A stretch of 62,891 nt of DNA, filler included, from Folioceros fuciformis (Eukaryota): assembly GCA_049999805.1 (NCBI GenBank). It is 10 parts of 10 records of this genome, joined end to end, with 100 filler letters (N's around TTAATTAATTAA, not from the genome) between each part and the next. Parts side by side here need not be neighbours in the genome. Positions count along the whole stretch, not along the records: positions 44,524 to 55,723 come from JBNGIO010000893.1; 9 more parts are not named here. One strand, given 5' to 3'. The position numbers and the translations under genes are program-made. Positions 1 through 62,891 of the stretch are shown here, one piece after another (the stretch's first letter is position 1; every line of letters starts with the position of its first letter). Under the pieces are notes generated by a model that was not told where the DNA came from, did no database searches, and saw only the letters and a program-made list of their open reading frames with translations.

Positions 1-2251
1 CCCGTAAGGGTGGCCTCGGGCTCTCGCCCTACCCGCTAAGCGTGAGCTGATCGGATATGTAGATCGGATATGTAGTTTTGGTCGCGTCGTCTCCTCTTTT
101 CCCTTCTCGTCGTCTCGTCTTGTGGTCGACGCAGGCGCGTGGAGTGGTGGTGGCCGACGCGAGCCGTGGAGTACCCGGGGGGCAGCTCAATCGCAGCCCA
201 GAGAACCAAGGAAGGATATGCGAGCATGATCCACGGCCCCCGCATGGAAAGGGCAGCCTAAGGCGTGGTTCAATCAAGAGAGAGAGAGGGGGGCGTACAG
301 GCCTGCCGCCTTGGCACCTCGGTGCTTCCGCCTCACTCTACCGGCTTCCTCCTCCTGCCGAAAACCCTGAGGCATGGGGTCAGCACCCCAGATCGGGTGC
401 TCTCGCATATACTCTGATCGTGCTACCTCGTCTTCCCCAACTCCGCCCGAGCCGCCCCACACCAAGCCGCTGCCTTCTAACGCTGGCCGGGGGCCGTCCC
501 GTCTTCTCTCTCTCCCACCGGCGGCGCCGCGCTCCACTCCGTTCCTGTTGCACTTGGCCCGCCGCGGACCTTGCTCTCCTTTGCCTTTCTGTCAGGCCAC
601 AGCGCCCTGTCACAGCTCCTGCCTGCCACCACGCACAATCTTCGTCTTCGGCTCCTTCTCCGTCTTCTGTTCCTCGACCATCATTGTCTCTGCCGCTGTC
701 AGAGCATGAACGGATGTGTATTTTCGTACAGATAGGGTATGTGCCTCGGATCTTGCACGGGGGCTGCAGCAGCACATCACCGGCGCCAGCCTCCTCCTTC
801 CCCTTAAAACATTCTCAGCTCAACTCAGCATCACCAACTGTGGCAAGGTCCACGACGAAGAAACAAACCATCCTGGCGCAGGAGGAACCTGCGGTTTGTC
901 ACGTCACCTTCGTGCGGGTGTTGGCAGCGAGAATCCCCGACCTTCCGCCACGCCTGCCGTTCATCACTTCCTTCTGCTGCGCAAATTGACGGGCCGCTGC
1001 ACATGCGCGGAGAGGCATGTCGCATGTTACAGCGCAGCATTGCAGTTGACACTCGAATCACTTATGTGCACAGCGGCCATGGATTTACTGTCAGCTTCAA
1101 TTCAAGCTCCGCATTTGGCAAGGACGACACGAGCAAGAGGGTGAGGGTTTGGTTTTGGATTTCAAGAGAGAGACTCGGTTTCAAACGCTCCTCGAGTCCT
1201 CCCTCCAACTCCAAGCGCACGCAAAGCATCCAACCTTCGACAAGCGAGTGCAAGCTTCCAACTTGCTGTCGCCTCTGCTCATCGCAATGTCCCCATGCAC
1301 ATCTGCGTCTCGTCTCGTCTCGTCTCGTCATGCCGCAACTCTTTCTGTCACGTCCTTGCAGTTGGATGATGGTTGGTAGGTAGGGCACACGTACATATCC
1401 TATCATGTTCAAACCTTGCTATCAAAGTACATACCTGTGCAAATACGGTGTCCTTCCTTCTCAAAAACCAAAACGTTCACAGCTTGTTAGCACATAGCTC
1501 CGAACTGGAGCGTCTTCCTGTTCTTCGTCTTCTTCCTTCAGAATCACATGTACGATGTCCACACTGGCCCCTGACTTGACGTCCTAACTCGGACTCCTTC
1601 CATCGCCTCATCGATTCAACGAAGGCCGATTGTACCTGTACCCTGTCAATGTACACGATACGCAAGGAGTACATGTGCGGTACATACATATCATGATCTA
1701 GGGCTACGAGTTTAGGGTTTACTGTGCGTGCTCCTGTAGGCTTTACGCGTAGACCGTTGAGAAAACGACAGTTAAAAGACACTGCTGGGCCGGGGAGTGG
1801 CTCTTTGACCCTCGAAGGCCGAGTTGCATTATGAAGACGTTTGTGTTCCTACACATCACGTAAAGAAGCAGGAGATGGCGTGTAGGAAAAGCGGGTGCTT
1901 TTCCCCAGTGAAGACCTGGCCCTGGCCGGGCCCTGTTTGCAGATCGCCCTGAGGAACTTCTCTGGCTAGGCGTGTGGGAGACACGGTATGGAATCAGGTG
2001 TCACAGGTCCCAAGATTCGAGGCTTCCAGCGGCGCCGCTGTCTTTATTGCCTTTCGACCAATATTTCCAGTCCCAACATCACGATGGACATCACGTCATT
2101 GATGAGGATTCCAGCACACTACGAGGACGAGCTACGTCATGAAAGATGGGAAAATGGTGGAATCTGAATTGGCATGCGGGGCAGTCTGATCGGATATGGC
2201 CGACGCGACGACGCTGTGTACTGCTGTGGGTACAGGTGATAAGGGAACCGG

Positions 2252-4513
2252 TCAGTGGGGGCTAGCAACCGTCTTTCCTTTGCCGAATTCTTTGGGGACG
2301 TCTACACGCACGCTCCAGCCGTATCCTACGAGGGAATTCACCAAAGCTACGGTGTCATCCTGTAGGTTGAGAAGGGAGGCCTGCAGGGCATGGCAAATGC
2401 CAAGAACGGTGAGAACAGCGAGACAAGACCGTTGCTGTCCAACTCCCATCACGGGGCATCGTTGGGTTCAGAGCCCCTCACCTTCTTCACACGTTTCTTC
2501 TGCGCTAGTTCTTGGGGCCATACCCTGACCAGCATCGACAGATACTTGCTTCTCTTCTCCTCGTCCTGCAAATGGCGCCAAAGTCAGCGAGTGGCCGCAC
2601 TGGACCAACGGTGTGTGGAGTGTTGGACGGAGGAGAGTGGGTTGGAACTTACAGGACACTGACCCTCGAGGGCCCTGACAGCACTGTCCGGATGTCTCCT
2701 CAAAAGGTGGGCCTGCGGTGCCACAATGTCATCATGCACATACCACCTAGGCGCAGACCAGGCATCCTTTAAACGATGCAGGGGCTTACCTTCACAAGAG
2801 CAAAGGCACTAGCAGTCGTCCCGAGAATTCCATGCTTTGCCCTCCATTTGTCAACCTCAAAAACATTCTTCGACTGCCCTGCACACAGACAAGATAACAA
2901 GCGCAGTATGATAAAGCACAACTACCAAGCCCTGCAATTTTCATCAAAAAAAAAGGCGCGGGGCTAAAACCTCGCATGCCACCCAAGACATGTGCAGCAG
3001 GTTACGCAGGGAGAGATACCACACCGGAATTGGCAGCTGAAGAGATGCAGATGTCGTAGACAGATTCACGAAACACTATTCCATTCTCGTGGAATTCCTT
3101 TGCAACTTTGAATAGCAAATCACTTTCACCAGCGTCATTCAGGAACCTACAGACGCGAAATAAGAAAATGAATTACAACAAACCTTGGCAGGAGAGAAAA
3201 CCGGCCTGCTATGTAAACAGGCTACCACCGTAAGAAAGGTGCACCCACCGCAGGACCATGTCAGCTGTAGCTGTAGTTGGGAACACATCGTTTGCAACCA
3301 TGGTGCGAATGACTTCAAGCATGAAATCCACATCCTTGCGCTCCTTGGCGTCAGCCTACGTTACGTAAAAAAGCCACGTCCATGACATGCTTCGCGCCGT
3401 GTAACAGAAACTCACCAAGACTTTTGCAGATCAAGAAAGCAAGTTGTACCAGAAGCAGATGAGCTATTCTTAAGCTCGGAGTGAAACCTGCTAAATTGTG
3501 CTTCCACAATGCCTTGAGAGCTGCCACACAGTTGAAAAACAATGCTTTATCAGGGCCTGGAGTCTCGTGGGACCATTCTAGCAGACAGTACAAGCGAAAC
3601 AGCCCCATAGCAACAGAAGAGTTCATGATGAAAGCAACAATCCTCATGAAGAATCAACGGACCCTGGACCAGAATGGCATGAGAGACATTACACCAGTGG
3701 GGCTGCCAAGTATAACAGCCAAACGTATTCACCAGGCTTGCTACAGCGGAACCGCTCTACTGTACCATCCGGTGCACACAAATCTCTCACAGACCCTCCC
3801 TCCACATCTTTTACTCTCACCTGCCTTTGGGACCTGCGCCCGAAGACATGCCTGTACAAAGAGCTCAGCCACATGATCTCTGTAATTGGACCTCTGATTG
3901 TTTTGGACCGCTTTCTGCCCATCCGCAAATTCAAACATAAGGCTTTCAGCTCCTTCATTCCAGGCCAAACTCTTAGCCTCTCAAGTCTGACTGCTGCCAT
4001 ACCAAGGTCCGCAGCCGAGTAAGCACTCCCAGTGCAAGCTCGACGTGAGAAGCCGTTGAACATTTTTCAAGATACGAATGCAGCTGGGACGTCTCCGGGG
4101 TCCTCAGCCTGTCCATGGCCGCCACAATCTCTGCACGAAGTCCAGAGGCCTCTGAACCACCTCCATGATGTGACCACAGTCAGAGCCCAAACAAATTGTC
4201 AAAAACCAGAATCGAAAACTTTAGAAACCAGCTTGGTGCCAACCATCATCTCCAACCGATGCTCCGGTACTGAAAGCATTGGACAAACCGTGCCCTGCAA
4301 TGAAAAACGCTCAATGCTGATGACTTCCGTCCTCAAAAACACGGCGGATGCAATAATATGGATCTGCAGACGCATTACCCCACCTGGAGGACGCCAGAGT
4401 TTTGATTCCGTCCCTGGCTGCAAAGCGGCAGACTGGCAGCCAGCCCTTTGCAACCTGATACTTTGACCCAGCCAAGAGAAGCGTTTACAAGCTGCACATC
4501 TGGTACCCCACAT
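2252..4513 (-). CDS. Multi-exon gene, homolog of Arabidopsis At3g21465 (annotated adenylyl-cyclase-like; PPR-like helical, probably mitochondrial)
   Basis: GT-AG exons assembled by hand: LRAEIVAAMDRLRTPETSQLHSYLEKC..LTRLRTL / KAVQNNQRSNYRDHVAELFVQACLRA / LKALWKHNLAGFTPSLRIAHLLL / QSKNVFEVDKWRAKHGILGTTASAFALVK / DEEKRSKYLSMLVR / ASLLNLQDDTVALVNSLVGYGWSVRVDVPKE..PH*. These match the recalled family motifs KKALWKHNxxGLTPS and AMVNALVxxGLxVxVDL. The R-rich N-terminus from ATG 4513 resembles a transit peptide. Confidence 0.75.
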
Positions 4514-5252
4514 CTTAATTCACTGGCAGCAGCAACAGCATAGTGGTAGATGTCTCAGGCCCCTGGCTTGCGATCGCTTGTTTAGGGCTTGGGTTTAACC
4601 CCGGTTTGAAGGAGAGTGTTTGAGACGAAATTCAGCGCCAAGCCAAGGTTTTTTGAATTTTTGTGTATGCATTCTCGAAAAACAGATGGGCTGTCCTCAA
4701 CATTGCCTAATATGTACGGCTTGTATGGAATACCACATACCTCAGAGTCGTAGTCACGGTGTACTGTACATTCAGGCTCAGATTTGTACTGTGGTAGAAG
4801 ATAATGTTATCTGACGATGTAGTCGTCCACCTCATTTCGGTACGGTCACGTGACATGTTCGTTAGGGTTCTCCGTGAGCTGATATCGTTATGACGTTGTG
4901 CGGCATGATTAAGTTAGGGTTTTCTATGTGTTTGAAGTTTTTGTTGGTGGCTTGAGATTAGGGTTTTGCTGCAAGAGAAGACATTCAAGGCCAAAGTTTA
5001 TATTTGTACTAGGTTCTCCATTTTTGTTGAGCGGCTGGAGCCTGTGGGCTAGTGCTGATGTTAACTAGACTAAGGAGAGTGGAGAGCATGCAAGTCAATC
5101 TGTACAAGGTGGCCAAAGCGAAAGTGGAAAGTAGTGCAATAAGCATGGTTGCAGAAAATGTTCAAGCTGGTGACAACAGGCATATCTAGGTTCTTCATAA
5201 TTGCACAAGAGAGGTAGGCACTAGATATTTGGGGTGCTATAGGTAATGCAAG

Positions 5253-5366
5253 GGCTAGGATACTAAGATGTAGTTATAGGGCTTCATCCCATGAGGAAAT
5301 TGAGTACTTAGGCTAGGATGCTAAGATGTAGCTGTAGGGCTTCATCCATGAGGAGATTGAGTACTC
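5253..5366. repeat. Two-copy tandem duplication, about 58-bp unit
   Basis: ggctaggat(a/g)ctaagatgtag(t/c)t(a/g)tagggcttcatcc(c)atgagga(a/g)attgagtact occurs twice in tandem. Confidence 0.7.
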
Positions 5367-6414
5367 GCGCAAGGATGTAGTTGAAGGGTGCAGTTGAATC
5401 GACTCCAGCTACATTGCGCACTACAAAATGCAATTCACTTCTAATAACAAGCTTCACGAGAGTACACTTACCTCATCTTGTTGCATGCAGTAGAACTCTA
5501 CATGCACCTTTGTGTGCGTACACTTGCCAGGACAGAGACACCAAACACTAGAACATTTGCAATTGTGTCTACTGCTTATGGTTGCACTTGTTGGTGAAGA
5601 GATGCCAAACTCTGCAACATTTGCAGTTGTGTCTATGGTTTATTCTCTACTACCCTTATTTTGGCCACACACGCATGGATCTCCATGTGCTCTACTCCAA
5701 TTGCCCAGTGACCTCAATAGCTTCCAGATCAAACATCATTGAACATAACAGAAATTGACTAGTCATGTGCTCTCCTATGAAACTTGAGGCACAAAGACAG
5801 CCGAATGTAAGAGAAATTGACATGAACATAAACTCTTGCCAAACCAGGTTCGGCAGTACATAAGGTAGAATTGTTGTCATGACAAAACTCTAATTCCAAG
5901 CCATAAGGAAAAAAAAACTTTTATCATGTAAAAAACCTTAACTTAAATATACCATATATATCATACTCCACATGTGACTTGACTATAATATGAAGTATGT
6001 GAGATGTGACTATTTCAATATTCCATAGCTTGGGAATGTAATCAATTATAAAATTCAAGTGTTGTTATAAGATACAATTAAGATATAATTATCAAATTTA
6101 TGTAGTAATGAATGGTTTTGTTGTTTTTTTTTTAAATCCTAAACAAGGTTCTCCGAATGTTGGGGTCGGGGTGGATGGGTTTTCCAGGTCTTTTCCAAAA
6201 CGAAGAGTCCGGCCTACCTGTATGTATATCAGCAGTACGAGGGAGGAGTGTTCGATAGTAGTGAAATCGTAGATTTCAGCCCGTATGACCTCGCTGCTAG
6301 TGTTGCATAGACCTCTAGAACTGTAGGGAGCACCTGCAATCTGCGGCGCGGACATTCCTGGGGTTTAAGCCCAAGCCCTAATTGCCAGCTGCCTCGAATG
6401 CTCTGGTTTCTGCC

Positions 6415-9006
<2,592 letters not shown>

Positions 9007-9591
9007 CAAGGCTTATGGACGCATCCCACCCGACACTCCATTACGTCTTCTGATGAACTCTGTTTTGCATAACCTCGGGATCCTGAATGATACGCCTGAC
9101 GACACACTCCTTCATTACTCGGTACTTGATGATGTCCGAATTATGTCGACGTGTACTGAGTAATCATGCCGCTGACATGAGGCTGGTGAGCAGGCGTCTA
9201 GCAAACACCTGAAACTTAACCTAGCTAAACCACTATCCGGGCACAGTCTCCACGGGCGCAAGCCCGTTGGGCCCGTGGAGACTGTACCAAGAGCACTGGT
9301 TTCCAGTGTGAACTCCACGATGTTCTTCCTTGCACGCGGTGTTGAACACCCCCCCCTTCCCGGCACCTGTGCGCATGACGCCGAAGTAGGCGTGACGAGG
9401 TCGAAGTGGGTAGGCCAGTTGATTGCGTCGTAGACGGCGCCTTTCTCGTCCGCGACCCGGGCCCGAGCACCCGGGTCCTCTATACTCCTCCACCTTGCCG
9501 GCAAAGCGCTTCAACGCGTGGGTATCTGGCGCTGCGTTTGTTCTTCATTCCCGCCTCCAGCAGTTGGCGTCGAACCCGCTCGCTCGCGGTC

Positions 9592-10186
9592 ATGGCGCGC
9601 ACGATTTGCGTTTTGCTCGCACTGGCCTTCGCCGTTGCAGCGCTCCTGTCTACCAGCGATGCCCGGCCGTTATCGCTCTCAAGCGGTGCGTTGCGTTTTG
9701 TGCTATGGTGTCTAGAGTCTGAAGCTCGTCCTGTGATGACTGCAGTCTTGCGTCTGCGGTCACTTGTCGCGAGATTTGATGCGTGTTTGACTGGCTCTGG
9801 AGCGGTAATTGCTGATCCGTCTGCGACGTTTGCTACCTGACTCTGGTCATGCTACACGGCGGCATGCGCAGTGCCAGGGGATGGAATTAGCGAGCATCTG
9901 GCCATGAGTCGAAGAGCGCTTGGCCACGATGAGGAGGAGGTACTTGAAAGATATGAAACTGCCGCTTGTTGCGTTGTTCTGTGTGTGTAGAGACTGTTTT
10001 CACGGCTCCTGAATCCTTCCATGTCCGGCATCTCTGCTTCAGCAACGAAGGGAGTTGATATACCATCTCGACTATGTGGACCCCAATCCTAACAATAATC
10101 CGACGGTGAGTGCTCCGGTGACCGTCGTTCTCCCCTCGCCTCCGCCGCCGGCTGTGTTCAGACGGTATCCTCAGAACGATCCGTGA
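9592..10186 (+). CDS. Small secreted peptide precursor, PSY (sulfated-tyrosine peptide)-like, 3 exons, about 101 aa
   Basis: Exons 9592-9685, 9872-9939 and 10043-10186 have phase-compatible GT-AG introns. Signal peptide MARTICVLLALAFAVAALLSTSDARPL, then RRE..LDYVDPNPNNNPT..PSPPPP (DY-x-D-P-x-x-N motif). Confidence 0.72.
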
Positions 10187-10519
10187 TGCGTGGCTTCTGG
10201 CGACATCGGCTGCGGCATGAAAGGTTGGATTCTGGAGTGTAGCCGTCAAGCCCAGCATTTCGCTTGCTGGAGCTTCATGCCAACTTGCGCAGTCCGTAGC
10301 TCCGCGTTTGATACTGTGCAGCGATCAATTTTGAGAGTTGGGATGTACATTAATGTTGTAAAATTCTTCTGGCCAAGTTGGCAATGCATCTGATTTACAG
10401 GACACTACGCTACTATGGGAAACGACCAGAAGCACGTGTCTGACAGTGGGACAATGAGCCGTAAATAGAAGTTTTATAATAAGTAGGCGAAGCCAACGAA
10501 TCCAAGTGTTTCAACAGTG

Positions 10520-12878
10520 TCAACTTGCCAAATTCTTGCTCCTCTGTCGTCCAAATTGGATCACCATGGGTCTCTCCTTGAGCTTGTAGCCATTGACCAA
10601 TTCCAGAGCATCTTTCGAAGTTTGCAGATCTGGTGCATGACCTCTAGGTTAGATGAAATATCTGACCCACACACCAATGGCACAAATACATCTTTCCCGT
10701 GGTCAGCGCATATATGCTACAGCCCGGTCCCCACGCCCGAAAGAAAAGGACAAGAAAAACCTAAAAACCATAGAGGGATATTTTGGGCAACACATCAAGT
10801 CACAAGCGTTCACATTTGTCAGAAGACTGAATTGCTCAAGAACGGGCTTTTTTACCTGGAAATGTTATAAAAGCTTGTCCTTTCATTCGGCCTTTTTGCA
10901 TGAGCCGAAATGTGAGGTGCTGTCCCGGCTTTTGATATCGAATGAACAGCGCCACAAGATCCTGCTCACAGACCTGAGGAGAAAGATTCTTGATGTACAA
11001 AGTCTGAAGGAGAAATACAAGTGAGAAGAGCTGCCATCTAGGTTGCACAATCGTCCGTCGCTTGGACGCTAGCAGACAATTCATTCAGATTTTAATGCAC
11101 AAAGCTGGTGATGAAACGAGGTACAGTGTCTCTCACATCAGAAGGTTGCCCAGGAGCATAATTGCTGAACTTGCCATCATCCAGCTGCTTGATTTCAGCT
11201 TCTTGTAAACGGTTTTGCAGTATGCAACTCAAAGGCACTTCCACCACTTGCATGTTGGCTGTCGCTTCATGTTTAGAAGACGGCCCTGACTTCTCTGGGA
11301 TTTTCAAATCACTGCTCCCATTGCCGTCCTTGTCCTCTCCCCGATTACATGACGTTTCACCAGTGCTCGCTTCTGTTGAGACAGCCTCCTCTTTCATCTG
11401 TTGCAAATACGAGTGCAAGTCCAGAACAGGGGGAGCTGGACTTTGGAACACCTGAGTTGCTGGTCGGTACAGCTTCTCCTTAGCAGCATGCCTAGCCCGC
11501 TCCTGATTGGTGTTGTCAAGACCAAGTTTAGTTTAAAATCTTGCAGCAATGTCAAACATGACGTGGCAAGAGTGGCTTGATTACTAGAAATGGCCAAGCA
11601 ACCTGAGGAGTAAGATTGTGGTGTAAGTCATCATCTTCAGCGTGGCTCAGAAGGGGTCTCCGTGGATGGATATCTGGACATTTGGCGCAAGAACAGGATA
11701 AGGCGAAAGATAACGGATTAGGGCAGCCCTTCAGCAAGGTGCCCTTCTCACCCTTCTCAACTTCTCACCCTTAGCGGACAAGTGTGCTATCTGTCGAACC
11801 ACGTCCTTGTCAAGTTGCACTGAGGACTCGATCTCCCTTTCATGTCTGGAATAGAGCTCATCCAATTCTGCCTGATGACAGTCATCTGCCTTGTTGCGCA
11901 CCCTGCAAGCAATCTCGTTCTCAACTGGTTGCACGGTCTTTGCAACATCAGGATGTGGTCCATATCTCTTGCGTTTTAGTCCCTGAAAGACGAACATACA
12001 TAGACCGTATGGGATACCCACCCAGAACAAAAGATACTAGGTACCAAAGCCTTGCAGCTCCGAAAATGACGAGGAAAGACAATCCAAAGCACAAACCTTT
12101 TTGTGGTCAGAGACGGAAGTCCTTATTTTTTGAAAGTGATCCCTGTCAGACCCCAGGAAGTGATCGTTTATCAGCCAATGAAGTACAGCAATTGCCTGAA
12201 AGGTGCAACATCCCCACACAAGAATGAAAAGGATATTCAGCCGAACAAATCATCCACACCTCTATCGACGAAGCCAGCAGACGACAAAACTTAAACATAA
12301 ACTTTCACCCTTACTTGATTTGAGCATCAGACAAGCCTTGAGCATGCAGGGCATGGGCCTCCGAGTTCTGCTGCTTTCTGTTTATCTCACTCTCACAAAA
12401 CTGAGCATGACTAGCAATGCCCGACGAGGAGTGACCAACGCAAAGCAAATTCTCCGTGGCTTGTTTGAAATCGACCCTCTCAAGTCTGCTGCCAGCACAG
12501 TTACGACTTAGGTGTGATTAAAACATTCACTTTTCAGACACGCAACATGCCTACAATTTCTCGACTCTAAGCTCTAGCTACAACAGGACACTGACACTAG
12601 GGTTTTGCCAGTCAACATTTCAACTACCAACCAAAATACCACCCTCCACCGAAACACCAGGTACCATTTCATTTCAAGCCGTCCTTACAGGCCCACTGAT
12701 CAACCAACACCTCTTATCCAAAACTCACAAACTCAGACGAACCAGAAACAATTCAACAAAGACAGAAACCGCACCTCCCAGAAGTGGACAGCTGCTTGTG
12801 CAGCAGATGTTGCAGCGTCAACTCCGCTTGCGAGACAACATTTTCCAAGGGCCCCTCATCATCAACCGACCAACCCAT
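10520..12878 (-). CDS. RBM41: RBM41-like RNA-binding protein (paralog of U11/U12-65K), about 8 exons, single C-terminal RRM
   Basis: N-terminal MGWSVDDEGPLENVVSQAELTLQHLLHKQLSTS resembles RBM41 ETEGERQLKSLLQHQLDTS. Also HAQGLSDAQI, SRHEREIESS and NRLQEAEIKQL..FSNYAPGQP. RRM: LYIKNLSPQVCEQDLVALF..GRMKGQAFITFP..ALELVNGYKLKERPMVIQFG. Confidence 0.82.
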
Positions 12879-13075
12879 CCTTCCGATCCCGTTACAGCAA
12901 CCCGGCGGGAACCCTGGTCAGTTCAATCCACGGCTGCGCACTGCTGCCCTCCGGGCGATTTCTCCCTCATATCCACTTCTTCAGAGACCCGTCCCAACGC
13001 AAGAAACACATCAGTGAAGGGCCTCTCAAATACTGCATCCTGTACACATATAGTGGCCAATTGTGGTGCAGAAAA
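12879..13075. promoter_or_regulatory. Putative bidirectional promoter between RBM41 and IFT70
   Basis: Only about 197 bp separates the divergent putative start codons. Confidence 0.5.
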
Positions 13076-13502
13076 ATGACGTGGGGTCAGGTGACGGCCC
13101 TCATCTATGGTTCCATCCGTGACTCCAAGTACGCACAAGCCGTGAAGTAAGATTCCGTCTCATCACCCCCGGAAGGGACGTCACAGACTGGTCCGTTCTC
13201 TTCTCAACTGCTGATGAATCCCGGGCCAACAGGATTTTGCACGAGCAGCTCGATCTGTATCCTGAAAGCCAGGCTGCCTTGTCTCTTCTCGGATACTGTC
13301 ACTACTGCCTGGGTGACTACCATGCAGCTGCGGCCATGTACGCCGTAATCGATTTATTTACCTCTCATACATCTACAGGAATGATGGACCCAGGAATAAT
13401 TCTGTTGCGTTGTTTTTTTTCCTTTTCAGGTACGAGCAGCTCACAAAACTCCATCCTAATGACGATAATTACCGAACTTATCAAGCACAAGCTCTTTACA
13501 AG
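13076..13502 (+). CDS. IFT70: IFT70/TTC30 (intraflagellar transport, TPR protein), 5' part only, truncated by contig end
   Basis: Three exons (13076-13146, 13233-13338, 13430-13502): VTALIYGSIRDSKYAQAVK-ILHEQLDLYPESQAALSLLGYCHYCLGDY..M-YEQLTKLHPNDDNYRTYQAQALYK. This matches the TTC30 motif SLLGYCYY..YEQL..YRLYQAQALYK. A further upstream exon is possible. Confidence 0.88.
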
Positions 13503-13568
13503 GTCTCTTTCCTCTCCATATAAGAATAATCTAACATCATATAATAACTTGATAAAAATTTAAGAAAA

Positions 13569-13668
13569 NNNNNNNNNNNNNNNNNNNNNNNNNNNNNNNN
13601 NNNNNNNNNNNNTTAATTAATTAANNNNNNNNNNNNNNNNNNNNNNNNNNNNNNNNNNNNNNNNNNNN
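13569..13668. other. Artificial 100-bp contig linker (N + TTAATTAATTAA + N). The same linker is at 20733-20832, 29536-29635, 31268-31367, 36593-36692, 41817-41916, 44424-44523, 55724-55823 and 59048-59147
   Basis: Identical length each time, with a six-frame-stop core. Confidence 0.97.
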
Positions 13669-13933
13669 GTGTGGACAGGTGGGGCAGGAATTCGGGTGCT
13701 GGGTCGAAGGACTCGGGGTGCTCGGGAATTGTGCGATGGGATCCGGATTCGCGGGCTTTTGATTGTGCGGGCCATGACGGTGCGGGCGCAGTGGAAACTG
13801 AGGGCTGGAATTTGAGGTCGGAAGCAAATGCTGCATATCTGACACAAGTACGTGGAGGTGTCGTGGGTTGTGAGTTGGAGGTGAATGCGGAAGACGGAAG
13901 TGTACTGATATCGTGGGCTGGTTTGTTTTGCAG

Positions 13934-16577
13934 ATGAGGAAAGGTCAGGATCTGATAAATGCTGTCCTGCCGGATGAGGTCTTGATTGAGATCTTTAGGC
14001 GTTTGGATGAGCAGGGTGGCAGGGATGCACAGCAGACCAGTAACCGGGATTCGTGTGCTCTGGTGTGCAAGAGATGGCAACGCCTGGAGGGTGCAAGCAG
14101 GCATGCAGTCCGCATTAGTGCTTCGGGCCACCCGGATGCGTGTGTGAGGCACCTTGTGCACAGATTCACGCAGCTGCTGGACGTCTGCATCGATGAGAGG
14201 TTGCCGGGGTCCTTCAGCCATCGGTCTCGAGTGCCGAACCATATGCGGCACTTGCTTATGCCCAGATTCCCCCTCCCAGCTGTGAGTGCATCTACTTCGT
14301 CAGGCAGTGATCGGGAAACCTGTGCTGAGGGCTGTGTAAATATTGGGGTCAAGTGTGGGCGGAATTGGCTTCAGCTGGGTCACAGATTTGTTGGGCACGG
14401 TCGGGGCCTGATGTGTGGACTTCTGGATGCAGAGGACATCCCAGGCAGTGGAGGCAACTTTGTCCTCTGCAAAACGGAGGCAAAAGGCGTCAGTTGCACG
14501 AGCACGAACGGAAGCTGCTAGTTTGCCCATGCATGCGTCCTTAGAGACATGGCACAATCTCACAGATACCGGCCTCTGTATGCTCGGGGAAGGGTGCCAG
14601 AGGCTGGAAAGGCTGTGCCTCATCTGGTGTTCAGCACTCACAAGCATTGGTCTCGTCTCTGTTGCCTTGAGCTGCAGGGGCCTGAGAATCCTAGACTTGC
14701 AGGTAAGAATGATCTATTGGCCCTCACGAGCCCGGACATGTCGGAAGGTCTGCTACTGTTTCTCATCCCGAACACGATTCTGCAGGGGTGCTATCTCGGG
14801 GATCAAGGACTTCTGGCAATAGGGGAATTCTGTAAACAGCTTGAAGAACTTAGCTTACGAATCTGTGAAGCTGTGACCGACGAGGGTGTGGTGGCTGTAG
14901 CTTTCGGCTGCTGCAAGACCTTGAAGGTCATCAGCATTGCAGACTGTGCCAGGGTGACAGATGTGGCTATGGAAGCTATTGGTGCTCGCTGTTCTGTCCT
15001 CGAAAAGTTGTCTCTGGATTCGGAGGTCATAAAGACACAAGGGGTTTCAGCTGTTGCCAAGGGATGCACAAGATTGAAATCCCTGCATTTGCAATCTGTG
15101 AATGTAACGGATGAAGCTCTTGAAGCTGTTGGCAGGAACTGCATGATGTTGGAAACTCTTTCCCTGTTCAGCTTCAGGAAGTTTTCCGACAAGTGAGTTC
15201 CGTTGTATTTCCAAGAGGATGAGGCATTCTTGGTATGGATACCAATGATAACTTCCCCGGTTGTGCATCGCCGGATTGCTAAAATGACAAAGTTGTCTCC
15301 TGTCTTTTAAAATATTGCAGGAGCCTGCTCTCTATCGGAAATGGCTGCAAGGGATTGAGGGTACTTACACTGAGCGATTGCTACTTCTTGAGTGATAAAA
15401 GTCTGGCGGCAATAGCAAGGGGTTGCACCGGGTTAACACTCCTGGAAGTCAATGCCTGTCACAACATTGGAACTCAAGGCTTGGAAGCAATCGGCAGATC
15501 CTGCAGGTGGAACTCTCTTCTTTCCTAGAGTTACGATTGGTCGGCTGCCATTCCCATTGGTTTACTAAATGGAATTCGATCCTTGGCGCGCAGAGGCCTC
15601 TTGGAGCTTGTGCTGAAGTATTGCCAGAAAATAGGAGATGATGGCCTGATAGAGATTGGGAAAGGGTGCTCACAGCTGCGGGGGCTGCATCTGGTTGACT
15701 GCTCTGGCATTGGCGATGCCGCCATCCGTAACGTAGCCATGGGTTGTAAGAACCTGAAGAATCTACACATCCGCCGGTGCTATCAGGTGTCCTCATTCTG
15801 TTCCTTCCCAAGTGAGCAGCAGGTTGGGCGTCATGCGACTTCTTTCTATTGCTGAACAACAGCACATTGCTTGCAGGTTGGAGACAAGGGTATGGTGGCA
15901 GTGGGTGAACATTGCAAGAAGCTTACAGACCTAAGTCTTCGTTTTTGCGACAGGTAATTTTGACTGCCCCTGCTCTCTGGCATGGATGACGCCTCTAATG
16001 GGGGCTTCTCACAACCTTGTTGGGACATCTTCAGGATCGGTGATGATGCACTCATAGGCATCGGGAAAGGATGCCACTTGCTGAAGCACTTGAACGTCAG
16101 TGGCTGCTACAAAGTTGGCGATGCTGGAATTATTGGCATCGCCGAGGGCTGTCCACTCCTTACCCATCTGGACATCGCGGTCTGCCAGGTACATCCGTTC
16201 GTCTCCTTCGCTCGCTTGCTATTTGCCGCCAAGCATCGGGCATTTGACTCGTCCTTACTTGCTGCTTTCTCCTTCTCCAGCATGTGGGCGACTACGGCCT
16301 GGCCGCTGTGGGCAACGGGTGTCCGCAGTTGAAAGAGATAGTGCTGTCGCATTGCCGCAAAATCACGGACGCTGGGTTGCGATTTCTCGTCAAGCATTGC
16401 GAAATGCTCGAGTCATGTCAGATGGTATACTGCCCTGCTGTGTCGTCCGACGGGGTTGCAACCGTTGTAGCCGGATGCATTCATATAAAGCAGGTTTTAG
16501 TGGAGGGATGGAAGGTGACAGCAAGGACAAGAAGGAGGGCAGCCTCAGTTTTGACAGAGCTCGGCATGGACTTGTAG
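13934..16577 (+). CDS. FBL4: F-box/LRR-repeat protein 4-like (multi-exon)
   Basis: F-box DLINAVLPDEVLIEIF..RDSCALVCKRW, many Cys-containing LRRs (CxxLxxLxLxxCxxVxD), C-terminus KVTARTRRRAASVLTELGMDL. Confidence 0.9.
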
Positions 16578-17085
16578 CGTGTGTCCTTTCGGGAGTGATG
16601 CAGAAGGGTCATGAGATATGTCAGGAGCAAAACTGGCATGGTTCTTCATCCTGTTGGCCACCACACATACCCGCACGTACTGCAGTTTGTATCTCAAAAC
16701 TTCTCAGCGCCGAATCTTCTCACGCATTGGCCATCTCATCAAATCACCCCGAGGCAACAGAGAAGGGCCAAGACACCGTCGCCGCCCAATTGCACCTTTG
16801 CACCTGTCGTCAGACAAACACAGAATGTGGGCCCCTGCAAGCACCCGGTGTAGCGGACGGCTGCCCTGTACACACAGATTAGGATTGTTGGTTGGCGTCC
16901 TATGCATCTGTATGGCACATGTGAAACGCATATCATAGACAACATAATATGTAGTATGAATCGTAATCTACAATGGACGCTGCGATATAATACAATATAA
17001 AAAGCTACAGCATCCATCCCAACCCATCCCATTCAGCCTCGCATCCTTACTGCATTGCTTCCATCCTTCCTGCCCTGTTTCAAGT

Positions 17086-18687
17086 TCACAGTGACTGGTG
17101 GCAAGACAGCAGCTGCTCGTTGCTGTGGTTCATCTGGGGAGGCAGGAACACTCGCACTTCCCTTTCCTCTGAATACACCTTGTGTTTTGGGACCATGATC
17201 TCCAGCCCTGCACATGCTGGAACATAGAAAGCTTTGAGGTCGGCATTCTCGGGGATCCTCGTGGACAGCACTATCTCCCGAACAAACTCCCCTGGTGGAC
17301 AGTGCTCGGGACTGGGATCTGTGAGCTTAAACGTCCTCTCTCCTCGACTGAGAAAAGGAGCCCTGGCTGTACTCACACAATGCAGCTTCACAACACCATT
17401 GGTAGCCGTATTCATCCAGGATACTCGAAGCCGGTTCATATCCACGAAGGGCAAGCTGACCATGATGAAGTAGCCCTTGTCGTCCTCGTACACGCTCTTG
17501 GCTGCTGTAACAGGCCCGGAAGCATGGCTCATGACCCCGTTGAAGTTGGGGAGCCACCAGGGAGGAGCAGAAGTCTGCTCCGTGTCCTCGCCACCCGAGT
17601 ACGACAGGCTGGAGGGATCCAGATCAGGCCCGTTGCTAACAACAACTCCTTTCTTCCTCTTCTTACCGCCGCCGGAGAAATCATCGTTGCTGTTGTGATT
17701 GTTGTTAATGTGTTGGTGGTTGCTGCAGTTGTTGCTGGCCAGCACCTTGGTCAGGTTCAGCGTGTCCATCTGCACCTTGCTGTTCCTGGTGGGAGGAGGC
17801 GGAGTCTTCCTGTTGGGAATGCCGTTGGTAGCCACCGCCTTGTTCACGCCGGAGGAGCGGCCGTCGTAGTCCATTACCTCGCTGTTGTTATTCATGTTGC
17901 GCCACTCAGAGAAGGCCTCGGCATCCGGGGGTATGACGAAGTTGAGGTCCCGACCTGTGAGCTCCATCCATCGCTTCCGATCCTCGTCCGAAACGGCTTC
18001 CAGGCAGGGATCCCGAACAACCTCCACTCCGTGCACGCACTGCGGATTGGACAAGCCCCGGTAATGCTTCCGCTGCATGCGGTGGGAGCGGGAGAAGCCC
18101 TTGTCGACGCTGAAAGGGAACTGTGGCTCCCCGAACCTGGCGTGCCCATTCATGTAGCTCCGCAGCTGCATCTTCCCCAGCGCGTTCTCGGGCCGCTCCT
18201 TGAAAGTCCACATGTACATGTTCTCCATGTCGTGCTGCACCAGGAACTGGTCGAGTCGCAGGTCGGACTTCTCCACCGTCACCTTGCCCTGACACTTGTC
18301 CGTGAGCGCGGGCCGGAAGTAGTGGTTGAAGAAGAACCAAGCCCCCCAGATGGTGTCTCCCCTGCGGTTCCAGCGACGGCCCTTGGACGGAGTGATGCTC
18401 CCAGGGGAGTCATGGCAGTTGCTAGGCGCCAGAGACACCTCCAGCGAGTGCTGCACTTCCGGGACGGGCACCGAGAGCTTGGCCGCCCCCGTTCCCCACT
18501 GCCCCGTCCCGTTGCTCATGATCTCCACGGTGAGCGGTAAGTTGATGTCGGGCGGGCGCCCCTGCACCATGGCCTGCCCCTGCACCTCGCACTCCTCCTC
18601 CTCCCCGTGGTGAACGTTGCTCGTCTCCATGGTCAGTATCGTGGACGGCCGTTCCATGGACAAGGACGTGAGCAGCGACTCCGTCAT
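17086..18687 (-). CDS. SLT1: SLT1/At5g02480-family HSP20-like chaperone protein (intronless, 533 aa)
   Basis: MTESLLTSLSME, RPPDINLPL, WGAWFFF, FLVQHDMENMYMWTFKERPENALGKMQLRSYMNGH, GPVTAAKSVYEDD, PEHCPPGEF. Confidence 0.9.
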   Translation of the reverse strand: MTESLLTSLSMERPSTILTMETSNVHHGEEEECEVQGQAMVQGRPPDINLPLTVEIMSNGTGQWGTGAAKLSVPVPEVQHSLEVSLAPSNCHDSPGSITPSKGRRWNRRGDTIWGAWFFFNHYFRPALTDKCQGKVTVEKSDLRLDQFLVQHDMENMYMWTFKERPENALGKMQLRSYMNGHARFGEPQFPFSVDKGFSRSHRMQRKHYRGLSNPQCVHGVEVVRDPCLEAVSDEDRKRWMELTGRDLNFVIPPDAEAFSEWRNMNNNSEVMDYDGRSSGVNKAVATNGIPNRKTPPPPTRNSKVQMDTLNLTKVLASNNCSNHQHINNNHNSNDDFSGGGKKRKKGVVVSNGPDLDPSSLSYSGGEDTEQTSAPPWWLPNFNGVMSHASGPVTAAKSVYEDDKGYFIMVSLPFVDMNRLRVSWMNTATNGVVKLHCVSTARAPFLSRGERTFKLTDPSPEHCPPGEFVREIVLSTRIPENADLKAFYVPACAGLEIMVPKHKVYSEEREVRVFLPPQMNHSNEQLLSCHQSL

Positions 18688-18824
18688 CCCCTTCCTCCCT
18701 ATCTCCCTCCCTTCCTCCTTCCTCTTTCCCTTGCTCCCTTCCTTTCCTACCTGCTCTACCCTCTCGCCTTCGTTCCCTCCTCCTTCCGCCTCACTCCCTT
18801 TGCCTGGCTTGCCTCCCTTGGCCC

Positions 18825-18950
18825 TCAGCAGCAGCAGGCGCGGAGCAGAGCCACCGGAACAAGCTCCCGCTCCCGCAGGCTGAAACCCTTATAGTACGAC
18901 AAGATGAGGTTAAGAGAAGCGCAGATGCCCGCCGACACAGCGGCGTCCAT
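18825..18950 (-). promoter_or_regulatory. Upstream ORF (41 aa) in the putative SLT1 5' leader
   Basis: ATG at 18950 gives MDAAVSAGICASLNLILSYYKGFSLRERELVPVALLRACCC*, ending about 137 nt before the main ATG. Confidence 0.5.
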
Positions 18951-20199
18951 ATCCGGCGCTGGCAGCCCTTGTTCAAATGTAGGAGGAGATAGGGATGCAA
19001 GGACGGGGCTCCACTCGCAGCTCACGACTCGGGAAGCAGTCCCACCAGCAGCTGTGGTGCGGCGCGCTTGTCCTGTGTCTGCTGCTGCCCGCTGTCGCAA
19101 AAGCAGGCATGGCGGAAGACGGCGCACCCTCCTCTGGCTCCCCCCGCCACCATTGCGTCCGCTGCATGAAAGCTCCCTCCTATGTCCTTCCTCCTACAAG
19201 CCTTCCCCTGCCTCCCGGCCCCTAGCTCTAAATCCAGCTGTCCCAAACCTCCATCTTCCTCCTCCTGCTCACCGTGAAGCAAAGCGCAAGGCAGGAGCCT
19301 TCCCTTTTCCCTTCTTTCCCTTCCCTTCCCTTTCCTTCCGGCCCCGTTACAACCCGCCCTGCACACACACACACACACCACACGCCTGGGCAGCTTCACG
19401 CAGGCAACAAAAGCGCCGATCGATGGCGCAAGCAACTGGAAGCACGCTCGGCGGGCTGGCACGCCGACAAGCTGACGAGGGCGCGGACACAGATCTGCAG
19501 GTGCGCGTCGTGTCTCCGGCCGGAAGCGCGGTCAGGACGGTGCAGGGCAGGCAGCAAAGGGCAGGGCAGGGCAAGGACAGGTGATGTGAAGGGCAAGGGC
19601 AAGCAAGGGCAAACGCAAACGCAAAGCAAAGGAAACTGAAGAGAAATGAAGCGAAAGGAGAACGAGCACAAGCTGCAGGCCCGACCCCCACCTTATCTCT
19701 GGCCCTCTCGTCCTCCTCGAACCCTGTCCCCGTTGCACGCCCAAACGTATCGTTTGTTTTAATAAGCATAAAGTCTTTATTGAGATGGGAGGGCCTACCA
19801 TACAAGGGAGGGCCCAAGTTTTTTTCGCGCGAGAAAGAGATCGTCTATCTAAGATACTGCACTAGGCCGTAATCCAGTCATTTCCGTAGAGACCTTTGGA
19901 TTCGATCTGTACTCGAATTATTTTAGTTAAAAATATAGCCAGATACTTCCAAAGTAGACTGTTGGATATTTTTACAAGCACCGTCCCAACATGTATTTCA
20001 GTGATTCCACTCTATTGTGCTTGACCATAGAGTTCCTTATGAGACCTGGCAAGGAAGTAGAAAATTTTCTAGTACAATAGAAAAAGAAAATTCTAAGGTT
20101 AGGCAAAATACGTGAAAAACAAAATTGAGCATCATATGTATAAAATCACCCACACTTAGGGAAGGTGGATGGCCTACGGATTACTAAAGTAAGTTGAGC

Positions 20200-20732
20200 A
20201 TGTATCTTCAACCATGACCCTTGTCCACAAGACAACTCCTCCAAGTGCCAAACAGTAAATAACTTCTAAGTCTTAAGGGCCATTTCGCATGAGTCTCAAC
20301 CCGAACCCAGCTAATTTCCTAGTGTTCGGATTCGAGTGTTCGCATGTATTCCAAAATATGAACCCGTCTAAACGCCACATGCAGGTCTCGTAGTAGGTCA
20401 ACTAGAATAGCAGGTTTTTGAGATGTGAGGCATCTTTCTTTTAATGTCCATGAAGATGTGAGAGCATCGAGCTTGGACACGTCCCTAATAGAGACAATAC
20501 TACCATTCTTGGTCCCTGTTATACCCGCGCTTATTACTATGCTTGGAGATCCAAAGTGCCTTCCAGATTTGGGTGACACTACTTGGGCTACACTCGATTT
20601 GGTGTCCTGACAACTGGAGGTCTCGAAATTTAGAGCTTAAGGCAGCAATCCTTGGACTCAATGGCTGCATAGTGCTTCTTGCCTCCTTCAATAGAATCCC
20701 TCCAAGCTTGTGGTATGGATTGTGCTACAGTT
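20200..20732 (-). mobile_element. Possible degraded LINE fragment
   Basis: Interrupted frames with IWKALW-like and Cys/His remnants, reminiscent of the LINE ORF2 C-terminus. Weak. Confidence 0.25.
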
Positions 20733-20832
20733 NNNNNNNNNNNNNNNNNNNNNNNNNNNNNNNNNNNNNNNNNNNNTTAATTAATTAANNNNNNNNNNNN
20801 NNNNNNNNNNNNNNNNNNNNNNNNNNNNNNNN

Positions 20833-23800
20833 GTGCGTAGGAGGGCAATACGACGCGGAGTGGACCAGCCTGCCCGATGATGCGCTCATTCAATTATTCG
20901 GTCTACTAAATTACAGAGACAGGTCCAGTTTGGCATCGGTGTGCCGGGCATGGAGGCGGTTGGCGTCGTCCCCGTGTCTGTGGACGTCGCTGGATCTCCG
21001 TGCGCATTCGCTGGATATGGCTATGGCGTCGGCTCTTTCTGGGAGATGCTCAAAGTTGGAGCGGCTGAGGTTCCGGGGGGGCGCTGCAACTGGGGTCATC
21101 GTCTCGCTGCAGGCCAGAGAGTTACGGGAACTGTGCGGGGACGCCTGCAGGGACCTCTCGGATGCCCACCTCTCGTGGCTGGCTGCCAAGCACGACGCTC
21201 TGGAAAGCCTGCAGCTTGGCCCCGATTGCGATAGAATCACCAGCGACGCGATCAAGGTGGTGGCCCTGTGCTGCCCCAAGTTGAAGCGGCTGCGCCTGTC
21301 TGGTGTCAGGGAGGTTGACGCCGAGGCCATTGGGGCGCTGGTGAAGGGGTGCCCGGACCTTAGCGAATTGGGTCTCCTTGATTGCAGCTCAGTCCATGAG
21401 GGTGCCCTGGGCACGGCCACCAGTCTGCGGTTGTTGTCCGTGGCGGGATCCAGGAGCATCTCATGGGCCAGTGCAGCACAGCTCTGGGCGAAGCAGCTGC
21501 CTAATCTAGTGGCTGTGGATGTATCGCGGACGGAGATTACTCCTTCGGCTGCGTCCGCGTTGCTGGCTGCGCCGCAATTGAAGGTCCTCTGCGCTCTTAA
21601 CTGTCCCCTGCTTGAGGACGGTAGTGACAACGTGTCCTATAATTCTCACACTAAGATCCTGCTGGCCCGGTTTACGGATCTTGTCAAGGGCCTGGCCTCT
21701 CTCTCCTTTGAGTCGTTATCTCAGGCATCGGGCAGGACTGTGTGCGGTGTAAAGAGGAAAAACCCTTTTCTGGATTGGAGAAAGTCGAAAAGCATGACCT
21801 TGCAGGACCAGAGGAATCTAGAGCTGAGCGAGTGGATTGAGTGGGTGTTGTCACATGCTCTACTGCGGATAGCAGAAAGCAATCTCCCAGGACTGGACAG
21901 CTTTTGGCTTAAACAAGGCACTGCTGTGATGCTTAGTCTTGTGAAAAGCTCTCAGGAGGAAGTGCAGGAAAGGGGTGCAACTGCACTTGCCACGTTTGTT
22001 GTTATTGATGATGAAAATGCAACAGTTGACCCGAACAGAGCTGAAGCCGTGATGAATGGCGGTGGCATCGCTTATCTTCTTAATCTCGCCAAGTCCAGTC
22101 GTGAGGGTGTGCAGTCAGAAGCAGCCAAGGTATTGCAGTTCTTTCTGTTGGTTCACGGCACACAGCTCCCTAGAGCATTGTATGTCCCGGAACATTGTAT
22201 GCCTTGGATGTTCCACTCTCCTCTCATACGGTTTCGCCTTGCAGGCGCTAGCAAACCTGTCGGTAAACACAGAAGTGGCGAAGACAGTTGCAATGGAAGG
22301 GGGCATCAGTATATTAGCAGCCTTAGCCAGGTCACCCAATCGCTGGGTGGCTGAGGAGGCTGCGGGTGGTCTTTGGAATCTTTCTGTTGGTGATGAACAT
22401 AAGGTAATTTGTTAAGGGATCTGGATACCTTTGGAAAGGAGCTCGGTAGATGCTCTTATGTTGTCGCCTAACCAAGTCTCATGCATGCGCGTATGAAAAT
22501 CAGGGTGCCATAGCTGAAGCTGGTGCTATCGAGGCTTTGGTGGACTTAGCGTTCAAGTGGCCATCAGGCGGGGAGGGAGTATTGGTAGTTTTTCTTTCCC
22601 CTATTCTTCTCAAGGGTGGAGTTGGAAGTTCGTTCGAGTGGGAACTAAATAGTAGCTCTTGTCTCAGGAACGTGCTGCTGGAGCTTTGGCGAACCTTGCT
22701 GCAGATGACAAATGCAGCATGGAAGTAGCTATGGCTGGTGGTGTTCATGCACTCGTAATGCTTGCTCGCTTCTGCAAGAATGAGGGTGTCCAAGAACAGG
22801 TATATTCATTGTGCCAATACAAGCTGCAATTTGCCTCAAATTTCTTTCACACACTTGGGCTGACAGGTGTTTTTACTAAACACAGGCAGCTCGCGCACTA
22901 GCCAATCTAGCAGCACATGGCGACAGTAATGGAAATAACGCTGCAGTAGGTCGGGAGGATGGTGCTCTTGATGCACTCGTGCAGCTTACCTGCTCACGTC
23001 ATGAAGGTGTCCGGTAAGTGGCTGTAACGAGATGGGAATGATTGGCGATCGCTTCAGTTGATCTTGTTCAATTGCACACTGATTCTCTCTTGTGCCCTTT
23101 TTATGTGGATTACAGGCAGGAAGCTGCAGGAGCTCTGTGGAATCTTTCTTTTGATGACAGAAACCGTGAGGCAATTGCTGCTGCTGGGGGAGTGGAAGCA
23201 TTGGTAATGTCCATACGAAGTGCCAGTGGTTGGTGTGGTCAAAGTGAAGTCTTTGGCTCAGACGATGCCGCTGTGCAGTGGAACCTTAGCGTTAAAGATG
23301 AACTAAAATGTGAAGGCTGTCACGGTTGGTACAGGTGGCTTTGGCTCAAAACTGCAGTAATGGCTCTCAGGGATTGCAAGAGAGGGCAGCAGGAGCTCTT
23401 TGGGGTCTTTCGGTATCTGAAGCCAACAGGTGAGATTGAATCATATTGTTTTAGCTTGCATCATGCTGGGCCCTCTCTCAAGCCGTTGTAGGTTCCTGAA
23501 AGCTTTCATACATGTTGACGAGGACATGCCTGCATCTGGTGAAACAATGAATTTTCTGGGTTTCCAGCATTGCAATCGGACGGGAAGGTGGCGTGGCACC
23601 TCTTATTGCCCTGGCACGGTCAGATTCTGAGGTACGATCTCACGTTGCACCATGAGGGCAACAAGTCTGTTGCAAAGGTTACCTGACTTATCTCGTGACT
23701 GTACCCACACTAGAAATGACGGGATTAAGGATTGGACTTTGACGCCGATTTTGATCTTCCTCTCTTCCAGGACGTTCATGAAACCGCGGCCGGTGCGTTG

Positions 23801-24814
23801 TGGAATTTGGCTTTCAACGCAGGGAATGCTTTGCGCATGGTCGAGGAAGATGGTGTACCTGCATTAGTCCACCTGTGCTCCAATTCTGGGTCAAAAATGG
23901 CACGGTTTATGGCGGCCCTTGCCCTGGCTTACATGTTTGATGGAAGGTATGTTGTCTTTCGCGTTTTTTTAAGTCAATTCTTCGAGGAGGACAGCCTCTT
24001 TAGGACGTGGCAATCGTTTCCAACAATTGCCACGTGTTTCAGATCTGAAAACGTAGGAAATATCACATGCGTTTGGAGGGTGTTAATGTCTGATTTGGTT
24101 TTAGCAGAATGGATGAAGTAGTCTCCGCTGGTGCCCATTGCGAAGCGTTCACTCGAAATGGAGGTCTTGAAGCAGCAAGGAAAATGGCTCTCAAGCACAT
24201 TGAAATTTTCGTCCAGGCATTTTCCGACACGGCTTCTCTTACCTTGGCTGCGTCATCTTGGACACCTGCGCTCCTTCACCAGGTGGCGGACTCGGCACGC
24301 ATAACAGAGGCCGGTCATCTGCGGTGCAGGTATTCATCGAGTTGGTTGCTGCGGTGCTCGTGTGTTTTTAGAATTGTACAGGGAACTGTGCTAATAGCTG
24401 GCCTTGGTACATACAGCGGAGCTGAGGTTGGGAGGTTTGTCACTATGCTTCGGAACTGCTCACCTGTTCTCCGGGCCTGTGCCGCATTCGCTCTTCTTCA
24501 GGTATTGGCTTCCAACTTCGTGGTGGATAGGCTTACGTTACCAGTTTTATGCACCATTTTGTCTTCTGGGTGCAAAGACCTTAAGGAAGTTATGTGACGT
24601 CGAACTGAGTTTTTGATCGTTTGTGCTGTAGTTCACAATGCCGGGAGGGCGTCATGCAATGCACCATGCGAGCCTTCTACACAAGGCTGGGGCAGCGCGG
24701 GTTTTGCGGTCTGCTGCCGCAGCCGCAAGTGCCCAAGTGCAGGCTAAAGTTTTTGCGAAGATCGTTTTACGCAACTTGGACTTGTGCCCAGCGGATTCTC
24801 CTGTGATTCTTTAG
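20833..24814 (+). CDS. ARABIDILLO: ARABIDILLO-family F-box/LRR/Armadillo protein (5' end lost in gap)
   Basis: F-box WTSLPDDALIQLFGLLNYRDRSSLASVCRAW and LRRs, then ARM repeats QERGATALATFVVIDDEN, EEAAGGLWNL, ERAAGALANLAADDKCSMEVA, MARFMAALALAYMFDG, EAGHLRCSGAE, FTMPGGRHA. Stop at 24812-24814. Confidence 0.94.
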
Positions 24815-26119
24815 TCTATGTAGATTATTCTTGAGTGTGGTCCTGCCAATGATGTGACCTTCCATTTTCAGCGTACAGGTGATGCGGGACTGTAACGAAG
24901 ACCATCCCTTACTATTCAGTTCGTGGGTTGGCGCCAGGCCACGTTCCTGGCCGAAGTCCAGATCCTTAACCCTCGACAGCCTGCTGGACCGAATCCCTTC
25001 CATGATGTCGTAGTGTGACACCAAGTCTACAGTATAAGAACGCCGTTGTTGAGCTTGGTGTGCTTGGACCGGTATGTACACGGGGTGCAGAAGGGGAGTG
25101 AATGCTCTTGGTCCGAGTAGTTAGCTTAGGCACGCCATGGGACCATCGTATCCATGACACAAGCTCCTTTGTGTGGGAGGATGAGACTGGGTGATTAGGT
25201 AGTCCGCTTTTCGCCATGAATTTGTGGGAACCAAGTTTCCCGGTACCTCAGTTTGCTTTCCTCCATCTACCCAGTTGCAGGAGCTTGAGGGTTGGGTCCA
25301 TTCGGACGGCCCCGGAAATGACCACCCCTAATTTACCTAGTAGCTATGTACTTCTGCGCGCTCTCGGAAGCGGGAGAGGTTATGAGCTGAACGTTCAGTT
25401 GAAGTTCGGTAATCTTTCCTCATACTCTGCAACGTTGGGGACGAGGAAATGCGAAAGGCGATTTGTTACCACGACTAATTTGCTTAGCCCACGTCATAAA
25501 GAACTTAGTAAAAAGCCTTCAAGGTATGAGCGAGAGCCAAGCTCTCCGCCACATGCTGTACGCGGATGACGCCAGTTACTTTGGGCGGATCCAACGAAGT
25601 AACTGAGAAAATCAAAGTTGCATCAATCATGAAACTTGCATAAGGACTTGCATTCACTTTGGAAGCAACATTGACATGGACAATGAACAAACAAGAATAA
25701 CCTCCACATACGAACGTCATCATCAGAACCTTGTGAATGGGCCTCCAATTTGCCACTAACAAGTCTTATACGCTCAACTATTGGAAATATGATGTGACCC
25801 CATGTCAAACATACTATTCCAAAGTGTAGTTGCATTAAGACTAGTGTGTGATGCTCATACATAAGAAAAATGTAGGATTATTCATTGTGGTTGGGTGCAA
25901 CACCTCTTGTAGTCATTTGAAAAGGATGTTACCATTGGTGCACAAGGTGACTCTTCCATAACTAGACTATAATCTAATACTCGCCCCTCAAGCCAAGTAT
26001 GTTAAGCTAGCTTATCTTCTTGATTAGAAAGAGACTACTAACTCCTCACACAGATGAACAAGATATGTGTTTGTCATGAGGTAGGCTTGTAGCCATGATG
26101 TCTGGCCCCCATAGCTCAA

Positions 26120-26485
26120 TAAGTCGCACATCATGCACAAGCAATAATGAAGTCACACATCACCTATGCATGCACAGGCAATAATGAAGTCGCACATTAC
26201 CTATGCATGCACATGCAGTAATGAAGCCATTACCTGGTGCATAAGCAATAATGAAGTCGTACATCACCTGCTGCAAAGACACATCACGTGATGCACAAGC
26301 AATAATGAAGTTGCACATTACCTAATGCAAAAGCAATAATAAAGTTGCACATCACCTGATGCAAAGACAATAATGAAGTCACAATCACCTGATGCAAAGG
26401 CAACATTGAAGTCGTAGATCACATGATGCACAAGCAATAATAAAGTGGCACAAAGGCAATAATGAAGCTGTACATCACCTGATAC
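26120..26485. repeat. Degenerate minisatellite, about 33-38-bp unit, about 10 copies
   Basis: Recurring gcaataatgaagtc(g)cacatcacctgatgca(c/a)aa. Confidence 0.85.
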
Positions 26486-26613
26486 ACAGATGATCAATAT
26501 TGAAGGTCAATGTGCTTGGATTTGGAACTAAACTTCCGGTTGCTAGCAAGAAGTAGAGTGGATTGGTTATCTATCTTAATGACCAAGTTTTTGCTATGGT
26601 ATTAAGTTCATTA

Positions 26614-26715
26614 AGTAGCCTGATGTGGTCGACAACACGCAAGTGTATTGAGTAACCTGATGTGGTCAACAACACACAAGGTCATTGAGCAGCCTAATGT
26701 GGGTGACAATACGCT
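26614..26715. repeat. Three-copy tandem repeat, about 36-bp unit
   Basis: ag(t/c)a(g/a)cct(g/a)atgtggtc(g/a)acaacac.. repeated three times. Confidence 0.65.
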
Positions 26716-27924
26716 TGGTAGTAAGCATACGGCCATGTACATGGCCATACTCAAATTCAATGGAAAAGAATGCTATGGCAATTTGCCGCTTGGATCCTCA
26801 ATCAATGGCAGCATTGCAAAACATGAAGGCATGAACTAAACTATATTTCTTCAAGTCCACTTCTTCCCCCTATTCCACATCAATGTAGACCAAAAGTTGG
26901 GGGAAGAAGGCTAGAATTGTGTTGCCGCCACTAGGTCCATGGTGTTGGGGTCTGTAGGGCCATGGTCTCCTTGAGGTAATGCAAGGTGCGCTTGAGGGTA
27001 AACCAATCATGGGGTCTTGATAAGCCATCTCTTGGGAGAGGACATGAATAGCAAGCTCCATATTAGACCTCGTGTTCACACAAATCTAGTTAGTTCTTTT
27101 GGGGCAGGGATGGTCTCCATGTACTTGTACTCCTCGTCAATCTTGGATACCTAGTTCGATAGCAAGATTGCACCAACAACGAGTAGGGTTGGTCAAGGTT
27201 TGCACTCAAGCATGTTGTATTAGGTTAGTTTAAGTGTTCTTGATGTATTGCATTTGAGTGAGGTGCAATGTCCCAAAGTGCACAATTGCTACTAACTTCC
27301 ATAGTAATACTCTAATAAATATTACCTAAGTTAGCCATGCTAAACTTTAACTTAGGCATGAGGATGACCTTATTGAGAAGCCCTTGCTTATTTTTATTAG
27401 TGAGGATGTAGTCATTCCCATATAAGACGAGGATGAAAGTACATAAGATGAAAAGAAGACCCTCGTCTTTTGAGGGCCAGGTTCTTCATTCATTAATTCA
27501 AGACTACTCTTGCTTTTAGATTTCTATGGAAGCTGTTTCTTGCAATTTCATGTAATAATGCATTCAAATGCCTTATGCACTTGATCCATGTGTCATGCTA
27601 CAACGAGTTGAATATGGTCTCCATTTATAGCCAAGCTTAAGTTAAACATCTCAAGAAGTAAAACACGCCAAGAGTTAAACTACTTGTTTACCGTTTACAT
27701 CGCAAGAAGAAAGATAAGGACTAGCTAAGATGAGCTTATATGTTTACCACAAAGGTATGCTAAAAGATTAAAAAATAACTGTAAATTTTTTTAAAAAGAA
27801 AAATTATCAAAAAAGGGGAAAGGAATTGAAATATTTCTTTAGGGAATCATGAGCACTTGTGTTATCATTCCTTAAAAAATGAGAATGTTTTGAAAAAAAA
27901 TGAATTATTTTGTCAAGCATGCGC

Positions 27925-28320
27925 TGATTAGCATGCCTAAGTTCTACCTCCTAGCATGCACTTGGGTGCGCCGGTGGGCTCTTGGCATGTACTTAGGTGT
28001 GCCAATGGGCTTCTAGTATGCACTTTGGTACGCTAGCCTGTTCCTAGCACGCATTTGGGCATGCTAGCTTGCTTCTAACACGCACCTAGGCACTTTAGCT
28101 TGCTCCTAGCATGCACTTGGTCACACTAGCCCACTCCAGGTATGCACTTGGCACACTAGCCCGCTGTTGGTGTACAATTGGGTGCACTAGCCAACTTCCA
28201 ACACACAAAAGTGCGTGCTACCTGATTCTTAACATGCACTTACGAGTGCTCATAGGCTCTTAGTGCACACTTGGATGCACTAAGTGGGCTTCCAACATGT
28301 GGTTGAGCACGCTAATAGGT
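27925..28320. repeat. Degenerate minisatellite, about 31-bp unit, about 12 copies
   Basis: Recurring ctagcatgcacttgg(g)..c(a/g)ctagc..cttc. Confidence 0.75.
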
Positions 28321-29079
28321 TGGTCTAAAGCCTCTCAAACATCAGAAGAGAAAATAGATGATGAAACCCTAGAAATGGTATCATCGACCTTTCAATCACC
28401 CATTTGTAGAAGCATTGAAGGTCACTAATGTTGTTTATATTACCCATGCACTTGTAAAGAATAGTTTTTTAAGAATAAAAATTGAATAGCTCATAATATG
28501 TGGCTTTAGGGCAATATTAGCATAAATTGTTGAGCATTAGTTTGCACTACTTTCAAAAAGTAACGCAAACTTATACAAGTCATGCAACAATAACCAACCT
28601 AAATTTTATAGAAAATATCTTTGAGACACAACACATACTAAAATTCCCGTAAGTAAAAGCTACAAATATGTTGATCAGTGTTATTTATAGAGCTTATAAC
28701 CAAAACATCCATATCATATTGAAATTCTTTGTCAAGACGCACGAAAGACATCATGGAATATCTACAAATATGAATAAAATAACAAATAAAGATTCGAAAT
28801 GGAAGGAGATTATTGTGATTTTTCACTAAAACACTTTTTCACAAGAGAAACTTCTTTCTTCCTATGTTCTGTTTCTAAAATAAATATTCTATTTATTTTA
28901 GAAAAATAAGATGAGAAAACCTATCTACCCCTAAAGAGGGAGACAAATCGCCAAAAGCAACTAGGACACTAGAGGTTAACCCTGAGCCCGCAAAATGTGA
29001 TAACAAATCTAATCTCAAAGTTCTCATATAAACCATTAGATGAGTACTTAGAGAATACACATGCCAAGAGGAATTTGTC

Positions 29080-29310
29080 CATGTAGACATTCCAATCCTT
29101 GGTGAATTGCTTAAGGTCATATTTGTTGCACTAAAGCAAGTATTTGAGATGTTCACGACCATGTTTATCATAACCTTCAGGTTGATACATGTATATCTCC
29201 TCTTCAAGCTTACCATAAATAATTGTTGTTTTGGCCTCATGTTGTACTATCTCTTAAGCATGATAGGTAACTTGAAGAAGGATATATATGCTAACTGCTC
29301 CCTAGTGTTT
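29080..29310 (-). mobile_element. Degraded Copia RT fragment
   Basis: Minus-strand AKTTIIYGKLEEEIYMYQPEGY (~DVKTAFLHGxLEEEIYMxQPEG). Confidence 0.7.
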
Positions 29311-29635
29311 TAGAGGTTTTATATAGCCTATTAGTTAATGATAAGTTATTAGCAGATAAGCTACATGTATGGATATAAACAGACATGCCTATTCGTTAAT
29401 AGTTATGCCACACAACGAGAAGGTCTAATTGTGTCTCACCTCTACATAGTGTTTAAAAAGTAACTTAGTTTTTTGTTTTAATCAATTCAATGTATTTTTT
29501 TTCAATATATATAATTACGTAAATACAATTGATGTNNNNNNNNNNNNNNNNNNNNNNNNNNNNNNNNNNNNNNNNNNNNTTAATTAATTAANNNNNNNNN
29601 NNNNNNNNNNNNNNNNNNNNNNNNNNNNNNNNNNN

Positions 29636-30100
29636 TGTATAAAGGTGTGTGGGGGCCTCGTCAGCTGGTCCTCAAAGAAGCAAACAGAAATGCGATAGCC
29701 AACAAGACAATCAGTCTCAGTTACATCCCCACAGATGACAATACAGCTGATTTACTGACCAAGGCTCTAACCAAAGAAAAACATAACTTGCATGTTGTTG
29801 GACTTGGCTTGAAACACAGGTCTGACATTGAAGCCGAGAAGAAAGAGGATGAAGTGATCAAGTAAAGACTGACGGCTACGACTAAGTGGGGGTGCAAAGT
29901 GAAGCCTAGGAATAGTCTAGCGTCAGCTAGTCAACAACTAGGTTAAGCTAAATAAGCTTAGTTAGGGTTAGAAAGTCAAGATGTGAAAAGACACATGACT
30001 ACAAAATACCTAACCACCATAGCACATGACACAAGACAAAAAGAGTTTTGCTTGTTTGATACATGTGATCATTTTTCCTAAGTGAGATTGCTTCTCCTGT
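29636..30100 (+). mobile_element. Copia RNase H C-terminus, PPT and start of 3' LTR
   Basis: ISLSYIPTDDNTADLLTKAL..GL, then PPT AAGTGGGGG followed by TG at about 29893. The right boundary is approximate. Confidence 0.7.
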
Positions 30101-31367
30101 TTTTGTAGCGACGGTGTTGACGTATCGGTGGAGCTATTCTAGAGCAGTGGAGGTGACCGTCGCCAACTCCCGAAGACATGGGGCGGACCCAACTTCCGCC
30201 GAAGCAAGGTGACCTCACGTGGTCTTCTTGGGTCTCGAGGTCGGTCAGTTGCACCTACAACTCTTCAGCCTTGGTCCGGAAGCCATTCGCTCGATCTACG
30301 AGATGCTTCCTCTCCTGCTCTTAGACTTGTCCATGACTTTGCATGGTTTCGCAGGTCTGGGAGAGTTTGGCCTTCAATGCTCGAACCTCTTGGTGGGCGG
30401 CCTCTTCCGCTGTCTGCAAGGTCCGTAACTTACCCCGCATCTCTTCCACCAGCTGGACTCCTTCGACCAACTTGCGAAAGGTTTCCTTCTCCGCTTTGAG
30501 GGCCCGGTTGCGCTCCTTCCTATAACGATCCCGGTCTGCCGTATGCTGCCTACAAGCAGCCAAGGAGTCCGCATCCCACTTCCTCCATGCCTGACATTTG
30601 TTGGCATGGATGGCTTCCATCTCGGTCCGCAACCGTTCGAGCTATCCCTGTGTCGCTCCGAGCTAGTTCTCTAGGTCCCGGCCAGTGATTTGGGACTTTA
30701 AGTCCATCAATTCCTGTAAGTACTTGTCACGCTCTGCCCGGTACCTTGCGGACTCCTTGTCACTCACCCAGAGGCAAGAGACCCGCAGTGTGGGTCTCGT
30801 TCGTTGGCAGACTGCCCGAAAACTTGAATGTGGAGTTACGCCAAAGCACTAAGCGGACTCGCAGGGTCCCAGAGGAGTCCTATGGACATACCACCCCGTT
30901 CGGCAAACTCTGTTTGGTAGGTCGGAGATGGCAGAGGTGGGGTGTGGCGTGAAGGGCAAGTGGGGGTAGAGGTCGTGGAGGGGGAACATGAAATGGAAGA
31001 GGTGTAGGAGAATGTGTTGGTTCGGGTGTTTACCTCATGGTTTTCCTGATTGATCATTGCAGCAAAACTCATCGGGTATGTCCCTCGAACGTCAGAGTCA
31101 TTCCACGGTCGCTTCTAAGAAACACATATTCAATCGCTAGACTTGGAAGGGGGAAGAAACTTAGACACTGGGAAGTGGATCTAGTAAGGAGCGGTATTCC
31201 CTCGACGATGGAAGTCGGGGAAGGCGCTCCAGGGATGGTAGGCGAGCAAGTGGGGGGGGGGGGGGAANNNNNNNNNNNNNNNNNNNNNNNNNNNNNNNNN
31301 NNNNNNNNNNNTTAATTAATTAANNNNNNNNNNNNNNNNNNNNNNNNNNNNNNNNNNNNNNNNNNNN

Positions 31368-31659
31368 ACGCAGATCTGAGAGGTTAGAGTCGTTGTAGTG
31401 ACTGGAGTGAGTTCGTGGGCACCGAGAGAGGTGCAGCTGACCGCCGGACAGCGAGGCCTGTCCTACGCCTGATCGGAGCTGGAGGGGAGCCCTCAAATCC
31501 GTCATCGAGTCGATCAAGTCCGACCCTCCATCCACAGCAGCAAGGAACCCCATCGCTCCTTCGTGGGAACGAAACCCAATGTCTCAACGACAGTGGGATA
31601 AGTGTGGCCACTAAAGGTGGAACCCGTCGACAATCAGTGCCCGGGGTTTTGCCTCCACA
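31368..31659 (-). mobile_element. LTR of a young retroelement family (starts TGTGGAGGCAAAACCC), copy 1
   Basis: Reverse complement is nearly identical to 43623-43914. Confidence 0.8.
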
Positions 31660-34600
31660 TCCAGCCACCTCCAGACGCTTGGTCTGGCCACCAATTCGCC
31701 CAAAGTACCATGGTCCAAGGAGACTTACCCAAGTCTTATTCACAAGCTAAGTTGTTTCACTCGCACTTCCACAAAAACAAAATCACAACCTGCGTATTCT
31801 GTCTCTCAAAATGGGAGTTCCAAAAGTTTTTTTCCTCTACATACTCCCCTTCTCACTTGTTGGCGTCCTCGCCAACCTCAGCACAATACTTCTTCACTCG
31901 TCAACCGTTGACCCTGGTTGGCAGTGGCTGCCCATCCAATTGCTGCAACCAAATGGATGCATTCTCTAAGCTTGCCTAGAAAATGCATGTATCTATTGTC
32001 ATACAGCAGTGCCAAGTCCCCTGGTTCTACCCACTCTTGTTTCCACAGTCGGTTGTCATGCGATGCTTTCTTCTTTGCCTGTACCTCCTGCATGACAACC
32101 AGTGCTTGTTCTCTGTCTTCTATGTGTCTCACCAGGCTGACCAGTCTGTCCAGGTAACTCCCCTCAACAAACATGTGGTAAGGCTCCTCTCCTTCGTGTA
32201 AATCAGTTAGCACCTGCAGGATTTGTGCCTCCATTATCCACAGCCTGTCTCTTCCGTCCAGCCCCAAAGCATGTTGCTGTTGCTTCCAAAGATCTGAGGG
32301 ACTGCTCCCCAACTCCACGAACTCAGATGTTTCACTGTAAGTAGGCCTGGCGGGTCTCCCCTTCTCATTTCCTGCTGCACTACCATTGCTCGTTCTCTTC
32401 ACATTCGGTGCAGCGGCTTCCTCCTCTGGCCCTGCTGCGAATAGAGCTTCATTGGAAAAATCCTCCTCCTTATCACAAGCCTCCTCCTCCATCTTCAGCT
32501 GTGAGATAAAATCAGCGTTCACATGTTTGCAGACCTCTTCAAGCTCTTCAGGGTCTTGGTTTGGTGGTCTGCCCCCTGTTCAGCTACTGTCTCCACACCT
32601 TCTGCATCCGCCCCACCATTGTCCACGACTGGCGTTCCTCCTTCCTCTACCGCGGTAGTCCCTTCGGCTACCTTGGTAGTAACTTCTGCAACAGTGAAGT
32701 CAACTGTCACTCCATAATAACTCACCAGGTGGGGGATGTTCCTCTGGTAGTTCCTCTCCTCATCCGACCAAGAAATGTGGGTGAATGGGAACCTCTTTTT
32801 CTCATCCTCCCCTCCAATCGTGTCTTCTGCAGAAGTGTAGTCAATGGTCTCCTAGGTGTTTTTCCTACATATGGATCCCGACTCCAGGACAAGCATGTCC
32901 TTCCTTCTTTATCCTTGGGATCCCATTCTAGAGGTCTAAAGCTTACTTCCTTCCTTCCCCACTTGAAGATACAACGCGCTACATACATCCACGTCCGGCC
33001 AATCAGCACATCATATCCAGGAGCTTTCTGTTTGATGACCACATAGTCCATGAGGTACGGAATGGTACCAATATGGGTCAGCACTCCAGTTATCTCCCCT
33101 ACAGGTGACATCCTAGACATATCTGTGAGTTGCAACACCTTACCCGTGTGTTGTATCTCTAGCCCCAGCTTCCGGGCTGTATCCTCCGTCATGATGTTGA
33201 CCCTAGAACCAATATCCAGCGGTACCTTCTTGATTATACACCCCGAGATCTATCTGCAACTCCACAGGACCTTGATTAGCCATGGCCACTAGGTTCATAG
33301 CAAGTGGCTTCTTCCTTACCCTAGGAAGACTCCGCTTCTTCTTGGGTTGGGCTACCTTCAATGCTCTCCGAATTTGCTGGTGGTATCGCGGGTTGTCTTT
33401 GAGAAGCTCTCCCAATGTTACCATGAGCTTGTGGTCCATGACAGCCTTGGCAAGATTGAAGGCCTCGTTTACCTGTCCTCTCCCCTTCTCAGCGCTTGCA
33501 CTACTTCGCGCTTCAGCAACCTTGGTAGCTCCTCTCCCCTTCTCAGCGCTTGCACTACCCCTAGCTTCAGCAACCATGGTAGCTCCTCCAGGTACAGCGG
33601 TAGTGGAATCAGGTACGGAGGTAGTGGACTCAGGATGACCAGAAACTGGTATAGATGAAATAGTCGAGGTCTGCTTCAGTTCCCCTCGAATCATCTCCAT
33701 CACCTCCTCTCTGACATCTGGCGGAAACACTCACTTGTCGAGATTTTTCTCCTGAGTGTTTTCCGCCAAACCTCGCATCTCCGTTTTTTAACTTCCTAGC
33801 CCCTGCACCTTGCCACTAGCATTTGCTCCGACGTCCATGCTTCGCTCCTCATTCCCCAGACCCGTACGATTCCCCCTTGGTCCGCTTGGCTGGGTTGCTG
33901 CACCAGAACATCGGGTTGCAGGCGCCTCCACTACCACCTCTTCAGCTACCGGGGTCGAGGATTCCGCTACCGGTGTTATCTCTCCTCTACCGGTAGCCGC
34001 TTTGGCTACCTGCATTGCTGCTCCACTATTGGTAGCCCCTTCAGCTACCAGTGTTGTCGTTTGACTACCTCGCCTGGTCTTGCCCTTCCCCTTCACCAGT
34101 TCTCCTCTCCTGGAAGCATCCACCTTTTTGTTGGCATCCCGTTTCTCCCTCCACGTTCGGACAGCCATAGCTGGTGTCTCCTCATAATACCCACTATCTA
34201 GGTCCTCCAAGCCCTCCAGACTTCTCAGCATGTTGGCTTCAGCGTCCTCCCACACCGCTATGAGTGCATTTTGGACATGCATCGCTGGTACTGAATTTTG
34301 CCCCATGGATGGTGGGGTTGCTGTAACTGGAGGTTGAGCAATTCCCACATGCTTCTTCAGTGGCTGGCAAAGGATAGCCTTCCATATGCCCTGGCTGATT
34401 GCAGTCCATACATAGCCTCTCAAACTCACTGTCCCCTTGACAAGTTACTGAAGGACAACTGTGACGAATTGCTGAAGGACAACGGCTTGCAAGATGCCCA
34501 ATTCCTTGGCAATTGTAGTAAGGGATAGCATTTAGTTGTCCAGTTGGCCTCACCACCTGATTTCGCATCCCCATGCCCACAGGACTCCGTAGATTCGCAG

Positions 34601-35420
34601 GGTATTGAGTCTTCGGCTACCCATAAATTGGGGTTGCCTCATGAATATGGAATGTGTCAGCCAGGTACGTTCCTTCCTCCTCTTCCTCATAGTCCAGAAG
34701 CTGCACTGTCATCTCCTCCAGTTCAGCCATCATCTCTTCCATCCTTGCTTCCACCTTGGCCGCCTTCTCCACTTCCCTCCTCACCTGTTCAGCATCCTTT
34801 CTTGCACTTACAAGATCCTGTTTTGACTTCACCAGCTCCTTCCTTCGGGTGTGGCGCTTCCACTCCGCTTCAATTCTTGATTTGTTCTTTTTCTTTCTCC
34901 GGCTGTGCTCATCACTCGACAAATCTCCCTCCGAGCTGTTGCTGGTTTCTTCCTCCGTGGAGTTGTCTGAGGAGTCTTGGGAAGAGCTCTCTTCCTCCGT
35001 TGAATCATCATCCGAGGACGAGGAGTACTTCTTGGTTTTCTTGGATTTCTTCTTGTCTCCTCGGCCCTTCCCCTCATCCTTCCTTGATTTCTTCCTCTCC
35101 TCCGCATGGGACTCTTCGTAGTTCAGGGCAACCCTGATTGCTCGGTCCAAATCCCTCTCAGTTCGGAGCCGTACGTGCTTCCCAATCGCTGTGCCTAGGC
35201 CCTTAGCAAACCAGCGTATTGCCATGCTCTCTGAATGGGGGCCAGCACAGTCCCGCAAGCTATGGAATCTTTCCACATAGGCCTACAACGTCTCCCTTTG
35301 CTTCCTTCGCAGCCTCTCGAGCTTGGACAGGACGTATCCCTCAACATCCACTCCTCCAAACCTCTCATAGAAAGTTCTCTTCAATGCTTGGAAGGTGGTT
35401 GGAGGTGTGGACGACTTGAG
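31660..35420 (-). mobile_element. Degraded Ty3/Gypsy-type element: gag, zinc knuckles, protease, integrase tail; no RT/RNaseH detected
   Basis: Gag ERFHSLR..RWFAKGL..LDRAIRVALNYE, knuckles YNCQGIGHLASRCP and CMDCNQPGH, protease VPLDIGSRVNIM..YDVLIGRTWM, integrase C-terminus EPGDLALLYDNRYMHFLGKLR. Stops and frameshifts throughout. Confidence 0.8.
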
Positions 35421-35440
35421 GTACTCCCACTTGTACCACT

Positions 35441-35668
35441 TGGTTGAGTTGGAATATAAGGCAGATCACGTGGTTTTGTATTACGTTGGTTAGCCTAACT
35501 AGATATAGTTATAAGTGTAGTTAGTTAACTGGCAGGTTAGTCAAAGGGCACACCCCTTCGTAAACTGCTGCTTAAGGCCTACCTTTGTATCCACGTAATT
35601 AATTTGCTTATAGATCATTTTCAATGCATTTGCTTCCGCGTTAGCAATTCTAACTTGGTATCAGAGCC
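35441..35668 (+). mobile_element. Short LTR-like segment with tRNA-iMet primer-binding site, inserted at the Gypsy gag
   Basis: PBS TGGTATCAGAGCC at 35656-35668, following an AT-rich segment of about 215 bp. Confidence 0.6.
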
Positions 35669-36548
35669 ACGGCTCAGATGGCCTATGTTTATTATGCCTA
35701 GAAGATTGCTTGCCTTAGAATGTCTAGGTAGCATAGTGTCTTGGCTGTGAATATGCCTATCAAAAAAAAAAATCTTTTTTGAGAAAAGAATTAAAAAAAA
35801 ACTTAATGCATGGGGTTGGTCCCCCATCTTGGTACTGATTGGAGACCAAGGCACTTAACACTAGTGTTTTGATAGAAGTCTGGCTAACAGCCTCCTATCA
35901 ACCTCCTACGTTTGCAATCTGCTTTCGTGCAGATATGAACAGACAGAAGCCTGTATGATTCTTCGAAATAAAGGGAGAGGCATTCTGCCTCTCCCCTGCA
36001 ATTCGTCACGTGCGACATTCCTGCCCGATCATGGCCAGAAGACGGCGCCAGACGGATCGATCTCCTCGTCTTCTTCATGCAAGATTGCCTAGGCCAACTC
36101 GCCTTGGATCAACTCCAATTCCTGCCCATCGAATCGCACCAAGGATGGTGCAATTTGTGGCAGGAGAGCTCCTGCTTTTCTTTGGCAATTTTGTTGGGGA
36201 GGATTCCAGCCGTTTTGCTTCGAATCATAAAATGATTTCTAGACAGGACCTCCACCTTACCAGTAGGACCCGAGCACTTGGCCATAATCGCACCCGTGCT
36301 TGCACCTGCACACCAAGATCAAGCCCAAAATTTGATTGTCTTCAACACGGTTTTTCAGAAGATGATGAAGTCCCATGGGCATCTCGGAGCCTTCTGCCAC
36401 TTCCTGAGGAGCAGACAATCAATAATTCAATCTTCTCTAATCCTGTAGGACGAGGATCTGTGAGGATTTGTCCAGATTGTGGTGGATTTGCTTCTGCCTA
36501 GGTGCACGGGCAAATTGGAAATCCAGGAGCTCAATTTAGCTTGATTAC

Positions 36549-36592
36549 TGTGGAGGCAAAACCCAGGGCACTGATTGCCGACGGGTCCCACC
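36549..36592 (+). mobile_element. Start of TGTGGAGG-family LTR, copy 2 (runs into gap)
   Basis: tgtggaggcaaaacccagggcactgattgccgacgggtcccacc matches 43623 onward. Confidence 0.8.
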
Positions 36593-37064
36593 NNNNNNNN
36601 NNNNNNNNNNNNNNNNNNNNNNNNNNNNNNNNNNNNTTAATTAATTAANNNNNNNNNNNNNNNNNNNNNNNNNNNNNNNNNNNNNNNNNNNNAGCAGAAG
36701 CTGTGAGAGGGGAAAAGGAGAAGAGAGCCTGTCTGTGTTCACGCCTGCCTACTCCAATCATTAGGTGCCAGGTGACAAGGAGCTGCCTGATGCGTGACGC
36801 TTCCAACCATGTGCAGGGTGAATGAGGTACCTGCAACCGTTATCCAGTCGCACAGTCCATTCTCACGTTCGGGTTCATTGCCCTTCAAGCTTCTGTGAAA
36901 GTCCGTAGACCGTTTAATGGGAGGCTAAGAAGAATCTCATATAGAACTCGTCTCAAGCAAGATGTGTATGCACGTATGCGAATGTACGTGTGGAGGTCCA
37001 TGCTAGGAGGTACGGCACACGTACCTCCTACCTGTGTATGGTCCTGAGGCAGCCCACGGGGAAG

Positions 37065-40000
37065 TCACAGATCCGGTTCGCAGGCCATCAGACGGAGGAA
37101 CTCTGCGCACAGAAGATCGGTGCCCGCTTGGAGGGTGCTGAGGGATGGGCTCCTGGGCTCATTTGTACCGCTCTCGAGCTTTCTCTTCGAGCCAGGTGGT
37201 GCGTAGGGAGAGGGAGATTCGGGTGTGCCCATCCTCTTCAGCTCCTGGAGGAACTGGGCTGCAAACTTGAGGACTTGGTTTGACATGTTCGGGGAGCAGT
37301 GCTTCGGGAGAAACTTGAACTCTGGTCTAGAGCACACACGCACGGAGAGAAAGGATGAGATTGCAGGGATGGATGGTTACCAGGACAAGATAATTGAAGG
37401 TGCCCTTGATGCTGGGAATGGCTTAATGACACGAAGAGGACTTCGTACCGCAATTGCATCCTTAGACACCGCTCCATGAGAACGAGATGCCTGGAGTCTT
37501 CGGCTCGAAGACTGAGAACTGCTTCTGTGTGGAAGCATGCTACAGCTATCTCAGCCCATGGTAGGCCTGGTGGGGTGAGGAATTTATGCACCTGCGCAGC
37601 GTGGGCATTGGTGGTAAGTCGGCTTTGATGTTCAGGTTGTCCCCGGCATTGCACCCAGACCATCAAACCCAACGTACCCTGTTATCAAGATGCTCGGAGT
37701 CATATCTGTCTTCCATTCCCAAAGCCAACTTGACCTTAGATGGTAGGTCTGACAGCTGTTCCTCAGTGGTGGTGGAGACCACTAGCTGGTCCTCTTTGGC
37801 CAATGGTAGACAAAACAAGATATGAATCAGAAGTTGGAACAAGTATGGTATGATGCAGCCAGGATCCTTCTAACCCCAAGTCATTCTTGCAGCATCAACC
37901 TTATCAGAACCCCAAGATAAATACCTGCCTCACATTCGATGCTCCTCTGTGCCTGATAGGCATCACTGAACTCATAGATTACAAGCTTAATCCTCGATAA
38001 CCATTGTGTGAATATGTTTGATAGATTGCCCTGTCCAGCTGCTACCGAGCGTGAACAGAGCTCATAGGATACACTCAGATACAAACACCCTCTCGGAATC
38101 ACCAATTTCTTTACCTTTGACGGATGTCTGCTTCTTGCTTGAGGTCGTTGCAGTTAATAACACATTCACATCGGCTGACGGCAGATACGCGAAACCCAAA
38201 AGAGGGGCAGCTGCCACCAGTTTCCCAGTATCTCCAGGTTGAAGTGATCCCAAGACAGAAGATTGTCCCACAGTTGCACCATGTTGTGAGGTTATGATGA
38301 GGCTCAAGTCCTCAAGTACTCTTCCCCTTCACAAGGCGTGTAAGTGTGAAACCCATGATAACCACACACCTTGAACGGAACGAAGTGATCTTATGAAGGA
38401 ACAAGATGCTCACTTGGGGAGCCTGCTTTCCAAGACGACAATAAGAAACCATGTGTGACCATGAACTTTCTGGTAGATTTCGGTGGCTCGTACAAGTTTG
38501 ACATCAGCCTCAACCCCGTCACGGCCATCATCCACATGATGCAGATCAGTTCCCATCCTCTGCATGCTCTGCAGACAAATACGTGCGGGTTCAGCTAGTA
38601 TCACAACTAGATAAATGGACGACAGTTGGATGACTGCCACAGAGTCTGAACCTGAATCAATCTGCATGAGGAGGCTAGCAGCTCTGTCTTCCGTGACATC
38701 TGATACAATAACCCGGAACCAGTGAGCAGTCATCCTTCTCTTCTCGAGCAACACATACTCAAGGTAAAAACAAACCTCTTGCTGGGCATCAGACAACTCC
38801 AATCTCCCAGCCTCCAGTCTTGAGTTCAAGGAGTTCAAAATAGAATCCGTTACAAAAGTGGGCATATCTTGGGGAACGACCGTCTCTGCAAAAGTTGGAC
38901 TTGCGGAGCAGGGCAAGCTAGCATCAAAGATGCATTACTACTGGCTGGGGGACAGTAGAGCCCACAGTCACGCCTGCAACACAAAGGGAATCAGTGGCAT
39001 ACCTGACTGTGAAAGCAGAACATTCGATCCAAGTTGGACAGAGATGATGAGATCTGTGACCACTATGTAGTTCTGCTCTTCCACGTAGCTTGCGGAGTTC
39101 CAGTAATCTGATCTCGGAAAGAGTATGATTTGGTCATGTCCTAGCAGGCGTACGTCACTCAGTACCACTCCAGATACGGATGTCCAAGCTGCGGTCCAGA
39201 GAGCATCGATCCTCATTTGTTAGGTCTGGAACCAGAATGTAGGACCCCAGACACAAGAAATGAATCCAAGAAGAACTAACACTGTAGCTTCTCGAGGGTC
39301 TCGGCACATATTGCTGCCACAGTCGATGCTGAATCCTTGAACTCTACAAGTAATACCCCTTGCCCACCTCCCACAACTGCGAAACGCCTACAGTACTCAG
39401 AATGTCATGGGTCACGGACAGAAAAGAGAATAGATGCAGCAGATGAATTGACAGGGATTGAAGAGGAGACTCACACACTGAATGGAACCTCCTCCAACTC
39501 CACCGTGGCCAACACTTTGCCATTTCTGTATCTGATCAGAGTCTTATCCACAGTCCCAAGAACAACATCAACCTCACAATCAGCGCCAAGCGCACAACCG
39601 TATCTCACCGGAGATGGCACAGCAACAATACAAGATATTGACGAGGGCTTGAGGCTGGCTGGACTCAGAGCATCACAGCTTCCTGTTACTAGATCACGGG
39701 CAGCAGTCCTCCACCCAGGAAGGATGATGGGATCAGCACAAGAGCTGGCCATCATCGCTGAATCCCCCAGACAATCAAGATGTAGGCTAAACCAAGAGCA
39801 CTCTTCTGCATAACCATGCTCGGCTGCACGAGAGCCCTTCCCACTACCATATGGACCCAAGATACATAGAGCTTCCGTTCCAACATCACGCCCCAAATTA
39901 CCACAGAACAGGAGCTTAAGGTCGATCTTATCCTTTCCGTGAGGCAGCAGCACTTGCGCCTTCCAGACGTGGCCAGCCACGCCATGAATGCTCGGTGCAG

Positions 40001-40761
40001 GCCCACCGTGGCCAGCTTCTCCAAATTCCATGCTTCGCGCAGAGGCAACCAGAATCCTTCCATGACACATCGCCACAACAGTGGGTCCATCCACAATCCA
40101 GCAGTCTGCATACAACAAGAAGGCCCAACAGTCAACACCCACCTTCCTTTCAACATACACCATCCAACAAGAGCTCAACATCTCACGACCCAACAGCAAC
40201 CTTCAATGATCTTCTCCGGGCTTGCCACAAACTTCTTCTTGTTAGGGGGAAAGCAACCATGCAACGAAATTTCAGCTACCACATCACACTGCTCCTGCTC
40301 GACATCGAGCACCCCCACCAAAACTGACAAGCCTCGTTGCAGCACAACATACGGCTGCACCCTGCAACGACGGCTTGTTCATCAGACCAAGGAAAAGAAA
40401 ACGACAAGGACCATAATCACACCCAAAGCTACCATGGAACAGAACCATACAATCCAGTCTCATGGTCAGCCACCAAGCCAGCAGCCATGAGTCCATCGTC
40501 CTCTGCAAGTGCACAAAGCATGGTCAGAAATCCCGACTGGTCTGCAGAAGGAGCAACTATTCAAACGCGTAGATGCAGCTTACCTTGCAGTCCTGGAAGA
40601 GGAAAGAGCCGCCAAGGCAGAAGACAGTCCCCATTGTGGTCCCAGCAGCCATACCGGAGTTCCACAGGAGGCCCCGGGAGTGCCACTGCCACAACACCCG
40701 GTCCGCAGGAGAATGTTAGAGCATCTCTCTTACGTTTCTTCGCCATCCCCTTCGCACCCAT
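37065..40761 (-). CDS. FANCB: FANCB-like (Fanconi anemia core-complex subunit B), multi-exon
   Basis: Collinear matches to recalled FANCB motifs: VADHETGLVQPYVVLQR (~VSDFRTGINLPYIVIE), WIVDGPTV (~VLNGPLI), LGTVDKTLIRYRNGK, AAWTSVSGVVLSDVRLLGHDQIILFP (~[24 protein letters not shown]), VVTDL, coiled coil LNSLNSRLEAGRLEL..LLEKRRM, C-terminal LQAGTDL. NLS-like KKRKR at the N-terminus. Internal exon boundaries are approximate. Confidence 0.68.
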
Positions 40762-41206
40762 GCTACTTGGGTTCAAGTCTGTTGGGCTGTTGGAGATGTT
40801 GGGTTGTTGCCTCGATCATCGGAACCAACCCACGCAGAACAGCCATCGACCAGGGTCAGCATTCTACCCTTACATGGGTGGGGTGCCTGGGTAGAAGATG
40901 TAAGAGTCAGGTTTCGGTCCTGGGACCCATTGGATGTGGCCATAGGCCATATGCTTCGTTGAAGCCCTTTAACCTTCAATCACCGATAAAAGAAAACCTC
41001 GATCTGCAAAAGCCACCAGGGCCACGTACAACACCAAGGATGCAGATTCCTTTTCGACGTCATGGTCATGCGAATCCCTTACTTTCGAACTGAATTCTTG
41101 GTGGTGGATTTTGGGGGACTACCTTCACATACGAGAAGGGAAACGAGTACTAGACAGGAGAGATCGTGAAAGGACGGAGGTGGGCGGGACTACATTACGA
41201 GACGTC

Positions 41207-41816
41207 TCACGGACGAGCCGTGATGATGAGATTGTAGGCCAGATCGAGAACCTCGAGATCCGGAATGCGGCGGATGGCGTCAGGGACCTGGCCAGAGAAT
41301 CTGTTGTGGTCTAGGCGGAGAACATGGAGGCCCTTGAGCTGCGCGATGGTGGGATCGAGCGGGCCGGAGAGCTGGTTGTACGAGAGGTCGATGGCGTTGG
41401 TGGCTAAAATGGAGTCCTGCTCGATCCCGCTGAAGGGGCTCACGATGAAACGGGACCGGTAGTAGGCCGGGAACGTATCCTTGTACGGAGCCCCGGTTCC
41501 TTGGGTTCGGAGGGTGACGAATCCCGCTGCCAGCTGCTTGAATGGCACGGGGCCGGAGAGGGCGTTCCGTGAAAGGTCCAGGACCTGGAGGGAATGGAGG
41601 GATGCCAGGAAGCTGCCCACGCGTCCGGTGAGGGAGTTGTTGGCCAAGTCCAGGACCTGGAGGCCGGGGAATGCGGCTGCGGAATCGGGGATAGGGCCGG
41701 AGAGTAGGTTTGAGCTTGCGGAGAAGAGGAGCAGGGAGGGGCAGAATGATGGGAAGCGGAGGGGGCCTGAGAGGCGGTTGTTGGAGAGGATGATGGTGTC
41801 GAGGTGGTTGGAGGAG
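41207..41816 (-). CDS. Plant extracellular-type LRR protein, 3' part (5' lost in gap)
   Basis: Repeated LxxLDLSxNxLSGxVP motifs. No TM or kinase domain before the stop at 41207. Confidence 0.75.
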
Positions 41817-41916
41817 NNNNNNNNNNNNNNNNNNNNNNNNNNNNNNNNNNNNNNNNNNNNTTAATTAATTAANNNNNNNNNNNNNNNNNNNNNNNNNNNN
41901 NNNNNNNNNNNNNNNN

Positions 41917-43622
41917 CGTGACTGCTACATATATTCTCAACAGGTTGCTTACCTCAGCTTTGCTTGATCGCACACCTTTTGAAGCGATGTGGTAGCGCAA
42001 GCCCAGTCTCCTTCACCTTCGAGTTTTTGGCTCCCCAGCCTATGCTCTTATCCATCCTGAACAACGTAAGAAACTGGATGATAAAGCACGACCCCTTGTC
42101 TTTGTTGGCTATGGGGAGGAATCCAAAGCTTACAAGCTTTACGACCCGACTTCAAGGAGCCTGGTTTTTGCCCGCAGCATCAGCTTTAGGGAACTTCACT
42201 CTCCTGCCCCTTCCTTCGATGGGCTTGCTTCTGAGTTCCCCTCTCTGCCTATGTCGTTTGCTTCTCTAGACACTGATGCGTATGATTCCCCTGCTGAGTA
42301 TCCCCAGGATGTCTTTTATGAACTGCCTCATGCCTCTCCTAGGCCTGCTGGCCGTTCAGGGGGTGGATTTGTGCAGCCTGGAGCTACATCTCAGCAGCAT
42401 GGAGCTACATCTCAGTAGCCCGGAGCTACATTTCAGCAGCCCGGCACTCAGTCACCACCCACTACGCAGCCTCAATAGCTTGGGTCACAGCCTGGTTCAC
42501 AGCCGTCACCGTCGCTAGCTTCAGTCCGATCTCCTATCACCGTTTCAAGTCCTATCACCGTTTCAAGTCCAGCTAACTCAGATTTACACTTATCTGTTGA
42601 ACAACTTGATGATACTCTCGCCATGGACGTGATAGGTGATGCAGTCTCCGCTGCTGATGAACCTGAGCCTGCAGATCCTGTCATGGATAGTCATGAGACT
42701 CTGGACGTCATGGATGATCCTTCTTCACCTACTTCCGAACATGCGCAAGTGGATGAACAGATTTACACTCACCTCGAGCCTGAACCTGCTGAAGTCGAGT
42801 TGCCTCCTCAATCTGAACCTGTTGAGGAACGCAGATACCCCAGCAGGTCACGCCCATCTCGAGACCAGTGGAATGAACAGCCCTACCAGCCGGAAGACTT
42901 TAGGCAGCCCCGTTCAGCCCGACTTTGTGAAGCCTTCTCCACAAGCACTGTCCATCCTGCTGAGCCACGTACATACAAGGAGGCAGTGAATGGCAATGAC
43001 AAACACCATTGGATCCCTTCTATCCAAGATGAGTATGATTCACTTATTAAGAATGGAACTTGGGAATTATGTCCCTTGCCCGCTGGACGTAAAGCTGTCA
43101 GTTGTAAGTGGGTTTTCAAACATAAGCTCAACATACAAGGAGAAATCGCCAGGTACAAAAGTCGTCTTGTAGCCAGGGGATTTTCTCAAGTTGCTGGTGC
43201 GGATTTTCACGAGACTTTCAGCCCTGTGGTGAAGACACAATCCATCCGAATGATGCTAGCCCTTGCAGCAGCCAAGGACTGGGATCTCGAACAGATGGAT
43301 GTGTCTACAGCTTTTCTGTACGGAGACCTCGAGGAGGATATCTATATGGAACAGCCTGAGGGTTTCGTGGATCCTGCACAGCTTTTTTGTACGGAGACCT
43401 CGAGGAGGATATCTATATGGAACAGCCTGAGGGTTTCGTGGATCCTGCACATCCCACCTGGGTATGTAAGTTGAAGAAAACAATTTATTGTTTGAAGCAA
43501 AGTGCCGGAGAATGGTATAAGTGTATCGACAAGTACTTGAAGTCCATTGGGTTCATCCAAAATCCGGCTGATGCTAACGTGTACATCTACAACAAGGGTG
43601 GTCACATGGTATCAAAGCATGT
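41917..43622 (+). mobile_element. Ty1/Copia pol fragment (integrase C-terminus + RT), frameshifted
   Basis: KLDDKARPLVFVGYGEESKAYKLYDP, EPRTYKEA, KWVFKHK..RYKSRLVARGFSQ, QMDVSTAFLYGDLEEDIYMEQPEGF, KLKKTIYCLKQS. Confidence 0.92.
43307..43448 (+). repeat. 71-bp tandem duplication inside Copia RT
   Basis: acagctttt(c/t)tgtacggagacctcgagg..gatcctgc appears twice and causes a frameshift. Confidence 0.88.
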
Positions 43623-44423
43623 TGTGGAGGCAAAACCCCGGGCACTGATTGCCGAAGGGTCCCACCTTTAGTGGCCACACTTATCCCACTGTCGTTGAGA
43701 CATTGGGTTTCGTTCCCACGAAGGAGCGATGGGGTTCCTTGCTGCTGTGGATGGAGGGTCGGACTTGATCGACTCGATGACGGATTCGAGGGCTCCCCTC
43801 CAGCTCCGATCAGGCGTAGGACAGGCCTCGCTGTCCGGCAGTCAGCTGCACCTCTCTCGGTGCCCACAAACTCACTCCAGTCACTACAACGACTCTAACC
43901 TCTCAGATCTGCGTCTTCCTTCACTCACTTCACTCACTCTCTCGCTCCAGCACCAACACCAGCAACTACTAGCAACCAGCAACGACACCACTACCTTGTA
44001 TACTTCCCTACGGACTCCTCCTACCCGGCAAGAGTCACTAGACTAACCCCAAACAAAAGGAAGAAGGGAACACACTCCCCTCTTGGGTATCTCCTCCCCA
44101 CAACCTTACCAGACGCCATGAGACATGGCCGGCCTACAGCACTTGACCCAGCAAGGAACAAGAGTGGACAGGTCGGGAGGAAGACACACCCTTTACAATC
44201 AAGAGCTAGGGGCAAGCCCCTTCACCCTGGTCATTACACCTTGTGATCCTACCAGACACTATACAACCGGCAACACGTTGCCCGCGATCCTACCAGACAC
44301 TGTACAGCCGGCAACACACGGCAGGTCCTAGACCAAGCAGGGACAGACCACAAGAGCTCAAGAAGAGAGGACCTCCAAGAGCTCACAAAGAGATAGACTG
44401 GCTCCCAAAAGTGAATGACTCCT
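43623..44423 (+). mobile_element. TGTGGAGG-family LTR, copy 3, interrupting Copia RT
   Basis: Starts TGTGGAGGCAAAACCCCGGG, is homologous to copies 1 and 2, and runs to the gap. Confidence 0.78.
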
Positions 44424-44562
44424 NNNNNNNNNNNNNNNNNNNNNNNNNNNNNNNNNNNNNNNNNNNNTTAATTAATTAANNNNNNNNNNNNNNNNNNNNN
44501 NNNNNNNNNNNNNNNNNNNNNNNGCAGAGTACTGTCTCTGAGCACTCAAAATGAAAGATCAA

Positions 44563-44571
44563 AAACCCTAA
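44563..44571 (+). promoter_or_regulatory. Telo-box (AAACCCTAA) upstream of the DnaJ-ZnF gene
   Basis: Exact motif about 70 bp before ATG 44641. Confidence 0.4.
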
Positions 44572-44640
44572 CCCTATTATCGGGCAAGGTTTACAGGAGC
44601 CTCTCACCCCCACCCAGCGCCTCCAGGCCTTTGTGGTGAC

Positions 44641-45053
44641 ATGGAGCCCATCACATCAAGCGAGGTGGCGGGCTTCGGGGTAGGAGCTTTTCTACTGGCG
44701 GCTGCATTTGCAGCCCCAAAGGTTGATCTGTACATAGCCCGTTCGCAGCGCAGGTTGAACCACCCTCTCCATTCCGTGTGACTGTTGTCTTGAACGCCGA
44801 TGAATGGAAATCTGTGCCAACGTTGCTTGCATGCGTGAATGGTCACAGGGCGCTGAAATTGTGTGAAGAATGTGGAGGAGTGGCAATGCTGCCGTGCAAG
44901 GAATGTAAGGGGCTGGGCGAACTCAAGCCTCCCTTTACCTTGTTTCGCAAGGAGGGGCAGCCCAGCGCAGGGCAACCTACTTCTTGTTCTTCGTGCCGGG
45001 GAACAGGCCAGTTGAGATGTAATTCCTGTTTGGGGGCCTCCAGGGGGGGCTAG
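44641..45053 (+). CDS. Small DnaJ-type Cys-rich zinc-finger protein (At3g17668/ENA-like), 2 exons
   Basis: Exon 1 44641-44753 MEPITSSEVAGFGVGAFLLAAAFAAPKVDLYIARSQR. Exon 2 44849-45053 carries CEECGG, CKECKGLG, CSSCRGTG and CNSC. Confidence 0.82.
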
Positions 45054-45106
45054 TGCGTCCTTGGAAAGTACACAGTGCATTGGAGACGCAACCTTGTCCT
45101 GTGTCC

Positions 45107-46750
45107 CTAAGTGTTGCATCCACCACCATCGCTGTCCCGTCCTCGTGTCTTTGTTCCAGCAGGGGAGGGTTTGTCAAGAAAGGCTGGCATTCTCTTCGCG
45201 GTCGTGCTTGGCAACGTTGCAGAAGACCATGGTACGGATTCGGTGTGGGCCTCATCTTCCTCTCCTGGAGGGGTGGATGGTATGTGGATCACAAGAGGTT
45301 GGTCGGCGCAGCAGCTATTCATGGTGCAGAAGGAATTCCCGCATGGCTGATGCGGCGGTGTACCTTCTGGTGAGACATGGAGTGAAATCCTTTCTCCATC
45401 GGAAGTACCTGGGGTCACATCGTGAATGTGCCCGCCTTGTAATGACGGCTCACGTCTGAACACTCCACAACTGTCACACCATTCCACCCAGTCCGAGGAC
45501 AGGTTGGCGGCGCTGCATCGTAGCCGATGTTGCGGTTGTGCCATGTGAAACAGCAACGAAAAATGATTACGGAAACTTACAGAGCAGACCCTGCATTCGA
45601 AGATGTGAGCCAATTGTAACTTGGAATTCAGTCTTAGGACCTGGGAAGTGCACACGGACTCACACCGGGGAATACTTCTGCCTGTTTGCCCGGTAACATG
45701 ATGTGCAAGATGGATTTCCACCTGAAGTGGTTCTCTCAGAATCGTTCCACAAGAATGGCACCAGCCACTGTAGGTCAACAGCTGTTGCGTCCATCGTTCC
45801 CAGTCGCTGACCGTCTGCGAAGCACAGCCCGGCCTGGCCAGACAGTCCAGCATAACTTTCTTGGAGGCCGCCATTCTCGGATCAAACGATATCCGAGAGC
45901 CACTGAGAGGCGGAACTGTCCAGTCGCGAGGAGTGTTGTCCTCATGGACACTGTCTAGCACATGGCGACCGAAAGCAAGCCAGCTCCTGCAAGCAATCAG
46001 GCAGCATGCGCATTTCCACCAGCCTCGGGACTGGTGGTGTTGTGAAAAAGCAGACTCGTGACCTCCTGGCAGCCCCCTGGGCACATTCTGAAGCCCTGCC
46101 TCGGACTCCATGTTGCCCGGAGCAATTCTGGATGCGAGCATCTGGTCATGCCTTGGCGACCGCAAGTGAGCCTCCATCTCCCAGACGAGAAGAAACTTTC
46201 CGCAGCCTTGGCAAAAACACTCCCTCAGACGCTGCACGTGTTCCGCGGACAGCAAATGGCCAACGAAATCATCCACCCCGACACAGGCCTCGTCACACAT
46301 TCTGCAGACTGGCTCAAACTCTGGGTCTGAAGGCCTGACAGGAATCGGCGACAACTCGATAACAAGGGCCTCAACCCGGGCTAGCTTATCAACAGCAACT
46401 TCTGCCATGTGCCAAGAGCTGGCAAGATGCACTTCATATCCGAGCAAATTTGGGAACAACAGGGCACACGAATAACATATCCATCCATGGGCCCCGACTT
46501 CCGTCCCCGGCAAGATACCACTGCGTTTCATCCGTTTGGAGTGGCTCGGATTCTCCCTATGCAGTTTAACGGCCAGTGGCGTGTACAGGTCCACAGAGCA
46601 AGCGACGCAGAAACCACGAAGACCGAAGAGCGCTTGTTTTACATGTTCCTTCCCAAGACACTGCAGATCACAACCCAATGGCACAGATGTCTCGGACGTG
46701 GAGCATTCCTGCATGCTTTCTGCATTTCCAGGTGAAACTGTATTATCCAT
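45107..46750 (-). CDS. 547-aa intronless ORF with about 7-8 U1/matrin-type C2H2 zinc fingers
   Basis: CxxC-x11/12-H-x5-H repeats, e.g. CVAC..HRENPSH, CYSC..HLASSWH, CRMC..HLLSAEH, CQGC..HLRSPRH, C..HVLDSVH, CRVC..HMAQPQH. Confidence 0.7.
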   Translation of the reverse strand: MDNTVSPGNAESMQECSTSETSVPLGCDLQCLGKEHVKQALFGLRGFCVACSVDLYTPLAVKLHRENPSHSKRMKRSGILPGTEVGAHGWICYSCALLFPNLLGYEVHLASSWHMAEVAVDKLARVEALVIELSPIPVRPSDPEFEPVCRMCDEACVGVDDFVGHLLSAEHVQRLRECFCQGCGKFLLVWEMEAHLRSPRHDQMLASRIAPGNMESEAGLQNVPRGLPGGHESAFSQHHQSRGWWKCACCLIACRSWLAFGRHVLDSVHEDNTPRDWTVPPLSGSRISFDPRMAASKKVMLDCLARPGCASQTVSDWERWTQQLLTYSGWCHSCGTILREPLQVEIHLAHHVTGQTGRSIPRCESVCTSQVLRLNSKLQLAHIFECRVCSVSFRNHFSLLFHMAQPQHRLRCSAANLSSDWVEWCDSCGVFRREPSLQGGHIHDVTPGTSDGERISLHVSPEGTPPHQPCGNSFCTMNSCCADQPLVIHIPSTPPGEEDEAHTESVPWSSATLPSTTAKRMPAFLDKPSPAGTKTRGRDSDGGGCNT

Positions 46751-47666
46751 CTCCGTCGTATGACAGTGTCCTAGACAAATTCACACATTGACGAGCTCCA
46801 GTCTGTGGAAATTGAGAGTTAGTGGGCCTGACGTTGCGTTATCACCATTGTGAAGAAAAGGGAGGCACAATCAAGAACCTGGGACACACCAGCGGAAATG
46901 GCTAACAACAGCTTGCATTCGGTGGTTCCCCACTTATCTGACAGCGAGGCGTGTGAAGCCAAGTCGGCCTCGGCCGACCTTTACAAATGGCGGGCAAGCC
47001 TTAGCATGGTAGGTCGACTTGAACCTAACTGCTGAGTCGCTGAACCCGACTGCCACTACTACTCATCAACCAACGGTTCGTCTTCAAGAAACCAAGAAAC
47101 CACCTAGAGTTTTAGGGTAGTGTCTTCTGTAGGATATCAAGGCGTGAAGTCTGATTAAGGTGGAAAGATCTGACATGTCTCATTCATTCTGGACGTGTTT
47201 GCCTGCCTCTAGCACATAGTTGCAGAGAAGCATTGTTCCACGACTCACGACATTCCGCAGCAGCTGGATCTAGCAAGTTCTGCACATATGCAGACGTAAA
47301 AACAGTCCTTGCCAAAAACCCGTGCGAGAAAATCTGCAGCTATCTGGTTGGACTCCTAGAATACATACATGTACATAATTTGTGTAACCTTTAGGACGTA
47401 TGGTTCGGTTCAGGGTGTCAGAAAGTCTGATCACCATCTCCTGTACATCTGCAGTAACAAGGCGGATTGCATTGCATGCCAGAAGTCCTCAACCCTATTA
47501 CAGTACCTACCTGCGCCGAGATCAAACTCGCACTAGAGCTGGCATGACAGGGTAATGTTAGCTCATAGTCCTGTTGCAGGACAGGCCCACGTGCACCCTC
47601 CAAATACAGTAGCTGCATGTCCTCATTCATGCTCTGTTCTCAATTCGACCCTTTCTATCGTGTCGC

Positions 47667-49300
47667 TCAGAATTCCTGATGTGGCTCCTCGGGGGAGAAG
47701 GATGCGAAATGTGAAATAATCTCCTCATACACCTTGATGCCTTTTAGATACTCCTTCACGTTCAGAAACTGTCATCCAACATCGCCATGGATGAGTTAAA
47801 GGTAAGGCTTCGACAACAAGCAGACGAGAGGGTGGATTGCTGAGCAAACCTCATTATGGTCGTGCAGCAAAATAGGTGTGTTAGCCATGGGAGAGAATCC
47901 AAGAGCGGGAATCCCCTCGTCCCTCACATAGCGAGAATCTGTTGCAGCCGGGAAAATTTCTGGCTTGCCAAGCTTGCCGCCAGCTTTCTTCACTGCCACC
48001 TGAAACAAGAGCCACCATGGATTCGAATTGTCCAGGACTGTTATTGGGATCTCTCCACGTCTGTCTCGCACAGGCATCTTCTGCTGGAACTGCCAGGGAA
48101 AAATCAGCGTTAAAAAAATCAACAACCTTAGTCGGGAGAGAGATGAGCTTCAGAGTACAGTAGGACGCCTGTGAAGATGCTGTGCGGGTAAACTTGCCTT
48201 AAACGTCAGATTCCTCGAGGCAGGTGCCCATTCCTCAGATATGATTCGCTCCAACTCTTCAGGGTTAGCATGGGGTGGCACTCTTATATCAAAGCCTGCT
48301 TCTGCTTCAGAAGGCTGCAGGTTCATCACAAACCCCTGAAACACGCCAGTCCATGTCACAGCGCGTGCCCACCGACAAGAGGGCAATTGGAGGGCATCTT
48401 TGCGGAACATGACTAACTGGGAATGCATACCGTAGGAGACGGCGTGCCAGACTTGAGGAACACTGGATTCACTGAGACAACGTCACCCTCTGCAGCTTTC
48501 CCTGCCTTGACGAGGTTAAACTGTTCAGCTCTGTACTTGACGATGAGCTCCAGGCTCTTCTCTAAGTTTTCGATTGCAGAGTTGTCATACAATTTAGACC
48601 CATGCCCTGGTGCCCCCACCGCTTTGATCGTAAGCCACCATGGAGACCGCTCACCATTAAAGACACGGTAGTTTTCGGTCGTAGATGCGAGGCCCTCATC
48701 CAGAGTGAAGCCCACATTCAGGCTCTTGAACTCCGGTGAAGAAACAAACTTCTCAGCACCATCATGTCCACCAATCTCTTCATCCGGTACAAACGAAAGA
48801 TGAACAGAACGTAGAGGCTTGAACCCTCGGTGTTTGAGATTCCGAACTGCTTCCCAGTACTGCATGCCCACGCACTTCATGTCCTGAGACCCCCGTGCGA
48901 AAATATCCCCCTCCTCTGTTCGAAGAGCAGAAAAAGGATGGTGCAGCCATTTCTGCTTCTCGGAAGGTACCACATCAACATGTGAGTTCAGAAGAATCGA
49001 GGGCAAGGATGAATCTTCGCCCTTCCAAGACACCAGCACCACAGGCTTGCCTTTCACAAACTCGATTGAAGTTGTCTCCAAACCACCAACCAAATCCGCT
49101 TGAGCCAACAAAAAGTCAGTTGATTTCGAGTAGTCAGGATTGGGATGAGATGTGTCTATTTGCAGATATGACCTGAACCTCTCGATAGCCTCCTCCTCCT
49201 GCTCACTGTGCTTCAAGCCATCAGTGTGGTGCTGCTGCGAGGAAGATAAGCACAGGACCAGGACGGTCACGACACAAGCCAGTCGGCCATAGCCACCCAT
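47667..49300 (-). CDS. ACY1: Aminoacylase-1 (M20 peptidase), signal peptide, 4 exons
   Basis: LLNSHVDVVP, IFARGSQDMKCVG, VPDEEIGG, GFVMNLQP, IFPAATDSRY, TPILLHDHNE, C-terminal HQEF*. In-frame upstream ATGs at 49318 and 49381 are alternative starts. Confidence 0.94.
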
Positions 49301-49699
49301 CTTCACAAAAATTCCCATCAACTTTCCACCACCTCCTGAGGTCCACAGCAGAGCATGTCCTGCCGGCACGACCCGTCTCATGCAGCATCGTGGCTCTGCA
49401 CTTTATACGCTTTAGGAAAGGGCTGATACGGTTTCGTTCTATGCTATGTACAGTGCGTCCACGTGTCGGGGTCATAAAGAGGATTTGAGGACATACTATA
49501 TTTTCCCCTATCAAATTTGTGTTGTGCAACGACCTGGTTGTGTGGCAGTCGTTGACGTGAAATGCAGGGACGGGAGCTTGGATTTCATCTGGAAGACGGG
49601 GCACAGCAGCAAACACAGGCGCCTCTTCCGTACGTCAGCTCTGATTGTGAATTGAGAGTGGGTTAAGTGAGTTCATTACTTCAAAGTGATCTGACACAG

Positions 49700-52465
49700 T
49701 TACTGCAGGTGACTGGCCTCGACGAAAACACACAGCAGCACTCGGATTTTCGAGATGTAGACCGTGGCAGCATTACCATCTACGCAAACACGCAGATTTC
49801 TCACCATAAGTCGTGAGTTGGATTGGGTTCTATTGTGGGGACCATGGGCATGGGCAATAGCAAGCTTCTTGTTCTGCTCAGACAGCGAGCTGAGTTTATT
49901 TGAAACAAATTCTGTGTTCATTCTGGAAAGAAGATGTTGCAGTCTTGCTTCGCTCCTGGGATGCTTCTTTTCTCCAACCGAAAAGGTATGCACCAGTCCG
50001 TACATGTCAGCCCACCAGCTCTGGCCTGGCTCCTTCCAGGCCTTGATACTCATTCTCCTCGCCTGCATCTCTTGTGCCTGCTCCCCCATCTGCGCGCCTC
50101 TATATATGTTGGACATCAACACATATGGTGCAGGATCTTGACTGTCTATGTTGACTGCACCATGAAAAGCAGAGCGACCCACCTCCACATTGCTCCACTT
50201 TTGACAAGCACCCAATAGGGTGTGCCAAACTGCAGCATCTGGCAGTGCAGGCATTGTCCTCGCCAACACAAGTGCCTCATCCAGTAGGCCTGCACGGCCC
50301 AGGAGATCGACCATGCATGTGTAGTGCTCGACAGTAGGACTGATGCCATACTCTTTGCGCATGGTTTCAAAGTACTCTTGCCCCTTGGTCACCAGACCAG
50401 TATGACTGCAGACAGTTAAAACACTGAGGAATGTGGCACCGGTGGGCTGAACGCCATCCTCTCTCATCTTGTCAAACAAGTGAAAGACCACATCACTCCC
50501 TCCTTGTCGCATGTAGCCTGCCATCAATGCATTCCAGGAGACCACGTCTCGTTCCGACAGAGTCTCAAATACCTGCTGCGCATCCACCATGCTCCCGCAT
50601 TTTCCGTACATGTTTATCAACCCACCAGCTACAAGCACATCGGCTTCAAGTCCCTGATCGTTTATCTGGGCATGAAGCTGCCTTCCGAGATGCAACGCTG
50701 CCAAATCTGCACATGACTGCAGGAGACACAAAAACGTCACAGAATCAGGTGCAGCAAGGCCTTCTTGATGCATAGCCCTGTAAAGACCAAGAGCTTCGTG
50801 CCCCATGCCCTGCTGGCAGTATCCTGCAATCATGGCATTCCATGTCACGACGTTTTTCTGACTGAGCTCGTCAAACACGTCGCGGGCATCCTCTAGGCTG
50901 CCACACTTCGCATACATGTTCACCAAGCTGCTGGCTAAAACCACTTTGGTTTGAAGTCCTCGTTCTCTAATCTGTGCATCAAGCTGCCTTCCCTTCTCCA
51001 AAGCCTCGGGGCCCACAGCTGCACAAGCCTGCAGGAGGCATACAAACGTCAGGGAATCAAGTGCAAGACTTCCCTCGTCGTTCATGGCCGCGTAGAGACT
51101 GAGGGCTTGCTCCCCCATTCCCAGCTGGGTATACCCTGCTATCATGGCATTCCATGTCACAACGTTTTTTTGATCAAGTTGGTCAAAAACAACCTTCGCA
51201 TCCTCTAACCTTCCGCATTTTGCATACATATTCACCAAGCTATTGGCTACCACTACATCATCAGCAAGACCTCGTTCTCTTATTTGTGCATGAAGCTGCT
51301 TCCCCTTCTCCAAAGCTTGGGTGCCCAGAGTTGCACATGCCTGCAGGAGAGACACAAACGTCGCACACGTTGGCGCACCCGTATGGTCTTGTTGCATGAC
51401 ACTGAACAGATGAAGGGTCTCCAGCCCCATGCCTTTCTGAGAATATCCTGCCATCATGGTATTCCACGTCACCACATCTTTCTGAGGAAGTCTGTCAAAC
51501 AGCCGCTGAGCATCTTCCAAGCTGCCACACTTTGCATACATGTTAACCAGACTGTTGGCTACAAACACGTTGTCTTCAAGTCCCCGTTCCCTAATTTGTG
51601 CATGTAGCTCCTCCCCATTCTCCAAACCCAGGGCTCCCTCACTAGCACATGCTTGGAGGAGACCCACAAATGTCACAGAATTGGGTGCAACAATACCTTC
51701 CTCTTCCATCTCCCTATAAAGACCAAGGGCTTCTTGACCCATGCCCTGCTGGGAGTATCCTGCTATCATGGCACTCCATATCACGACATCTTTCTGAGGA
51801 AGCCCGTCAAACACTCTTACAGCGTCTTCCAAGCGCCCACAATTTGCATACAAATCCACCAAACAACTAGAGACAAACTTATCCCCTTCAAGCCCACTGG
51901 CCAACACATGCGCATGCACTTGTTGCCCAGAATTGAAGTCAGCTTCACCCGCACAAGCCTGCAGGGCCGCTACAAATACGTGACCATCTGGCTTCACACC
52001 TGACCCTTGCATCCTGTCGTACATCCGTATGGCCTCCTTGCCTTCTCCAAGATTAACATGCGCAGACATTATGGAAGACCACATGAAGGCATCTGGCTTT
52101 GGAACGGCGGTAAACACAGCCTTGGCTTCCTGCAACCTGCCATGAGAAGCATACATCCGCAGGATGTGATTGCACAGGAACGTGTGCACCTCGAACTCCG
52201 TCTTCACCGAGAGAGCATGGACCCGGCGACCCAGAGCCAGATCCCTCTTCACTATACATGTCTTCAGGACAGTATAGAAGACACCGTTGGAAACACAACT
52301 ATTTGTCTGCACCAAAATTCCAAGAGCCTCCACAGCCTCGCTAACCCGGCCCTGTTCACATAGCTTGCTCACTTGTTCAGACGTTAAGCCCATTTCGTAA
52401 CCTGCAGGCATGCACGGGCGACCATCACCCATGAAGCGGCAGACAGGATGATGACCCTTCTGCAT
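49700..52465 (-). CDS. PLS-class PPR protein with E1/E2 and a degenerate DYW (WW-type) domain
   Basis: About 20 P/L/S motifs, EHYTCMVDLLGRAG, KEPGQSWW, and degenerate QNKKLA / RNLRVCVDGN. The frame is open upstream to about 52624, so the true start is uncertain. Confidence 0.92.
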   Translation of the reverse strand: MQKGHHPVCRFMGDGRPCMPAGYEMGLTSEQVSKLCEQGRVSEAVEALGILVQTNSCVSNGVFYTVLKTCIVKRDLALGRRVHALSVKTEFEVHTFLCNHILRMYASHGRLQEAKAVFTAVPKPDAFMWSSIMSAHVNLGEGKEAIRMYDRMQGSGVKPDGHVFVAALQACAGEADFNSGQQVHAHVLASGLEGDKFVSSCLVDLYANCGRLEDAVRVFDGLPQKDVVIWSAMIAGYSQQGMGQEALGLYREMEEEGIVAPNSVTFVGLLQACASEGALGLENGEELHAQIRERGLEDNVFVANSLVNMYAKCGSLEDAQRLFDRLPQKDVVTWNTMMAGYSQKGMGLETLHLFSVMQQDHTGAPTCATFVSLLQACATLGTQALEKGKQLHAQIRERGLADDVVVANSLVNMYAKCGRLEDAKVVFDQLDQKNVVTWNAMIAGYTQLGMGEQALSLYAAMNDEGSLALDSLTFVCLLQACAAVGPEALEKGRQLDAQIRERGLQTKVVLASSLVNMYAKCGSLEDARDVFDELSQKNVVTWNAMIAGYCQQGMGHEALGLYRAMHQEGLAAPDSVTFLCLLQSCADLAALHLGRQLHAQINDQGLEADVLVAGGLINMYGKCGSMVDAQQVFETLSERDVVSWNALMAGYMRQGGSDVVFHLFDKMREDGVQPTGATFLSVLTVCSHTGLVTKGQEYFETMRKEYGISPTVEHYTCMVDLLGRAGLLDEALVLARTMPALPDAAVWHTLLGACQKWSNVEVGRSAFHGAVNIDSQDPAPYVLMSNIYRGAQMGEQAQEMQARRMSIKAWKEPGQSWWADMYGLVHTFSVGEKKHPRSEARLQHLLSRMNTEFVSNKLSSLSEQNKKLAIAHAHGPHNRTQSNSRLMVRNLRVCVDGNAATVYISKIRVLLCVFVEASHLQ

Positions 52466-52874
52466 ATCCAGGGCACACAAATGCGCATCCTGAGCTCGTT
52501 TGTCAAACTGGTCTAGCCACAGGGCCTCCCAGCACTTCCAAAGGGAAGTTCCTGGATGCGCTCGCCGGGAGATCCGTCGCCAGCCACAGGCCCTCTTGGA
52601 TGCTCTGCCTGTCTTGCACAGGGGCTGTCAGTTGCCAACGGTTGGTTCCAGGAAGTCAGGTCAACGGGAGATACCCCCACAATGCCTAAGACAGCTCCAA
52701 CTCGAAGGAGCAGAGCGGCCCCTTGTGTTCGATGTACGACCCAAAAATATCTGAGGCTTCGGTTTCCATCGTCTTCAGACATTTGAAAAACGTGTGTGAA
52801 CACAATATCCTCTTCGATGAGGAAAGTCGAAGTGCTCTCCATCCTGATCGAAGGAGTGTCACACAGTGGGATCG

Positions 52875-55319
52875 ATGGAAGCTTCTCCATTTCGTGTGAC
52901 TAGTTCCTTCCTGTTGTTCTGGGCACCCGATCAGCAATGCGTCTCCAAATGCGCATGGAGAGCACCTGCAACAGATTCCGCCCGAACATTTTTCTGGGTG
53001 GCCTGCCACGCTCACTTCTCGCAACGCGATGGATTAGACGCCGCTCGGAAGATGGAAGTTCGAAGGTCATTGTCGTACGCGAGCTTACGCACTTCGGAGG
53101 ATGTGTCTGGGAAGGTAGGATCGACTTGAATGGATCGTTCAGTTGATGGTTGTTGTGTGGTTGGCAGTGCTCAGCTGTGAACGGGTGCTGCCTCTGCAGA
53201 GCAAGCGGAAGTCTTTTCAATTCGGAGAAGGAGTTGCCTCAAACGGTTTAGAGAGGGCAAGCTGCCTATCCAAGGTACCGTCTGTGGAGCTAGGTGAGAA
53301 ACTAGCAATGTTTGACCGCGAACCTCTGCCCTGTTGCGCTTGTGTTACCTGCTCAGGTGACGGATTTTTTCGCAGATGTAGGAGGACTCGTGAAGAGGGA
53401 GCGGCTGAAGCTGCTGTGGCAGGAGTTCTTTGAAGGCCCTGAACAATGGGTGGACAACAGACGGATTAAGGTATTTCAGACCGGCATTTGCAGGCAAATC
53501 CAGCGATTCACCAATTCGTGGAGAGCATAAGCTGGCTCATGATTTCAAGCTCATGTGCAGGCTGTTGAAAACCTGTATTGGTAGCTTTGCAGAAGAGTCC
53601 TCAGCATCCTGACTTCAAGCACAAGAGGAAGCCTCAGGCACTATGGATAGACAACAAGTTCAATCCCCGTTGGATAAAAACGAAGCTAGCCGTTCTGGCT
53701 AAGGAGGAGGATGACGTTGTGCTCAGTCCAGGCCTCGTTTGTATGGTGCCAAGCAGGGTAACGATGAGGTACGAAAGCTGTGTGTCCTGTAACTATGGCT
53801 GTGTTGGAAGAGGGGCAAGCTGTGAGTGATTGGAACATCCGATGACGAACTCTGAGGCCTCATCTGTGCTTTTCAAACTGCTTATCACTCCTGCAGAACC
53901 GATGTGAATTTGGAGGATGCTGAAGAAGTTCGTCGACTCTGCGAAGAGGGGAGACTTCAGGAGGCTCTGTATGATATTGAGGTTATCAATCTGCAAGGAA
54001 GCGTCAATGCTGCTATGGAGAAGTACTGGCACCTTCTGCAGGGTTGCACCAAAATGAAGAGTCTAGTTCACGTGTCAATTGTGCATTCTTCCATAGACGA
54101 GGCAGGTTTCGGCTCGTCCCGGTATCTGGGTAATGCTCTAGTAAATAGCTACGCTCAATGTGGAAGCCTGGCTGAGGCACTTTCGGTGTTCAACAAGCTG
54201 TCGCAACGAACGGTCATATCCTGGACCGCACTTATCTCAGGACACGCAAAGAGTGGAGAAGGCCTTCTAGCCGTGGAACTTTACCGAACGATGCAACGGG
54301 AAGGTGTGAAGCCAAACTCGTACACCTTCGTTGCTATTTTACAAGCTTGTGCCAGGACAGGAGACCTGGAGCACGGCAAGCGGGTCCATGCTGAAGCCGT
54401 CTGCGATGGGCTGGAATCCGATCTGTTTGTCGGTACTGCACTGGTGGACATGTATGTCAAGTGTGGAAGCATGGCAGATGCCCAGGGAGTTTTTGACAGA
54501 ATGGCACGGCATGATGTGGTCTCCTGGACGGCCATGATAACAGGCTACTCCCAGGAAGACCAGGGTGACAAGGCTTTGCAACTCTATGCCCAGATGCAAG
54601 AGGAAGGCCTGATCCCGGATGCTTTTGTCTTTGCAAGTGTTCTCAGAGCCTGCAGCAGCCTCGCAGTGAGGGAGGAAGCAACACTTATAGAGGGCAAGTC
54701 ACTGAAGTTCACATCCTTACAAAAAGGTAGGGATATTCACGCCGAGGTTGTCCGGATGGGGCATGAATCCGATCCTATTGTGGGGACCAGCATGATTGAC
54801 ATGTACTCGAAGTGTGGGAGCATGGTGGAAGCCCAAAGAGCGTTCGATGCGTCATCCAAGACCCACGTGGGGCTCTGGAATGCTCTCATCAGAGGGTACA
54901 CTGAACGGGACCAGTGCCTGGTCGTTTTGCAGCTTCACTCTCAGATGCGATCGGCAGGGGTCAAGCCAGACGGTTGGACTTTTCCCAGCTTACTCCGAGC
55001 ATGTATCAGCCTGTTAGAAAGTGAAGACTCCATCGCTCATGGATCGGTCTTACCAGATCCCCGGCAGGCAGGCCAGGAAATCCATGCCGAAATCATCAGG
55101 GAAGGCTACGAGTCAGACATCGTGGTTGGCAACGCCCTGGTGCAAATGTATGCGAAATGCGGGAACATGGTAGATGCTCAACTAGTTTTTGATTCATTGT
55201 CCCAGCCTGATCCGCTGTCGTGGAAAGCAATGGCAGCAGGGTATGCCCAGCAAGGGCAGATTGAAAAGGCTCAGCCCTTCAACACTGGACCGGAAGCTGA
55301 AGGAACCGGCCAGGTCTAG
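52875..55319 (+). CDS. PLS-PPR protein with N-terminal OSB-type PDF motif; no E/DYW domain
   Basis: Exons at about 53376-53470 (LWQEFFEGPEQWVDNRRIK) and 53593-53768 (KSPQHPDFKHKRKPQALWIDNKFNPRW) splice in frame to 53897-55319 (about 11-12 PLS motifs). The start exon is uncertain (ATG 52875, 52937 or 53052). Confidence 0.8.
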
Positions 55320-55448
55320 GTCGATAGACATACACTGTCAGTAGACATCCATGGCTGCCAGCATCTGAACGTTGATGTTTCTGTGCAGCAGACATCCCTG
55401 GCTGAGGGCAACATCGATGTTTCTGTGCAATCATACGAGCCAATCTTA

Positions 55449-55610
55449 CCTGAGGAATGTCTAGGTTAAATTAGACACTAAAAAAGATATAATCTCATAT
55501 TTTTTATAATTGAAAAAGAAATGAAAAGTCCCTGAGAATGTCTAAGTTAAATTAGACATTAAAAAAGATATGATCTCATATTTTTTATAATTAAAAAAGA
55601 GATAGAAAGT
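55449..55610. repeat. Two-copy tandem duplication, about 81-bp AT-rich unit
   Basis: cctgag(g)aatgtcta(g/a)gttaaattagaca..aaaaaagatat(a/g)atctcatatttttt twice. Confidence 0.75.
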
Positions 55611-58600
55611 TGGGAACTCCAAAGATGGGAGGAACAAAACAATTAGATATACTCTACCTGCAAATATTATTTTCAAAAACTACCCCATTAGAGCCAAAAG
55701 CAAAAAAAATGTACGCTTTCATGNNNNNNNNNNNNNNNNNNNNNNNNNNNNNNNNNNNNNNNNNNNNTTAATTAATTAANNNNNNNNNNNNNNNNNNNNN
55801 NNNNNNNNNNNNNNNNNNNNNNNGGGTTGAGAAGAGCGTGAAAATGGAGGGGGAAGGGGGAATTGGGCAAGCATTGGAGAAGTGTTGCAGATAGATGTTG
55901 GATTTCTCCCTGTCGTTTCTGATATGTATTGAAAGGTAGGGATTAGGGGGTTTGGATTGCTTGGAAGGCGTCGAGTATTGGGGTTTCGGCGTTTGGGGTT
56001 ATGCAGGAATATGTGGTAGGGAAGGCGCCGTAAGGGAAATGCCGTGAGGAACATGCCGTGATGGATTTGATATTCGTAGAAGAGCCGATCGTGATGTTAC
56101 TTTCATGATTCTAGGGACTTATGCACGGGATTGTCCAATTGTCATTCTCTTAGTCGCTATGATAATGCGGCTTCGAGTGGCATATGGAAGTCATCTTAGA
56201 GCTCCTTATCGGTTCTTGAAGATGGTATTTCTGAGTAGATATTGAGTAGATGTTACATCCATTTTTCAAGGTGCCGAGTATAATTCCTCCATTGAGTTTG
56301 GTTTCACATGATTCCCCGCTGCTTGGCCTATGGAGGTGCATTTCTCAGACTGCCGACCTTGCCCGGTAGATGAAATGGATTGTGTTCCAGATCCCAAGTT
56401 CATCACACGACGCACCGGTACTTCTGTCGTCCACGCTTTGGAAAGATCCGAACCTACACACTTCAACTATGCCCTGACCTACTCCTCCTTTGAAATCCCT
56501 CACAGCCCAATGATTCCCCTGTAAATAGAAGTGGTCTACCCGCAGTTCGGTACTGTTAAGCGATATCTGCTGGGAGAACCGTTAAGGGTGTGGTTGACCT
56601 TGGATGGGAAGGTGCCTGAGGCAATCGGCGATTTACGGGTTCATGTCGGTGGTGATGTGGAAGAATGCTATTGGCCAGATTAGATGAATGTGGCGGTGTA
56701 TTAACGGAAAAGTCGAATAGGACCGAGCATGCTCGGTGAAATTCTTTTATACTTGAATGGAGAAGCAGTTGAATTTAAGGTTTCTATCATTCGCAAAGCT
56801 GTCCTTGGTAAGACTATATATACGAGATACGCCTGGTAGCCTATATGTATGGTAACGGATAGCATGGGGGTTAGTTTGTTATATGGTAATGTGGTCCAGA
56901 CCCGCCGTGCATCTATCTCATCGTCATTCGTTCGAAGTGTATCTAGGTTTACAAAGGCCCTATTGTTACATCGAGCGATGACGTATTAGAAATCATTTTG
57001 CATGCTCTCTGCTAGGATCCGCTCTGTGCTTTCCTCTGGCTATCTCATGTTTGGATTTCGCAAGGACTTTCTTTGAGCGGATGGTCTTGTCGAGCGACAG
57101 AAGGTTGCAGTTGGAGCGTTTCGTGGGGGTTTGAAGTGCCAAGCCATCGTAGGGAGAGCTTAACTGCCGATAAGCTAGAGCAATTACTAGTACCGTGTGG
57201 CTGAGCTTGGAATAGAAGCCAAATGCGCCGTGATGATTCATCAAGTGAGCGCCCGAGTTACTACATTTCTACTGCTAAATTGACTCCGGATTCCGTTGGC
57301 TTTCCGTAATTAGTGCTCTACTTAGTGCTTCTTAGCGCGTCTAGAGTAGGGGCGTAACTAGATATACTTCCTACATCAAGATCCCCGCAGCACATGTCAA
57401 TCCAGGGAGATCCAGATGCATCTGACCCTTCCATGCTGTGGCAAGCCAAGTGCCTGACACGCTGCGTCGTGGCGACGAAAAACTCGACCTGACTTGAATT
57501 TGCTAATGGTTGTAGTACAGGTGTGGACCCGGACTCGGCACAACTTCCTAACCACCACAACGTGAAGCAGCGGAGTGAGTCCGATCTCTTTCAACGGTCA
57601 GCACACCCAATCCTTTGTCGCAATGTCGGAGTACAGTCCGGCTTGACGTGTTATATTTGCCCACCGCTTATTGAAATTGCCTGGTCTCCTGATCAATGCG
57701 CAGCTTCGTCTGTGGATGCATGCATGCACATGGTACTCGTGCAGTCATGCTGTCTACGTTGGACATGTCTGGTGTGCGCAAAGGACACAACGAGACCAGA
57801 CGCCCGCGGAGATGCCGAGGTCAGCCGCTGCCCGTGGACCACCGCATCTGCAACTGGGAGTGCCACTGCGGGACGTCGACGGAGACGCAGCTTTCTTTGT
57901 TGGATAGAATTGTTCGCTGATGGTGAAACTTCGGTAGCGACGTTAGTAACCTCAGCGCCCCTCGTTGGACTTGTCCTGTTTCGGGCCAAGTTGTAGATCA
58001 ACTGCTACACGTGCGTTCCCGTCCCTGCGGCCCTGGCCCTCCAATGCGGCGCGACGACTGTTTGACGTCTGCAGTGGCTGCTTGCTAGCTACCACTTGCA
58101 GCGAGACGGACCTGGAGCCGGGCGGTCATCTGCTCGCCGTCCCGTTGGAGCCAGGTCGCTTCGAGAGACAGCTAACGTACGCGAGACAAGGCTTATGGCG
58201 TACGTCGTCAAAGACGTGCTTCGTACGGCGATATTGACCGATGTGCAGAATGGGATTTCGCCATCGGAGAAACAAGGGAGTAATTTTTTTTTTCCATCCT
58301 CCCAGTACCAGCATTCGCTTTTGACAGAGGATGAGTAGGGCCGACTGAAGTTTCGGGGGGAACCTTCGCCTACAGTGCCGATCGCCGTCCAGCGCCGATC
58401 AATCACATCGAACCCAAGTTTGTTGCGGTTTCTAAACTGGATTTCACGTCGTGCCATCATAACTTAGCCGTAATCTGGAAAACGCCGTAAAGGATTTCGA
58501 TCCTGGCTTAGCTTTCGACGACTTCTATTCCATTGTTTCTCGAAGGTCGTTAGAAACACGCTATGCCGATTCATGCGGCTGGGCGTTTCGCGGTTGATGT

Positions 58601-60273
58601 CCTTCGGAGCTGATCCGAGAAGCGCTCGTGGCTGTTTAGCCCTACCGATGAACGATGCATGATCCACCCATAGCCCGTCAGGTGTTGCGCCTTGTTGCTC
58701 GGGCCTCATTACCGGTGCCATGGGCACGCATTACCAAGGCTGCCATGGCGGTTCCTTAAGTGTTAGGTATTGCGAGTCAGAAATATCGGAAGAGAAGGGC
58801 TGACGAGCTGCGAGCGAAGGCTTTTTCATGCGCAAGCAAGGATCCGACGAGGTACATAGAATGGCTTGTGCCTAGTGTGGCTGTCGCACTCTTTGGATAC
58901 CTCCCGCCTTTGTATGCCAGCCAGCTGAGGCACATCAAGACAGCTGAACGTGATCACGATAGCCCCATTCTTAAAAGACTATTTGGCACCCTATACGAGA
59001 CCTTGGGCAAACCCCACCCACCTCCCCAGCCATGTCGACCGACAGCANNNNNNNNNNNNNNNNNNNNNNNNNNNNNNNNNNNNNNNNNNNNTTAATTAAT
59101 TAANNNNNNNNNNNNNNNNNNNNNNNNNNNNNNNNNNNNNNNNNNNNGCCAGGGCTTGTTGTTTCCGGGATCCGGGTGAAACTGGGGAGGAGAGTGTCGA
59201 AGTGATGTTGGTCTGCTTGTTTCCTCTTCGGATAAAGGGTCTTGCTTTGGTTTGTTTCAAGAGACTGCAGGTTTCCCAAGCAAATTTTGTTGTTTGTCAG
59301 TAGTGGTTCACGTCTTGGAGGGATGAAGCGAAAGTACATGAGGATCGAGGGAGGAACTTTTACGGGAGAGTAGGTCACCTGGCAAGGAAGAGAGAATTTC
59401 TTTCTAGTGTGGGACATTTTCTCGAGCGCGATCGGGAGTCTTTCAACAAAAAAGAGTTTGTGCATGCTAAGATGGTGCAGTTTGCTTTCGTCCTTTGTTC
59501 AGCAACGGGAAGGACTCTTCACTCGTAGAATCGAGCATTCTGACAACGCTTTTGAGAACTTCATTCTGTTCGGACAAACTCCTCTGTCTTGCTGACGCGA
59601 CATGAGACCTGCAGATGTAACAACAGCGAGAGCTGAATCAGAATGATACAGATGCTCGAGCCAGCCGCACTCTCTCTAATTCTTCGTGAGACACTGAGCT
59701 CAGCTGAGCACCCCATCTCTGAATCTGTTCGACACTGCGTCAAGTGCACCAAGAGTTCAAACTTGGGCCCTCACCCCGAAGCACCGATGTCAGGAAGAGG
59801 ACGGCACTCGAGGACGAGCAGCTGCCAGTTGCATTGCAGGCCGTAAGACATTAAGTGCAGAGTTCCTTGCCTACGTACTGTAACGCACACTCCATGACCC
59901 TCAGCTGGTGTGCCATTTTAAGAGTACTCAGGTGAGATTCCGCAGATCCCTCCCGCGACAGTGTTTCTGCATACGTACATCGAACCCAGGCCTCTGACAC
60001 ATCCAGGTCACTTCCAAAGACCTCTGTGCTAAGCTCATGCACGCCTGCAATGGAACTCTCTTCTCTTCCCGTCTCGTTGGACCCTCCTGCTCTGTATTGG
60101 ACATGCACTGATACAATCATGTCGTGTCTTGAACTAGTAAGCTTAGATTTCAACTGCACAGGTCGTGGATTTCTAATTGACATGCATTGCTACAATGCCT
60201 TTAATGCAGCCAGCTGAGAGCAGCTTGTGGGCTGGCAAAGCTCGAAAGTTCCTCTCGTTTCAATTCGCGCAGC

Positions 60274-62891
60274 TCAAACCTGGTTGGTCATACCAACCTG
60301 CAGCAACCTGCTGTAGGGGACGTGGAGGGCTTCACGGCTGGCCCTGAAGTTCCTCTTGATGAAGGCAAAGAAGTCGTTGATGACGAAGCTCCTCAACCAG
60401 CTGGAGCCCGGCCGGGCCTTGAGATCCACGGACCCCAGTACGTACACCACACCCGCCTCCTTGGCCTCCTGCAGGCTCACAAGCTCCTCTTGCACCAGCG
60501 CCGCCTCGGGGCCCGTGGCTTTGAACACCACGTCCCCATTTCCTGATTGCAGCACAACCTGCTTTTCGTTGTCAGGCGAATCGGAGCTCTCACCCAAGCC
60601 GGACTGGGCCTCGGAAGACGGGATCGGGCCATGGGAGAGTTCGGAGTCCCCGTCGCCCTGCTCGGAGACCGGCTGCGGGAGGTACTGATCGGCATCCAAG
60701 TTTGCCTCCGATTGCAGGAATTCCGCCAGGCTTTTCACCAGCCTCTGCTCAAATTCCTGGTGGTTCTCCGTCTCCAGGTCTCGATAGCCATAGCGGACAG
60801 CACAGCGGTACATCCGGTACTCCTTGGGGCCGACGCGGCGCATCAGGAACCTCTCATCCTCGGGAACGTGCCAGACCGGTAAGTGCTTCACGCAGACGAA
60901 GATGAGCGTGGAGTGGATGGCCGGGAGGTTGGTGATGAGGTGTGAGAAGATGGCGGGCACTCCCTGGGCGAGCTCGCTGTAGACCAGCCCGATCCCGGGC
61001 ACCCGGAGCATGCCCAGGCTCGAGCCCAGCCCGGTGACCCATTCCAGGGAGATTTTGTGCTGGACTTCGTACTGGTACTTCTGAACGTGCACGTAGTGCC
61101 AGACGTACATGAGGGTGAGGAAGACGACGGCGAAGACTAGAGGAACCCAGCCGCCTTGCGGAACTTTGTACAGGACGGCGGACAGGTAGATGGCCTCCAC
61201 GGACCCGAAGAGGCAGAGGTATAGGAGGGCGGAGACGATGTTGGTCTGCCAGATGAGAAGCATGACCAGGGTGACGAGGCAGGTGGTGATAACCATCACG
61301 CCAACCACGGCGATGCCGTACGCGTTACCGATCTTGACTGTGTCCTGGAACCCGGCTGTGACCAGGAGGCAGAGGATCATCAGGACCCAGTTCACTTCCG
61401 GGATGTAGATCTGGCCCGGGAAGCGCTTCGAGGTGTGGATGACCTTCACTGTGGGGAAGCAGCTCAAGGACATGGACTGGTGGACGATGGAGAAGGCCGC
61501 CGAGATCATGGCCTGACTCGCGATGATGGCCGCTGCCGTGGCTACGGCGAACATGGGCCAGTACACAGGTTCTGCCAAGACGGAACATTCCTGGACCCTT
61601 GCTTAGATGGCTTGTCACACGTCGCAAAGTCTTGCTGCACCAGGACGAATCGACCGACTGGGAGGCGCGGGAAGAAAGGCTTACTGGGGATGGACTTGTA
61701 GAAGGTCTGGCCCACGTTTTCGGGATGCTTCATCAGGTACGCTGCCTGCCCGGTGTACGTGATGATGAGGGACGGGTAGACGAAGGTGGTGAAGGCAATC
61801 TGGAACAAGCCCATCCATAGAGAGGTCCATCAGTCCTACACCGGTTGGTTCGTGGGTTTCAGGAAATGGCATGGCGAGTCTCCTGGAGTTGAGACACTGC
61901 TTACTTGGATCGATGGTACCGAGAAATGGCCAATGTCAGCAAACATGGCTTCCGTCCCTGCAAACCCATGGTGCTGCATGAGCTCTCGCAAGCAGCTGTG
62001 ACCGCCCAGCTGGCGTGGGGGCGGATGTCACCGTGGAGAACTCGTACCTGTGATGGCCAGCACGATTCCGCCAAGATGGATCCATCCATCCTTCTTGTTG
62101 TTGCGGAAGTAGTCGTACATGTAGTAGGGGTTGAAAGCCTTGAAAATGGATGGATCGTATTTGACAATGTTGTAGATGCCGATGAGGACATTGAAGGTGA
62201 ACCAGAGCACCACCGCCGGCGCAAACAGGAAAGACACCTTGTCCGTCCCTTTGTGTTGCAGAAGGAAGAGCAGAATCAAGACAATCACGGAGACCCATAC
62301 CACCACACCTGTCCCCAAGATTCGTGTGCACCACGAACAACAGTCAGTCAGTCTACAAAACCTACACCCACCCGGCCAGATTCAGACGTACGTAAACCCA
62401 CATCCGCCCCGACACGTACCTTTGCTCACGTTGGTCTCGCTATTCACTTGGAGTCCCGAAATAGCTGACAGAACTGCCCTTCCCCACACACAGCCGATCA
62501 GTACAGTCCAAGAAGAACGAATTCAAAGCACACGCCAACACCTGCCTCGGGCCGAAATCCCGACCGCACAAATCTCAGCCCAGCATGCTACACAAGGAGA
62601 CAGCACACCCAGCACCTGATATAGAGGGCGTCAAGACACCGTCCCCAATAATCAGAGAGGTAGCAAGCAGCACGACTATGAGCAGCCCTTTCTTCAACAG
62701 CTCGCTCCCCTCCAGCCGATCCTTGAGCCATCCAGAAATCTTCTTATTCCGCGAAGGCAACGAGAGACTAAACGTGGAGAGCTCCCGATCCTCGTAGGTA
62801 TGATTCCCCACGAGCCCCACCTTCGCAAACCGGCAGATGAGCGAGTAGAGCGCGAACGTCCCACCTACACCCACACCCACACCCAGCCCAT
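60274..62891 (-). CDS. HAK/KUP/KT potassium transporter, 5'-truncated at window end
   Basis: GGTFALYSLICR, IIGDGVLTPSIS, GTDKVSFLFAP, LGGIVLAITGTEAMFADIGHF, AAIIASQA, GQIYIPEVNW, GNAYG, RVPGIGLVYSEL, YRCAVRYGY, LLQVGM. Confidence 0.95.

What the first reader, a model, noticed from the sequence alone, without database searches (positions are those of the whole stretch)
52875..55319. PPR array fused to an OSB-type PDF ssDNA-binding motif
Seen: two small exons splice in frame to give LWQEFFEGPEQWVDNRRIK-KSPQHPDFKHKRKPQALWID..PRW directly before a PLS-PPR tract, which ends with no E or DYW domain. Known: W..FF..P..W.DNR..K...PDFKHK...ALW is the PDF motif of organellar ssDNA-binding OSB proteins, which control organellar recombination, whereas PLS-PPRs read specific RNA sequences. 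Inference: this could be a bifunctional ssDNA/RNA reader that couples transcripts to nucleoid DNA (R-loops, co-transcriptional editing or recombination control). I recall similar unannotated fusions in fern proteomes but no functional description. The ORF track hides the fusion because an intron splits the motif.
Basis: partly seen in the sequence, partly recalled or inferred. Interest (0 to 1): 0.8.

Follow-up and report, generated by a model that had tools for sequence, protein, structure and literature searches.

The report
OSB-type PDF motif fused to PPR
This is a real, spliced plant gene whose protein joins the small DNA-binding "PDF" motif of organellar OSB proteins to an RNA-reading PPR array, and the same fusion, which we did not find described in print, occurs in mosses, a liverwort, a lycophyte and ferns.

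Summary
One spliced contig of a public run matches window 52744-55504 without a mismatch. The five-exon ORF encodes 675 aa: an N-terminal leader, one PDF motif split by a phase-0 intron, then a PLS-type PPR array that stops inside a P motif with no E or DYW domain.

An HMM built only from OSB-like proteins scores the spliced protein at 69.2 bits. The two exon peptides align end to end with a protein named osb1.

The fusion is not unique to this window. PDF motifs lie N-terminal to PPR arrays in 8 of 120 PPR homologues and 14 of 150 top PDF hits, from Sphagnum, Calypogeia, Diphasiastrum, Adiantum and Pteridium. The PDF is the most conserved part of these proteins. Three relatives carry intact DYW deaminases.

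The library searches found no description of the fusion.

The function is inferred. Most likely the PDF is a non-specific single-strand-binding helper on an organellar RNA-targeting PPR.

The parts
52744..52874 (+). 5' untranslated region, starting where the transcript contig starts. It holds a short upstream ORF (ATG 52817, stop ends 52903) that overlaps the main ATG.
   Evidence: record 2 starts at 52744; ORF 52787..52903.
52875..53114 (+). Coding exon 1 (aa 1-80): N-terminal leader, presumed organellar presequence. 52875 is the first in-frame ATG. A second in-frame ATG lies at aa 59.
   Evidence: No Pfam family. Targeting was not tested.
53115..53199 (+). Intron 1, GT..AG, 85 nt.
   Evidence: table 5.
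53200..53293 (+). Coding exon 2 (aa 81-111 plus the first base of codon 112).
53294..53375 (+). Intron 2, GT..AG, 82 nt.
   Evidence: table 5.
53376..53470 (+). Coding exon 3. The first half of the PDF motif (LWQEFFEGPEQWVDNRRIK) is encoded at 53414-53470.
   Evidence: 23.7 bits to the OSB-only HMM; aligns to residues 239-257 of an osb1-named protein, E 3e-07.
53471..53592 (+). Intron 3, GT..AG, 122 nt, phase 0. It splits the PDF motif.
   Evidence: table 5.
53593..53768 (+). Coding exon 4. The second half of the PDF motif (KSPQHPDFKHK...ALWIDNKFNPRWIKTKL) is encoded at 53593-53688, followed by a linker.
   Evidence: 41.6 bits; aligns to residues 258-292 of the osb1-named protein, E 1e-14.
53769..53896 (+). 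Intron 4, GT..AG, 128 nt.
   Evidence: table 5.
53897..55319 (+). Coding exon 5: PLS-type PPR array with motif order (P)-L-S-P-L-S-P-L-S-P-L-S-P. The S motifs are 31 aa, the P motifs 35 aa and the L motifs 35, 51 and 49 aa. The last P motif breaks off after ...QQGQIEKA. Stop codon TAG at 55317-55319. No E or DYW.
   Evidence: PPR_2 4.4e-50, PPR 2.3e-47; segmentation; position 5/last pairs N/T, T/N, T/D, T/D, T/H, N/D, N/D.
55320..55504 (+). 3' untranslated region, up to the end of the transcript contig.
   Evidence: record 2 ends at 55504.

Best explanation
Window 52744-55504 (+) is an expressed five-exon nuclear gene for a 675-aa protein. The protein has an N-terminal leader, one OSB-type PDF motif (aa 125-175), a linker of about 30 aa, and a PLS-type PPR array of about 13 motifs that ends without E or DYW.

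It belongs to a conserved 'PDF-PPR' architecture found in mosses, a liverwort, a lycophyte and ferns. In that architecture 1-3 PDF motifs always precede the PPR array.

Most likely mechanism (inferred, not shown):
- The protein is imported into an organelle.
- The PPR array reads a specific single-stranded RNA.
- The PDF mini-domain sits on a flexible tether at the end of the array that faces the 5' side of the RNA. There it adds sequence-independent single-strand binding, which raises affinity or keeps the upstream RNA unfolded.

This copy lacks a deaminase. It would act as a binder (stabiliser, processing factor or specificity factor for a deaminase supplied in trans) rather than as an editing enzyme.

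The mixed gene structure, four introns in the N-terminal part and one 1.4-kb exon for the whole PPR array, suggests that PDF-coding exons were joined to an intronless PPR unit.
For: Shown by tool results:
- Splicing and transcript. Intact ORF.
- PDF identity: 69.2 bits to an HMM built from 273 motifs of 89 OSB-like proteins.
- A profile of PPR-linked motifs finds 1192 proteins at E<=1e-3. The top ones have 2-13 C-terminal copies.
- 27 of those 89 OSB-like proteins match Pfam SSB.
- One hit shares a 90% cluster with 'protein osb1 mitochondrial'. The two exon peptides align contiguously to that protein.
- The window keeps all 12 informative columns that are >=90% conserved over 359 motif instances.
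- Family: 8 of 120 PPR homologues and 14 of 150 top PDF hits have PDF N-terminal to PPR.
- All 12 invariant columns of the 23-row fusion alignment lie in the PDF.
- 16 of 23 have an E motif. 3 of 23 have DYW with HxE and CxxCH.
- AF2 models give the same helix / short strands / helix unit at pLDDT about 87-94 in a fusion and in an OSB-like fragment. In the fusion a linker of pLDDT <50 precedes the PPRs.
- The PPR code pairs are of the usual RNA-reading kinds.

From papers (passages read):
- The PDF motif of AtOSB1 suffices for ssDNA binding (PMC6963530).
- N-terminal PPRs contribute weakly to selectivity (PMC10482289).
- PPR expansion is linked to retroposition (PMC13386178).

The parallel PPR-RNA orientation is established knowledge recalled from memory, not tested here.
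Against: - No binding, localisation or target was tested.
- A review states that AtOSB1 and AtOSB2 prefer ssDNA over dsDNA or RNA (PMC4166229). This favours a DNA-side role for the PDF.
- This copy is truncated inside its last P motif, has an unrelated 12-residue tail, and sits beside tandem repeats and a contig joint. It may therefore be decaying.
- No close orthologue was found (best PPR identity about 40%), so purifying selection on this gene itself was not measured.
- The run is only guessed to be RNA.
- Only the best 150 of 1192 profile hits were seen.
- The 23 fusion rows include isoforms and near-identical paralogues of the same loci.
Confidence: 0.5

Rival explanations
1. The PDF binds single-stranded organellar DNA (displaced strand of R-loops, replication or recombination intermediates) while the PPR array binds a transcript. 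This would tether RNA processing to the nucleoid, or recruit the protein to recombination control.
For: The PDF of AtOSB1 is sufficient for ssDNA binding, and OSBs prefer ssDNA to RNA (passages). The PPR-linked motifs are as similar to OSB motifs (mean identity 0.41) as OSB-like motifs are to each other (0.43). Some fusions carry 2-3 tandem PDFs, as OSBs do.
Against: There is no evidence of DNA association for any PDF-PPR. Relatives with E motifs and intact DYW deaminases point to ordinary RNA-editing-type work. A single PDF with no OB-like domain may bind weakly.
Confidence: 0.2
2. This particular copy is a truncated, decaying paralogue. It is still transcribed and spliced but has no function. 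The family is real but this gene is a remnant.
For: The array stops inside a P motif, followed by an unrelated tail. No PPR continuation is seen in the + strand frames listed downstream of the stop. Tandem 75-nt repeats and an N/TTAATTAATTAA/N joint lie just downstream. An upstream ORF overlaps the start codon. Relatives mostly extend to E motifs (16 of 23).
Against: The 675-codon ORF across five exons is intact. All 12 conserved PDF columns are kept. The PPR code pairs are canonical. A spliced transcript is present. PLS proteins without an E domain are a recognised class (recalled).
Confidence: 0.15
3. In PPR proteins the PDF is a protein-protein or oligomerisation module, for example recruiting OSBs or other factors, and does not contact nucleic acid.
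For: AtOSB2 is a tetramer (passage). The motif is a compact, confidently folded unit on a flexible tether.
Against: The only documented activity of the motif is ssDNA binding. No interaction data exist and none were tested here.
Confidence: 0.1

Closest known systems
[quoted passage not shown]
   Same: They share the PDF motif, with the same conserved W, W-D-R, K, P-D-F, L-W and P-W columns and the same predicted helix/strands/helix unit.
   Different: OSBs have an SSB-like OB fold followed by C-terminal PDF copies. Here there is no OB fold. The single PDF is N-terminal and is followed by a PPR array.
PLS-class PPR proteins (RNA-editing-type lineage: PLS, PLS-E, PLS-E-DYW)
   Same: Alternating P, L and S motifs with usual code residues. 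The best homologues are PLS proteins of lycophytes, ferns, mosses and gymnosperms. Relatives with the same N-terminal PDF carry E motifs and DYW deaminases.
   Different: This protein has no E or DYW, and its array is cut inside a P motif. It carries an N-terminal PDF motif, which the PPR/editing-factor papers consulted do not mention.
PPR proteins with an added nucleic-acid-binding domain, e.g. maize PPR4 (N-terminal RRM + PPR)
   Same: The logic is the same: a general RNA/ssNA-binding module placed N-terminal to a sequence-specific PPR tract (PPR4 is described in a passage of PMC9459714; RRM-PPR fusions are counted in PMC13386178).
   Different: The added module here is a PDF motif, not an RRM. 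The array is PLS class, not P class. The known range so far is non-seed land plants.

Membership tests
PDF motif (as defined on OSB proteins) | About 50-aa motif with the conserved Pro-Asp-Phe signature and flanking W/D/R/K/L-W positions. | tested here: met
   69.2 bits and iE 1.1e-23 to an HMM of 273 motifs from 89 OSB-like proteins, covering 3-53 of 54 positions. 12 of 12 informative >=90% conserved columns are kept. Contiguous BLASTP alignment to an osb1-named protein.
PDF motif (as defined on OSB proteins) | Binds single-stranded DNA. | not testable with these tools
   Known only for AtOSB1 from a review passage.
OSB protein family | SSB-like OB-fold domain N-terminal to the PDF motif(s). 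| tested here: not met
   No SSB/OB Pfam hit at E<=10 in the exon 1, exon 3, exon 4 and exon 5 peptides. Exon 2 (31 aa) was not scanned but is too short to hold an OB fold. By contrast, 27 of 89 OSB-like hits match PF00436.
OSB protein family | Mitochondrial and/or plastid targeting. | not tested
   No targeting predictor was available. A leader of about 120 aa precedes the motif.
PLS-class PPR proteins | Tandem PPR motifs. | tested here: met
   PPR_2 4.4e-50, PPR 2.3e-47, PPR_1 7.3e-23, PPR_3 2.8e-22.
PLS-class PPR proteins | Alternation of P (35 aa), L (35-36 aa or longer) and S (31 aa) motifs. | tested here: met
   Anchor-based segmentation gives S31-P35-L35-S31-P35-L51-S31-P35-L49-S31-P. 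Motif classes were assigned with my own anchors, not with a dedicated PPR finder.
PPR RNA-editing enzymes (PLS-E-DYW) | E1/E2 motifs and a DYW deaminase with HxE and CxxCH. | tested here: not met
   No E_motif or DYW_deaminase in the window protein. Present in relatives: E motif in 16 of 23, DYW in 3 of 23.
PDF-PPR architecture (proposed here) | One or more PDF motifs N-terminal to a PPR array in one polypeptide. | tested here: met
   The spliced transcript joins them. The same order is seen in all 8 PDF-bearing of 120 PPR homologues and in all 14 PPR-bearing of 150 PDF hits.

The most novel reading that the evidence does not exclude
PDF-PPR proteins are a distinct class of organellar factors of non-seed land plants. 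They hold a specific transcript with the PPR array and single-stranded DNA with the PDF at the same time. This would make RNA editing or processing co-transcriptional, or place an RNA-guided brake on recombination at R-loops. A variant of this reading: the PDF is the built-in helper that stands in for the MORF-type helpers of seed plants (that MORFs are confined to seed plants is recalled, not checked here).
Probability: 0.15. Interest if true: 0.8.

Novelty: new variant of a known kind. Interest (0 to 1): 0.6.

Why it matters
PPR proteins and OSB proteins are treated as separate worlds: organellar RNA processing on one side and organellar DNA maintenance on the other. A conserved fusion of the OSB ssDNA-binding motif to editing-type PPR arrays, spanning bryophytes to ferns, raises two possibilities:
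- the PDF motif may work on RNA as well as DNA;
- some PPR factors may act at the DNA/RNA interface.

It also gives the PDF motif a second natural context in which to study it, including DYW-bearing members that could be tested in the established bacterial editing assay with and without the PDF.

Because no domain library holds the motif and an intron splits it here, such proteins are annotated only as 'hypothetical' or 'PPR'. Surveys of editing factors and of OSBs have not reported them in the passages read.

Tried and rejected
- Word-index search with the 58-aa exon-4 peptide, lengths 'longer': 4 candidates, none scored.
- Region search with P0060 residues 18-85: returned only itself at E<=0.01. 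Short motifs cannot reach significance against 5.8 billion sequences, so this is no evidence of absence.
- No whole genome is held for this window. Paralogues, orthologues and intron positions in OSB genes could not be examined.
- The look-up of sequencing runs listed no holder on record as RNA. The one holder is 'RNA?' by guess.
- Protein atlas search with the P0093 PDF region: no usable hit.
- Fold searches with the 102-aa PDF model: Foldseek against the PDB gave 0 matches at E<=0.001 (best E 3.3). VIA-align against 48,161 chains gave a best Z of 4.1 and none >=5. No clear solved relative was found, which does not show that the fold is new.
- FastTree of 359 motif instances: PPR linkage changes 9 times, against 20-22 in the 5 shuffles printed of 200 run. 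The clustering is partial only, the alignment is short, and several 'non-PPR' rows are fragments of PDF-PPR genes. Single versus multiple origin is therefore left open.
- The neighbouring PPR gene as a source of the PDF: it has no PDF signal.
- Zaegel et al. 2006 (PMC1785405), the paper that defined the motif, is not held. Whether it mentions PPR-linked motifs is unknown.
- Earlier findings of this scan: three look-ups, nothing returned.

Full report
**1. The observation**

A public run (coded X1) holds 81% of the sampled words of the region.

Laid on window 52600-55700, one 2344-nt contig matches 52744-55504 with 0 mismatches and 0 gaps. It skips four segments, all GT..AG: 53115-53199, 53294-53375, 53471-53592 and 53769-53896.

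The run is only guessed to be RNA. The removal of four canonical introns is what argues that the contig derives from spliced mRNA. A processed DNA copy elsewhere in the genome cannot be strictly excluded.

The gene has five coding exons, not three. Joined in a script, 52875-53114, 53200-53293, 53376-53470, 53593-53768 and 53897-55319 give 2028 nt, in frame, with one terminal stop. That is 675 residues.

**2. The motif is an OSB-type PDF motif**

Pfam has no model for it. The exon peptides hit nothing meaningful.

I first found the same motif at the N-termini of PPR homologues. I aligned six of these with the two window exon peptides (A1) and searched 1.84 billion representatives with the profile:
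- 1192 proteins at E<=1e-3, 493 at E<=1e-10 and 57 at E<=1e-30.
- The best hits carry 2-13 copies, mostly towards the C-terminus of proteins of about 280-530 aa.

The evidence that these are OSBs:
- Among 89 multi-copy hits without PPR, the only recurrent Pfam family is SSB, in 27 of 89 (4 of 10 above the gathering score). SSB-like domain plus C-terminal PDF copies is the OSB architecture described in the literature (passages).
- One hit (P0268, E 5.5e-20) shares a 90% cluster with a record named 'protein osb1 mitochondrial'.

The tests on the window itself:
- An HMM built only from 273 motifs of those 89 proteins scores the spliced protein at 69.2 bits over aa 125-175 (iE 1.1e-23, Z=1, positions 3-53 of 54). 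The best of 1000 shuffles scores 9.1.
- The exon-3 and exon-4 peptides align by BLASTP to residues 239-257 (E 3e-07) and 258-292 (E 1e-14) of the osb1-named protein. They are exactly contiguous across the intron.
- The window keeps all 12 informative columns that are >=90% conserved across 359 motif instances.
- In a six-frame scan of the window, nothing else scores.

**3. The PPR part**

The last exon gives strong PPR hits and neither E_motif nor DYW.

Anchored segmentation shows 31-aa S motifs, 35-aa P motifs and L motifs of 35, 51 and 49 aa, in PLS order. Position-5/last pairs are N/T, T/N, T/D, T/D, T/H, N/D and N/D.

The final P motif breaks off after ...QQGQIEKA and runs into an unrelated tail of 12 residues before the stop. 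The + strand ORFs listed downstream of the stop show nothing PPR-like.

The transcript contig contains the stop and 185 nt beyond it. The truncation is therefore not caused by the N/TTAATTAATTAA/N joint at 55724-55823.

**4. The fusion is a family, not a one-off**

- 8 of the 120 best PPR homologues carry the motif N-terminally.
- 14 of the 150 best PDF-profile hits have PPR repeats downstream of 1-3 N-terminal PDFs. No case has the reverse order.
- Named sources are Diphasiastrum complanatum (several loci), Sphagnum (fallax, jensenii, troendelagicum, tenellum, compactum), Calypogeia fissa, Adiantum capillus-veneris, A. nelumboides and Pteridium aquilinum. All are labelled 'hypothetical', 'unnamed' or 'pentatricopeptide repeat'.
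- None of the named fusions is from a seed plant. Only 150 of 1192 hits were seen, so absence from seed plants is not established.

In a 23-row alignment of fusions, all 12 invariant columns lie inside the PDF and none in the PPR array. The 23 rows include isoforms and near-identical paralogues and represent roughly 18 loci.

PPR-linked motifs are on average 41% identical to non-PPR motifs. Non-PPR motifs are 43% identical among themselves. The two consensus strings agree at the key positions.

16 of 23 fusions have an E motif. 3 of 23 (P0207, P0263, P0288) have complete DYW domains with HxE, CxxCH and a terminal DYW.

**5. Structure**

AF2 models were made of a fusion (P0211, mean pLDDT 86.6) and of an OSB-like fragment (P0247, pLDDT >90 over residues 21-70). 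Both give the same unit: a helix, two to three very short strands at the W-W-D, F-K-H and L-W positions, then a helix.

In the fusion, a segment with pLDDT <50 (residues 82-95) separates this unit from the PPR superhelix. No convincing solved relative was found.

**6. Mechanism**

Shown: the gene is spliced and present in a transcript contig. The motif is a bona fide PDF. The array is PLS-type. The architecture is conserved, with the PDF as its most constrained part. Some members are complete deaminase-bearing PPRs.

Inferred:
- organellar import (not tested);
- RNA as the ligand of the PPR array;
- the PDF acting as a tethered, sequence-independent single-strand binder at the end of the array that faces the 5' side of the RNA (parallel PPR-RNA orientation is recalled knowledge).

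This would supplement the N-terminal repeats, which contribute weakly to selectivity (passage in PMC10482289).

Against this reading, reviews report that OSB1 and OSB2 prefer ssDNA to RNA.

Because this copy lacks E and DYW and is cut within a motif, it may act only as a binder, or it may be decaying.

The gene structure has four introns in the first 0.9 kb and a single 1.4-kb exon for the whole PPR array. This fits the joining of PDF exons to an intronless PPR unit. PPR expansion by retroposition is described in PMC13386178 (passage).

**7. Comparison and novelty**

It is not an OSB, because there is no OB-like domain. It is a PLS-class PPR protein with an added PDF module. In logic it is analogous to RRM-PPR proteins such as PPR4 (passages).

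Literature searches in the held library:
- 'PDF motif' + 'pentatricopeptide': 1 paper, where the two terms co-occur incidentally.
- 'PDF domain' + 'pentatricopeptide': 0 papers.
- 'OSB' + 'DYW': 1 paper, irrelevant.
- 'PDF motif' alone: 5 papers, 3 of them relevant. The OSB/PDF passages read in these three do not mention a PPR fusion.
- The 2026 OSB family survey has 0 occurrences of 'PPR' or 'pentatricopeptide'.
- The 2026 kingdom-wide survey of editing factors has 0 occurrences of 'PDF' or 'OSB', although it catalogues PPR fusions.

Limits: the founding paper (Zaegel 2006) is not held, supplements were closed, and subscription journals are largely missing.

**8. Verdict**

I rate it a new variant of a known kind, with interest 0.6. 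It is a conserved domain architecture that I did not find described in print, and it links two well-studied organellar systems. Clear experiments are available. However, it is already present, unrecognised, in public proteomes, and no function has been demonstrated.

Noticed in passing
window 49700-52627 (-): Head-to-head neighbour: an open frame of 975 codons for a long PLS-type PPR protein with an E motif (2e-08) but no DYW hit at E<=0.001. Its C-terminal region looks to me like a degenerate DYW (by eye, no tool). It is 37% identical to the PDF-PPR array and has no PDF signal. The two genes start about 120-250 bp apart.
   Followed up: partly
window 55724-55823: Two runs of N flank the literal TTAATTAATTAA, which looks like an artificial contig-joining linker. 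Sequence to its right may not be physically adjacent to the gene.
   Followed up: no
window 55455-55610 and 55368-55429: Two tandem 75-nt AT-rich copies (91% identical, 81 nt apart) and a 20-nt pair lie in and just beyond the end of the transcript contig. They may be a small mobile-element remnant next to the truncated 3' end of the gene.
   Followed up: partly
window 52817-52903 (+): An upstream ORF of 28 codons in the 5' leader overlaps the main start codon at 52875. A second in-frame ATG with a better-looking context lies at codon 59 (53049). The true start is therefore uncertain.
   Followed up: no
proteins P0121-P0125: Some proteins carry 9-13 PDF copies (for example P0121, 1160 aa, 13 stretches). 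This is far more than the 'up to five' quoted for OSBs in the 2026 survey. They come from unnamed records.
   Followed up: no
alignment A2: One of the 89 multi-copy PDF proteins also matches a kinesin motor domain (1.8e-86) and a microtubule-binding domain. This is either another unexpected PDF fusion or a gene-model merger.
   Followed up: no
proteins P0135, P0156, P0178, P0219: Some PDF-PPR proteins have two or three tandem N-terminal PDF motifs before arrays of up to about 1000 aa. The fused module has thus been duplicated, as it has in OSBs.
   Followed up: partly
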